Assembly (NCBI GenBank): GCA_010093605.1
Contig: MU004183.1
Span: 868,001 to 932,000 of the forward strand
Origin: Lophium mytilinum
Lineage: Eukaryota
DNA length: 64,000 nt
Direction: 5' to 3'
Position 1 is the stretch's first letter, and each line of letters begins with the position of its first letter. The notes beneath the pieces are model-generated. The model was not told where the DNA came from. It saw only the letters and a list, made by a program, of their open reading frames with translations, and ran no database searches. The position numbers and the translations under genes were made by a program. Shown here piece after piece: positions 1-64,000 of this stretch.

Positions 1-1183
1 TTATGCCTTCGCCATCGCATCCGGATGTTCCCCAATGACAGCCTACGGCAGCTCCTCGCAAACTATCTTCGACTGCCTAGTCTCCAAAGATACCGAAACA
101 CTCCAACGCGCTAGCTACAATATCTCTAGTTCCGGCACGTATGGCACCTGGGGGTTCCTCCCCGTTACCGACGGCGTCTTCATCCAGCAACTCCCCAGCA
201 TACAGCTCCAGTCCAAGAAAGTAAACGGACTGAACATCCTCTCCGGGGTGTGTATTACCCACTACCCCAACTAACAGAAGCCTCTTACGCAGTAGCTCTA
301 ACACGTGACTAGAACAACGCAGAAGAGGGCGCACCCTTCACGACTCCCAATATTACTACCGAAGCCGACCTCGTAGCCTGGTTGACCTTAACCTTCCCTC
401 TTTTCTCCCCTGACGACATCGACAAGATCCTGCTCTACTACCCTAGCAGCGATGCCTCTGACACGTCCGGCATGCCCGAGTACGCGACCTCCGGGATCGC
501 GAGCGGAACAGGCGCCACAGCTGTCAACGTTTCACAGGTAGCGGCGGGACAGCAACAGCGAGCTGACGTACGTAACTTTTCCTTAAAGCACTCGCAGTCC
601 CACCGTGCCCCCGGTAAATGGTTTCCTAACACAAAACTTGACGACATTGCAGAACATCTACGCCGAAACCACGTTCGTCTGCCCCAGCTACTGGCTCGCC
701 ACCGCCTTCACCCCCTCGCGCGCCTCCCCCTCCGCAAAAAGCTGGAAATACCAATACTCGGTCCCAAACGCCTACCACGGCGCCGACGTGACCTCCTACT
801 TCGGCCCCGCACATCCAAACCAAGGCCCTTCCCTCCTCGCCGCCGTGCAACACATCTGGGGCGCGTTCATCACGACGAACAACCCGTCCATCCCGGCTAG
901 TATCGCGAACAGCATGGGTGAGGTGGTTGGAGATGGGGAGACGGTGTTTAATGGGACGTGGCCGACTTTCTCTACGAAATTGCCGTGGTTGCTGAATATG
1001 AATCAGACCGGGGGGGAGGCGTTTAGCACGAATGTGGGGACGCCGAATATGGAGAATGTGACGGAGTTCCAAGGGCCGGGGTTGCGGAATGCGTTTGGCT
1101 TGGCGAATGGGTATACGTGGGAGGGGGGCAGGGGGGTGAGGTGCGATTTTTGGAGGGCGATGGGGGGGAGTGTGCCGGAGTAG
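1..1183 (+). CDS. Type-B carboxylesterase/lipase, 3' part (5' end lies outside the window)
   Basis: Exons <1-247, 313-567, 653-1183 joined by GT-AG introns give FLPVTDG..GNNAEEG..NIYAETTFVCPSYWLA..AYHGADV..RCDFW, typical of a COesterase C-terminal half with catalytic Glu and His. Confidence 0.85.
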
Positions 1184-2210
1184 GGGACGAGGGGGTTGGG
1201 GGATAGAGGAAATGGGTAGGAGGGGGGTGAGTAGTGATATAAAAGTGATTTTTTGGTAAGCGAGGGGGTGGATGGGGATTTGGTACTCAAGCTGGTAAAA
1301 CGTTCGAAGCTGATAAGCGGCGGTATGTTGATAGCTGGCTACCGCAGCGACGTGTCAGCTAGATTAATCTAGTTTTGATCTTTTGACCGAAGTCTCCATG
1401 CCTTTTCTTGCTAGCTCGTGGATACTCAAAAACCTTATGGGCCAATCAACTTCATCCACTAACCAGAATCTTAGACTAAGATGGGTGACGAACAAAGGCG
1501 CCGGACAGCAAAGTTCAAGGAGATGCGAGGTAGGTTGTTATTCAACTGTAAGTTGATTGGCCGAGTTCTTGAAACCGAACCAGAGGTGTCAGCTCATCTA
1601 ATCAATCTGGGCCCAATGGTTAATGTAATCTAATCACGCTCCAACTAGCGCTAATGTGACCTATTATGAACTCAAATACAGTATGCGATCTATTTCAAGC
1701 CCTGGAATCATCAAAATACGCGGACAAAAGCGGCGGAAGTCCACCGGAAGTAAAAGCTATCGGCCATCTTCGGCTCCGGGGCGGGTCATAAATATAACCG
1801 AATGAACAGATTTCAGCATCGTTCCCTTATATCTAATACCTGGTTGGCTAGGGTTTGGGGGTTCGGAGGGTCTGAAACCCGTTGGAATCCCACATAAACC
1901 TTTGACCCCAGCAACGATCCAACAAGGCCTCCAACGCACTAACGGATAATCATGCAATGGTAACACCAGAAGGCTTGATTTCCCCCTCGGAATTTCCTAC
2001 ATAAAGACGGCGGTGCGACTCTTCAAGCAAGCACTAGCGACCTAGCAATCTCGTATACTGCCATAGTCACGTGAACTTCCAGAACTGTCTTCAAGCATTT
2101 AGCATCAATCGGTCAACATCCGGATAAAGATACCGTCATCCACGCCCTTAGTTTTGTTTGGCAGTTTATCCGCCGCATCTCTTCCTCTAGCTCAAAAACC
2201 CTCGGCTGTC

Positions 2211-3357
2211 ATGTCGACAACTCCACGAATTGCTCCAGGCGGCCTTGTCCTAGTCACAGGTACTTGACTCGATAAAACTATAATCCGTTATTCAGTGGCC
2301 GACTAATGTTTCGAAAGGGGCAAGCGGCTATATAGGAAGTCACGTTGTCGATCAGCTCCTCAAGAAAGGCTATCGAGTACGTGGCACAGTTCGAGACGCC
2401 ACAGCACAAGCATGGATGACCACCCATTTCGGCGACAATTTTAGCCTCGTCCAGGTGCAGGACCTCTCTGCCCCGAATGCCTTGGATGAAGCTGTAAAGG
2501 GCGTTGATGGGATTGCCCACGTAGCTTCCGACGTCCACATCAGCGCCGACGCCGAGAACTGGATCCCACCAATCGTCCAAGCAGCCATAAATGTCCTTGA
2601 AGCGGCTGCCAAAGAACCTAGTGTCAAGAGCGTGGTATATTGCTCTTCTAACGCGGCGATGCACCGGCTCCAAACAAACACCCCATATGAACTCACCAGT
2701 GATAGCTGGAATGACGAGGCAGTTGAGATGGCCTACAAGAAAGACGGAGTTGCTGATATCGAGAGAATGGTCGATGTATACTCTGCCTCAAAGGTTTTGG
2801 CCGAAAGGGCCTCTTGGGAGTGGGTCAAGAAAAATCAGCCACAGTTCGTCTTCAACACCATCATCCCCAATGTCAACTTCGGAGGCGTGGTATCGCTCAA
2901 GCATCAGGGCTTCCGTTCATCTGCCGGCTTAGTGAAGGCAATTTGGTATGGACAGACTATTGGGATGGCTTTGATCAAGCCGCAGTGGTGCTTGGATGTC
3001 GAAGACGACGCTCTGCTTCATATAGCTGCTCTCGTCCTTCCTGGCGTCAAGAACGAGCGCGTTATCGCAATGGCTTACCGGTTTGACTGGACTCAGATTC
3101 TTGATATCTTGAAGAAGCTGTATCCAGACCACGACTTCCCACTGGAATCGCTTCCGGATATGGGCAAGGACATGGGAAAGGTTTCTACGGAACGGTCTGA
3201 GGAACTGATTCGACAGATGGGTAAATCGGGTTTCACATCTCTGGAAGACACAATTAGAAAATCGGTTGAGCCAATTCTGGAGGCAGAGGGAGGGGCTGAG
3301 TATCCGCTCACTGAAATGGATAGAATCTATGAGCAGCAGAAGACTCCGCAGGAGTGA
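2211..3357 (+). CDS. NAD(P)-dependent aldehyde reductase II / epimerase-dehydratase (extended SDR)
   Basis: ATG 2211, intron 2260-2317; VLVTGASGYIGSHVV Rossmann motif and YSASK catalytic YxxxK. Confidence 0.9.
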
Positions 3358-3490
3358 ACTCCAGAGCTGAGTCGGCTTACAAATGTGTTTTTCACATCCC
3401 GAATTACCCATTGCAAATGCGAAAGATGGGTTGGAAGGCAAATGACAATCTTTGAAGGAAAACCCTGCTTGAAGTCTATCTTTCGGTGCT

Positions 3491-4629
3491 TTAAGACGCG
3501 GAGTGTTTCCATGCAAAGCCGTCAATCCTACAAATAGTTAGAAAAGTGCATTTTGTCCTGTTGCCTTCGAGTATACACTTACCCTTCCCCTTTGAGTATT
3601 TCCGGTAACTCATCATCTTTGAAGCTGTCCCAGATACTCTTCTCCTTAGCCTCCCATCCTAATTCCCTCAGTCTTACTGCTCGGCTACGAGAGTTCAAAC
3701 CAAATACATTCCCGGTCGCCTCGCCCTGCGTTCGTCAGAAACCCCTCATATACAGAGTTAGAATAGAAGAGGACAAAACATACCCATAACTCTCCATAAT
3801 CCTCCTTCCCAAAAGTTCTTGGCGTCTTATCCTTAATCAACCCCTTCTCATACAGCGCCTCTCCGATATGCTCCGCAACCTCCTTCCAGCTGAACTCACT
3901 GCCATTTTCACAGAAGAAGTACGGGTTCGCAAGAAACTCCTTGCTCGGCGTAGTTTCCAGGTGACGCAAAAGGATCACGTACGCTCGTGCTAGATCCCTG
4001 ACATGGACCTGGGACTCAACCGCCAACCCCTTACCCACATGTCCAACCCAGCCGCGCTTTAGCGCAAGTCGCGCTATCATCGGAAGCTGAACCGTCAACC
4101 TCTTAACCGCAGGATTGAACCCATAGATCTCCGGCGGAATAATAATGACTATTTTCGCATCCTCCCCAATCTCTTTAGCCGCCTTCACAATCAGGGAATC
4201 TACATCCCGGTGCGCCGCGGTATCGGGCAGCGCATCGATCTCCTCAGGCTTGTTGTCGTAGTAGATCTTGTCGCCTTTCCAATCGCCCCACGCGCCGTCG
4301 TCGAGCGCGCCGGTCCCGCTCGTGTGGATGAAGATGGTCTTCTTGCCCTCGGCTTTCCGCTGCTTGATGCCGGCGATGATGGCTTCGGCCAGAGGGACGT
4401 GGTCACAGCTTGCGGTGTTGATCGTGATGTCGCTTTTTGCGGTGTGTTCTTTGATCAAGTCGTGATCTTCAAGGTTGCCGATGATGGTGATGGCGCCGGA
4501 TTTCTCGATTTGCTTTGCATGCGCTTCACGGCGGACTAGGGCGGATATCGGGTAGCCTTCTGGGATGAGGAGCTCGAGGACGTTCCACCCGACGAAGCCA
4601 GGGCCGATTATGAAGATTGATTGAGGCAT
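3491..4629 (-). CDS. NAD(P)-binding epimerase/dehydratase family protein (atypical SDR)
   Basis: IFIIGPGFVG, HTSGTG, VHVRDLARAY; introns 3783-3726 and 3582-3528 extend the ORF through NSRSRAVRLRELGW to TAA at 3491. Confidence 0.88.
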
Positions 4630-5339
4630 CTTGGTATTCTAGTCGTATAGACTTGGTTGAAGATCAGATTATGGAAAACGTTTTGAGGCGAGGGTTCTGC
4701 TTTTTATACTCCGGAGTAATAAGAAAGTCGGAGAGATTCTGGTTCATGAAAGTAGATGTGTTGTTCCGTTGACGTCAATGCGAAGAGATGCTATTACAAA
4801 GCATGGTGGATACATCGCGGAAGACTTACCGACCTCCTCCCCATGTTCTTGCCAAGAGGAACGGATGTGGTTTGGTTGTGGGTCTGTCGGAAACCTTAAT
4901 AGAACATCGTACCCTACCTGTTATGCACTGCTGCGATGAACGACTTCAAAGGTGCCAATGGGGACCTTCTTCATTTCTCCAGTCTTCCTTCGTAACTCAT
5001 GTCGTAGTCTGTTCACTACAACACGCTGGGGAAATCGCGACCAAACGCGATGACCGGACAACCGATGGAAAGATACGCCATGAGATGGATGCTAACGAAA
5101 GGGGCAAGCAGACTCTGAAAAGATAGTTCAACCTCTTGAACGTTTTCTAACGCCATGTAGTTAGACCATGTTCCACAAGGTTAGCGCTCACGGGAGCCTG
5201 GATATTCTAGCGTTGGGGGCCTGAGGGGAAGCTCTCCATAAGAGCAAACGAATCTGCATTTCTCACCCCCGCTCCAGCATTTCAAAATCCTCAATACTCA
5301 TCTTATTTTCAAACTACACAGGGCAGACGTGAAATTACA

Positions 5340-7038
5340 ATGGCTTCTGTGGGTTCGTTGCCGCTCATACCATGGTCGCACATCAAGATACTCTCGCTGC
5401 AGGATTCCAGCGAGATAGCCAGCCTTGTCTTGCCAAGCATAGGAGATCTCATGATACTAGGCTACATCGACGAAGCAAATCAGTTAGTGTCGTTTTTCTA
5501 TGAAAATGAGCTGAAATTCGAAGTACAAGAGTGGATGTATCTTGCATGGACGAGTACGGATAAGTTTCCCACAGTATTAGGAAAGAGCGATTCAAAGGGC
5601 CGGAAAGAATGGTTTAAAGATGACGATAGCAAGGAAAGGAAACTGAAAGACTTTGAGAAGCATCCGGAATGGCCTCGGCGGCTACAAAGCGCAAACCCAA
5701 ATTTCACGAAAGAAGATCTGGAGTATGCATTAGAGGAGGCTATCGAGGATGGAATGCTACGACATGACGGGGCTGCCGTGGAGGTGGCGTTAGGGCTTGG
5801 TGACAAGCAAACTGCAGAGGAAATTGTCAAAGAGCAAATTGTGAAGAAGTTTCGATTGTTGAATGAAAAGAAAGAGAGCAAGAGTAGGATTGAGGTGGAA
5901 GACTTGCGAATCAGCAGACATCAGATTGTAGAGAGCCAAAGAGTTTGGGACATACTTAACACTAAACTTGTGGGCAACGAGCTCGGAGTTGATGGAAATG
6001 CAGTTGCGGAGTACGTCACGCAAGGGATTGAGTTGATCAAAGAACGATTGGGCAGAGGTCCGGCTCGTCCGTATGCCGATATGACTATACCAGATCTACT
6101 GATACTCTTGGATGAGAGCTACATTGCAGCACGAAAGGCCAACCCGGAGGCTGGATCGCATATGAACATCATCGGCAGTTCTCTCCCTAAGACTTTCTTG
6201 AAAGATCCAGCGACGGAGGAAGAGATCACAAACTTAGAAACGATACTAGGCGCAAACGAAGAAAATTGGTCAACAGATGAGGCTTTTGAGCTTCCTGAGG
6301 ACTACAAATCGTTTTTACGAGTTTCCAATGGTTTCTATGTTGATACCCCAGATGATAACTGCGGCGAGTTCTACGGCGCTTCTGCAGTGGAGTGGGATGA
6401 TGGCTTCATCGCGGACATTGAACCTGAACTTCTTCCGAATGATTACAACACTTATTCAGAAGAAATGGATGCGATACAAGTACCTGACCCAAAAGGCTTT
6501 TCCATCAGCGCTGGTGGCGATGAGGGGAATGTGTGGCTGGTACACCCCAAATGTTTAGAGGCTGCGCTTGAGGCTTTTGAAGAGACGTACAAAAACGCCT
6601 CCGAGAAACATCAAAGGTTGTACGAGCGAGCGGCTCAAGATCTATATGGCGGGCTGGATGAAATGAGAAACATGGAATGGCTGGTTGTCGTGGTCTTTCA
6701 CTGGAATCCGGAACCGCAGCCGTATAGGTAAGATTATGAGTGCAGCCTATCATCGTGCGACAGGAATACTTACGGGCGCCTTTAGGGAGTTTAGAGGCTA
6801 TCTAGAAGAAGCTGTCAAGTACGCTGTGGATACGAGAGCGGACGACGAGCTCGCACTAGAGATGGAGAAAAGCGGAAAACGTGGGTTGAAGCGAAAGCAC
6901 GATGACAAAGATGAAGAAGACGGCAAATCGGGAGAAGAGCAAGACGAGGAAGAGGGTGAGAGCGATGCGGAAGACGACGACGACTCTGAAGAAGGTGAAG
7001 AAGAAGACGACGGGGGAGGATCGCCTTCGGATGACTAG
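5340..7038 (+). CDS. SMI1/KNR4-domain protein with basic NLS-like patch and acidic C-terminal tail
   Basis: PATEEEITNLE..LPEDYKSFLRVSNG is the SMI1/KNR4 signature; intron 6728-6785 joins in frame to EFRGYLE..KRGLKRKH and a D/E-rich tail. Confidence 0.8.
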
Positions 7039-7552
7039 AGTCTAGGGCTGCAGGTCGAATGACCTCTCCCGTGAAGTCCTCCGAACCCCTAACTACAACC
7101 GCAGCACACTAACTTCACAAATCAAAAATAAAAGACTTCTTCAAAGTGGTAGCATACCACGTCACTGTACATCGACTACCGAATCCACATCTTGCAGAAC
7201 TTCTCTGATCCAGATCGTCAGCACTTCGACTTTAGAAGTACTCTGAGGCTCTATCCATTCCCAGCGCGCTCGCATTGTGTGACAAAATCTGCACAATTCT
7301 AGAAATTTGCTCACAAAAGTTGTCTTATTCGTCATTCGGGTTTGCAAACATCTACGTTTGCATCTAAAACTCACTATAGGCGCCAAACCACTTAATAAGA
7401 GGTGAGTACGTATATGTACACGCACAAGACTAAGGCCCGCCCCAAGCTGCCTCTGTCCCGCTTAGGACAAGCTTACCCTGGTACAATCCATTCAGGGCCA
7501 TGTAGGACTTCGAGCTAGCCATCAGCCGTGCTCGCCCGGTCCGGTCCGACTC

Positions 7553-8944
7553 CTAAGATGCAATAGGAGTAGAGTAATACTCTGCGTCCATCCCACGCAG
7601 GACTTCGAGCTCCTTCGCCAATGGTTCCAAAACTTCCGGACGCACGTGTTGCATATGCTTGAATGCAGACTTCATGAAAGAAGAGCTGCCTATGCTGACA
7701 GAGCGTCGGCTCCGGTCAGGATACTCCTGCATGATTTCTTCCTCCTTTAGTCCCCAACGGACTGTCTTAACAGTCTTTGGGATCGAACCGATCAACCTGC
7801 GCATGAGCTCTCTCACTTTGAGCGGTGCGTGTGCTGTCCCGTCATAGAAGGCTTGAAGCTCTGGTGGAGCGTATCCATGGAGAATGGAAATCCGCAAGTG
7901 CTGCAAATTCTTCATACCGTGGAGGCCCCGGACTGATATTTTTTCTAAGATACGGTATGGTGCGTAGCCGTACTCCGGGTCTTGCGCATGTGTGTAAACG
8001 CGCAGATTAATGGTGATATGCAGTTTTCGGATCTCGCTGAGGTTCCACCCCGGCGATCCAGCCATACCGTCAAGGAGCCACATCTCATTGTCATGTTCAA
8101 TGCATTGCTCGTGGTACTTCTCTCCCTTGCTGATTGCACGTGGATCGTGGTTCTCCGGCTCGAATACATCAAAGCACCAGCGCTTCAGACCCAAATCGAC
8201 TTGATAGATAGATTCTTCGAAGAGAACCTTCCTGCCTTCTTCGCGCAGCTGCTTTGATGCCTGGAGAATAGCGGTCCGATTTGATGAGAGACACAAGCGC
8301 GAGTAATCAAATGCGTCTAAGTTGAGAGGACGCATCTTCGGTCTATCGCCTAGGATTTGAGACACTGGGGGCAAGACGACATGATGGTAGACCATGTCCC
8401 GAATTTCCCGTGGAAGATCAAGGAATCGAAATGGCCCGGATCGTGAGAATGGCTCCCGGTTTGCGTCCATCATGTTAACATTGGCTCTCAGTTCTGCAAG
8501 TTGCTTCTTCAATTCTCCCTCTCCCTTCTTTTTATTGGGCTGAGGCTTTGCCGGAGGTGCCTTCGGCTTTTTCTTCGCTGGCTTCGCCTTCGTTGTCATC
8601 TTCTTAGCCTTCTTCACTTTCGGAGCCTCTACATCATCCTTGTCATTGATGATCTTCTTGCGTGCACTGTCAACAACTGTTAGCAACCGCGTTGCGATAA
8701 GATTACTTTGACTCCATGGGAGCAGTGCTTACTTCTTTGGAGTTGGCTGATCAACTGCGTAGTTATCCAAGGTAGACATCCTCGAATCCCGCGCAGGATT
8801 GCGTCGCGGCTGTGTAGACGGGACGACAGAAGCATCGGAGACGACCGTCGTGTCTTCCGGTTGAGCAGCGGCCTGGACCATATCCCGAACATTGAGTCGA
8901 CGCGCGGCTTTGGGAAGGACAGCAGGATGGCGTGTCTTTGCCAT
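7553..8944 (-). CDS. F-box-like (DUF7730-like) protein, paralogue A
   Basis: ATG 8944, phase-2 intron 8732-8667; GPFRFLDLPREIRDMVY, GWNLSEIRKL, SIPKTV..VRWG, RGMDAEYY. Confidence 0.8.
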
Positions 8945-9069
8945 GGTGATAGCTTGCACAACACTCACACTTTACGATTTAGTAGTTGGTGTGGTGCTGG
9001 AAGTGGTGGTGTGGGGTTCAGGGGGTGGGATGCAGAAAGATTTAAGGGGAGACCAAAACAAGAGCTCTC

Positions 9070-9192
9070 TTATATAGACACGGAGTGGTAAGATCGCATT
9101 CACTTACCGTCTCTACAGAGGGTCGAGTATATCACGTTGAATCATTACCGCCCCGGCCTATTCACTAGAAGTCTATTAGCCTGGGTATATAA
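9070..9192. promoter_or_regulatory. Divergent TATA boxes of the paralogue A/B pair
   Basis: TATATAA on minus strand at 9070-9076 and on plus strand at 9186-9192, each followed by a pyrimidine-rich, CCACCAC-containing leader. Confidence 0.55.
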
Positions 9193-9339
9193 CCTTCATC
9201 TCGAATCCTTTTCCTGTAACTCGACCAACTTTTACCCCGTCCACCACTACCACCGGCTGCCAACACCACAAGCTTTGCTTACCACCCAGAGCACTCACCA
9301 ACAACCCAGCCTTCCGCAGCCAGTTCTCAGCTGAGAATC

Positions 9340-10563
9340 ATGCAACTGCGGTCCGGTAGAGAGGCGCAGGCCGGCGGCCCCAACGAAGTAAGAATCTCCC
9401 CCCGGTTCCGTGTCTGAAGACAATCGCTGACTGTTGATCGTAGCAAGCGCAAGAGGAACGATAACGCCACTCCAAGCACTCCCGGTGCGAAGCGGCCTAA
9501 GTTTGACCCGACAAAGCCTCAGCAGGGACAAGCCAACAGTTCGCAGACTGATCCACAGATGATCACAACGCCTCCCGCCAAACCTTGGGAGCCGACGGGA
9601 CCGTTTCGCTTTCTCGACCTCCCCAGAGAGCTTCGTGATGTGGTGTATGGTCACATCTTCAACTCACTCCCTGGTGAAGTATCAGAGTCTAAATCACCGA
9701 CCATCGTAAAGCCCGCCAAAGGGGAAGGCCCAGTATACGACCGTCCGGATTTCCGGCTTCAAAAAAGTCATGTAATCATTCAGTCCTGCAAACAGGTGCA
9801 CGAAGAGGTGAAGGACACCATATACGGCCTTCATACTTTCTCGATCACGCTAGACAAGCAGCATCCCCACTTCCATTGTCCCCTCCATGCAACACATCGA
9901 ACCGACGGAAGCAAGATTCCCCTTCCAAGCAACGCGGCGAATGCAGACATAGAAGACGCTTTCATGGACGAGGATTTGTTGGTTCGCCCACCCGTCGTTC
10001 AATACAATGGTCCTTTTCGAGGCTGGATGACCCGCAGGGCCTGTTACAATCGCAGACCAAGGACGCAACATGGATGGGACCTCACTGCAGTCCGCAAGCT
10101 GAACCTTAAGCTCGATCTTGCTCTAGGAAGAGAGCACTACGTGCTGTTCAACAATCGCGTACCCGACGTCTACAAACATTTGTCCAACTTTTCTTTCAGG
10201 GGTCTCTATGCAATGAAGGAGCTGCAAGATCTCTGCGTATCAATCGCGTACGGCCCTGATTGTCCTCCAGCACTTTTGGCATTTTTTGAAGGAAACGGCA
10301 AGGCCCTCGTCAAGGTACGCGAGCTGATACGGACTCTGATGGCCTCAATCCCGAAGACTGTGAACAACGTCCGGTGGAATTTCACGAAATCCGAATACGA
10401 CGTTGAATGGACTGTGGGCAATGCATTCCAAGTCAAAGGATGGACTGAAGTAAACGGGAATTTTTTGGAGAAGCTCGCGAAGGAGTTCGAGGCGTGCCGT
10501 GGTATGGACGCTGAATACTTCCAGGAAGAGGCCGAGGCGGAGGTCGAGGCAGAGAATGAATAA
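9340..10563 (+). CDS. F-box-like (DUF7730-like) protein, paralogue B
   Basis: MQLRSG start 9340, intron from 9388 (acceptor 9443 or 9447); GPFRFLDLPRELRDVVY, GWDLTAVRKL, SIPKTV..VRW, RGMDAEYF. Confidence 0.78.
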
Positions 10564-10989
10564 GCCTAGGTATGTAGAGGTGGTACCGGCTATCTCTGGG
10601 GAGTCAATATGACTGAGAGTCCTTGAAAACAAGTTATGCCATACTCTCATCCAGGTAATCGGTTGGTGATAGGGACTTGGGGGGATGTTTATGACCTCTT
10701 TAGCTTTTTGGAGAGATGATAGCCTTTTGACGATGCGCAAGAGGAACTACACAAACACTAGATAGAGTACCAACTAAGTATTTGAAATCATCTGATCCGC
10801 GCTCTCGTGAACGATACATCGTCGCCAAAACCTGAAGTGACATCTAAAGACATCCCTGAAAACAGCAAGAAAAGCTGAAGTAAGTCTGCGTACAATCTAT
10901 CATTGCTTCAAAAACAAGGAGTGTTACTTGGTAGGGAAAGTCGATGTCAGAGACTATGGCCAAAAAGAAATGATGTCGCAAAATGAGAA

Positions 10990-11136
10990 AAAGAAAGATG
11001 GCACAAGTGGGAATCGAACTCCAAAAAGTTACATCCACCCCGGTGGGGGTAAAGGTGAGGGAGCTCCGGTGAGATAGGTGAACCGAATCGCCTTCACTAG
11101 GGCATACAACCCACCACTGTAACTTTGAGGTAGCCA
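10990..11136 (-). ncRNA. tRNA-like / Pol III-type element with interrupted T-arm
   Basis: Minus strand reads GTTCGATTCCCACTTGTGCCA then a T-rich tract; B box at 11011-11019; the T-stem partner GTGGG lies ~90 nt upstream; no clean cloverleaf. Confidence 0.4.
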
Positions 11137-11968
11137 GAAATGTTACAAAATATATGCACATGTTAAACGCTTAGGCCCACTTATGTTTATTTACTGCTAC
11201 GTCACCACCCGTGGCTCTCTGTGACTAGTTGAACCCATTTGAAGTGCTCGAAAGACGAGACTGTATAGACGGGAGTGTGAGCCTGCTGTGAGCCATGAGC
11301 ACGTGACACGCATATAAAACCCTGTTTATTATACAAAGGGCTCTTAGAGTCTATACGCTACGTTCTTAGGGATCCCTCCTAATAAGTAGCTCGGTGTTTA
11401 AATAAATTGTCTAAATCTAAAGTTGGGGGAAGTCAGGAGCAAAAGTCTAGCGAGATCACGGAATCATGGTCACTGTAGTAGTCACAAGAGCGAAGGCAAA
11501 TGCATGAATTCCAAATATTCATTACTGTATACAAATATCCTTACATGCAACAGTGTCCCCGAGTTATCTAAAATCTAAAGAAGCAAGCCCTAGTAGCTTG
11601 TGCTGACCGGCCAAACCCGCGCCCCTTTTTTATAGTCCGCAATATACTCGCTTGACCAGAGTGACATGTCCCTATGTCTATGAAGAATAAGAAGGTACTA
11701 AAAGCAGTTTTGACATCGTTATGTCATGGAAATAAAAGACTGTGTGGAATTAGGTGAACCTGTTAGGAAGAGGTGACGACAGATAATGTACTGAGTGTTG
11801 TGAAACAAGGAAAGAGGCTACACATTGAGTGAGAACCTAGCAGACTCGCGAAAGCCATGCTAGTAGTCTACAACAATCAAACATTGCCTGCGAACGGATA
11901 TAATTGATGAACTTGAGGATCCCCACAGATCCAGACGCACAAGGTATCTAGAAGAGGTGGGAGGTGTC

Positions 11969-14578
11969 TCAAAGCTCATCAAGGTAAACAGGCCTGCCAC
12001 AAAATCTGGAATTTAAACAAACGGGCCGCCCAGAATCCGGGTATTCAGACTGTGAGCGAGAACTCATAAATAAACCCGGGTTATGAGTACTACTAAACAT
12101 GCCGTGGTTCCCAGAGCCTGTCCATCCGGCAGAAGGCGTATTGATACCAAAGCCGCCAGAAGGCGTATTTATACCATAGCTCTCGTAGCCACCGAAGCCG
12201 CCAAAATTATAAGGCCTGTAAGGAGATGGGTTTGTGGGCGGAGGCGTGGGCGGATCGTTGACAGTGAAAGACGCGAAGCCGCCCTGTGGAGCAGTCTCAG
12301 TTGGTGGTGGTGAGGGGCTCGCAAAGCTAGAAGAAGAGCTGGCCGGAGATGAGTTTGCGGGCTGTGAGAATGGCCTACGGTTGCGGTCGTACTTGGACTT
12401 CTTCACGGGGTCGCTGAGAAGTTCAAAGGCAGCGTTTACGATCTGGGTGGCTTCTGTGGCTAGGGTCATGTATGACACAGGCAGTTTGTCAGGATGGGTC
12501 TTGAGTAGGGTACCACGCCAGGCATTCTTAAATTGTGCCTTGGTCAGCATCGGGGAGTATTGTAATCCCAAGACGGCGTAGTGATTGTCTCGGTTCCTCA
12601 TGACGTGCCTCGCGGCCTTTACGCGCTTCTTGTGATCTGGCGATAGTTGATGAGGCACCGCCTCGGCAGTCGAAAGTGGCTGGCTGACCCCTGTGACCTC
12701 CGGACGGGAGAAACGGACACGCTTTGTGCCCCTAATATCAGCCTCGGGGGGCTTGGGTGAGGACTCGAGCTCGGGCTCATCCGTGTCGTCCGCCTTCCTC
12801 TTCTTTCCGGTCTGAGGTTCTTGGCGCTCTCGAAGCTCCTTCTCGAGAGCTTTGAGGCTCTCGCGCTCTGCGTCGAGATTCTCTTCCCGTTCTCGTCGAG
12901 CTCGATTGGCGAATCGTTCGCCATAGTCACGGAAATCCGACTCATATTGCTTACTATCATCGCACTTCGCCTCAGCTTCTTTCTTCCCATGTTGAAACTT
13001 TGCTTCTTTCTTGCCATTCTTCTTGTTCTTCGAGGAAAAGCTTGACGAGCTGGATGCACTCGTGGGAGGAGAGGGTTGGGTCGAGCTAGAGGCTTGATTC
13101 TTCTCGAGTTTGATATTCGTCTCCTCGGGTTTCGCCTCTTCTTTCCGGTCCGCTTTGTCTGCTGTCTTGCCCTGACCCCGACCAAGGTTAGCAAACGAAC
13201 CGCTAGTTGTCGTCGAGCTAAACGGGGCTCGCTTGACATTCGGCTCCTCGGAGCCTGGTTTCGACTCCTCTTTCTGGTCCGCTTTCCATGCCGCCTTGCC
13301 TCGACCCCGACCAAGATTAGCAAACGGACTGCTGGTGGTTGTAGAACTGAATGGGACTCGCTTGTTCCAGTTCAAGTTTTGCAGAAAAGAGCCAGAGCTT
13401 GGCCGGTGTGTGGCCTGGGTGAACGAAGCGGCCTGTCCAAACACGTGCTGTGACTTGTTCGGTACGTGAGTCGAGGACGTGGCCTGGTAAAATGAAGCCG
13501 CTTGTTGAAATACGTTCTGTGACTTGTTCGGCACATAGGTCGAGGGCGTCGCATTCTGTGAATAACGGAACGGCGACTCGAAGAGGTTTATCTCTTCTTG
13601 TGATACCGACTGTTGTTTGACCTTGCGCTTCTTTGCCAGAGGAACAAAGGTCTCAGCAGACGAAAAAGGGGTGGCCGTTGAGGCACGCCCCTTGAAAGTC
13701 GTGCTCTTTGGAGTCGCTTCACCCTCAATAGATACAGAAGACGGAGGGACCGACTTGCCCGATATTCTCTTGCCGAATCTAAAGCCCGGGGCGTGACCGA
13801 GCATCTTGGGATGTGTATTCTCCTCCTTTTCCGCTTCCAGTTCCCGAGAAGCTTTGCGCTTCCCCAGAGATGAAGCACTGGTCTCTATAGATGAAGGAGG
13901 AGTTGTGTTTGGGGTATGAGTCTCCGAGAGTGTGTTCTTTGGGGCAGATTCCAAGGAATCCTGAGAACCCAATACCTGGCTCGCGAAGGACGCATTGACA
14001 GAGCGACCATAGCGGGGAATGTATGCGTGTTTGCTCGCAGAAGAGGTCTCAACAGAGAGAGTTTTGCTAGCCGCGCCTTCTCCGTCCTGGGTCGCGTTGC
14101 TCTTCTTCGAGGAAGAGACGGGGGTGAGCTTCAGTCGGGGAGAACTCGGGGTCAACTTTGAGAAGAGAGCCGAGCGAGTGGTATCCGGAGCTGACTTGTC
14201 ACACTCAGTAGATTGCAGAGACTGAGAAGATGTTGACTCCGTCGGCAACTCGTGAGTGAAGAGTCCAGAGGTTGGGGATGAAGAGTGTCCCAAAACGGTA
14301 CTCTCTACATTCGAGTCCTGAGCCTGAGTAGGCACTGAAGTTGGCGATGAAGTAGGCATAGCGCCACGCGTAGAGGTGTGTCCTGGAGTGGAGCTCATTG
14401 AAGTACCTTGTTGCGGAGAGCTTGGGGTGAGAGGTGGGGAGGCAAGCGCACTGGTAGGTTCCTCTGGGGCTGTCGCAAGAGGCGGCGATATGGCGGGAGC
14501 AGTGATGGGCACTTGTTGAGTTTGCGTGTCTTCTGACGTTGGTGTGGGAGCTGCACTCGATGGTGGCTTGAACCGCAT
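11969..14578 (-). CDS. DnaJ (J-domain) protein with ~660-aa S/T/P/K-rich disordered N-terminus
   Basis: Likely start MRFKPP at 14578; NHYAVLGL..LKTHPDK..IVNAAFELLSDPVKKSKYD J-domain with intact HPD. Confidence 0.85.
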   Translation of the reverse strand: MRFKPPSSAAPTPTSEDTQTQQVPITAPAISPPLATAPEEPTSALASPPLTPSSPQQGTSMSSTPGHTSTRGAMPTSSPTSVPTQAQDSNVESTVLGHSSSPTSGLFTHELPTESTSSQSLQSTECDKSAPDTTRSALFSKLTPSSPRLKLTPVSSSKKSNATQDGEGAASKTLSVETSSASKHAYIPRYGRSVNASFASQVLGSQDSLESAPKNTLSETHTPNTTPPSSIETSASSLGKRKASRELEAEKEENTHPKMLGHAPGFRFGKRISGKSVPPSSVSIEGEATPKSTTFKGRASTATPFSSAETFVPLAKKRKVKQQSVSQEEINLFESPFRYSQNATPSTYVPNKSQNVFQQAASFYQATSSTHVPNKSQHVFGQAASFTQATHRPSSGSFLQNLNWNKRVPFSSTTTSSPFANLGRGRGKAAWKADQKEESKPGSEEPNVKRAPFSSTTTSGSFANLGRGQGKTADKADRKEEAKPEETNIKLEKNQASSSTQPSPPTSASSSSSFSSKNKKNGKKEAKFQHGKKEAEAKCDDSKQYESDFRDYGERFANRARREREENLDAERESLKALEKELRERQEPQTGKKRKADDTDEPELESSPKPPEADIRGTKRVRFSRPEVTGVSQPLSTAEAVPHQLSPDHKKRVKAARHVMRNRDNHYAVLGLQYSPMLTKAQFKNAWRGTLLKTHPDKLPVSYMTLATEATQIVNAAFELLSDPVKKSKYDRNRRPFSQPANSSPASSSSSFASPSPPPTETAPQGGFASFTVNDPPTPPPTNPSPYRPYNFGGFGGYESYGINTPSGGFGINTPSAGWTGSGNHGMFSSTHNPGLFMSSRSQSEYPDSGRPVCLNSRFCGRPVYLDEL

Positions 14579-15881
14579 CTTGGAGAAGGTGAAAGAGTTT
14601 TGCAGCAGCCGATGGAGGCAATACTGTAGTGTACGGCCGATGGATAGAGAGAGGCAAAAGGAGATGTATGGTGGAGAGTGCTGTTGTGGCGTGCTTGAAC
14701 CTGGTTGGGTGCTGGCAACGTTGGTGTGTGCTGACGTGGTGGTCGGGTTGGTGGGTGGAAGGTGGAAGGTGGAAGAATGTTGTGAGCGGAGGAGGAGGCG
14801 GTTTAAATATGCTGAGCTGTCCAAACCTGCCACGCTCGATGACACCAGTGAATGGATGTGGGCGAAGTCGCGGCACGCGGGCTGTTGCCGCCAAGATTCC
14901 TCCAAAAGCGTCGCTAAGCGGGCGTATCTGACGCAGGTAGATGTCAAGAAGCGAAGAATAGCTGAATTCACCCGTGATGGTGAGCGATAGGTAGGGTCCT
15001 GCTGTGTCGTGGCCGTGTGTTCCCTGAAACAATGAAGCAGCCCCTGCGCAAAGCAAAGAAAACAAAGCTTGAAGTCAAACTACGATTTTGGACCAGCCGT
15101 TGCCTCGACCTGCCACCGCCACGAGCCCTCCAGCAACTCTAAACTAACGTAAAAGGTTTGAAAAGATCGAACACAGCAACTCAGGAGAGAGATCAAAGTG
15201 CCTCTAAAGCTTCTTCGTAGAGGCTGAAAACAATACTGTAACATAATAGCAAACGAAGAAAGACACCGCAGGGACGTAGATAATAGAGTTATGCACCTAC
15301 CTCCGGTCTAGTTTGCCGTACAATCGTATAGCACAGGTCACCAAAGCGTATATCTGTGTGTACTTCCAGCCTTTTCCCTCATCATCATCACCGGCTGATG
15401 ATCTTTAGCGTCACTAAGGATTCACCCAAATGGCATCGGACGAAACCAAAACTCACCCAGCGCCAATACAGCCCGCCACTTCCAGCAAAAAGGTTAGACC
15501 ATGGGAGCAAGCTGCTTGTGCCCCTCTCGGACTAGCAATCCGAAACTTGCCGCTCTTTTCGTGCTGGGGCTCTCTATACTTATCTAGGAGGGTAGCTTTC
15601 TGCGGTGCCTGGCATCGTGAAGAACACTCCGCCGCTGCTACCCGCTTTGCGGTGTTGTTGTAACCAAATTCACCAACACAGCTGCCAGGGGGTTCAAGAG
15701 CCAGAGGCCGGGCCGCAAAGGAACACGTAGACGTCCTTCCTTGACTGTAAGACATCTTCGCTGCCTTTCCACACCATCTACCACCGCCCGCCACACGCCT
15801 TGCCGCACCACCTCCGAAACTTACTGAAACTTACTCTGATCTCTTAGGTACCCTCGAAGGCCTCCTGCGTCAACTGCCACC

Positions 15882-17370
15882 ATGCCAGAAGCTCCATCGA
15901 TCGAAAATGGAACTATCGACGCCATCGTCGAGGACGAGATGAAGAAAACCTGCGAGACTTTAGAGGGGACTCCTCAACGTACCAGTGCAACAGAAGCTTT
16001 CCCACCGGCTCCAACGACGCCGTATGGGCGAGAGGGATTATTCTATGAATATGACGAGGAAGAGGAAGGAGATCAACCATCGCCCGACTCCTCTCCTGAC
16101 CTGACGGAGTGGGATGTTCTTCACGAGGAGTGCTGTCTTGAGGGTCAGGCATCGACACATGTATGTGATCACCCCCTTCATCATCTTGATGTGCTAGACG
16201 GCTCGTGCTGTCTCCCCTCTTCTTGTTGCGTATGCACATCTTGACTGACGTAACATTATCCAGGGAAACTCCCCCGTCAATGCTAAAATCCCCGAAGAAT
16301 CGTTCAACGGCCCCTGGTCGCTGGCTATTAAGAAGGCCCGCGAGACAGCATGGAAACTCGGTGGAATCGCAAAGGAAGCCGTTACAACTGCCGGAGTGGG
16401 AAGCACGGTCGCAACCGTATCCAAGGCCGCGCTGGTAACTGCAGCCATGGGAGCCACGCGTGCAGCTGACAAGATGGGCCCCGAGGCCGCGCAGCATCTG
16501 TACACAGTCCGCCAGACTGTTGGACTTGCGAGTCGTGAGTACGGTCCGGCGCCAGGCGAACGTGCAGAGATGCGCGAAGCCCGGGAAAAAGCCAGAAAGG
16601 AGCGGGAGAGGAGGAATGACGAAAAGAAGAGATTTCCTAATGGAACACCACCACCAACTGCGGCCGAGGTTAGTTGGGCCCAGGAGTACGCACGCATGAC
16701 CTCTCCGCGCCCGGATTTGGACCGTCGAGACAGCAGTGCCTCATACTTTACTAGTCCATACTCCCGGCACAGACGTGCCTCTAGCACCTACTCGACTAGC
16801 CCTTCCTCCCGCCCTTCCTCGGTGATTCAGCACCGGAGGAAGTCTACCGCGGCATTCGAAACACCTGCGGCTCCCCTTCTGGCCAACAAATACACCCCTG
16901 AGACCCCGTCGCCGCTTGCCCGACTTCACAGCAACCAGGTCGCGGAGCAGCGCCAGCGTAGTCGAGCCCAGTCAAATGTCAGCCAAAGCGCCGAGGCCGA
17001 TACGCCGCTGCCTGCTCGCGTCTCCCAGCAGCAGGTCTACGAGCAGACCGGAGAGATCAACTTTCTCCATAAACCCCGTTTTGATGACAGCGTGGATACA
17101 CACGGTAGTCCGAAGGCCGAGGATTCCTATAGAGAGGACTGTGAGTCGACTCACGAGCTGGTGGCGCCCTCTGAAGGCTCTCCCGAGGAGCGTCGGGCAT
17201 GGCGCAACGAGCGTGACGACATGGAGGCTCTCGGTCAACGGTTCGCGCGCATGCCTCCGGGTGGCTTCGTGGGCCAGACAGCCTACCTTCAGACTACCAC
17301 GACGACGGCGTGGGCGACAGCCTCTGCTCCAATCGTGATTCCTAGCCGCCGAAAGATTCACAAGGTTTGA
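15882..17370 (+). CDS. Hypothetical low-complexity protein (start uncertain)
   Basis: ORF 15882-16160 joins through intron 16161-16263 (GTATGT..CTGAC..CCAG) in frame to ORF 16396-17370. Confidence 0.6.
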
Positions 17371-17660
17371 TTAGCTGTGGCTCTCCCGGGGGAGTCTGAG
17401 GGTCTACATACCTCTATTTTCCTCTTTTCTTACACTTGACGTACCACGATGTGCGAAACTTGTACTTTTACTGCTCTTTGTATTCGGTGAAACATTGTAC
17501 AAACTGGATGAATTAGGAGAAAGCCTCTCATATCGCAGCTGATGTTGGCTTGCGTCACCTAGGTAGCAATATAGACCTGGGTGCAAATGTTATCAAAGGC
17601 TCTGATGTGATAACCTGACAATCTTTGGTACAGTACTAGGCCATAAGTCTGGGCATACCT

Positions 17661-17952
17661 ATCTGTCACTGCTTGGCTTCGATCTTGCTCACCCGACACC
17701 ACTGTAGGGGGTAGCCCAGCTGCTTAGCAGCTAATCAGTCAAGAGGCTGTCTGATCTGCACTGCTTGAAACTCGACATCGCCTTTAGATCGTTGAAATCC
17801 TCTGACATGTAGATCTGTTACTGCTAGGCTGGAATGCTGCCCACTTGACACCACTGTAGGGGGTAGCCTGACTGCTAAGCAGCTAATCAGTCAAGAGGCT
17901 GTCTGATCTGCACTGTTTAAAACTCGACATCGCCGATAGAACTTATGAATCC
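17661..17952. repeat. Two-copy tandem duplication, period 152 bp
   Basis: CACCACTGTAGGGGGTAGCC..GCAGCTAATCAGTCAAGAGGCTGTCTGATCTGCACTG..AAACTCGACATCGCC occurs twice. Confidence 0.9.
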
Positions 17953-18559
17953 TTGGGGGTGCCCCTAGCAGTGGCGAACCAGTGTGCCCAAGCTCAAGGC
18001 CTGTCACTAGTTTTTGTACCTTCACGTGACTTAGATACATTAAGTTTGCCTAGATTAGGATTAGTTAGTGAGCATTCTGACAGTCTGACTACGTGTTGAC
18101 GGATTTGAAGGCCTTCTGACCTTTGAAGCATTTTCCAATTATATGCCAATATTGGTCGAGTTCGAGGCCTTGAATGAGGCGAGTTAGTATTGAACTCGAG
18201 TATCAGCTCCGTGGATATGGTACACCTGAAGGGGGTAACAGTGTCTGCCTGGCCTTGAGGCACTCTGACCCTAGAAGTAGAATGTAAAGCTCTCTTTGAG
18301 GCTGAATTGGAGATGTGTCATCGTCAATTCTTGACTGCTTGTCGAGTGCAGTTTTGAAAAGTTGATTTGAGTGATTGTCTGATTGTTTGATGGAGTGTAA
18401 AATAAACAAAAGAACTAGCCTGATTGCCAAAGTGCCTACCCGCTAATAATCAAAGGACTCCCTTACCTATGTTTGTAACGTGGAGTTAGCCAATGCTCCT
18501 AGTGAGAAGATGAAGCAGAATCCCATGTATGCTTTCCATCCCGAACTCCAGTCCGCAGA

Positions 18560-19957
18560 TTATGTCTTCCTTCCCGCTCCTTTGGACTTGACTCTACTCC
18601 TCGTCGACCGTGCAGGTGTGTCTGCGTCTTTCATCACGTCCGCATCTGATGATTCGCGGCTGCTCTCGTTGTTGTCATCCGCATCGGCCTCCGTGGCGGC
18701 GACACTCTCTCCCTTCTCCTCCCTCTCGAGCTGCTTCTCCATTTCGCTCGGTTCTTTAATGCCCCGCTCCCTCTGCCACCCCTCTACTAAAGCTCCTACC
18801 TCCTCTCTCTTCTCCCGACCATTCCATGCTCGACACCCCGCGCATCTCCACCTCCCCACATCCTCCAGAGTACGCGTACCAGGTGGCGCCTGCCCATTAA
18901 CCAACCGACATTCGCTGCAAATCAGCGCCAGTCGGTTCTTGGGCTGCGTCTCGTCTTCGCCTAGCAGCACGTCTAGGATGCGGTCGTACCATCTCGACTG
19001 TGTAAAGGATGACGCGGAAGTGGCGGTGTATTGCCTCGCTAATTCGGGAGGGGCGAACGCATTGGGCGCAAACTCCGCACCTGGCATATCTTTCGGCGGG
19101 GGAGGCGGTGGCATGTCGTCGGATCTAGAGCTAGCTGGGCGAAGAGAGGCCGAAGAGCCGTGGTGGCGAAGAGAGGCTGAAGAGCCGGGTCGTGAAGGCG
19201 TCGAAGGGAGCGAGACTCCCGGACGTGGGATGTTGGCTGTAGGCGGGGGCGGCATATTTGTGCGCTGACCCTGCTTCTGCGGGCCTTCAGACTTCCGCCG
19301 GGAGGATGGAGCGTTGGAAGGGCCTTTCTCGGGTTTAGGTGGCGGCGAGCCATATTTCTCGAGGAGCTGCTGAGTGGAGTTGTATTTCGTTGCTTGCTTG
19401 AGACGCTCGATGGTGGCGTCGCGCTCTTTGTAGAGCGAGTTGAGGTAGAGTTGGGTGTTGGAGATGCGGTAGTCGTAGTAGGTTGTTAAGGAGGTTCGGA
19501 CGAGATATACCCTAATGATATCCAAAACGTATTCAGCTGGCTATCCGATTTGTAGGGTAGTAACAGGTGTAGGAGACAGAGGACAACGCTTACACTACAG
19601 GCCCTCCTGCCATGACCGAGTATTCCACGGTTCCCCAGCTTCGCCATCCCGTCACGAGTGTCAGAATCAGAGCAGTGAGTATATAGGCGAAACCAGCGTA
19701 TAACGTCCACATGACGCGCACACGCCGCGCACGCTGGCGGAGCGAGTCATTTCTGGCGGCAATCTTGGTGATCTTGATGGAGAGGGTGGAGAGAGTCTTT
19801 TCGAAGGAGGCAGCGGAGTTGTTGTCGCCCTATGACATCGTCAGCATCCAGCAGCTCATGAACACACAGTTCGCATAAGAAACCCAGCAGCATGCGGGCA
19901 GCAACAACACGGACATGAAGTGAGAATACATACCTTCCAAGGCCACAGATTTACCAT
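18560..19957 (-). CDS. LNP1: ER junction formation protein lunapark
   Basis: Exons 19957-19934, 19829-19594, 19511-18560: MVNLWPWKGDNNSAASFEKTL, two TM helices, LKQATKYNSTQQLLEKY, WYDRILDVLLGEDE, C4 zinc ribbon LICSEC..WRCAGC. Confidence 0.93.
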
Positions 19958-20329
19958 GATGTCTCTGGTGAAGGATCACAGCCCTCCCGGGTCGCAGGAA
20001 GAAGTATACGTAGTCACTTTCGCATCGTGGGCGTGGTCTTCAGCCTCCACGTCGAAGTTGACGTCCGCAGTGATTTGTCGTATTCAAAACAGAGTACATT
20101 CCTTGGCGTTTTTCTCCGTGCACCCCCCCTAATTTTATATAAGCGCGCCTGGGATTATAGATAGGTTATACCTTAATTTTTAACTACTTTTTAATATACC
20201 TACTTTAATTATTAGTAAGGCCTCTTATATATATATTAGAGCTTATATACTAATAATTTTTAGTATTTCTAGTATAAGTTAATAACTTTATCTATAGTTA
20301 AATCCTTCTCTCTACTAGCGCGTAAACCT

Positions 20330-21400
20330 AACTCTAGAATTAAACCCTAATATTAGCCTTATAGCGCCTAGATATTATATAGCTTCTCTAGCTTAATAAG
20401 TACTTTAAATAGATTACTAAGGTTATTTATATCTACTAGAAAATAGTATATAATATAGAAAAATATATAATTCTTTATAGCGCGCCTATAAGGCCTCTAT
20501 AAATTAAGATAGAATAGCTAAAAAGGCTTATTATAGTAGATAAAAAGGTAGTACTCTAATAGCTTCTAGAAGATAGCTAGTATAATTAAGATAAAATTTA
20601 AATATAGCTTAATCTTAAGTATAGTATTAGAGCTTTATAGCTAACTATATTATATATAATAAAGAGAAATAAATAGAATAAGAAGTAGGCCTAGCGCTAG
20701 TTAAACTATATAAGTAAGAAGTTAAGGTTAAAGTACTTAGAGCTTACTAGTTACTATAAGCTAGAAGATCTTATTTTTCTTAATAAGTCTATCTTTAATA
20801 AAAAGACTAGCTAGTACTATTATATATATATATCTATTAGAAGTTCTACGCGCTACTAGGGGCCTATAAATTATAGAAATATATAGAGTATATATATAGT
20901 AATAAGTATAGTAGAGTAGCTACTATATATAGCTATATAAGAGGGCTACTTTAATACTAAGAAGTTTTAAAGCTAGATTATTACTACTTTTATACTAGCT
21001 ATAGAAGGTAAGTTTAAGAGCCGCTTAAAGGTTATTATTCTAGATAATATTAAAATATATACTAAGAAAGCTCTTATATATATAATCTAGGCGTAAGAAT
21101 ATCTAGTATATTTTCTACTACTATACTTACTAGATTTTAACTCTATAAAGTTAACCTTTACTATACTAAAGATATAGATCCATAGGCATTACTATTACCT
21201 ACACCTAGCCTATTATAACTTTAGTAACTTTCTAAGGGCTACTATTAAGTAGAGCTAGTATAATTACTTTACTTAAAAGTAGTTCTATTATATAGCTAGA
21301 GAAGTATACTATATAAGAAAAAAGATAGATAGAATTTAAACTAAGCTAAATATATATAAGAGAGGTAATACTAATACTTAAATTAAAAAGAAGTAGATAA
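20330..21400 (+). pseudogene. Tc1/IS630-type DDE transposase relic (boundaries approximate)
   Basis: Reversing RIP transitions gives, in one frame, LIFLDESIFNEKTGW (20770), VIILDNxKIH (D at 21043) and FLPPYSPDFNPIE (E at 21148), i.e. D34E spacing. Confidence 0.85.
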
Positions 21401-23499
21401 AGAAGTAGATTAAAACCTAAGTATATACTATATATAGCCTTTCTATTTAATATATACTCTATATATAGCCTTACTATTTTTTATATACTCTCTAGACTAA
21501 AACTTAAGTATTAGCGCTAGTAGATAATCTAAGGCTTAAGTATTAGCGCTAGCAGATAATCTATAGCTTATATATTAGTATAGAGTAAAGTTATATAGTA
21601 AAGCTTAATAGCTATTATTTATTTTTCTATATATTCTTACCTCTTTTTTAACTCTCTTTTTTCTTTAGACTCTATATACTATTAATTACTACCTTTATAA
21701 TACTATAGCTAATAATACTATAGCTAATAATACTAGTAATTAGAGCTCTATTAATAGCCTAATTAATAATATTCTTATAGAGCCCTTCTTCTCTTTACCT
21801 CTTACTATGTACCCCTTTAGGCTTCTTAGAGTTTACCTAGATTCTCTAGTAATATAGGTAGTAGTAGCTAGGCCGCTTCTTACTAAGAAGAAGATAATAG
21901 GCGTTTAAGCTAAAGATAAGGCGCTAGAAGCTTTCTCTAGTAAGAGCCTAGAGAATTCTAGCCCTTAAAGGCTTTATATAGTGCGTAGTAGGCCTATATA
22001 TCTTCTTTCTACTCTTACTATTAGTAGAGATATCTATAATATACCTAATTAGAAGAAGAATAAGAATAAGAAAAAAGAAAAGAGAACTAATCCCTCTCTA
22101 CTATATATAATTTCTAGTATAGTAGCTTAAGAATCTAGCTAACCTATTTATATAGAAAGCGCTGCACTTACTATCTACTCTCTCCCCTTACTATTACTAT
22201 TATTCTAGGCCTGCTAACTCCCTCTTAGTATACTAATAACCTTACTACCGCCCTTAGCTTCTCTACTATTACTATAGCCCTCTAAGAGCACTTCTACTGC
22301 GCTAAGCTCGCCTATATAGAGCTTATTAATAGCTAATATAGCTAGAATTAGATAGGCCTAGCCTATAGTATATATCTAGAGTGCGCCTAGAATATACCTA
22401 CTAGAGGCTATTATTAGTATAATATTAATTTCTATACTAATAATAATCTAGGTAGTAAATATAGTATATATAGGGTTAGAAGTAAGCGCTATACTTAGAT
22501 TAATACTGCGGGAGATATAGTAGTATTTAAGTAGGCTCTAAAGCCTAGGGCTAGTTATGCTAGAAGAAAAAAGTAGAGAATTAAGTCTATTTAACTATAT
22601 ACTTAGAAACTATAACTATAACTTTAAAAGTTTATTACTACTAATTAATATTTCTATATATTTAGCATGCGGATATAAATATATATATCTAAACGCGTAA
22701 TTTAGCTATCTATTTATATAATTTAAACTTATATTTACTAAGATATAATAAAGTAATATATTTTATTTCTATATAGCCTTTCTATTTTATATATACTCTA
22801 TATAGTATNNNNNNNNNNGCTAGTTATACTAGAAGAAAAAAGTAGAGAATTAAGCCTATTTAACTATATACTTAGAAACTATAACTATAACTTTAAAAGT
22901 TTATTACTACTAATTAATATTTCTATATATTTAGCATGCGGATATAAATATATATATCTAAACGCGTAATTTAGCTATCTATTTATATAATTTAAACTTA
23001 TATTTACTAAGATATAATAAAGTAATATATTTTATTTCTATATAGCCTTTCTATTTTATATATACTCTATATAGTATCTAACTTAAGGCTTAAGTATTAG
23101 TAGTAAGAATCTTATTTTAATATTTTATAGCTTAAGTATTAGTAGTAAGAATCTTATTTTAATATTTTAAGGCTTAAATATTAGCGTAGGGTAAATTTCC
23201 TCTACGCTAATACTTAAGCCTTAAAATAGAATTCTTACTACTAATACTTAAGCTATAAAATATTAAAATAGAATCCTTACTACTAATACTTAAGCTATAA
23301 GATATTAAGATATATTTTTATATTTTACCTATACTAATACTTAAGCCTTAAACTATAAATACTCTCTAATTAATAAATAGTATATATATTATAGGTAGTA
23401 TATATTAGATAGATAGTATATATTTATTACTACGCGCTCTACCCCCTATTATCTAGTAGAGTAAGATTAAACGCCGCTTTATTTTTCTAGTATAGCTAC

Positions 23500-25375
23500 T
23501 TAAATCTATATAGCTTCTTAGTAAACTTTATAGCTATTCTATTTAATATTTCTAGCTATATAGTTTTATAATATGCCTTTAAGCTTCTATTTATTATCTA
23601 ATAGAGAAAATCTATATTTTAAGCCTAATTTATTACTACCTAGGCCGCCTACTACTAGTGCTAGTATAAACTAGCGTTTTATATACTATTAACTTTCTAA
23701 TAAAAAAATACCTCTAGTATATCTATATTCTCCTCTTTAGAGTATACTAGGCTTAAGCTCTTTAGTTAGTAAAGTTCTATAGTAGCCGGGGTATAAGTTA
23801 AGAGCGCTAGTAGTAGAGAAGAAGAAAGAGAAGGTATAAATATAGGCGTAGGTGCCGGCGCATATAGAAATACTAGATACCTAGTAGAAATATATAGATT
23901 TAGTAGATAATAAAGTAGTAGAAAAGAGAGAGAATAGTAGCTATACTACTACTATTAAGGCTATAACTAAGGCTATAACTAAGACTATAATAGAGGCTAC
24001 TATATACTTAAAAATCTCTTAGCTATAGCTATTATCTATTATATACTACTAAACTCTATAGTCTACTTTATTATTACCTTAATATTATCTATAGTACTTA
24101 CTATCTACTATACTTTTATTATCTTTACTAGCTAATAATATTCTAAATCTATAGGTCTATTTATTTAAAGCTTCTTTAATAATTTAATTAGAGGCACTAA
24201 TATAGTAGCCTTACTATATACTATAGTATTAGCCTATACCTTCTACTACTTAGTAAGTATAATAAAGTGCTTACTACTATTAAGAAAGTAGTAGCTATTA
24301 AAGTTACTATACTCTTTATTAGTATACTTCTAATACTATATTAGGTCTATATTATAGTCTCTTATATTAGTAATTCTACTTATTATAGCTTTATACTACT
24401 ATAGCAGCTTCCTACTATAACTCTTAGGCGTAGCTATAGCTAGTAAGAACTTAGGCGTAATTAACTTTCTAGATAGATTAGATAGAACTTTATATATAAA
24501 TAGAAGCGCTATAGTATTCTTTTAGAAGACTATTTACTTTATATTAAGGGCTATAAATAATCTATTAAAAGAGAATATAGAGAAGTTATCTATATTATAT
24601 ATTTATATACCGCCTTTACTATTTAAAGTATATAGTACTATAGTATAGAAAGTAATAATATACTCTATCTAGTAGTTACTATTAGCCTGCACCTTTATAA
24701 CTAGCTTATTAAGTTCTAGCTTAATATTATTACTAGAGAGGCTAAACTATATTTTTATATCTACTATCTTACTACCCGCCTTCTTCTTATTAATAAATAG
24801 CTAGAATAATAGATTAATATTATAGTCTAGAGAACTAGTAGATATTAGTAGTAATATTAATACTATATACTTATAGCGCGCTAGAGTACTAAAAGTAGAA
24901 GAGAATATAAAGAGTAGTACTCTACCTCTATTTAGTAGTAATAATAGTAGTAGGCCTAGTATAGAGTTATAACTATTTTAAATCTTTTTATTTTATACTA
25001 CTTCTTCTTACTACTATACTATCTTCTTTTACTATTACGCTACCTCCTCTTATACCGCGCGCTATCTATCTATTACTATAGCCTTACGCGTAGCCTTTTT
25101 AGCTACTTAAGCCTTATACTATAGTCTATTCTTTCTTTCTCTTACTATTTTAGCTAAAAGATTTATATCTAGTCTTATAGTAGCTTTAATAGTAGCTTAG
25201 CTATTATTAAAGTATATATACTTCTCTCTCTATTTAGTAGTCTATATATTCTCTAGTATAACTCTAAGTAATTCTATAAAAGTATCTACTTCTTCTCTTT
25301 CTTCTCTTTTTTCTCTTCCTCCTCTTTCTCTACCTTCTCTAGCCGCCGGCGGGTCTCTAGAGCGTTAGGTATTAT
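23500..25375 (-). pseudogene. RIP-destroyed cargo ORF of the transposon (coiled-coil plus Cys/His domain; boundaries approximate)
   Basis: De-RIPped minus strand gives a K/E/Q-rich N-terminus and WKCTxKECSNFNGYCFLDGGKHF..QQKVWANAI.HGEAT..PP at ~24332-24190. Confidence 0.55.
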
Positions 25376-25727
25376 TATTAAAAGTTATACTATATTAAGA
25401 ATATTATAGTAGTACTAGAATACTAGAAATTATTAGTATATAAGCTTTAATATATATATAAGAGGCCTTACTAGTAGCTAATATAGATATATTAAAAAGT
25501 AGTTAAAAATTAATATATAACCTATCTAATAATCCTAGGCGCGCGCTTATAAAATTAGGGGGGGTGCACAGAGAAAAACGCTAAGGAATGTACTCCGTTT
25601 TGAATACGACAAATCGGCGCCGGGAAGCCCCGTGCACCCAGCCCCTGTCACTTCCCGACGTTTCTTTGCACGAGCTCGCTCTGTGAACACCTCACTCCTT
25701 CACCATCGCCGCTCCATACAGAGCCCA

Positions 25728-26205
25728 ATGTCCCGCGAAATGGCATTGCAAGCATACAGACACCTCCTGCGTTCCACGCGCATCGCCTTCCAAGGTCCGT
25801 AGTGCCCTGATGCCACCTTTATCCCGGTATTAAGAGCTCACATGCTATGCAGGGGACATCAATACACTCAGCGCAGCGCGATTCGAGGCGCGGAGACAGT
25901 TTGATTCGAACCGCAGCATCTCGTCCGGAAGTGAGGATGCGGTGGGCAAGATAGCGCAGGCGCAGGAAATCGCGAAATTCCTTCGGGAGAACGTGGTGCA
26001 GGGCGAGAAGACCGATGCCGAGGCGGAGAACTACAGTATGTCGAGACAGCGTTACAATTATTATTGATGATATTCTGGGGAAAGGATTCTAATTGAGGTT
26101 CTAGAGCTGCGGATACACGAGCACACGGAGAGAGGCAATAACGACGACATCAAGACGGCAGGGAAAGGAAACACATTAGCAGGAGTGAAATGCTGTCAAT
26201 CATAA
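25728..26205 (+). CDS. MZM1: Mitochondrial zinc maintenance protein 1 (LYR motif, LYRM7)
   Basis: Missed by the ORF track; exons 25728-25794, 25853-26035, 26105-26205: MALQAYRHLLRSTRIAFQGD..FLRENVVQG..YKLRIHEHTERGNND. Confidence 0.92.
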
Positions 26206-26370
26206 CTTTTATCTTCCTGGATTTTGATGTGATATCTATACATAATGGAGCACGCTCGGGAATGCCAAATCACTGCGACTGCCTTGATATGGTCCATTCC
26301 TAGGCGCCAAAGAACGCCTGGCTTGATCAAAGAACCCAACTGAACGCTGGATGTGAACAGTATGCCACCC

Positions 26371-27510
26371 TCAATTTCCTGCCAGACTGGCGTACTGGAC
26401 GACGTCATCTCCACCTGGCGGCGGCGCAATAGCAGCCAAGCTGTCGAGGTCTTCTTCCGGTGGAGCGGCTAAAGCTCCCCTCGCACCACCAGACCCCCGC
26501 TGTGATACTGCAGGTGCGGCAGCAGTCCTGCCCGCTCTCGCATATTGCATCCTCTCATCCCGATCCAGTGTATCCAGCGGCTTTGGCTTGCCCCACTGCA
26601 CTCGCAATGGGCAACCTTTTATCACCGCTTTCCCTTGACACGCCTCCGCGGCAGTCTCAGCGCCTTGCCTGGTTGTGTAATTTAAGAAAGCGCAATGCGC
26701 CCGATGAGAGCATACGACGGATCGTAGGGTGCCAAATTGTGTGAAGTGCTTGCGGATTTCATGCTCGGGTAGGTCGTCCTCGACGCCGGTGACGAAGAGA
26801 GATGTGATGTTGGGATCCTGCGGAGGTCGAATATCCTCTTCGCTCGGTGGCAGTTGAGCAGCGCTGGGGAATCGTCCCCCTCGACCTCCGCCGCGACCTC
26901 CTCTACCTGCCCCTCGAGAACCTGGTGTCCCTCGCGTCCGTATCGGCCCTGGCATATGTCCACCTCCTTCTCCACCGGAAGCTGGGAGAGCTTTCTGGCC
27001 ACTCTCCGCAGTCTCGCTCTCTTCTAACCTTCGCTGCTTCTTATAGTAGGGCTCGCTGTTCGCCAGCCGCCTCAGCAGCTCCCTCGCCTTCTCATCTGTC
27101 TTCTCGTATGCCTCGACAGCTCCACGACCTTCCTCAATCTCCTTCTCGTGTTCCTGCGCGTAGTATTCGCGGTTGATGGCGCTCTCCGGGCCCGGCGCAA
27201 CCATCTTCAGCGCCGCATCTCTCACGACGATGGGCAGGCCGAAGGACAAATCCAGCATGCAGCACTGGCAGCAGTTCTTGAGGCGCGCACATGTCAGACA
27301 GATGACGGTCCGCTTTTGGCGGGCGGTGCGGTCCGCCTTCCAGCGAAAGACAGTGAAGGGGCGGGTGCAGATCTTGCACTCGGCGCCGTGGTCTTCCTTC
27401 AGCATCTGCACGAAAGGGTTGTCCGGCAGGCAACGCTCGCATACGGAGGGGAAGTCGGTCGACTCCCAGCCCGACCGGTTCAGGTCCTGTTTGATCGCGC
27501 CAGTGGCCAT
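26371..27510 (-). CDS. SLT11: Pre-mRNA splicing factor Slt11/Ecm2 (RBM22)
   Basis: WESTDFPSVCERCL, ECKICTRPFTVFRW, CARLKNCCQCCMLDL, C-terminal RRM. Confidence 0.95.
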   Translation of the reverse strand: MATGAIKQDLNRSGWESTDFPSVCERCLPDNPFVQMLKEDHGAECKICTRPFTVFRWKADRTARQKRTVICLTCARLKNCCQCCMLDLSFGLPIVVRDAALKMVAPGPESAINREYYAQEHEKEIEEGRGAVEAYEKTDEKARELLRRLANSEPYYKKQRRLEESETAESGQKALPASGGEGGGHMPGPIRTRGTPGSRGAGRGGRGGGRGGRFPSAAQLPPSEEDIRPPQDPNITSLFVTGVEDDLPEHEIRKHFTQFGTLRSVVCSHRAHCAFLNYTTRQGAETAAEACQGKAVIKGCPLRVQWGKPKPLDTLDRDERMQYARAGRTAAAPAVSQRGSGGARGALAAPPEEDLDSLAAIAPPPGGDDVVQYASLAGN

Positions 27511-27784
27511 GGCGGCGGTGAGAGGGCGATGTCCGCGGGGTTTCTATGCGAGCGGGATAAGTAGAAACACGGAGAGACTCGGAGTAGGTGTGGTGGTACG
27601 GGGTAGGCGCGTGAGGTGTTTCTGCAGGTCTGTGCGAGTGGAGTCGCTGAGCAGCGCACGGCGTAACAGGCGGTGTCGTCGCAAGCAGACGGTGAATAGG
27701 CTTCCTAGGTTGGGTTGCGGAGATGTTGGCGTCGGAGGCGAAATGGATTTCATAGCGCGGCGTGCATGAGCGCGGAAGGTGCAA

Positions 27785-27827
27785 CCAATCAGCGACTGCC
27801 CTGTACGGCAAATCCCCTTTCACGTGA
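27785..27827 (+). promoter_or_regulatory. CCAAT box and TCACGTGA E-box upstream of ERG6
   Basis: CCAAT at 27785-27789, palindromic TCACGTGA at 27820-27827, TATA-like at ~27946. Confidence 0.45.
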
Positions 27828-28036
27828 CTTGACCATCGCCGTCCCCCTGTCAGGGACGAATTAGCTCTCCACCATAAAGTCCACGGCGTTTCTCTCTCAA
27901 CAAAAGACGGACTCCGCTTCTCACCTCAGCCCGGACTCTGCTGCTATAATATATACACTCTCTCCCTGCCATATTCTCAGCAATCATACGCCCATCATCT
28001 GTAGTAAAAAACCCCACACCCACCAATCACACCACA

Positions 28037-29374
28037 ATGTCTCCCATTGCGCTTGAACAGGAGGACCACGTCCGCGATGCCGCCTTCCACAAGGCTCTGC
28101 ACGGCAAGTCTGGCAAGGAACGCGCTGGCTTCCTCGCCATGATGAAGAAGGACAAGATTGCCCAGGCGGCCGCCGTTGACGAGTACTTCAAGCACTGGGA
28201 CAACAAGGCCGCTGAAGTCGAGACCGACGAGACCCGCAAGGTACTACACATAGACCACCAGGCCCAGTATACAACTAACAATCGACTTCACAGGCACGGA
28301 GAGACGAATACGCCACTTTGACCAGGCAGTAAGTGCTTCCGCTGTCTTGCGCCGTCTCAATTGCTAAATGGCCTCCTTAGTTACTACAACCTCGCCACCG
28401 ATCTCTACGAGTACGGATGGGGACAGTCGTTCCATTTCTGCCGCTTCGCATACGGCGAGCCCTTCGGCCAGGCCATTGCCCGCCACGAGCACTACCTCGC
28501 CCACGTCATGGGCCTCCGCGACAACATGCGCGTGCTGGACGTTGGATGCGGTGTGGGTGGCCCAGCCCGGGAGATGGTCAAGTTCTCCGGCTGCAACGTC
28601 ATTGGATTGAACAACAACGACTACCAAATTGAGCGCGCGACACAGTATGCGGCGAAGGAGGGTCTGTCGGACAAGCTCAAGTTCACCAAGGGTGACTTCA
28701 TGGTACGTCCAATACCGCATAGATGCAATTGAGCCCATACTAACTCAACACAGCAAATGTCCTTCCCCGAAAACTCCTTCGACGCCGTCTACGCCATCGA
28801 GGCCACCGTGCACGCCCCCTCCCTCGAGGGCATCTACAGCCAAATCTTCCGGGTGCTCAAGCCCGGCGGCGTCTTCGGCGTCTACGAGTGGTTGATGACG
28901 GAGAACTACGACAATGACAACCCGCGGCACCGCGAGATCCGCCTCGGCATCGAGCAAGGCGACGGCATCTCTAACATGGAGAAGATCTCGGTCGCCATTG
29001 ACGCCATCAAGGCCGCCGGCTTCGAGATGGAGATGCACGAGGACCTCGCGGACCGCGACGACCCCATGCCCTGGTACTGGCCCATTGCCGGCGACCTCAA
29101 GTACATGAGCTCGCTCATGGACTTCCCCACCGTCGTCCGCATGACCAAGATCGGCCGCAGCATCGTGCACAAGTTCGTCGGCGGGCTCGAGATGATCGGC
29201 ATTGCGCCCCGCGGCACCCAGAAGACGGCGGACTCGTTGGCCGTGGCTGCTGACTGCCTCGTTGCTGGTGGCAAGGAGAAGCTCTTCACACCCATGTACC
29301 TCATGGTTGCGCGGAAGCCGTTGGATGCTGCCACTGCTCTCCTCCAGGACCCCACGATCCCGGTAGAGGTTTAG
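28037..29374 (+). CDS. ERG6: Sterol 24-C-methyltransferase
   Basis: Exons 28037-28240, 28294-28328, 28381-28702, 28754-29374; [35 protein letters not shown]. Confidence 0.97.
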
Positions 29375-30061
29375 ACACCTTCCGTTCTCTTTCAATTGTT
29401 CTACTAGTTTCCTTTATTCGTATGTTCAGCGTCCAAGTCTGTCTGTTAGTTATAGACTGGGCATTTTTAGACTGGGAGCTATCGAAAAGCGCTCCCGTTC
29501 TTTGCGCGGTCGAGCCTGCAGTTTCCGCGGCTCTTGGCAACGCGCGCCCCTTTTCTTTGAAGAGAGGGGTTTTTGGTTGTGTTCCAATGCATAGTTCAGG
29601 GCCTGGTGGCCTTGGAGTGGGAGTATGGTTGTATGGATGGACGCGGGCAAGGATAGGTTATATACAGGATCGGAGATGTAGTAATGGATTGACTGATAAC
29701 TGAACTGAGTATCCTCACGCATTTCTTTTTCAGCGCTGTGAAGCAAAAACCCAGTCTCCCACCCTACCAACTTATATCGACACCAACGCTCTTCTAATCA
29801 TCCATCTCCACCAACGTTCACAAACGCCTCTCACACCACCTCCATCCCCCCTCTTCCCCCAACTCCCTCGCCTCTACCTTCATATCGTCGCGATCAAACC
29901 CTACTCAGCAACCCACCAAGAACGAAAACAGCTATGGAACAAAGTGTAAGCTCGTCAAAGAGTCCGCCTACCCCGCAAGCGCCTCCAAGGAAACAAGTTG
30001 TGAACATAGAACGTAAATCAGTTCTTATATACAGCCAGCAGACAAAACTAGCCAGGATTGC

Positions 30062-30142
30062 TGACTCATCAGCGCTAGTCGTTTTAATCGACTCGGTAGT
30101 GGGGCGTTATAGTCGATTAAAACGACTAGCGCTGATGAGTCA
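30062..30142. repeat. Perfect 32-bp inverted repeat with 17-nt spacer
   Basis: TGACTCATCAGCGCTAGTCGTTTTAATCGACT (30062-30093) and its exact reverse complement (30111-30142). Confidence 0.95.
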
Positions 30143-30786
30143 TGCCAGTGCGTGTTGTGCACAGGGAGGGGTGGAATGCGTTTCGGGGTGCACATTATTG
30201 CGTGCCAGTTAGTTGTTAGCGGTCCGATTGCTCAATGTTGGAAGGGGAGGGAGGTTGGGGTCTCGGGATGTCGAAGGGGTTGAGTGGGAAAGGGCTAGAT
30301 AGCGGTAGGAGTGATCTGGTAGTCCTACCCGTTATACTTTAGGAGGAATTCGCCGTATGTGGGCACGGCGTAGGGGGGTGGGGTGAGGGAGTGAGTAGGT
30401 AGTGGCGGGCTCCAGTTGCATGCTAGTGGTATGCCGTTAGGCTGTGCGGTTGTTTTATCGCTTAGGACTCGAGAGGTTGATATAGATGTTACCGAGATAT
30501 GAGTACATGGGAAACCAGAAAGCGATATCAAGAGGAAGACCGGCTGAAGCAGGCTTGAGACATGATACAGAACCAAAAAGAGACATCTAAATCGTCAGCG
30601 GGCATCCGAAATCGTAAACTTCGTTCCGTCTTCAGAAACAGTATATTGACCTCGTAAGAATCTGGACACAAGCGACGTCAGCACGTTGATAGCGAAAGGA
30701 TAGACCCAATAACAAGAGCCTGCTTTAACTGTTCTGGCTTCTCAAGCGGACGATGCTCACCCAACACAGCCCGTTTCCCTGATTAT

Positions 30787-32198
30787 TCATTGGAAACCAG
30801 AGCAATCCACATCCTCTTCAGCTCCCTTTAACGTCCTCACACCCATATACCTCAACTCCCCAATCGCGAGATCGAGTTCGTTCTTCGCTGCATCAAACCC
30901 CTTTAACGACAAGTCAGCATCCAAATTCTCCTCGAACCTAAACAGCTCCTCCAACCCACTCCTTCCCCACCCAGCACAACCCAACCATCAATCTCAGGAT
31001 TAAAGAAAAAAACACTCACCTCACACCCCTCCTCCTCGTCCACCTCCTTATCTAACTCCTCATCCACCTCCTCCCACTCCGCCCAACTCCCAACCAACCC
31101 CACACTCTCCAGCTGCGCAAACTCCCTCCTCCGCTGAATAACCCCCCACAACAAATCAAACGCATGCGCACAACCCTCCACCCTAACCCTCAACCTCCTC
31201 AAACTCCGCGGCAGCAAGCCCTCCAAAATCTCCGCCTCGACATCCGGCCAACACAGCTCCAAGCTCTCGACCCCACACGCCTCCGCCCTCAGCAACCCAT
31301 TCAACCTCGCCAACGTCGGAAAACTCGGCGTACTCACCACACACATCCTTAGACTCCTCAAACTCGCCCCATGCGCGTCCGCGAGCGCTGTCAAGAGCGA
31401 TGGCGTGAGCACCGACAAACTCGCTGACGCTTCCCGGACCGAGAACGCGGTCAACGGGGGGAATGTTGCTAGAGCGGCCGCAAGAGCCTTCTCGTCGCTG
31501 TTGAGGAGGTGGCGCTGGCCGTACGGTCGTGAGGCGTGGGAGACGTCTTCCGTGACGAGTTCGACCTCCGTGAGGGAAGAGAGGTGAGCTAGCGCAGTGA
31601 AAGCGTGTGCCGTGTGTTGGTCGCCGAAGCCGACGAGGCGGATAGAGCGGAGGTGCTGCAGGGAGTGGAGGAAGGAGAAATGCTGGATGTCCTCGTGCAG
31701 GGTCAGGTGGCTGATTTTGGGGCTACAGTGTGCGAGGAGCCCGCAGAACGCGCGGAGGAACTCCCGGTAGAGGTACGACTGTAGCTGGTGTGGTTTCGAG
31801 CGTGCGATGGTGAGGTTGCGGAGGCCCGGCAGCTGTTGGAACGCGAGGGTGATGCCTTCGAGTTCCTGCTCATATAGTTCCCAGCAAAGGATGCCGGGGA
31901 GGGGTGATAGGGTGAGGAGGGGGGTGAGGTCGATGTCTTGGAGGTGGAGAGTGATGGCGGAGACGTGGTGGAGGTGTTGGCGTTGGACTAGACCAAGCCA
32001 TCTGGCGAGGCTGGACTGTGAGGAGAAGGTCAACGGCCTCTTGAAGAGCAAGGGGTAGGATTCGGTGTATATCTGCCGGCAGACGCGCAGGAGGTTGATG
32101 TCACTGTTGGGCGCTAGAAGGGCCGCGGCGTATATTTGCTCTCGTAGCTCTGCGGGGAGGCATAGGATCGGGAAAGGCTGCAGTGTGCAGGAAGACAT
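30787..32198 (-). CDS. F-box-like protein with LRR-like repeats
   Basis: PFPILCLPAELREQIY, LLRVCRQIY, repeated LxxLxL; intron 31019-30901 leads to a last exon ending TGA at 30787. Confidence 0.78.
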
Positions 32199-34994
32199 AG
32201 CTTAGACAGTATAGGATCAAGATATCAATAGTCACTGCGAGGAAAGAGGCAAACTAATTGGAGATGGATTCGAGCGGTTGGACGCAGACTGCGAAGAGAA
32301 GGGATGGCAGTATGAGGATAGCAAGGCAGATGGAAACAAACCGGGGGATATGAGGGGACGACTCGGCACGACTACCAATATTGATAAGCCGAAACACGAC
32401 GGCAGCTGAACGTCAGGCAACCCCTTGACAGCCACACCTTGCCGCCCGAAGGCGCCATAATGACAAGATCAAGATCTCAAGCCAATCAAGCTAGCGTGAC
32501 TACCAGGTGACCATTCCCCAACTACTTTAATTCCCGTAGAGGAAGGCTCGTGATGCTGGGGTAGAAGACTCGAGTCCCATGGTGTCGAACGCCACGACAG
32601 GCAAGAGGACCCTGAATTGGAAAAGCCATACCCGCAGCTAGGACCAGCACCAGCTAATCGCACAAGTAATCACCCCAGAAGGTTTGCTAGTCGAGGAAAG
32701 AGGAAGGAAACGCAGGGTTCATGAACTTCGAGTGAAGACTCATGCATATTGAGACTAGGAACCCACGCCGATGGCGTTTTGAGGCGCGGGAAAAACGGCA
32801 AAATCGTGACGGCTGAAGAACAAGCACTTCGAGAATAACGAATTGCCGCTAACGGGGCCACGGCGATGGGATAACAGGAGTTAGAAGCTGGTAGAGTGCA
32901 TGCATATCTGCATGGCGTGGTGGGACTTGGCTTGAGAAATAAGTGAACACTGACCAAACCTAAGCAAGCGGTGCAGTTGCACGAGGCACGCGGCGGCCAT
33001 TGGGCTCCGCGGCATGTCGCCTGTCTGATCTGGAGAAGCTCGGTAGAGCTGGTGTGGGTGATGGACGCACAAGACGCTACGGCTTGGCCGCCAAACGGGG
33101 TCAACGCATGTAGTCGTGAGGGATATCGTACGATGTCAGACCATATTCTTCCCATTCTTCAAGCCATTGACGCGATCCAGTGACTTCTACATCCAAGTTG
33201 GGCAAAGGTCCCAACCCGGCGACAATGTAACAGGTTGGCTAGCCGTCCTGCGTCGACGCCGTTGTCGACGCGAGGAACGTTTGCATCGTGCCCCCTGCGG
33301 CTGGAGAAGGCCTTCTGCGGGCCGAGAGACGGGTCCATAACGGACATGACCGGCAAGCGGTGCGCGCAACGGGGGTAAAACTCGCAAGGGCCCTGTTCCG
33401 TGGCCGGATCCCGATTGCAGGCCAGAATTCGGCATACCGAGCATGTCCGAGTAGGACGAGCCGACCCTAGATCGGTGAGCAAGAAGCGAGACGACGTGCT
33501 GGGGAAGGTGTAGACTGAGGCCGTATGCTAGCTCTCGCGTCCGACAGCCACTGGTTGCTGGCGGATGGGGAGGTGGGTAGTTCAACACCAGTGCGATGCA
33601 GGCAAACGCTCGATGGCAGTCTCCAAGCCAAGTACGTCACGATCGAAGGGTCTGAGCGGTCCGATTGGCATCTTGCAGGATATGAGTGTGTGCAGAAGGG
33701 GAAGCTTGGAACAGAGAGTGGTGTCAGAATGGGAGGAGGTGCGGGCAGCTGAAGAGAGACCGTTGGCTTGGGGGTTCAAGGTGCTGCATCTAGACCGCAG
33801 CTTTTCTAGAACCACCATCTGCCCTTTAGGCCTTCTAGCGCCCCGGCATCCCTACCGACCACGCGAGAGCCCGGAGATTCTGGCAGATCGCACTCGGCCC
33901 GCATACACTGCAGCCCGCTAGCCGTAAACGGCCGAGTATTTGGCATCGTGTTCGGGACGACGACAGTCTGGAAAAGAAACCCAATCTCTCACCGGATTCC
34001 ACAGCCCAGACCTTCATGCTCGCAGCTCTTGTACTCATCTACCGTTCGCATTTGCCGCCTCCGGGTCCTAATCCTACACAGCATGCAGGCGTAATAGCGT
34101 TTACCGGCACCGAGTGTATTCTTGTGACACCTGGGCGTTGGGCGGAGATCTTCGGGCCCAGGCCTGCCAGTCTTGACGCCTCCACGCTGTGCCGCAGAAG
34201 CCACAGCATCCATTCACAAATGGCATTCATTTCCCCAGTCGGAGCTCTGCCCGTCTAGCAGCCTCATACGACACCGCGCCACAGTGGAGTGATTGTTGCA
34301 GACGCCGGAGAGCTTGACATATGCACTCGAGCCCGATCCAGATGCTAAGGCATGTGCTGTATTGCATCTTGAAATGAGAAAAAGTCAGAATAGTCTCTCA
34401 TCTGCGGTAGCGTCCCCGTGGTGAGGTAGTGATGCAGTAGCACGGCTGTGAGACTATGTTACCAGACCGAAGCGACGGGAGAGGCAGTAAGAGGCCGCAG
34501 AAGGCTGCGATATGTCCGGCTGTGGAACACTGGAAGCGTGTGGTGGCCACGTGTGATGGCTCTCCAAGCGAAGTAGATCAGTGCATGAGATGAGACGCAT
34601 AACATGGTAGTGGGCAGCTGAGAGAGGCATTTTCTCGCAGAACGGGTTGCTCGTTACGCTCAGAATGGCTGGAAAGAAGCGAGAGCGGCGTGCAGCCCGC
34701 GGCAACTACAGACGAGCTGGCTGCACGATGAGCAAAGTTACGCCAACTTCCTCTTCTTCCTGCACCCTATCACCGCGTATTTGCTTTTCACACGAACCTG
34801 TCCACGCACTTCAATCACTCAAATCAGTCCGAAATCGGCCCGCGCTCCTGCATGAGTTGACAATTATTGACCGCTATGCTGCCGCGACCAAGAAATGAAA
34901 CCTTCCGAACAAACAGGCGCATTAAAAGTACAGTCCAAGCACCCTACACATTGACAAACCAATTGATCTTTTGATACAGTATGAACCCCCACCC

Positions 34995-36445
34995 TTACAC
35001 CCGCAGCAGCTTAGCAGCGTAGTCCGCTATCAGCGTTTCGGTCGGGAAAGCCATCTGTTCCAGCTTCTCCGCATATGGTGTGGGCACTTCGGCACCAGTA
35101 ACACGGACTGGTGGTGCCTCAAGGTAATCGAAAGCGTACTCGCATGTGAGCGCCATAATCTCAGCCGCTACGCCAAACGACGGGAAGCCAGACTCAACAG
35201 CCATCATGTGGCCCGTCTTCTTTACGGATTTGACAATAGTCTCGACGTCCAGGGGCTTGATTGACCGGAGGTTGATCACCTCTGCCTCGATGCCGTACTT
35301 CTTCTTCAGCTGCTCAGCCGCGACTAGGGACTGGCCAACACAGCGGGACAGGGTCACGATGGTGAGGTCCTTTCCAGGGCGCTCAATCTTGGCTTTGCCG
35401 AACTGCAGATCTGATTAGTATGTGGCGTCCCCCATAACTCTTCTGTATGGGTTTACGTACTGGAATGACAAAGTCGTCCCTCTGTGCCTCCTCGCTCATT
35501 GGGAATGAAAGACCGTATAGTAGCCTGTCAGACGTCAGCTCAGCTCTCCTGAAACTTGCTTCAGGTTCCATACTCGTTCTCCAAAACGACGACGGGGTTA
35601 GGATCCCGGATAGCAGCCTTGAGCAGCCCCTTAGCATCCTCCGCACTGTATGGCGAGACGACCTTCAACCCAGGTATGCTTCCGTACCACGCACTGTAGT
35701 CCTGGGAGTGCTGTGCAGCCACACCCGACGCGAAACCGTTGGGACCGCGGAATGTGATGTTGCAGGGCTGGATACCGCCGGACATGTAGTGGGTCTTTGC
35801 GGCAGAGTTGATGATCTGGTCAATGGCTTGCATGGCGAAGTTGAAGGTCATGAACTCGCACTGTTGATTCGTAAGTTGGTTTCCTGTGTATTATAAAGAC
35901 CAGAGACAACATACAATAGGGTGCAAGCCCGCAAGGGCAGCACCAACGGTCAGACCAGCGAATCCAGACTCAGTAATAGGGCTGTCAATGACCCTCTTCT
36001 CGCCGAAGCGGTCAAGGAGACCCTTCGTGACCTTGTATCTTGGAGGCCATTAGCGTCGATCTGCTAGGGTCGTGCTATTCACATGGAAATTGTTGACAAT
36101 GCATGGGCGGACTTGGCGGGAGGGTCCCAGAGTGCTAGAGGCCGCCATATAGCGGCGATCGACGCGCAATTGGGTCCCCCGGAGGTGTACTTACGCTCCG
36201 TTGTACTGCGCGACCTCCTCGCCCAAGACGAACACCTTGTCGTTCTGCTCCATCTCCTCGGCCATGGCCTCATTCAGCGCATCTCGCACCGTCATCTCCT
36301 TGACACCGCTGGCGGCGGCATAGTTCCGACTCCTGACAATCGAGGGTAATGAGGTCGCCGGGCGGAACGCAGGTCGCAGTGTTGGGGCCGATCGCGTGGC
36401 TGACAGCAGTCGGGCAGCAGGACGGAAGAGGCGGGCGGCAGACAT
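34995..36445 (-). CDS. PDB1: Pyruvate dehydrogenase E1 beta subunit
   Basis: Mitochondrial presequence, [62 protein letters not shown]; multi-exon. Confidence 0.97.
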
Positions 36446-37175
36446 AGCTACTACGCAGTTCGCGATGTCGAGGAGAAGGAGGACGACGACGGGGGAGATT
36501 GTCCGATGGGATTGAAGAGAGTGATGAGGGTCGGGTGTAGCTGGAGCGAGAGAGACGTCTTATTTCGGACATGTCGGGGAAGCCGCGATCAAAAATGTTG
36601 AGGTCCAAGCTCCCGGGCCTGATTGAATCGCCAAGACAGATTGCATCCCGTCTCAACCGTGGAAGCCCATCATATCTACCACGGGCGAAAGATAGGCCTT
36701 GTTTTGACCTCACTGACATGACAGCTTCTGGAGGGCATGGGCTATTGCTCCTGTTCCAATCATGCTTCATAGCTTTTACGACATTGAAAACCCAACCGTT
36801 GGAGATATGAGATCACAACTATCCCTCTCTCTAAACGTTATGCACTTAAGAATTGTAGTAGCTACGATATAAACTCGCTCTATCCAGCTTGAACAAGTGA
36901 CCCTTTCACAGTTCGCAAGCTCTTCTTTGTTCAATGCACGAGTCCGTTTGTGGTTGGCGAGTGCACGCCTACAAAGGAATTCAAATGTCCAGGCTGTACG
37001 CATACCTCATCGACGCCCACAATCCGACAATGTAAATATTAAACGCTTCCGCCGTTTGCATCATTTTTCTTTGAGCGTCTGCATTCTGGTCTTCCTTCTC
37101 TACTTCTACCACCTTGTCGTTCCGTCTCTCTTCCTACGGTATCCCGAGCCTCACAATCCCCATTCTCTCTCCACC

Positions 37176-38063
37176 ATGGCCCGAGAATCCCACAAAAACT
37201 TCCTCAACACCGGCTTCCGCAGCCGCGACACCAACAAGCTTCGCTTTACCTCCTCCACAAAAGGCGGTACCGCCACCCCCTCCGCCGTATCAGAAGACCC
37301 TCTCGACTTCCTCGACACCGAGCCCGCAGAGTTGGAGCCCCCGTCCTCCCCCTTCAACCTCGACCTCAACTCTTCGCGATGGATCACCTACGGCTGGATC
37401 CTCGTCACGGCCGTCTTCCTCATCAGCCTGTTATACAGCTACGGCCCCAGCATTCATAAACACCTCCCCCTCGTTACAATCCCCCTCGAGACCTGCGGCT
37501 ACCGCACGGACCACTTCTCATTCCTCGCCGACACGCCCGCCGAGATCCTGGGCTTCCGCAAGCAAGCCGTCAAGCTCTACGACATCGCCATTGCGTCTCA
37601 AGCTCCGAACATCACAGCCTCGTTCGACGAGTTCCGTGAGCTTATTGCCGCGCGCCACGCGGCGCTCGAGTCGTTCTGGTTCCCCGTCGCTTCACCGCCC
37701 AACACTCAGAGCGGCCTGGAAGATGCGCAAATAGAGTGGATTGTAGACCGGTTGGGGAAGGCGAAGACGGAGATGCTGAGCGACGTTGACGCGGTAGCCG
37801 ACAAGAGGGCGAAGTGGCACTTCAGACTCGCCTATGCGACGCCGCACCGGGACTTAAGTGAGAAAGACTTGGAATTTGCGGCGAAGCAGGGCATGTCGAG
37901 AGAATGGCTGGAGGGCGAATGGAAGAAGTTGGAGGTCCAGAGGGAAGGGCCGCGGCCAGTGGACTCGGACTTTGTGAGGAGGCAGAATGCGGCCGCCGGG
38001 GTGCCGACGGCGGCACCGGAGTTCAATCGTGAGGGGTTGAAGACGAAGCCGGTGGGGTTGTAA
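37176..38063 (+). CDS. Hypothetical single-TM protein
   Basis: ATG in CCACCATGG context; hydrophobic WITYGWILVTAVFLISLLY; coding-like codon bias. Confidence 0.65.
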   Translation: MARESHKNFLNTGFRSRDTNKLRFTSSTKGGTATPSAVSEDPLDFLDTEPAELEPPSSPFNLDLNSSRWITYGWILVTAVFLISLLYSYGPSIHKHLPLVTIPLETCGYRTDHFSFLADTPAEILGFRKQAVKLYDIAIASQAPNITASFDEFRELIAARHAALESFWFPVASPPNTQSGLEDAQIEWIVDRLGKAKTEMLSDVDAVADKRAKWHFRLAYATPHRDLSEKDLEFAAKQGMSREWLEGEWKKLEVQREGPRPVDSDFVRRQNAAAGVPTAAPEFNREGLKTKPVGL

Positions 38064-38544
38064 GCGAAGGGCGATGAGCATGGCGGCGGTAGGGGGCTAT
38101 CCCAGGCCGGTTGAATCAGGTAAATGTGTTTTGGGCGCTGGGGGTTTTGCTATTGTCTTAGGGTGTGCACTTGAAGCGTATGATCTGGTGCGAACCATTT
38201 AATAGGATACACATGGGAAGATAATCAACTTCTTAGACAAAGAACCCACCAATGTGACTCTCGTTCATTTTGTATCTCGTCACCCGATGTCTGATACGCT
38301 TCCCCTTTAGTGTTCACCAAGAACCCGATGCCGCTGTAATGCAAACCGCATCAATCTGGATTCCTTCGACGTCGAGTGAGTTTGGCCAGACCGCGTACCT
38401 TTACAACACGCTTACGTCGTGTTACCACCTATCCTGCGATAATGGAAGTGAAACTATATCGAATCCAACCGCACAGACCTTATTTAGTAGGCTTCGAGTA
38501 GCCATACGAGCACGTTCCGTGCCCAGCACACACCCTTCCTGGGT

Positions 38545-39540
38545 GTGAATGGGAGTGAAAGTAACGAATCGAACCGCGCTGGTTTCCATTTTATAGAGGC
38601 TGAGTAGGAATACAAGGGCTTTGTGTGCCACACTGCGTAACCTTCTGAGGGCTAAATGCGAGTAAAAGTAACAAATCGAACCGAAAGGTTTTCGCTTTTA
38701 CTAGACGCGGTGCTAGGGGATAAACACGCTGCGTGCCATACACCCCTGGTGTCTATTATCCAAGAATGTGAATAAAAGTTACAACTCGACCCGTAAGGGT
38801 TTTAGTTTGCTAGACCTTAGGTCAGGGGATAACACGCTGCGAGCTACACACCACGGGTGTCTGATATCTAACAATGTGAGTAGAAGTAACAGATCAAACC
38901 GCGAGGATTTCGGTTTAAGTGGGGCTAGGGGATACATACGCTGGGTATGTGCTATACACCACGGGTGCCCATTATCCAACAATGTAAGTAAAAGTGACAA
39001 ATCGAACTGTAATTATTTTGGGTTTACTAGACATTAGGATAGAGGATAAACACGCTGTGTGCAATATACTACAGGTGTACACTATCCAACAATGTAAGTA
39101 AAAGTAACAAATTGAACCGCGAAGATTTCGGGTTTTTAGACGTGGAGTTAGGGGATAAACATAACGCGTGCTACTTACCACGGGTGTCTATTATCCAATA
39201 ATGTAAGTACAAGTAATAAATCAAACTATAAAAATTTCTATTTTGCTAGGCATTAGATTAGGATATATACACGCTGTAGCCTATACACCACAGGTGCCTA
39301 TTATCTAACAACATGAGTAAAAGTAACATATTGAACCGCCAAGTTTTTAATTCTGCTGGACGTGGAGTTAGGGGTAAACACGCAGCGTACCACAGACCAC
39401 GGGTACCCATCAACCAACAATATGAGTGAAAGTAACGGATCGAACTGCAAAAGCCGTGATCTGTCAACCGCGCTGAGTATCACACACTATGGGTGCCCTT
39501 TCTACAATAATGTGAGTACATGTAACGAATCGAACCGCAA
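38545..39540. repeat. Tandem satellite, ~10 copies of ~109 bp
   Basis: GTAAC-type anchor (AAGTAACAAATCGAACCGC) at 38561, 38668, 38778, 38886, 38994, 39104, 39213, 39323, 39432, 39522. Confidence 0.92.
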
Positions 39541-40253
39541 AATCCGCGGTCGCGTACCGGAACAAGTATACTGCGCCCCTCCCTCACAAGCTAGCTACAC
39601 TTCCTCCATCAACGTGACCCTGGGCAACGCACCAAACGCTGTCGAGCTGGAGTGGTAGCCGGCTTGTAAGTGATAACAGTGGTACTACAACAAGCCGTCA
39701 CATGAAAGAGGGAGTAAAAAATATCAAGACCCAAAAAGCAACGAACCGCGTTCCATTTTTAGTTATCACAAATGCCTGACTTTCCCAATCAGCAGCAGCA
39801 CACACACACAGACATCAACAATATCGCGCCACACCGCTCCAGTCCGATCCGAGCCATTCCAAGCAGAAACCCACAACCAAAACCAATACCACACCGCTAT
39901 CCGCTCCATGCGCAGATATGAGCCAGGAGACTCCATTACATTCCGCCCAAAATCGATTCAGTTGTCCAACCAAGCGAGCATCGTCGCAACCGAAAACAAT
40001 AACAAAAATGTCAAAAGATGAAAAAGGCAAAGACGAGAGCCGGATCCGACCCAAGCTTTAAAAAAGTCTCAGATGAACTTCCAGCTCATCAAAAAATCCA
40101 ATGGCAATACAATTCTTTTTTTGAACGCGGTGAGATGTGACAGAGTGCTAAAGCACAGTCGGGACAGTACGAAAAGTTGAAAACGAGCAAATTTAAGATG
40201 CAAGATTTATCATATAAGTACAGCCTCTAACTTTGAAATGACGAGGGTAGGCG

Positions 40254-42221
40254 TCATTGTATTCGCTTCCGCTTCCTGGCATCGGGGTCTTGCTCGTCCT
40301 CGTCGGCTCTCTCGGCAGTCTCAGCGGGGTTCAGCAAGGAGTGGACGTTGCTGGCCATACTCGAGCGTCGTGTTGGCGGGCCAGAAGCATCGATGCCTTT
40401 AAAGGGATATGCCCGCCCAGGAAGCGACCAGCCGCTCTCCGCGCTAAGGTTAGACGGCCCTGCGTCGTTCCCGAGCGGAGGGGTTGCTTGGCGAGAACCT
40501 TGCGGGCGAGGGTTGCGGGGCAGTTCGTACTGTGCTAGGGCATCCCGGATCTGCTGGTCGCCACCACTGATAGGGGTCCGGTGAGGCGATGAGGGCCATT
40601 GGGATGAGTTTTGACCGGAGGCATAGGGTGAGTGAGCTGGTGGTGGCGGAGGTGCTTGCCAGCCATGTAATCGGATGTCGGCTGATGTGTGTCGCCTGTA
40701 CAGACTGTAGGGTGGAGATGAAGAGCTGGATGAAGCTGGATGCTGGATCGTTGGCGGTGGTGGCGGCGGCGGTTGGTGCACTGGGGTTCTTGCGGACGAT
40801 GGGGAATATGTGCCTGTCCCTATCGACCCATAGCGGCGGGGTGATATGGCCAAGTGTGCGGGTACGGGAGGCCTGTAAGGTGCTTGTCGAGAATTGGCAG
40901 CAAGTGATGCTCTTCGGTGATCGTCTTGAGGCATTTGGCGCGGAGAAAGCGGGGGCGCATTATCAATTTGCATAAAATAAGGTTGCCGTGCCGAGAGTGG
41001 CTCTGCGGGTTCCTCGATTGTACGGAGCATTTCTGATTGTCTTGCAATCTCTCGTTGCATTATCGATACTATAATCATGAGAAAGGCGTATAAAATATTA
41101 GGGAGAAGGCACGTACCATCTTTGTGAATTTGATTTTCCGGGTCTTGCACCATTGCCATAATGTAGTTCGTGAGTTCATGATTCCACTGCGCATCATCAG
41201 TACGGTATTCTGTTGGTAATTTGAGTGGTGGACCTACCTGGTGACATTTCACTAAACCCTCCATGACGACCTGGTACTTCTGGTTGAGATATGCATAGCT
41301 GTCTTCGGCGCGGTTCATTCGATTAGTCATTTCGTAATATCCATGCTCAAGCATACCCAGCCTTGACTCGACTGGGTCAGGCATGGGCTCCACCGGTACC
41401 CCGGCGGGTGGGCCCGTAGGAACCTTAGGACCTGCGGAAAAAGAATCTCGGTGAATAAGAGCATGTCTCGAGGCGCGTCGCTTGATCTCCCGCAATCCGA
41501 CTAGATCTCCTCGTTTGAAGCTTCCGTTTCCGTGCTTGAATTCCCAGAGTGGCGAGTCTGGCGAGCCGGTATGGAAGACATCGCTCACTAGATCATGGTC
41601 AGAAAATATTTGTGATCGTAGACTGCATTCTTACCTTTATGGAATCCATACATATTCAGCTGGCGAACAAAAGAAGAAATGTTGGTGTGTTTAAAATATG
41701 ATCTACAGAATGAGGTTAGGATAGAGCAAACTGGAGATTAATGATCAACATACGATAAGACTTTTGAAAATTCGCTGGAAGGTGACATGACAAAACTCTC
41801 GTTAGTATTCGACCATGAGATCAGATGCTGAATAGTCTGGTCCTCAAGCATGCTGCGACAACGTTAGCGGATTTTTGACCGGGGGGTTTCGCTAGACTGA
41901 CTTGTATAGCTTGTGGATGAATGCAGTTTGGACAACCTTCGGCTGCTGAGCTGCAGCGGCAGCGCCAATCGCCGTGGCAGCGTTCCCATTCGTCGCGCTT
42001 TCGACGTCTCCGTTTGTGCCGTTGCGCTCGCCAACCGGGCTGCTGAGAATCGGGGGTCCCATGGTCGGCATCGAAGGCGTCACGTCCATGGGGTCCCGTG
42101 GGGGTGTGAGGGACGAAGCACCCGAAGACGACGGTAGGATGGGAATCGACTTGTGCATGCCTTGGATGTGAGGATCTGCCGAGAAAGGACTGCGCCGGAT
42201 GGAATCGGCGGTAGAGGCCAT
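40254..42221 (-). CDS. SFL1: HSF-type transcription factor, Sfl1-like
   Basis: Spliced QTAFIHKLYNMLED..YFKHTNISSFVRQLNMYGFHKVSDVFH..WEFKHGNGSFKRGD HSF DNA-binding domain; RRSSMASNVHSLLNP tail. Confidence 0.85.
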
Positions 42222-43263
42222 GTTCTTGGATAAAAATGATGCGTTAAGCCAAATGCGCCCGCAGGTCGCCGTGTCGTCGGCCGTGGGTTCTGAGGGATGC
42301 GCTCAGAAGAAGCGAGGAATTCTGCCAGCTGTATCCAGTGCCAGTTCCGATCCGCAGTGTTCCAATATGCAGTGGTGCGGCCCTAGTAGGCTCTGGCAGG
42401 CCAAAGAATGATGCTCAATGATAGGATGTATCGCGCGTTATAGCATAGCAGGGAGGCAGGGTTGGTGGTGGACAGCGAAGTCGCAGGACGATTGACCGGA
42501 GCATTCGAGACGTCCGAAGGCGATAGTAGGCGAAAGAATACTGGTGCGGGGACTCGAGGTGAGGGTGGACAGCGCTCGGGCTAGGGGTATGGCGGTGGTT
42601 TGGGAAGGTGGAGGAGCTCCCGCCCTTTGTCGGCTGATGATAGGGAGGTGGTCGTGCGCTCCCGATAGAGCTGCCCGCAGCTGGCGCAAGCTCGACGCGG
42701 CAAGCTGGAGAACAGTGGGATAAGAATGTAGACGGGCAGCGCAGCAGAGTGGACGAGCGGGAGATGCTGCGGTGAAGGCTTGGCAGCGAGGCGTTGGAGT
42801 TTGATAGATGGAGCAAGTGAACCACGGCGGCGGAAGTGTTTGCGGCGCAAGCACGGGCCGGCGACGTGGAGACAGGTCAGTCAATTGGGCGTGCGGAGAC
42901 GGTTTGTGCATGTGGCCTCGTGTTGCGCAATGCGACTGCAGCTACAGGCCGATCATCTGGAGCAGTGCAGTGGAGGAAGGGCATGCAGTCTGCATCAGGT
43001 TGTGTATAGGCATAGCGAAGAGTGCAAGTATCGTAGAAGTACAGAATTGGAAGAAAGATCATCCCAACGGCCAGGGCGGCAGGGTGCCCGCCGCCGCCGG
43101 AGGAGCTCAACCGTCTGGCCTTCTCCCGATCACTCCGCTCCAGACCCCTACAACACGGCTCCATCCGAAACCGTTCGGCGCCGTGCTCAACACCACCCGC
43201 TCGTCGAACGCCAGATCAGCGCCTGTGGTTGGTGCTAACGGCGACCTCTCTGATACGGCGATA

Positions 43264-43599
43264 CAGTAAAACCTCGGTATAGTGTTTCCGGTGGATAGTG
43301 ATATACTCTATAGAGTGATAAATTTCGACTAACCGTGGAAATTTATATGGGTATAGTAATATTGTTGGTTACTATGGTATCACTAGTACCCTCTCACCAA
43401 AATCATACTAACCAGGGGGATTTTTGTATGGGCGTGTGGTGCGTGGCACCTCCAACCACCCTCAAGACCCCTTAATCTCGCTCTTTTGGGGGCTAATGGC
43501 TTACAAATCATCCACACGTGACTTTTGTTACAGTAATACTCTCTGTATAGTGATACGAAACCTCGCAAAAAACCGTATCACTATACCGAGGTTTTACTG
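43264..43599. mobile_element. Tc1/mariner-type MITE, 336 bp
   Basis: Perfect 21-bp TIR CAGTAAAACCTCGGTATAGTG, TA on both sides, internal ATAGTG/AGTGAT repeats. Confidence 0.92.
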
Positions 43600-43740
43600 T
43601 ATCTCTGATTTTCTCAGGCACAACTCATATCTACCTAATCTTCACAATTCTCAACCATCCAATTCTTAGGCCTGTTGAATAGCTGATTGTCTTCAGAGCC
43701 CAGCTTCCGGCTCATAACCACAACAGCAGGGTGCCCCAGT

Positions 43741-45490
43741 ATGGACAACCCCTTAAACGTAGCCCACGCGTTCCGGCAGCTTCCCTCGTCTACTGCACGT
43801 GCAGTCGCTCTCGATGCTTTGATCAATGAGCTCAACCACACTGAATGGCGACAAATGCTTGCAAGACTAGGTGGCGAAACGTTCTGGTTCGATATCGTAG
43901 GCTCCCTACCAGTGGAGATCGTCATTCAAGTATTCAGCTACCTTGATATCTCGACACCCTTTCAACTGCAGCGGGTAGGCACAATGATCAGCAATGTGCT
44001 CACTGTCTAACCTTCTAACACTTAGTCTAGGTTTCTAGGCGCTGGCAGACGGTCTTAAGCAGTCCTGATGTTCTAAGAGGCCTGATATGTCTGTTAGGCT
44101 ACGATAGCGGCCTTCCAGCTGGGCTTCGGCTTCCCGGGCAATCACCTGACGTCGACCAGGACTACCTGCATTGCAGGAAGACTGCAGAGTACGTACATCG
44201 TTTCCAAGCAGGAGTTCTTGCGAGGTCAATTATGATAGACCTTCCTCCGGGGGCCGCTTGCTCTGTTACCTACAGTTCCTTCGAGGACACAATTGCGTGG
44301 CCTAAACATGACGCCTGCGCCGTCACTGTGTTGAATCTAAGATCCGGTAAATTATTATCTTTCACAGGCGAAGCACGGGAGACAATCACAGAGATCGCGT
44401 TGAGTGACCAACTTGTTGTGTTCTTCACGTTCACGGGAGTTTGGTACGCTGGCGATATCGTTACCGGCCAACGAAAGTCTTTTAGATTGCCATCTGCGCA
44501 TATACCAGTCTTCTCCTGCCGTGGAAGAACTATTGCGGGCGTTATGAGATATGAGAATGGTTATGATGAGCATGTCGCTTATATCTGGGACTTCGACACG
44601 CAGAAATGCAGAACTTTCGATTTGCGCACTCCACGTCACAGTAGCTCAGAACCAGATCCTACTGGTGAAGCCATCGCGTGAGTCAAATCTATACATTCGC
44701 CTTACACGACGGCGTAATTCTGGCTCACCGTGTCTATAACTTTTCTATATCTCGGTTACTAATAATGTGTTGCTAGTGTAAGCCCTCCTTTAGCAATGCT
44801 AGTTGACCCTACCTCGGAGAGCGTCTTGATATGTTCAAGATTGGCTTCAAGAAGCGATTCGCTTTGCTCAGATGCACTTCTCTACCACCGGTACAGTTAC
44901 ACTGGCGTCCTGATACGAAGTGGATCAATGAACGACATACCAAAGATGTCCCCACCAGTATATTTCAAGCCGGTTGATCGACGAGGCCGCTTTAAGCTCT
45001 ATTTTCGAACGAAGACGTTAGCGGAAAGTCAAGCCGACCCCGGAGAATACTGCCTGACTTACGACGAATCGGAGGACCACTTTGGCCATCCTAACACCCG
45101 GTCGATTGGTTATAGACGAGATGCGTGGTGGCTCGGCGCTCATTATCGGATCGATTATGCGCATCGTGTGCCTGTGCCAGAGCCAAGTCTAGGATGTGTA
45201 TTGAACAGGTATGTGTGTCAATTTCGATACAGTGATTTCAAACTCAACTTTCCATAAAGATATTTTTTGACTGATCTGTACGAAGCATGGCATTTCGATG
45301 CCTCCACGAGCTTAGGTACAACGAATACGAGTGGTTCCAGGAGCACGATCCGCTTCAATTGAACGATAGCTTTCTTGCTTTGACCGGCCGGCGGTTCATT
45401 CGTATTTGGGCATTCGACAAGGACTTCAGTTTCGAAGACATTCCTCCTTTCGATAGGGTCTCAACCTTGGAAGGTGTTACTTTCTTCTGA
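43741..45490 (+). CDS. F-box protein with probable beta-propeller-like C-terminus
   Basis: DIVGSLPVEIVIQVFSYLD..QRVSRRW; exons 43741-43974, 44031-44677, 44777-45208, 45286-45490 splice in frame. Confidence 0.82.
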
Positions 45491-45703
45491 CCTCTGACCT
45501 AAATTTTCGACCACTTATTCAGAACACAGAACCCACCACTCTCAAGTTGTCTCATCTTCGAAACACACAAAAAGCATTACTTATTGAACTCACTCAACAG
45601 CTTCTTGTAGCCCATATTGCGATGCGCATGAAACATGGCATCCTGTTTCGCTTAGTGCTCAAAAAACGAAGCCCTTCATAAAGTAGATACTCTAGCAAGA
45701 CTA

Positions 45704-45908
45704 CCGTATTCTCTGAGATTATACAAAAGCCACGCTTGGCAGCGCTATCTTAACCTTACTCGTTGAGCGAATCATGTCACGCCTATCAAGCTGATTTGTG
45801 GGCCTGTCGGCGCCCATCGGCGTGTGACAGCTCGATTTCCCGATAAACTATACGCTTATAGGCTTAGGGGTGCCAAGCGTGGCTTTTGTATATTCTCAAA
45901 GAATACGG
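45704..45908. mobile_element. Tc1/mariner-type MITE, 205 bp
   Basis: ~38-bp TIR CCGTATTCTCTGAGATTATACAAAAGCCACGCTTGGCA (2 mismatches), TA on both sides. Confidence 0.9.
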
Positions 45909-46211
45909 TATCCAGTAACATACGCCAACACTTAGGATCACCGCCCCAGTCGCGCTCGGTGATACTACTTAGCCGTTATCGCGGATAAATCCCTGAGTTA
46001 AGATTGACTCGATTTGTGTGGTCGGCGCGGCATGTTTTTCCGGGCCGCATCTAGTCCCAATGCGCACTAGCAGATCGCGGGGTGAGTCGATTTTTTGGCA
46101 GGTAGGATCTTAAACATCCAGCGGAGCCTCGAGGTGACTCTGCGCAAGCAAACCTCGAGTATCCAACCCTCCATTCCTATCTGCCCTCTACAGACGACCA
46201 TCGCAAATACC

Positions 46212-47215
46212 ATGGTCGAAAAAGTCTACGTCTCTTACAACCAGGTACGCCTCTGCTCAAACAAACCTTACATACCCCACACTGCGTCTGGCGTACCTGG
46301 CTGCAGCTTGGGCCCTGCGACTCCCCGAAGTCCTATCCCTGGGCTGAATATATGCACTTATTGCCCTGCCTTCGCCTTTGCTCCGCTGGCGATTGTGGCT
46401 GCTTCCGGCACCCAGCAGCCAGACGCATTCCAGCCAGCATGCCTATCTACTCCCAATCACCCCGCGCCGGGGCCCTGGTCAAGAATTCTGCTAAACACCT
46501 TCCGCGCAGGTCCACAAGCTCTGCCAGGCATCGGCAGAGCGGATCCTCGATGATTTCCATCCGAACCTCATGATCGCCATTGGCGGCGGCGGCTACGTGC
46601 CCGCGCGCATTTTGCGGTACGTACATTTCTTACGGCCTCGACATCCGCGCCCCAGAATGAACCCCCAGCTAATTTCACATGCGCACCTTAGATCGTTCCT
46701 TAAGAGGCCCGGCAGCCCCAACATCCCCATCCAAGCCATCGGGCTCTCCCTCTACGAGTCCCTCGGCACCGACGAGGTCGAGGAGCCTGGTACCAAGGTC
46801 ACACGGACGCAGTGGCTCGACCTCAGCAGCCTCGAGATGGCGAACTTGATCGGCAAGAATGTTCTGATCGTGGACGAGGTGGACGACACCCGGACGACAC
46901 TGGAGTATGCGGTGCGCGAGCTGCAGAAGGATGTGGATGTGGCAGCTAGCAAGCTCGGAAGGCTGAGCGAGAAGACGAACTTCACCATCTTCGTGCTGCA
47001 TAACAAGGACAAGCCGAAAAAGGGACATCTGCCTACTGACATCATTGGCGAGGGGAAGTATCTGGCGGCGCAGACGGTCGGGGATGTGTGGATCAATTAT
47101 CCCTGGGAGGCTACGTATGTGCAGACTTTCTGATATTGGCTTTGTGAGATAGACGGACTAATACTATGACAGGGACATCGACGAGCATGACCGTTTGGCT
47201 AATGCGCAAAAGTAG
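46212..47215 (+). CDS. XPT1: Xanthine/hypoxanthine-guanine phosphoribosyltransferase
   Basis: Exons 46212-46244, 46510-46616, 46692-47114, 47173-47215; IAIGGGGYVPARILR, VLIVDEVDDTRTTL, WINYPWE. Confidence 0.93.
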
Positions 47216-48289
47216 ACTAGAGGCCGGGGTGAGTAGACGTGGGGTGAGTAGATGGAGATCAGTCGGCAGATAGACTTCCTAACCTACAAAGTACATCATC
47301 ATGGCGTTACAGTTGGAAAGCTGTCTTTGAGATATACAGTTGCATACAGGGGGTGAACAACACCTCTCGTATCGAAAATGTCGATCGAGCCTTGTGAGTA
47401 AACTCTCCAAAGCATACACTAGATCTGTAGACGCGCTGCGCCGAGTTCAAGGTGGGTCAGTGGAGTGAGGGTGTCTTTACTCTTCCCATGCGCATCGGCC
47501 CTTCAGCACTGGGTCTAAATTCTACATGTCTAGTATATAATGTATAAATCTGTAGCCTAAGTATGCTCTCTTACCTCATAACTCCGTCTAGACCGTCGGC
47601 AACTGCTCTTTGTACCGAGGACTCCAGTACGCAGAGCCTCCGAAGGGTGGCCTTCTCGTTTAGTAGGTAGATTGTGTTGAAATGCGGAAACCCATATTCT
47701 CTCTTAAGAGGAGGGTGTATCTTCTGACATAGGCTACAGATGGTTTTGTCTGAAACAGCTTGTCTCATCCGATACTGTTTAGGGGCTTACAGTCCAACAT
47801 TACGTATAGTCTAACTAGATACGATGGGCATAAAAAAAGGTGCCACTCTTAGCAGCCATTATCTCTCGGGTGGTGCACCTGTCTATCACTGCTTGAAGTC
47901 CTCCAACGAGTTTCCGCATAGCCTAAAGCTAAGAGTTATTATCTCATTTCTATTCTTGAATTCACATTGAAGCACCTCGAACAGCGGTAGAGAGGTGAAA
48001 GAAAGGCAGAATGTGTGCTGAGTGTGCCAGCTTCTTCTCTATGCCTGGCGTGCTAGCTACGGAGGTGGTGGTCTACGGTTCACCGCGGGACCATTCAGGC
48101 GGCTTAGCTGACTAAGCTTGTCTCCTGCCTAAACAGCCCACACCATTAAATTCATTACACACTCACACTACACCTGTTCAACACCGCTTGATTTCCTCCG
48201 GCAGGGCAACAACAGAAGTAAATCGACGATTTCAACAAGGCTAGTGGCTCCCCGAGCCAACTCAGAAGGTGTTGATCACCACCAACACC

Positions 48290-49303
48290 ATGACCGACGC
48301 CAGCCAAGTCTCCCTACATCATGGTAGGAAGCGGACGAAGATGGCCCCTCCGTGGAGGCATCCGTCATTTCGCTTTCTCGATCTCCCGCGAGAGATTCGC
48401 GACATCGTGTACGGCATCCTCATGACGAACTCGAGGTCCGGGTCCGAGGGTCTCTTCCATAGCATCAAAGACCGGCATGCTCCAAAGGCACGTCTCAAGT
48501 CACGCCCTGGACGACCGCTGAAGCCTCGAACCGCCCTCTTGTGCGTTAACAAGCAGATCTATGAGGAAGCGAAGGAAGCCTTATACACCAACAACGTCTT
48601 CTCTGTTGCACTCGCTCAGAACAACTTGCGTTTTACCAATAAGCCGGTGCCTGGGCCCTTCAGATTCGAAGCTATTCTTCCTGGCGCATCCAAGGCGCAC
48701 AACGAAGCTTTCCACAACGAATTCGACAGAAAAGTAGTAGCTCCATCCAAAAACGAATGCCCTTCCCAGCCCGCCATTCCTTTCGGGTGGGATCTCACTG
48801 CGATCCGCTACCTCCACGTGCAGATATATTTGGAGGATACCGAGCTCGAGTATGCTCAATCTGAACCGTGCTACTCAGGAGCATACGCACAGATGTCAAA
48901 GCTGTCGTGGGAGAGTTTCCACAAAATGGGGAAGTTGGTCAATCTGAGTGTTAGACTTCTCTTCCTAGATGATTCTCCACCGACGCTCTTGAGGTTTTGT
49001 CTCGGAATTGGGCCAGCACCAATGCAACTACGACATATGCTGAGAGGTCTGGTGGCTGCGGTGCCGCGGAGTGCAGGAGAGATTCGTTGGGGATGCGGGG
49101 TTACGAAGGATGAACTCAAGTGGTTCGAGAAGGTCGAACGTAGCGCCGAGCATTTCGCCTTCAACGACTTCGACGGTAACTCGTACGAAATGGTGGACGG
49201 CAAGGCGCTAGAGAAGTTGGTCGTTGGTCTAGATGCGATCAGAGGCATAGATGCTGACTACGAGGCCGAATATCCTGCTGAGAGGGAGGCAGAGGAGATG
49301 TAA
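48290..49303 (+). CDS. F-box-like (DUF7730-like) protein, paralogue C
   Basis: SFRFLDLPREIRDIVY, TALLCVNKQIYEEAKEALY, GWDLTAIRYL, IRWG, RGIDADY. Confidence 0.8.
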   Translation: MTDASQVSLHHGRKRTKMAPPWRHPSFRFLDLPREIRDIVYGILMTNSRSGSEGLFHSIKDRHAPKARLKSRPGRPLKPRTALLCVNKQIYEEAKEALYTNNVFSVALAQNNLRFTNKPVPGPFRFEAILPGASKAHNEAFHNEFDRKVVAPSKNECPSQPAIPFGWDLTAIRYLHVQIYLEDTELEYAQSEPCYSGAYAQMSKLSWESFHKMGKLVNLSVRLLFLDDSPPTLLRFCLGIGPAPMQLRHMLRGLVAAVPRSAGEIRWGCGVTKDELKWFEKVERSAEHFAFNDFDGNSYEMVDGKALEKLVVGLDAIRGIDADYEAEYPAEREAEEM

Positions 49304-49989
49304 GAGGCCTAAGCTGATACGAAGTCGGTGGACTGCGTTCATTTCATATCAACAGGATTCAGGGCGGCGGATGCACTTCTAACCTGCGCACACCATACTG
49401 GCGCTGTCTGGAGTAGCCTCACGAGTTCACAAGTAGTCCAAAATGCCGAACATCTCTCGCATTCCGAAGGCTAAATCTCTTGGGGCTCCTCACACAGCGG
49501 GAAACGAGTGTACGGGTATCTTTGACCTTCTAGAGTGCCCCCAGGAATGAACTCAATCATTGGAAATCGCTTTATTATTTTTCTAGCTGTGAATAATCTT
49601 TGTCCAATAGCTATGTGATGCTCGTCAAGCACGACATATTTAGTCATGTCGCCCCTTTACTCAGACGAATCTCCATCTTTACTCCTATCAAGTTTTGCTA
49701 TCCAGAATGCATTGACTGACTCCAAGTCGTGCCGGGCACGTGCATACAGGTTTGTATTCTGTTTATTTAGCCAGTTCCGTGCATTCACTGTCAGCGCAAA
49801 AGGCTTGGCACGTCCTCACTTTTCTATTCAGCCCTATTCAACTTACCCATCTACCCATCGCATCAAACACTCTCCATACAACCCCTACCTCACCACAACA
49901 ATCCTCCAAAATACTCCACCACTTCCGTCAAGGCTCACGACCGCCTTTTCACCCCTACCACTGCCTCTTTTGCTCCATCCAAGATGCCG

Positions 49990-51138
49990 ATGCAACTCCG
50001 ACCTCGTCCCGCAGCTAATGCGGCTACGGTTGCTAACACGCAGTCTCAATCCAAGTCAGTCTCATCTCTATCGGGCTTACCGCTACAAAATGCTTTGGTG
50101 TGCCGCGCTAACGACTCATGAAGGAAACGCAAGCGGAACGACAACGACAGTACCCAGCCAGCCAAGAAGCGAATAGTCAAGACGCAAGGCACCAAAAAAA
50201 TGCGTGCGATCGCAGTGAAGCCAGCGCCCTGGAAGCCAACCGGTCCCTTCAAATTCCTCGAGCTCCCTCGAGAACTCCGCGATATGGTCTACGACAAGAT
50301 CTTTGAGGACCTCCCAGAGCGCCATCCCTGGGGCAATCTTGTCCATGACGCTTCTGAAGCGCTCTTCTATCCATGGCGGGGAAGCCCTATGCTAGCCGGG
50401 CTCCTTGGCTATGATGACGTCCCCATCGCGTTGAATGGCCCTACTGCTGTTCTCCGGACTTGTAAGCAGGTGAACGAGGAAGCAAAGGAGGCGTTGTATC
50501 GCGATCGAATCTTCATCGCAACCTTCAACGAGATGAAGCGACGCTTTGGCTCCCGACGCCAACTACACTATGACCACCCTTTCCAACACATACCGAGTAG
50601 TGCCATCGACTGTCGGTGGGATTTCGCCTCTATCCGCCGCTTAGTCATTCTGTTCGACATGGGAGACGGCATGGCAGGAGAGGTTAACGACGACGATGGC
50701 CCCAACTTCGAATATTCGGGAGATATCCTGCTCTCTACAGCCTCATTCGAGGCCCTCCGCACTATGCCAAATCTGAAGGAACTACGCATTGGCATGACGT
50801 ACGACAGTGCAGCAGCACCGCAGCTGCTACGCTTCTTCAAGGGTGGGGATAAGGCACCATATCTCTTGCGTAACATGATGCGGTCTCTGATAGCGTCGAT
50901 CCCGAAGACCGTTCCTGTTGAGTGGGGACTCGCGGAGCAGGACTATCGCGATATGTTTTGGATGAACAGTGCAAAAGATGTGCGAGAGATGCAAATCTTT
51001 CAATGGGGCACAGTGGAGGGAAAGGTGCTGAAAGGACTGGCGGACGAGTTCGAAGGTCTCCGAGGGACCGATATCGACTACTACGCCGACGACGCGGATG
51101 TTGAGGGTTCGGAGACGTCGGGGAAGGATGTGAAGTAG
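49990..51138 (+). CDS. F-box-like (DUF7730-like) protein, paralogue D
   Basis: MQLRP start, phase-2 intron 50055-50123, KRKRNDN; GPFKFLELPRELRDMVY, SIPKTV, RGTDIDYY. Confidence 0.8.
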
Positions 51139-52396
51139 TGGGCTATGTGGGAAGAGGATAGCGAGCAGCCGGGGTGTACCTACTGTTTGATAAGGCTGCT
51201 AGCGAGGAGTGGCTTGCGAGTCACTAAGTTGCACTGCGATGGTGAGAAGATGACGTCCTGCAAGTCCTTGGCGGCGATATAGCGGCAAGAGGGGTGCTTT
51301 GAATTACTTCTGCCAGGGATCGAGATCCCTCGATCTCATGATTTAGGACTTCTTGTAATCACTTGCTTGCAAACCAGCTGCTACGGACCAAGTAGTGTAA
51401 ACAGTATACAGTTTATCACGGTTTCAACTAGCCGCCCCATTCCATGCCCTTCCTAGCCGTAACTCTAAATGCATCTTCTTGTTGTTTATCTATACGAGCT
51501 CACGATTTTGCTTGGAAAGGCAGTAGAATTAGTGTTAGGCCGTGAGATTTAATACACAAAGGGGCAACATATTGGCGCCGTTCTGTCTCTTCTAAGACCG
51601 AAGGGTTATCCGTATTTGCTAAGGATTTGCCGACATGGTTAAATTATTTTTCTGCGATGTTGAAGCAAGTCGTACTTATCTGAACGCAAGACCCAAATGC
51701 CGAGAACAGCCCTATTAAAATGTCACTTTGGTGAAACTCTGGGTGGATGTTAATTTAAAGCCTGGGCCTGAGGGCCATACAAGAGCCGTCCCAAGGGTCA
51801 TGGACTCAAGAGTGGGACTGTGCAGTGCGACGTCAGGTCCCAGGCCGACGACACGCGCATCTAGACAGGGATTGTGCGACCACTTTGCTGCATCAGGTGC
51901 CGCCAGCGGGCCGCTGTATGTACCCCAGACTCGATCCCCGTCGTACAGGGTGCGGGGTGGATGTTGACTTGATCTCGGAAAACTGTCAACTCCGCTGCCT
52001 CTATCGTGAATATTCTACGGTCGTATCGCTATGTCATAGGCCCTTGGCTCCTGTCCTACCAAGTGTAGACCAGAACCTTGAATCAGTACCTACTGTCTTG
52101 CTTGGACATACGCACATAGAACCATTAATTTCACAGTGCAGAGGCCACCTGGCTGATACATTTCACCTGCTTTGCCTGCTGACCGTCGACAGTTCGAAAT
52201 GACCTGCTTTGCCAAATACGGAAGCCGTCATCAGGACGACCTCTTGTCACTGACCTCTTTCTCCACGTTCCCCAATTATACCCACTCACAAACTTACCAC
52301 TTATAGCCCCACTTCCCTCAATCTCAAGCATTTCATTTTCCCAGACTCTATTCTCACTTCTATCTTTCTGCCCTTGCTAGTGCCGCACTTGTCAAT

Positions 52397-55037
52397 ATGC
52401 GGCCTCTATTCTTGCCCATATATGCCTCGCTGGCTGCATTGGTCGGCGGTGCAGCTATACCACTGGCCCTGCGAGACGACCTCTACGCTGAAGACCTCCC
52501 CACTACCAATGTCACAGACTCAGCTGCTGTCCCTAGCGAAACGGCGACTGTGTTGAGTATCGCCGCTGCCGATCCGGGCTACTGGTTGAAGGACATGCCT
52601 CGCAAAGGACGTTCACCTTTCAACCCAGATCCCGGATATCAGGTCTTCCGCAATGTGAAGGACTTTGGCGCCAAAGGTAAGACTTAAAGTTTATGCCCAC
52701 CGAATAGAACCTACTCTCCCACCAACTCCAAGCTCCTTCGAAAAGATCTCCGCTGACCATATGCAGGTGATGGCATTACGGATGATACCGTAGCCATCAA
52801 CACGGCTATGGCTTCCGGGGGTCGATGTGCACCGGGCGCTTGCCAGTCCTCGACCTTAACTCCAGCGATCTTATACTTCCCTGCTGGAACCTATCTCGTG
52901 TCCGGCTCGATCGTCATGTACTACAACACTCAGCTCATCGGTAATCCGAACTCGCTTCCTGTGCTCAAGGCTACATCAAACTTCCAAGGGCTTGGGCTCA
53001 TCGACGGTGACAAATATGTTGGATCAAATCAAGGGTGGCCTTCTGTCAATGTCTTCTGGCGATCTGCTAGACACTTGAAGATCGACTTGACCGCTATTGC
53101 TCCTGCAACTGGTGCGACTGGTATTCATTGGCCGACTGGCCAAGCTACTAGTCTTCAGGATATCCAGATCATCATGACTGCCTCGAGTGCATCTACTCAT
53201 CAAGGACTCTTTATCGAAGATGGTAAGCATCTCTGAACCACTCAAATGGTGTAATTGGAGGTCTTCGATGAAATGGTTGCGCTGACTATATTGCCTAGGA
53301 TCTGGCGGCTACATCGGGGATCTTACCATAACTGGCGGTTTGTATGGAATGAACATCGGGAATCAGCAATTTACCATGCGGAACATTGCCATCTCGAACG
53401 CTATCGTTGGTATCTCGCAGATCTGGAACTGGGGCTGGCTTTACTCAGGGATGACTATCTCGAACTGTGGCACTGCATTCTCTATGAGCAACGGAGGGAC
53501 CACATCTCAGAGTGTAGGGTCTGTTACCATCATTGATAGCACGATCACGAACTGCCCGGCCTTTATCGATACAGCTTGGACTCCTAACGCATCTCCGGCT
53601 ACTGGTGGGAGCCTGATTCTCGAAAACATTGTACTCAGCAACGTACCAACCGCCATCAGGGGACCAAATAGTGCCACAATCCTCTCCGGCGGGACAACGA
53701 CAATTGCTGCCTGGGGCCAGGGCCACAAGTACACATCTCAAGGGCCAACAGAATGGCAAGGCATTTTTACTCCTGTCGCCCGACCTAGCTCGCTCCTCGA
53801 TGGTAACGGCCGGTACCATATCAAGTCCAAGCCTCACTACTGGGAGTGGACAGTGTCCCAGGTAATGAGCATCCGTGACGCAGGCGCCACCGGTGACGGA
53901 GTGACCGACGATACGCAGGCGATTCAGGCCGCCCTTAACGCTGCTGCTTCGGCGGGCAAGATTCTTTACTTCAACTACGGGGTTTACAAGGTCAGCACCA
54001 CGATCAAAATCCCAGCTGGGTCCCGTATTGTCGGCGAGACTTATCCCGTGATCCTGGCGAGCGGAGGCCCATGGGGTAGCGCCACGAACCCCGTACCCGT
54101 TATAAAGATCGGTAATCCCGGCGAATCCGGTAGGATCGAGTGGCAAGATATGATCGTCAGCACTCAAGGCCCAGCTCCCGGTGCAGTCCTCATTGAATGG
54201 AATCTTGCGGCTTCACGTGATTCGGGAATGTGGGACGTTCATACTCGCATCGGCGGTTTTAAGGGCTCCAACCAGCAGGTTGGCCAGTGCCCGATCCAAG
54301 TTCCAGTTTCTGGTGCTTGTATGGCCGCGTACATGTCCATGCACATCACGACTTCGGGAACCGGCGCCTACCTCGAGAATTGCTGGTTCTGGACTGCCGA
54401 CCACGACGTCGACGAGGGCAAGAATACGCGGATTTCAGTCTACACTGGCCGTGGACTACTCGTCGAGGCATCTGGGGTGTGGCTCTGGGGGACCGCCGTT
54501 GAGCATCACTCACTGTACCAGGTTAGTAAATTGCCACCTCCGATAAACCTCAAACCTCAGACGAACTCGGCTAACTTCACCTAGTATCAATTCGCCAACG
54601 CCCGCGAAATCTTCGCTGGCTTCATCCAAACCGAGTCCCCATACTACCAGCCAGCGCCTGACGTCCGTAACTCGCCTTACCCAACAACCCAAGCTATCAA
54701 CGACCCAACATACGCCAACTGCCAGTCCGGCAACTGCGATGCCCTCGGTCTCCGTGTGCTCAACTCCAAGAACATCTACGTCTATGGAGCAGGCCTGTAC
54801 TCGTTCTTCAACAACTACAGCACCCTGTGCAGCAACAAGCCCACGGCAGGCGGCACCAAGGACTGCCAGAGCGAGATGTTCAGCATCGAGGGCTCCACGG
54901 ACCATCTCTGGATGTACGGCCTCAACACTATCGGTACGATGAACATGGTCGTGCAAGACGGGAAGAGCGTGGCGAAGTGGAGTGATAACGCAAACGACTT
55001 TTCAGATACCATTGCGCTGTTTACGTATCGCATCTGA
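52397..55037 (+). CDS. Secreted GH55 exo-beta-1,3-glucanase
   Basis: Signal peptide; VFRNVKDFGAKGDG, YFPAGTY, GIHWPTGQATSL, second GATGDGVTDDT repeat, MWDVHTRIGG, WTADHD, IQTESPYYQP; exons 52397-52676, 52767-53222, 53299-54521, 54585-55037. Confidence 0.95.
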
Positions 55038-58000
55038 TAGGCCGAAGCAGCTTTGAAGAGGGAAGGATACAGCTCGTGTTGTGGGTTGCGAGATTGTGGA
55101 TGTTGGGGTTTCTTTTTGCTGTCTGTGGCAGATATTTTTGGTTCGGCGGGCCTTGGACTTCTATTCTCATTCCTGTGAATATTTTCGATCGGTGTGGTGG
55201 AGACTTTATGGTGGTTATGTGGGCATAGTTGCTAGAATGAGTCTATCTCATGGTGGATATGGTTGGTATGCATCGTCGGCGATTTTCAAACCGAAGAGAC
55301 GCGCAGATTAGGGACATTGAGTAGTTTCCGGAAGACCGGACGTATCAAAGGAACATCTGAACAATCTTGGGGATTTCGGTGTCGAAGTTGTAGTGTGATG
55401 CTACCGAGTTGTGATTTTTGAGGGCTTTGATATGTTGGCGTCTATCTTTCGAAGTCCTCCTGCCAGGCAGTCACCTTGACCTGACGAAGTTAGGGCTCGG
55501 GGGCAGGAGGAAGAGAGAGAGTGTAGCCGTGCGCTGCGAATTCTTTGAAACTTGATAGTTGATGTCCGTACCTCTCAAGTTTTGCGGGATTTTCTAAGCT
55601 TCGGATTGCTAAACATTCCGGACAGGGTTTCTTAGTGGTCCGAAGATATGATGATGAGATAGTCTTTGAAGCTGAACGGGCTCCTGAATAGGGATGGGCC
55701 TCCTGGCGTGGCCATCTTCTAGTCGATGTGTCGAGGTTGGGCTTTTTGCAATGCCACTGTAGACTACAATGGTATTGAAAAGAGATTCTATACTTGAATG
55801 AGAATGAAGCTAAGATGAGACATTTACGTTCTGGATTCAACACTTTTACAGAGGGTGCTGCAGCTTGCCGGCATTATTGCGGTGCGGACTGTGAACTTCG
55901 CAGGGACAGTGAAAGCCTCTCGTCGTCTAGTCTGAAATGGCTTCAATGGACGTAAGAACGGCGATACCACTTAACCTCGTCCTTGAAACTAAGAATAGGG
56001 GCTACACACCTGAAAGGCCGGTGGACTTCATTGTTGCTGTTAAATTATGAGGAGGCTATGCTGGACTCTCACATGCAATGCTATACTTTGAAGTGAAGAT
56101 CGCGCCGGTGCTGCAGCGTGTGGCACTAGTATGGCATAATATATCCGTCGTGGATCCAGCTAACTCTATGATCAGGTGGCACAGCGGCGCGAGAGGCTAG
56201 CGACTGACGGCATAACGGCGCGACATTCGGCGATGTCCCTGCCGCAGTCAGGCGAAAGAGCGTTCCTGGCGGGAGGCATTCCGACGCAGATTTGTGACTG
56301 GCGGGAGGGTCTTGATAGAGGAACGATAGCGGAGTCCAGATTTTGGTACTAGAAAATGTGCGTAACAGCTCGCCGGAATGCGGCGATCATGAACCTTGAT
56401 GTCGGGAACAATTTGTGCCAGCTGGACCAATAGTGGAGCATGCAGGTAGAAAGAAAAAGAAAGTGACGGATCACCGGATGAGGAGAATATCCACACAGAA
56501 GCCTTTGGGATGACACTGTTAAGCACTCACAACTGCTAACCTTTCTATCGGAATCAAGAGTTGAAGGCTAATCTAGTGGGCGCGTGCTGGTGTTATGAAG
56601 ATCTCTGTACCGTTCCCCAGCTCCCTGTGTCGGACTTTTCTCCAAGCTGCTCTATGGTTGACGAAATCAGGAACCATCAGGTCCCGCGCAGCCCAGACAT
56701 CCGACTGGGCGACTGGACTGAGCAGGAATTGACGAGATTGTTGGGCATCTCATCCCGCAAGTAGGCCGGTCGGAACGCCCGCCGTCTTGGATCCATTGGC
56801 CCGCCTGTCAGCTGCAAATGCGACGGCTTGGCAAGCCCATCGGTGGCGTCCCAATATCTAGCCTTCTTGCAACGATGCGTTGGGGCTGCATTTGCGGGAT
56901 GGGCCCTTGGGCTTCTGATGCACCGTGTTCTCCCGAAGGCATGGTGCATGGGATAAGTAGTGCTGAATGTTGCGAGGGTCCATCTGGCACAGTGCAGAGA
57001 GCAGAGTGCGATGAGGCACATAGAAAAGGTTCTACATGAATGAAGTTCAGAAACGAGGATGTATAAAGCGACAAATGGGCTTGATGGGAAAGACTGCAAT
57101 GCGGCGGGGAGGTGGAAGACCTACAAAGTTGTGAGGTCGTCAGATTTGTCTCTCAGCTCCCCGTCGAGATCCGCTGCCGGCCAGACATCTGTTCATGCGA
57201 GCGACCTTTCCCGACCAAGCTTAGCTTCGGCCTACTCAATCGAGATCGGCCGTGCGGTCGGTCCCGCTTCATCCCTCATCCTCTAGGTCGCGGACTTCAA
57301 CACTAAACGCGTCTCGAAAACGCGTCCTTTTATGGCCGTTTAGTTATCTCTTCGAGCAAGGAGCAGGCGTCTAGCTTCATTGATGGTATGAGTCTGTCTC
57401 TATTATTCATCAACCGTCTGTCATCGCATTTCAAACCTACCTGCTCCAAGAGCTGTTTGTGATACCTCGTATTGCTGCACGCGCGGCATTTTGACGAGCC
57501 AGCCTCCAATGGCTGGCGTTTCTGCCCCTATTGACGGCTTTTCTGGTAGCATTCTCGGCCACGTAAGTTGTCGAGACTTCCGGCCTGCAGACAGCCACAA
57601 GATGGGCCCTCAACCTCTCTCCGCCCATTCTACCCCACATATACAGCCCCTAGACCCGTCCTGCCGTTAGTCTCCAGGTGGCTTTCCGTGAAGTACGGTA
57701 CGGAAGTTCAATTGAGATCCGGCCCGCTGGTTCCAAACTGCTGCTCCAGGGATCATCGGCCATTTCTGCACAGCAGCCGCTTGGTACGCTACCCACAAGA
57801 TGCGTCTAGTGGCTGCAATCGTGGTCAACCACTCGATTGCCGACAAGGGGGCAGCATGGTCCAGACCGGCACGGAAAACCCGAACCGTTCTTGAACAGCC
57901 CTTGAATTCTTACTAACTAAAGGGATGCATGAGATCTTCTGCCCAAGCTCATATGTGTACCACCGTTGAGGTTGACAATACTGGGCAGCTTGCTCTTCTC

Positions 58001-58336
58001 TCATGCACCCTAGCACTGATGCTCAAGATTAGTTTGTAATCCAGCATATGTACAACTAGCTCTGCTTCCCTGCACTCGAAGGCTATATTGATACAGCAGC
58101 GCTGGTATCTAGCGCGAACCATCGTCCTGTGAACCCTGCCTCCTTCTGGTGAACAAATCTTAGCCTTTCAGCCTCGCGGCGATTCTCGTTTGGCATCAAA
58201 TACCGCCGTCTGCCACACACTTACCGGGGTGCATGTATAAACCACCTCCCATCCGGTGCTGAGAACTTCTTAACGGAGTCAGTCTTCTATTAGCCACTTT
58301 GATTGTGTTCAGCCTACTAAGCAAGTACTCGACAGC

Positions 58337-59834
58337 ATGCCGGACCATGCAAGCAAGTTCAATGAAGTCCCTCTAGCAGGCAATCTCGTCTCCGTCATGC
58401 TATCTATGACCACGATTGCGGTGCTTGCTGTTTGCCTCAGTATGTCAAGAAAGCGATGAGAACGAAAGAAGGCTTGCTGATCTGCTGTATAGCTCGAAGA
58501 CTTCAGACCATTCAATCTTGGAGAGCGCTCCCGCTCACAAGTTGGCGTACGTCTAGACATTATAGCGTCTATACCTTGGTCACACCTTTCGTCATTCGCT
58601 AATCCTAACATTCGATTAGTACTTATCGCTATTTACATCGACTCGAGTTTATTCGTCTTTGTCACTGCAGTCATTTCGCAGGGAGTAAATATCAACGGCT
58701 CTGGTAAACTCTGCGGTGGAGCAATTTTGCTGTGTAAGTCAAAATCAGTTGTGATGGCAGTTTCAATGACTAATGCCAGGATAAAGGTCTAATATGCTAT
58801 CTGACCACCAAACTCATGATATATTTATTCCTCGTGGAAAAGGCCGTAAGCACACTCTTTAGTAATCTTGGCTTGCATATTGAGTCAACTAACTTTACCT
58901 CGCAGTACATTATTAGAGGAAGCCGTCAATCGCGTCTCAAGAACAAACTTTACCTCTTCAACTTCTTCGGCTTGATAATTCCCTATCTGGTCGTTGTTAT
59001 CATGAACTTTGTCTAGTGAGTTACTAATGTTTGGCATTCGAACCGTTGCTGATACATTGATCGATAGTCGATTCTCTTACATCAATACGAAGGGCGTCTG
59101 CATTATCGGAATGAAACGGATTTCAATGATACCATTGATAACCTTGGACGTTGTTCTCAATGTTCGTGTCATTCCTGATGTCTACGGCTTCTCTTACCTG
59201 TTACTGACTTTGCATATAGGTCTACCTAACGATGCTATTCCTACTCCCCCTTCGACGTAAGCTCAGCACTCAACCTTTTACATTTTCTTTCGGGCGCTGA
59301 TCAAGATGTGCAGAACTCTACTCCTACCAGCATAATGTGAATCCTGCTCTCCGCAAAACGGCCATGCGGACGTTCATTGGCAGTTGCTCCACTCTCGCCT
59401 CCAGCGTGGTAAACCTAACTATCCTCATGATGTTGAAGGGTGAGCCAGGCTGGGTATGTCTCATGTGTTGTAACGCGGATATTCTCTTCAGCGTGCTTGT
59501 GCTACACTGGGTCACAGCCGTCGACAGGGTCCGCTCTCCCAATAACTCCTCAGCAAGACCGGCCGGTTCCAAGTCACGCGTTAGCAAAGCTGGAAATGGT
59601 ACCAACATCTGGAACAGCAAAAATAGTGGGAAGGGAACCGCTGTGGTCACAACTAGCTGTGTGGGCGGCAATACAAATAATCCGACAAGAGAGCTCGAAC
59701 TGGATAAGATTCGGGTGCAGACTGAGCAGACTCAGGAGGTCGAGGTCGATGCGAGAAGTGCGGTTACGTTCGATAGTGCGCAAGCGCACCAAGACTTCCC
59801 AGGCCGCAGTAACTCGACTGAACGAATGGTATAA
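58337..59834 (+). CDS. Multi-pass (about 7 TM) membrane protein, many short exons
   Basis: Spliced hydrophobic segments (VSVMLSMTTIAVLAVCL, LIYLFLVEKA, GVCIIGM, NLTILMMLKGEPGWVCLMCCNADILFSVLVLHWVT) and a polar cytosolic tail. Confidence 0.75.
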
Positions 59835-60731
59835 TGGGACAGCTTTCTTTGCGTATAGAAGATATCTCGGCGTCAGGAACATGTTGACTACTTTTCGGTT
59901 CTTGGCTTGGCACCTACAGAAGTCGTGAAAGCCAAAGTGTTGATGGCTCGGTATGATCCACGGCTTAAAATTAATGATTTGTACTTGTGCTCCCTCCAGA
60001 GTGCTGAGAAATCAGCAATGTATAATCATGGACTATTTTTTGACACTGCCCAGACACTAAGACAACCCTATTCGGATTTGGGAACCTTAAATACGATCAA
60101 CTAAAGCACAAGCGAAACTCCACAACAGCTTTGACAGTTGACAACGCCCACGAAGAGTCGAAGACTCAAATTCACACAATCGAGAGAGTGCGATCTCTTA
60201 AGCGTGGAAAACCGTACCGTTTCAGCAATACCAGAATACATTTTGAGTCGTGTTGGACTGGCGCGGAGGTGTTGAAGCTGCCGATGTTCGTTGGGTGGTG
60301 ACTCAAGAAATATGAACTCCTTCGTAATGCTATGTTCTAGATCTTGGATCTGAGAGAGAAGCTGTTTTTACTGGGCGCCGTCAAGCCCCCCGATGCCTTT
60401 ATTGGAAGCGAAGCTGTAGCAGCTCTATGCGCTTCCAGACGTGCTTACCTACCCTCTACCCACCCGGCAAAGTCCAGATCTAGTCAGTGTCAAACTTCAA
60501 TCTTGGCTGCTTTACGCCTTACTAATTACTTTCACGGCTGAAGATGACTCGCTATCATACTCACTGCTCCCTAGCTTTTGAAACCTATTTAAGTAGGTGA
60601 CGTTCTCCCCATCATGAAAACCATCCAAGGCATCACTTCTCATTTACCGTATCAACCAAACATCTCCGTCCCTACGCTTCCCAGTCCTCTTTTCCACTCT
60701 CCCAACAATCCCTTCACCCTCCCCCTTTACC

Positions 60732-61219
60732 ATGTCCCACCTCCAGTACTCTAAATACGAGGGGTACGGCGAAAGAGCCAAAAACGAGATCCACTACAGC
60801 CAGGCGGTCCGCTACGGCAACATCATCGAGATATCCGGCCAAGGTACGTCAAACCCCACCCCTCACAACACTATCCCTCCCAACCCCTTCTCCAGCTCCG
60901 CAAGACTCATGCCCACCCCCCAGGCGGATGGGACCGCCTAACCGAAGCCATCCCCTCCTCCGAAGGCCCGCAAGTCGACCAAGCCTTCGCCAACGTCGAG
61001 CACACGCTGCAAAAAGCAGGCGGGAAAGGCTGGAGCCAGGTCTACAAAATCCGTTGCTATGTGGTGAAGATGGATACGCTGGAGAGCGGCCACATTGTGC
61101 GGAACCTGCGGAAGTATTGTCCCGATCATCAGCCGATTTGTACGGTTGTTGGCGTGGAGAGTTTGGCGCTGAAGGAGATGCGGATTGAGATTGAGGTTGC
61201 GGCGCATTTGGGGGAGTGA
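60732..61219 (+). CDS. RidA/YjgF/YER057c/UK114 family protein
   Basis: HYSQAVR..IEISGQGGW (intron 60844-60923), QVDQAFANVE, HQPICTVVGVESL..MRIEIEVAAH. Confidence 0.92.
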
Positions 61220-61981
61220 GGGGCTGGTGATGGTTTCTGGGTTGAAGGGTGGGGGGATGATGGGGCTTAGCAAGTCTTTGGGAGCTTTGTGTCTTGGAAC
61301 GCTTTTATCTGGTGGGCTGTGGGGTGCCTCAGGGTTGTGGATACGCTGTCAAAACGTCGATTAGATAACATATAATTTGAAGTGTACGGAAATATAACAC
61401 CTCGACTATAGTGTTGTGGAGTTTGCGTCTATATCGGCTTCTAGTTTGAAGAGGATAGATATAACATCCGTAATTTAGGGCCTTGCAAACTTGATATCTG
61501 TAGCAGCATGTGCTCAGTAGGTTCGGGGTGTCTTTAAGCCACGTGCATGCTGCCAAAATGCTATCGATATGCATTTGATTTACAGTATCCAAACCTTTCC
61601 CAAATATATTCGGACTGATAACTTCGGGGTGTCTCGCGGCCATATGTACATTATCAAAGTGTACGTAGGATATCTTTCACTTATAGGTCATGTGTTTAGC
61701 TAGTGTCGACCTGAGTTTTAGGACCGGAAGCTTCACACCGGTGAGTTCTTCCGGTTGACAGCTTCGGATGTGGCCCGGACGACACGCATAGGTATCTGAT
61801 ACTTGGACCGTTCCCGCGTAAGTTGGCACTTCGGAGATCGCGTGACAGTGTAGCTAACTGGAGTACGGTGAATAGAGTGAGTGGAAGCGAGTCCGTGGTA
61901 AGCTGTCCATTGAGGGACCTCTCCTCGAGTGAGGGTATATAGTTTGCTTATATTTGGCTGTCTACTATTAATCCTGGGATT

Positions 61982-62150
61982 GGGACAGTCTGCTGGTCAG
62001 CTGGGTCCTGTTAAACAAAAATCTCTACTAAAGTCCTTCGTTCGCCGATGGCCGTCCAGGGTTACGAGTTCGACGCCTGGTGTGTCCGTCCACTCGTTAG
62101 AAAACAACACCTATCTACAAACCAAAACCAGTTGTTTTTTTGCTTTTTGA
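61982..62150 (+). ncRNA. Degenerate tRNA-like / Pol III-type element
   Basis: A-box-like TGGTCAGCTGG (~61994), B box GTTCGACGC (62068), CCAGG/CCTGG T-stem with an 8-nt insert, GGACA/TGTCC closure, downstream T7 and T5 runs. Confidence 0.3.
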
Positions 62151-63716
62151 TACGCCCCCGGAAGCAGAAGGAGTAATATGGAGGCCTGCTCACCACCTTT
62201 TTTGCTAGAGCGCGCGGATATGAATGAGGGACTTATCACTGATGCAGGCCTTAGTGTATGATATACTCGGATAACGAGGTCGTGAGAAGATGACGCGCGT
62301 ATGGTATAGGCTGAATATCAAAGGTTGGAGCTTTCGACGGTATTTTACCCAGAAATCCGGGTGTGGAGTATCGGTTGCTGAAAGACTTTGTTTGTAAAGG
62401 GAGGGGCTGGTGTTTACGTGGCATGGCGCTGTGTCGCACAGTACACTATGAAGCTTTTATCCGATATCTTTTGCTTTATACGATCTACATTGACATTTTA
62501 TGGCAGCGTTTGCTGTCTTTTCGCAGGATCACTCACGGCCGAAGTGGTAAAAGCGGACCAAACATCCCGTCCGGTCGCAAGTAAAGAGTGGTCTCCAAGA
62601 TGGCAAGCATTTACTTCATGATAACTCGCCGCAGTTCTTAAGTAGCAAGGTCTAAAAGTGGAAGAAGCTCCTAGGGGTCTTTATGGGTCATATGCCGAGT
62701 TCATATTTGTGACAATCGAAATAGGCCAACTCGATTGATTGTCGGTCTTTGTCTGTCATATTTTTTAAGTTCCAGGCGCAACTCAAAATCGCCTTTCAAT
62801 CTCTCTTGATCCGTGATAGAGCAGAACGAGCGAGAGCAGTCCTCAGGAGAAGGGACCAATCGTTCTCGGATTGAAGCGATTTGAAATGAGCTCTCAACTT
62901 CTCTTGGTTGAGTTCTGGGTCGATCATGCGAATGAGTTGCTCAAAAGAGGGCATCTTGCATCAACGGCGCGTAATATTGCAGTTCTGGAGGCCATACCGG
63001 AAATAATGCCTGGAGGTACCAATGGCGACTTGTGTGGCACTTTCTTGTCTTCTTCAAACATGAGAACGATCCGGTGGCAGTAAAAACAACTATGGGCATC
63101 CCATTCGCTGGGCTCCAAGGGTCTAGACATGATAGAGAGGCTCCGTTGAACATGAAGAGGCAGTACGGGTAGCCCGAAGTTCGACCAGGCTTGCGAACTC
63201 TGTTACTTCTGGTTTCATAGTGGCTTACTAGAGGATATGGAATAGTCGTAGGCGATTTACACATGTCTAGAGAGAATGATTCTTAGACGGAGCTTGGAAC
63301 AGGTTTTCGCATGTATTCCTCGACCGCCACTCGATGATCGACGGAGCTAATAAGATTGTAATGTCTCATGGAGAGAACGTACCAGTCTGACTGCTGCGCT
63401 GTGAAAGTGTCGCCAAAGGTGGTGGAAGTATTGGCGTTGATGCTCATAATGATGTTGACGGTTGGCGCTAGGAGCCTAGCACGTACGTAGGTTCCAGGTA
63501 TATAGAGAAGAGCCCCGCGTTGTTAATATTGCCAAGGAGCAAAGTCTGACAGTTAGGTCAATCAACCGATACTTAACACAGAAAGAACCTACCTAGACTT
63601 CGAACTCACCGTCCTAGAACTCTAGCCAACCACTCGCATATCTTCTAACAAAGGCCTGGCAAAAAGGCGAGTACAGATTGGTATTTCTACAGACACAAAA
63701 GCCTACATCTATCTAT

Positions 63717-64000
63717 CTACAAGAACTCTATTCCCACACCGAACGCGACCCCCTTGCGCCCGGCCTCTCCCCTCCGCTGCACCAATGGCAGTGAGAAAGC
63801 AACCTCGAACCTAGCGACGGGATGCGCGTACACAAGGCCCAATCCAGCCGCACAGCTCGGTAGGCCATCCTTCAGCGCCCCGAGCGTGCGCTGCATGCTG
63901 CCTAGAGTAGAGTCGCTGCCGTCCTTGCCCTTGCCTTTCAGCGCAAGCAGTCGTCCACCATTGATGAAGGCCTGCACACGTAGCGGTGTCTCGGCGCCGA
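63717..64000 (-). CDS. SAM50: Mitochondrial outer membrane SAM50/Tob55, C-terminal end
   Basis: PLRVQAFINGGRL..PSCAAGLGLVYAHPVARFEVAFSLPL..RKGVAFGVGIEFL, the terminal beta-strand signature. Confidence 0.9.
   Translation of the reverse strand, partial: GAETPLRVQAFINGGRLLALKGKGKDGSDSTLGSMQRTLGALKDGLPSCAAGLGLVYAHPVARFEVAFSLPLVQRRGEAGRKGVAFGVGIEFL

Follow-up and report, generated by a model that had tools for sequence, protein, structure and literature searches.

An AT-bounded, RIP-damaged DD34E transposon of Lophium mytilinum that holds three modules within one pair of TIRs

Textbooks characterize Tc1/mariner elements by TA targeting and a single ORF, and the locus described here raises the question of whether a DD34E transposon can carry several genes between ends that are not bordered by TA. 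It lies in a 64,000-nt stretch of Lophium mytilinum contig MU004183.1 (positions 868,001–932,000; the window, whose own numbering is used throughout), in which a sequence-only reading had proposed an oversized, multi-gene Tc1-type element. We found that the window contains a dead, RIP-damaged copy of a fungal cut-and-paste transposon of the DD34E type, within the ITm (IS630/Tc1/mariner) group, and that a transposase (+), a middle ORF (+) and an accessory gene (−) lie inside one TIR pair and moved as one unit. The ends of the element are the following.

20073–20074, unstranded: AT, probable 2-bp target-site duplication, left (AT at 30 of 30 ends in 15 paired large copies)
20075–20300, + strand: left TIR, ~200–225 bp, starting TTGTCG (inverted-repeat alignment; start kept in all eight family-A copies)
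25385–25612, − strand: right TIR (inverted-repeat alignment)
25613–25614, unstranded: AT, probable 2-bp target-site duplication, right (AT at both ends in 24 of 24 paired short derivatives)

The long TIRs that had been noticed earlier are real, with matches in 201 of the 225 columns of their alignment and 15 of the differences being transitions. The ends had been misplaced (20097–25590), as the inverted repeat continues to 20073 and 25614 in all eight family-A copies. Likewise, the TA at 20095–20096 that had been taken for the target duplication is internal to the TIR, and the flanks turn unrelated only beyond AT. RIP damage was confirmed both by the dinucleotide ratio (CA+TG)/(AC+GT), which was 0.05–0.20 in five 1-kb bins inside the element compared with 0.87–1.55 in bins fully outside it, and by the excess of transitions, with 910 transition-only columns against 60 transversion columns in eight copies. 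All of the large copies examined were wrecked by RIP. The transposase and the accessory gene each start ~70 bp or less from the inner end of a TIR, and that each gene might be driven inward from its TIR is a reading of position only.

The bounds 20073–25614 enclose an element of ~5.27 kb when an assembly duplicate of 259 bp around an N gap is left out of the count.

22809–23077, unstranded: assembly artefact, 10 N followed by a repeat of 22550–22808 (single in 11 of 11 other copies)

The stretch 22550–22808 recurs at 22819–23077 with two mismatches in 259 nt and 10 N between the two. Because it was a single copy in all 11 other element copies compared, ~5.27 kb is taken as the true length, and the length claimed before was inflated by this false duplicate. 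Such a gap raises the concern that two distinct loci were fused at the N run and that the multi-gene element is an artefact. Besides the false duplication, a 1.08-kb tract to the left of the gap is nearly identical to another copy: the sequence at 21584–22668 differs from that of the C4 copy at one site, so part of the window copy may have been assembled from reads of another copy. A fusion is nevertheless almost inconceivable and is already refuted at the level of the family, as three N-free family-A loci align colinearly to the window copy along 4.66 kb spanning the gap (91–94% identity), and eight further uninterrupted copies from three families show the identical order of three modules between paired ends. 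The three modules thus stand in constant order in 11 loci besides the window. The eight family-A copies share their ends and have unrelated flanks, as expected of a unit that moves as a whole, and the L. mytilinum genome contains three diverged families (A, B and C) together with many MITEs with identical ends. The proposed multi-gene family of DD34E elements, including its conserved Cys/His accessory gene, is therefore real and multi-copy.

The first of the three modules adjoins the left TIR, and the plus-strand transposase relic reported there was borne out.

20335–21400, + strand: RIP-inactivated DD34E transposase, catalytic positions 20782, 21043 and 21148 (Pfam DDE_3, profile match, spacing 34)

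A single-frame profile match on the plus strand covered 20362–21378, with exactly 34 residues between the aspartate at 21043 and the glutamate position at 21148. The latter is glutamate in six of the eight copies and lysine in the window copy; the first aspartate position is asparagine in all eight family-A copies and aspartate in three family-C copies. Pfam DDE_3 was matched with E=2.8e-13 in the best copy and 0.0021 in the window copy, and the profile also matched the Sleeping Beauty transposase 5cr4 (E=2.8e-4). The transposases of the families are ~55% identical, and transversions among families A, B and C amounted to 0.26–0.31 at third compared with 0.08–0.10 at second codon positions.

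At the very ends, AT borders both sides of 39 of 39 paired copies, short MITE derivatives included, with no TA outside. We consider it quite probable, judging from occupied sites, that AT is the target duplication, since the transposase would make its usual 2-nt staggered cut at AT instead of TA. On the other hand, AT could be the outermost part of the TIR with no duplication at all, or insertion could take place between the A and the T, an ambiguity also known for ATon (see below). The near invariance of AT, which suits an AT target as well, speaks for this alternative: strict-pattern ends in the genome comprised ~75 with AT, one with GT and none without T (~75 of 76), and outside AT no longer duplication was found in the 39 pairs beyond chance matches of 1–2 nt. 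Against it, relatives with homologous TIRs have TA, TT or CT in the alignment slot of AT, and the non-palindromic TT and CT stand on both sides: both ends read CT in a sister MITE, and the foreign relatives showed TA..TA in two cases and TT..TT in one. A further relative (L097) weighs against the AT duplication, with TT at one end and AA at the opposite one. The flank statistics lean towards AT in the host, as held-out Markov scores of the 39 flank pairs fitted host sequence with AT better than without it (p=0.02–0.10), a modest effect with p above 0.05 in two of the four orders tried and one that fits a duplicated AT and insertion between the A and the T alike. ORF continuity across 15 insertion sites gave no signal on the sequence before insertion. 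No empty site came to light; the flank was present in only two read runs, both from the probable source sample. Taken together, we regard the alternative as rather unlikely and a duplicated AT as the preferred reading.

The right part of the element is occupied by a convergent gene that the sequence-only reading had recognized by its motif, W-x-C-x4-C-x-N-x4-C-x6-H..WAxAI..G.AT..PP.

23440–25360, − strand: RIP-inactivated accessory gene, ~640 codons (homologue profile, 51 family representatives, convergent foreign linkage)

The gene was confirmed by a match of the window copy to a profile of intact homologues (E=3.3e-26), and the family-A consensus is 44% identical to an intact Mytilinidion protein. 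Its layout comprises a charged N-terminus, a beta-grasp-like domain, the Cys3-His motif (at ~24190–24332), a coiled coil, a Pro-rich linker and a helical, SAM-like tail. In the window copy, all three motif cysteine codons read as tyrosine, and across the eight copies cysteine was read at the first position in one, at the second in four and at the third in none. At least 90% of 25 intact homologues keep the motif cysteine, asparagine, histidine, tryptophan and glycine residues, and the Cys3-His module is a putative zinc-binding site. By transversion counts, a measure unaffected by RIP, the gene differs between families by 0.35–0.41 at third compared with 0.19–0.23 at second codon positions, at a protein identity of ~33% between the three families. 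By this third-position excess the accessory gene is, as judged by comparison of its sequences, old and under purifying selection.

The predicted structure of the accessory protein (pLDDT 78.6) gave weak resemblances. For the middle domain, the top three fold rows were PB1 (Z 7.6, rmsd 3.3–4.1, 88–98 aligned), and Foldseek gave beta-grasp rows, but at E above 0.001. The C-terminus matched the tankyrase SAM domain amid unrelated helical rows (Z 5.5, rmsd 3.0, 62 aligned), and among the Atlas named clusters SAM appeared at 0.84–0.89, below the bar of 0.9; no Pfam SAM match was found for it. For the family, there was no credible match in Pfam or to PDB sequences, and none in Foldseek at E≤0.001. 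A literature search, mostly outside subscription journals, found neither this family nor an AT-targeting ITm element described. Cluster records gave fungal names for three of 19 homologues, and no locus-tag linkage. Records from Mytilinidion, Eremomyces, Pyrenula, Paraphaeosphaeria, Rasamsonia and Talaromyces were met for the accessory family or the transposase clade.

Linkage was seen in foreign loci from a metagenome transposase search, of which the best 80 of at least 593 stretches were considered. Among the 16 best loci, 13 were informative (at least 550 nt downstream), and five of these 13 contained the accessory gene, always convergent with an intact transposase, compared with none of the other 64 loci; the sample is small, and L097–L100 are 80–88% alike. 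In one of the five (L107; 3,065 bp, with a duplication that is apparently TTA) both genes lie within 144-bp TIRs. The predicted association with DDE_3 transposases thus holds in foreign loci, once within shared TIRs. No separate ends delimit the accessory gene, and it stands opposite an intact transposase in these loci, so it is not a separately nested element. The remaining eight informative relatives were without it; four of them are complete single-gene elements of 1.36–1.56 kb, and L098–L100 are complete with intact TIRs and 2-bp duplications. Because such complete single-gene relatives exist, the accessory gene is not required in cis.

In plants, VANC or MURB keep Mutator elements expressed or mobile against host silencing. 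By analogy, the accessory protein would be a dispensable, trans-acting helper by which the element stays expressed or mobile despite host silencing, and would act as a multivalent adaptor through its basic tail, zinc knuckle, coiled coil and two modules resembling the polymerizing PB1 and SAM folds. We put this role forward tentatively, as the weakest step of the explanation. In PIF/Harbinger elements, the second protein is a co-factor of the transposase. The accessory protein might likewise be a direct co-factor, for the assembly of the transpososome or the choice of target, and not a factor of chromatin or anti-silencing, which would suit its constant convergent arrangement with DD34E transposases from distant parts of the tree (built solely from fungal relatives and four bacterial-type rows) and the unusual duplications of both two-gene cases with known ends (AT here and apparently TTA in L107). 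This seems unlikely, although by no means negligible, given that the close relatives L098–L100 are complete with one gene and that the accessory gene diverges ~2-fold faster than the transposase at first and second codon positions.

It is very unlikely that the accessory gene is a host gene captured passively by transduplication. Annotation treats some homologues on long contigs as ordinary hypothetical genes, and capture is the published reading of a two-ORF Pyrenophora Tc1/mariner element (PMC3538342). Purifying selection between three families at such low protein identity and the constant orientation beside the transposase in five unrelated loci argue against it, and none of the 35 matches to the protein in the genome is an intact host copy: all 35 are broken and coincide with copies of the element. 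A helper encoded by the element itself therefore remains our preferred, if tentative, reading.

The coding-like region noted between the two genes (~21600–22500) is also present, and it has a different history.

21670–22700, + (strand inferred): middle ORF relic, an orphan of ~330–345 codons, rich in Pro, its C-terminal segment hydrophobic (stop counts, indels)
21420–21570, + strand: left cassette boundary repeats, a 35-nt unit (again at 23039–23073) and two 13-nt motifs (repeat families, 14-copy alignment)
23079–23360, unstranded: palindromic short-repeat array separating the 3′ end of the middle gene from that of the accessory gene (inverted repeats; common to families A, B and C)

The chosen frame has 18 stops in 327 codons compared with 23–53 in the other five frames, and indels in the 14-copy alignment are mostly multiples of 3; the antisense frame is nearly as open in the consensus (19 compared with 16 stops). 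Transversions in the cassette between families were 0.000–0.020 per site compared with 0.08–0.41 in the flanking genes, so that the other genes of the three families differ 20–30-fold more, and the divergence is too small for a selection test. No Pfam family was matched, nor any of 8,000 word-sharing candidates of 187–625 aa in a search that is weak for RIP-damaged queries; no host parent was found in the genome (best outside match E=0.22), and no match in the best 80 metagenome loci. The intact two-gene relatives are without the module and its repeats. Thus the earlier label of cargo suits the middle gene, which resembles a cassette exchanged recently, and does not suit the accessory gene, an old and selected part of the element.

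We think it likely that the middle gene would have been acquired by one family as a cassette flanked by direct repeats and would then have spread to the other two by recombination via the shared boundary repeats. A nested non-autonomous element with inverted ends of its own is unlikely, even though the 13-nt motif, which is also found in the central array, lies forward on the left (21502 and 21534) and in reverse on the right (23207–23334), so that inverted repeats bracket the module. The youth of the module relative to the flanking genes and its absence from the intact two-gene relatives would fit nesting too. However, all 27 significant genome matches to the module coincide with A, B or C element copies and none is solo, its position is equal in the three families, as would rarely be expected of independent insertion, and the 35-nt unit is a direct repeat on both sides. 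Even if nested at its origin, the module now travels within the element.

Our overall reading, a two-gene ITm DD34E lineage that gained a third gene, has a good probability, as a judgement on architecture and history and not on the role of a helper. An ITm lineage with its own Cys3-His anti-silencing helper (with PB1- and SAM-like modules), a switch from TA to AT and a cassette passed between families is more doubtful. If true, a DD34E enzyme would have had its dinucleotide target altered in nature, and AT-specific TIR elements of its class would have a first coding partner. Comparison of a strict-AT lineage with close TA-targeting relatives could show which residues recognize the target dinucleotide, a point of interest for transposon tools. 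The accessory family, selected and unannotated, occurs widely in fungi, and if anti-silencing it would be a fungal counterpart of the plant transposon anti-silencers. The near-identical cassette would represent gene flow between diverged transposon families within one genome.

With ITm DD34E elements of the DDE_3 type (PF13358; Tc1 and Sleeping Beauty) the window element has in common the spacing of 34, the DDE_3 domain, TIRs and a 2-bp terminal dinucleotide; it differs in its AT ends, where TA is a shared feature of ITm elements (PMC7325037), and in having three genes rather than one. Two- and three-ORF fungal Tc1-like elements are already in print, and what is added here are the AT-bounded ends and a third, orphan cassette nearly identical across three families. 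The fungal Tc1-OP1 (5,659 bp, 169-bp TIRs, one ORF) is a precedent for the length and the long TIRs (PMC11544213). The 'Osmo-CC transduplication' Tc1/Mariner element of Pyrenophora tritici-repentis (3.4 kb, two ORFs, 46 copies, transcribed; Manning et al. 2013, PMC3538342) also has a second, coiled-coil ORF between its TIRs and is close in size to L107; it was read as a host-gene capture, and the parts of that paper seen mention no third gene or AT target. A PF08946 search, of a kind in which coiled-coil matches are unstable, found none of 25 accessory members at E up to 1. Dici1 and Dici2 of Diutina catenulata are fungal ITm DD34E elements with three coding sequences, one an orphan, but have a TA duplication, TIRs of 8 or 33 bp starting CAGT and a central transposase; their third coding sequence is a transposase relic, and no Cys/His accessory protein is described in what was seen of the source (PMC13469147). 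Membership of the Dici group, defined by a TA duplication, ends starting CAGT or CACTA and a central transposase, was ruled out, as the window ends read AT and then TTGTCG and the transposase adjoins the left TIR. The ciliate TBE1 and Tec elements likewise combine a DD34E transposase and long TIRs with a set of three ORFs, of which one lies on the opposite strand (PMC7325037), in ciliate hosts and with other accessory genes (a site-specific recombinase in Tec); the likeness drawn here is one of layout. Finally, the ATon elements of Aedes aegypti, likened here by description and not by sequence, are AT-specific TIR elements first classed as TA-duplicating MITEs, and share the ambiguity between an AT duplication and insertion between A and T; in the portion of the source seen they are non-autonomous, with no transposase identified (PMC3422177). 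Unlike ATon, the AT-bounded MITEs of the window genome have coding partners.

The element formed an AT-rich 5.5-kb block with the RIP dinucleotide signature, set in otherwise ordinary fungal DNA and bounded by inverted repeats of ~200-225 bp. Its left neighbour is a lunapark gene (Pfam Zn_ribbon_10) and its right neighbour a short divergent gene that had no match in a Pfam scan and which we take to be LYR-motif-like. The parts are as follows:

20073-25614, whole element, a RIP-damaged DD34E Tc1-type (ITm) transposon of family A
20335..21400, plus strand, transposase
21670..22700, plus strand, middle ORF
23440..25360, minus strand, accessory gene

The sequence-only reading had placed the element at 20097..25590 within a TA duplication. 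Both had to be revised: the repeats reach ~24 bp farther out, with the start at the position of 20073 in all eight family-A copies, and the TA falls within the inverted repeat. The 10-N gap is flanked on both sides by one and the same 259-bp stretch, which is present once in each of 11 other copies tested. Three copies free of Ns can be aligned over the gap (4.66 kb, 91-94% identity), indicating that the element is ~5.27 kb long (copies range from 5.20 to 5.35 kb). Positions 21584-22668 had one mismatch in 1.08 kb to the C4 copy, the longest mismatch-free run in other copy pairs being ~290 columns; gene conversion in the recent past or a collapse in the assembly would account for this.

Elsewhere in the window, 38548-39552 holds an array of 9-10 repeats with a 108-110-nt period, several containing a splice-donor-like GTGAGT/GTAAGT word; these are perhaps repeated exon-intron units. 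At 30062-30142 the 32-nt arms of an inverted repeat match perfectly around a 17-nt loop, and a 46-nt inverted repeat with arms 117 nt apart, a possible small MITE, lies at 45702-45910. In DNA untouched by RIP, a 47-nt match recurs at three scattered places (9604-9650, 48368-48414 and 50248-50294) and resembles the beginning of F-box-like coding repeats.

Searches of the 43-Mb genome gave eight family-A copies, four of them interrupted by later insertions, and additionally families B and C, whose TIRs are distinct from but related to those of family A. The order transposase, middle ORF, accessory gene was constant in the 11 loci fetched besides the window. The insertions in the split copies (L064/L065, L066/L067, L068/L069 and L070/L071) are 8-27 kb long and are probably LTR retrotransposons; some show short duplications and, beneath the RIP changes, ends resembling TG..CA. 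A fragmented fourth variant, ~78% like family A, carries all three modules (L073-L075, G000:C17). An end-pattern search of the genome yielded 90 matches, among them at least 24 paired short derivatives, mostly of 310-630 bp. One family-B MITE (L177:1099-4865, G000:C23) contains an un-RIPed pogo/Fot1-type element of ~3 kb (Pfam DDE_1, E=9e-30).

AT was found at both ends in 15/15 paired large copies and 24/24 paired short ones, and none of these 39 had a longer duplication outside it. With a strict end pattern that did not require AT, ~75 ends (counted by hand from the matches) had AT, one had GT and none lacked T. The TIRs align gap-free to those of the single-gene relatives among the metagenome loci, in which the outer two bases are TA..TA (L099 and L100) or TT..TT (L098; L097 was unmatched), and to those of a sister MITE in the same genome with CT..CT; thus AT occupies the duplication position. 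This MITE (L072:966-1495, G000:C4:1345265-1345794; TIRs ~80% identical to family A) was the sole example found of its subtype. When the 39 flank pairs were scored with Markov models of orders 3-6 trained on held-out unmutated DNA, the scores fitted the expectation for a host AT at the site and exceeded the no-AT expectation (p=0.099, 0.091, 0.021 and 0.028 respectively), giving moderate support, from flank composition, for a host site that contained AT. One metagenome locus, L107, shows an apparent 3-bp TTA duplication, suggesting that the target differs within the transposon clade.

The transposase reads in a single plus-strand frame against a profile of 34 intact relatives (positions 9-347 of 351), with D34E catalytic spacing and a Pfam DDE_3 match. 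Proteins of Talaromyces, Rasamsonia and Paraphaeosphaeria are among the intact relatives. A 36-row tree grouped the three Lophium families in one clade (100/98) with the relatives from these three genera and the two-gene locus L101; the exact placement of the A, B and C rows is unsure because these RIP-damaged rows deviate in composition. Single-gene elements formed the sister clade, and the remaining two-gene loci lay farther out.

A profile from 14 damaged accessory copies found 51 representatives in a library of 1.84 billion; 3/19 homologues looked up had fungal names (Mytilinidion, Pyrenula and Eremomyces), and 22 representatives scanned gave no credible Pfam match. Across the family, conservation is highest in the cysteine motif picked out in the sequence-only reading. 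RIP does not produce transversions; their frequency between families was 0.35-0.41 at third codon positions and 0.19-0.23 at second ones, indicating that the gene was kept by selection during family divergence. When metagenomes were scanned with the transposase profile, we took the best 80 of at least 593 stretches; 16 of the 80 passed a cut-off that we set for fungal-type loci (>140 bits and 41-49% GC). Thirteen of the 16 are followed by 550 nt or more of sequence, and in five of those 13 the accessory gene is present, every time directly downstream of the transposase on the opposite strand; it was found in none of the other 64 loci. An intact-looking two-gene element of 3,065 bp (L107:9358-12422) holds both genes within 144-bp TIRs, whereas the single-gene elements L097-L100 measure 1.36-1.56 kb and their homologous TIRs begin TTAGCG. 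In a structure predicted for the Mytilinidion protein (pLDDT 78.6, pTM 0.37), a putative beta-grasp domain has PB1 domains as nearest matches (Z 7.6); the model also shows the Cys/His module, one long helix and a tail of helices that resembles SAM domains weakly. The putative PB1-like and SAM-like folds serve as leads only.

The middle cassette (~21420-23360) is nearly identical across the three families: transversions per site were 0.000-0.020 in the middle ORF, whereas the transposase had 0.08-0.31 and the accessory gene 0.19-0.41. The plus frame of the ORF has the fewest stops, and indels within it are mainly multiples of three (18, 12, 6, 9 and 15, apart from one of +4 and one of -1), a pattern that the spacer indels do not show. 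No homologue turned up in Pfam or among 8,000 word-sharing candidates of 187-625 aa, the genome holds neither a host parent nor a solo copy, and the ORF is absent from the intact two-gene relatives. Copies of a 35-nt direct-repeat unit and of a 13-nt motif, which also makes up the central palindromic array, flank the cassette. The simplest history is a single gain by a two-gene element, then recombinational spread among families; a less likely alternative is that the cassette began as a nested element.

Copy structure shows movement as a whole unit. The transposase would have bound the long TIRs and excised this unit, with insertion probably at AT, and MITEs sharing its ends were presumably mobilised in trans. 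The existence of complete single-gene relatives shows that the accessory protein is not required in cis, yet selection has kept it. It could plausibly be a trans-acting adaptor shielding expression or mobility from host silencing, a reading we hold tentatively; a direct role as transposase co-factor ranks next and seems rather unlikely. Every large copy examined is RIP-inactivated, which would have followed mobility.

The Lophium element is real, and its family is not described in excerpts of PMC11544213, PMC5751038, PMC3562529, PMC5576322 and PMC12730594. It resembles Tc1-type elements in catalytic signature and mode of working, but lacks two of the usual marks set out for such elements in an excerpt of PMC7325037, TA duplication and a single ORF. 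The same excerpt records multi-ORF ITm elements in ciliates (TBE and Tec), and Dici is one in yeast (PMC13469147). AT-specific TIR elements without transposase have a precedent in ATon (extract of PMC3422177). A 3.4-kb two-ORF element of Pyrenophora (extract of PMC3538342) may belong to the same lineage.
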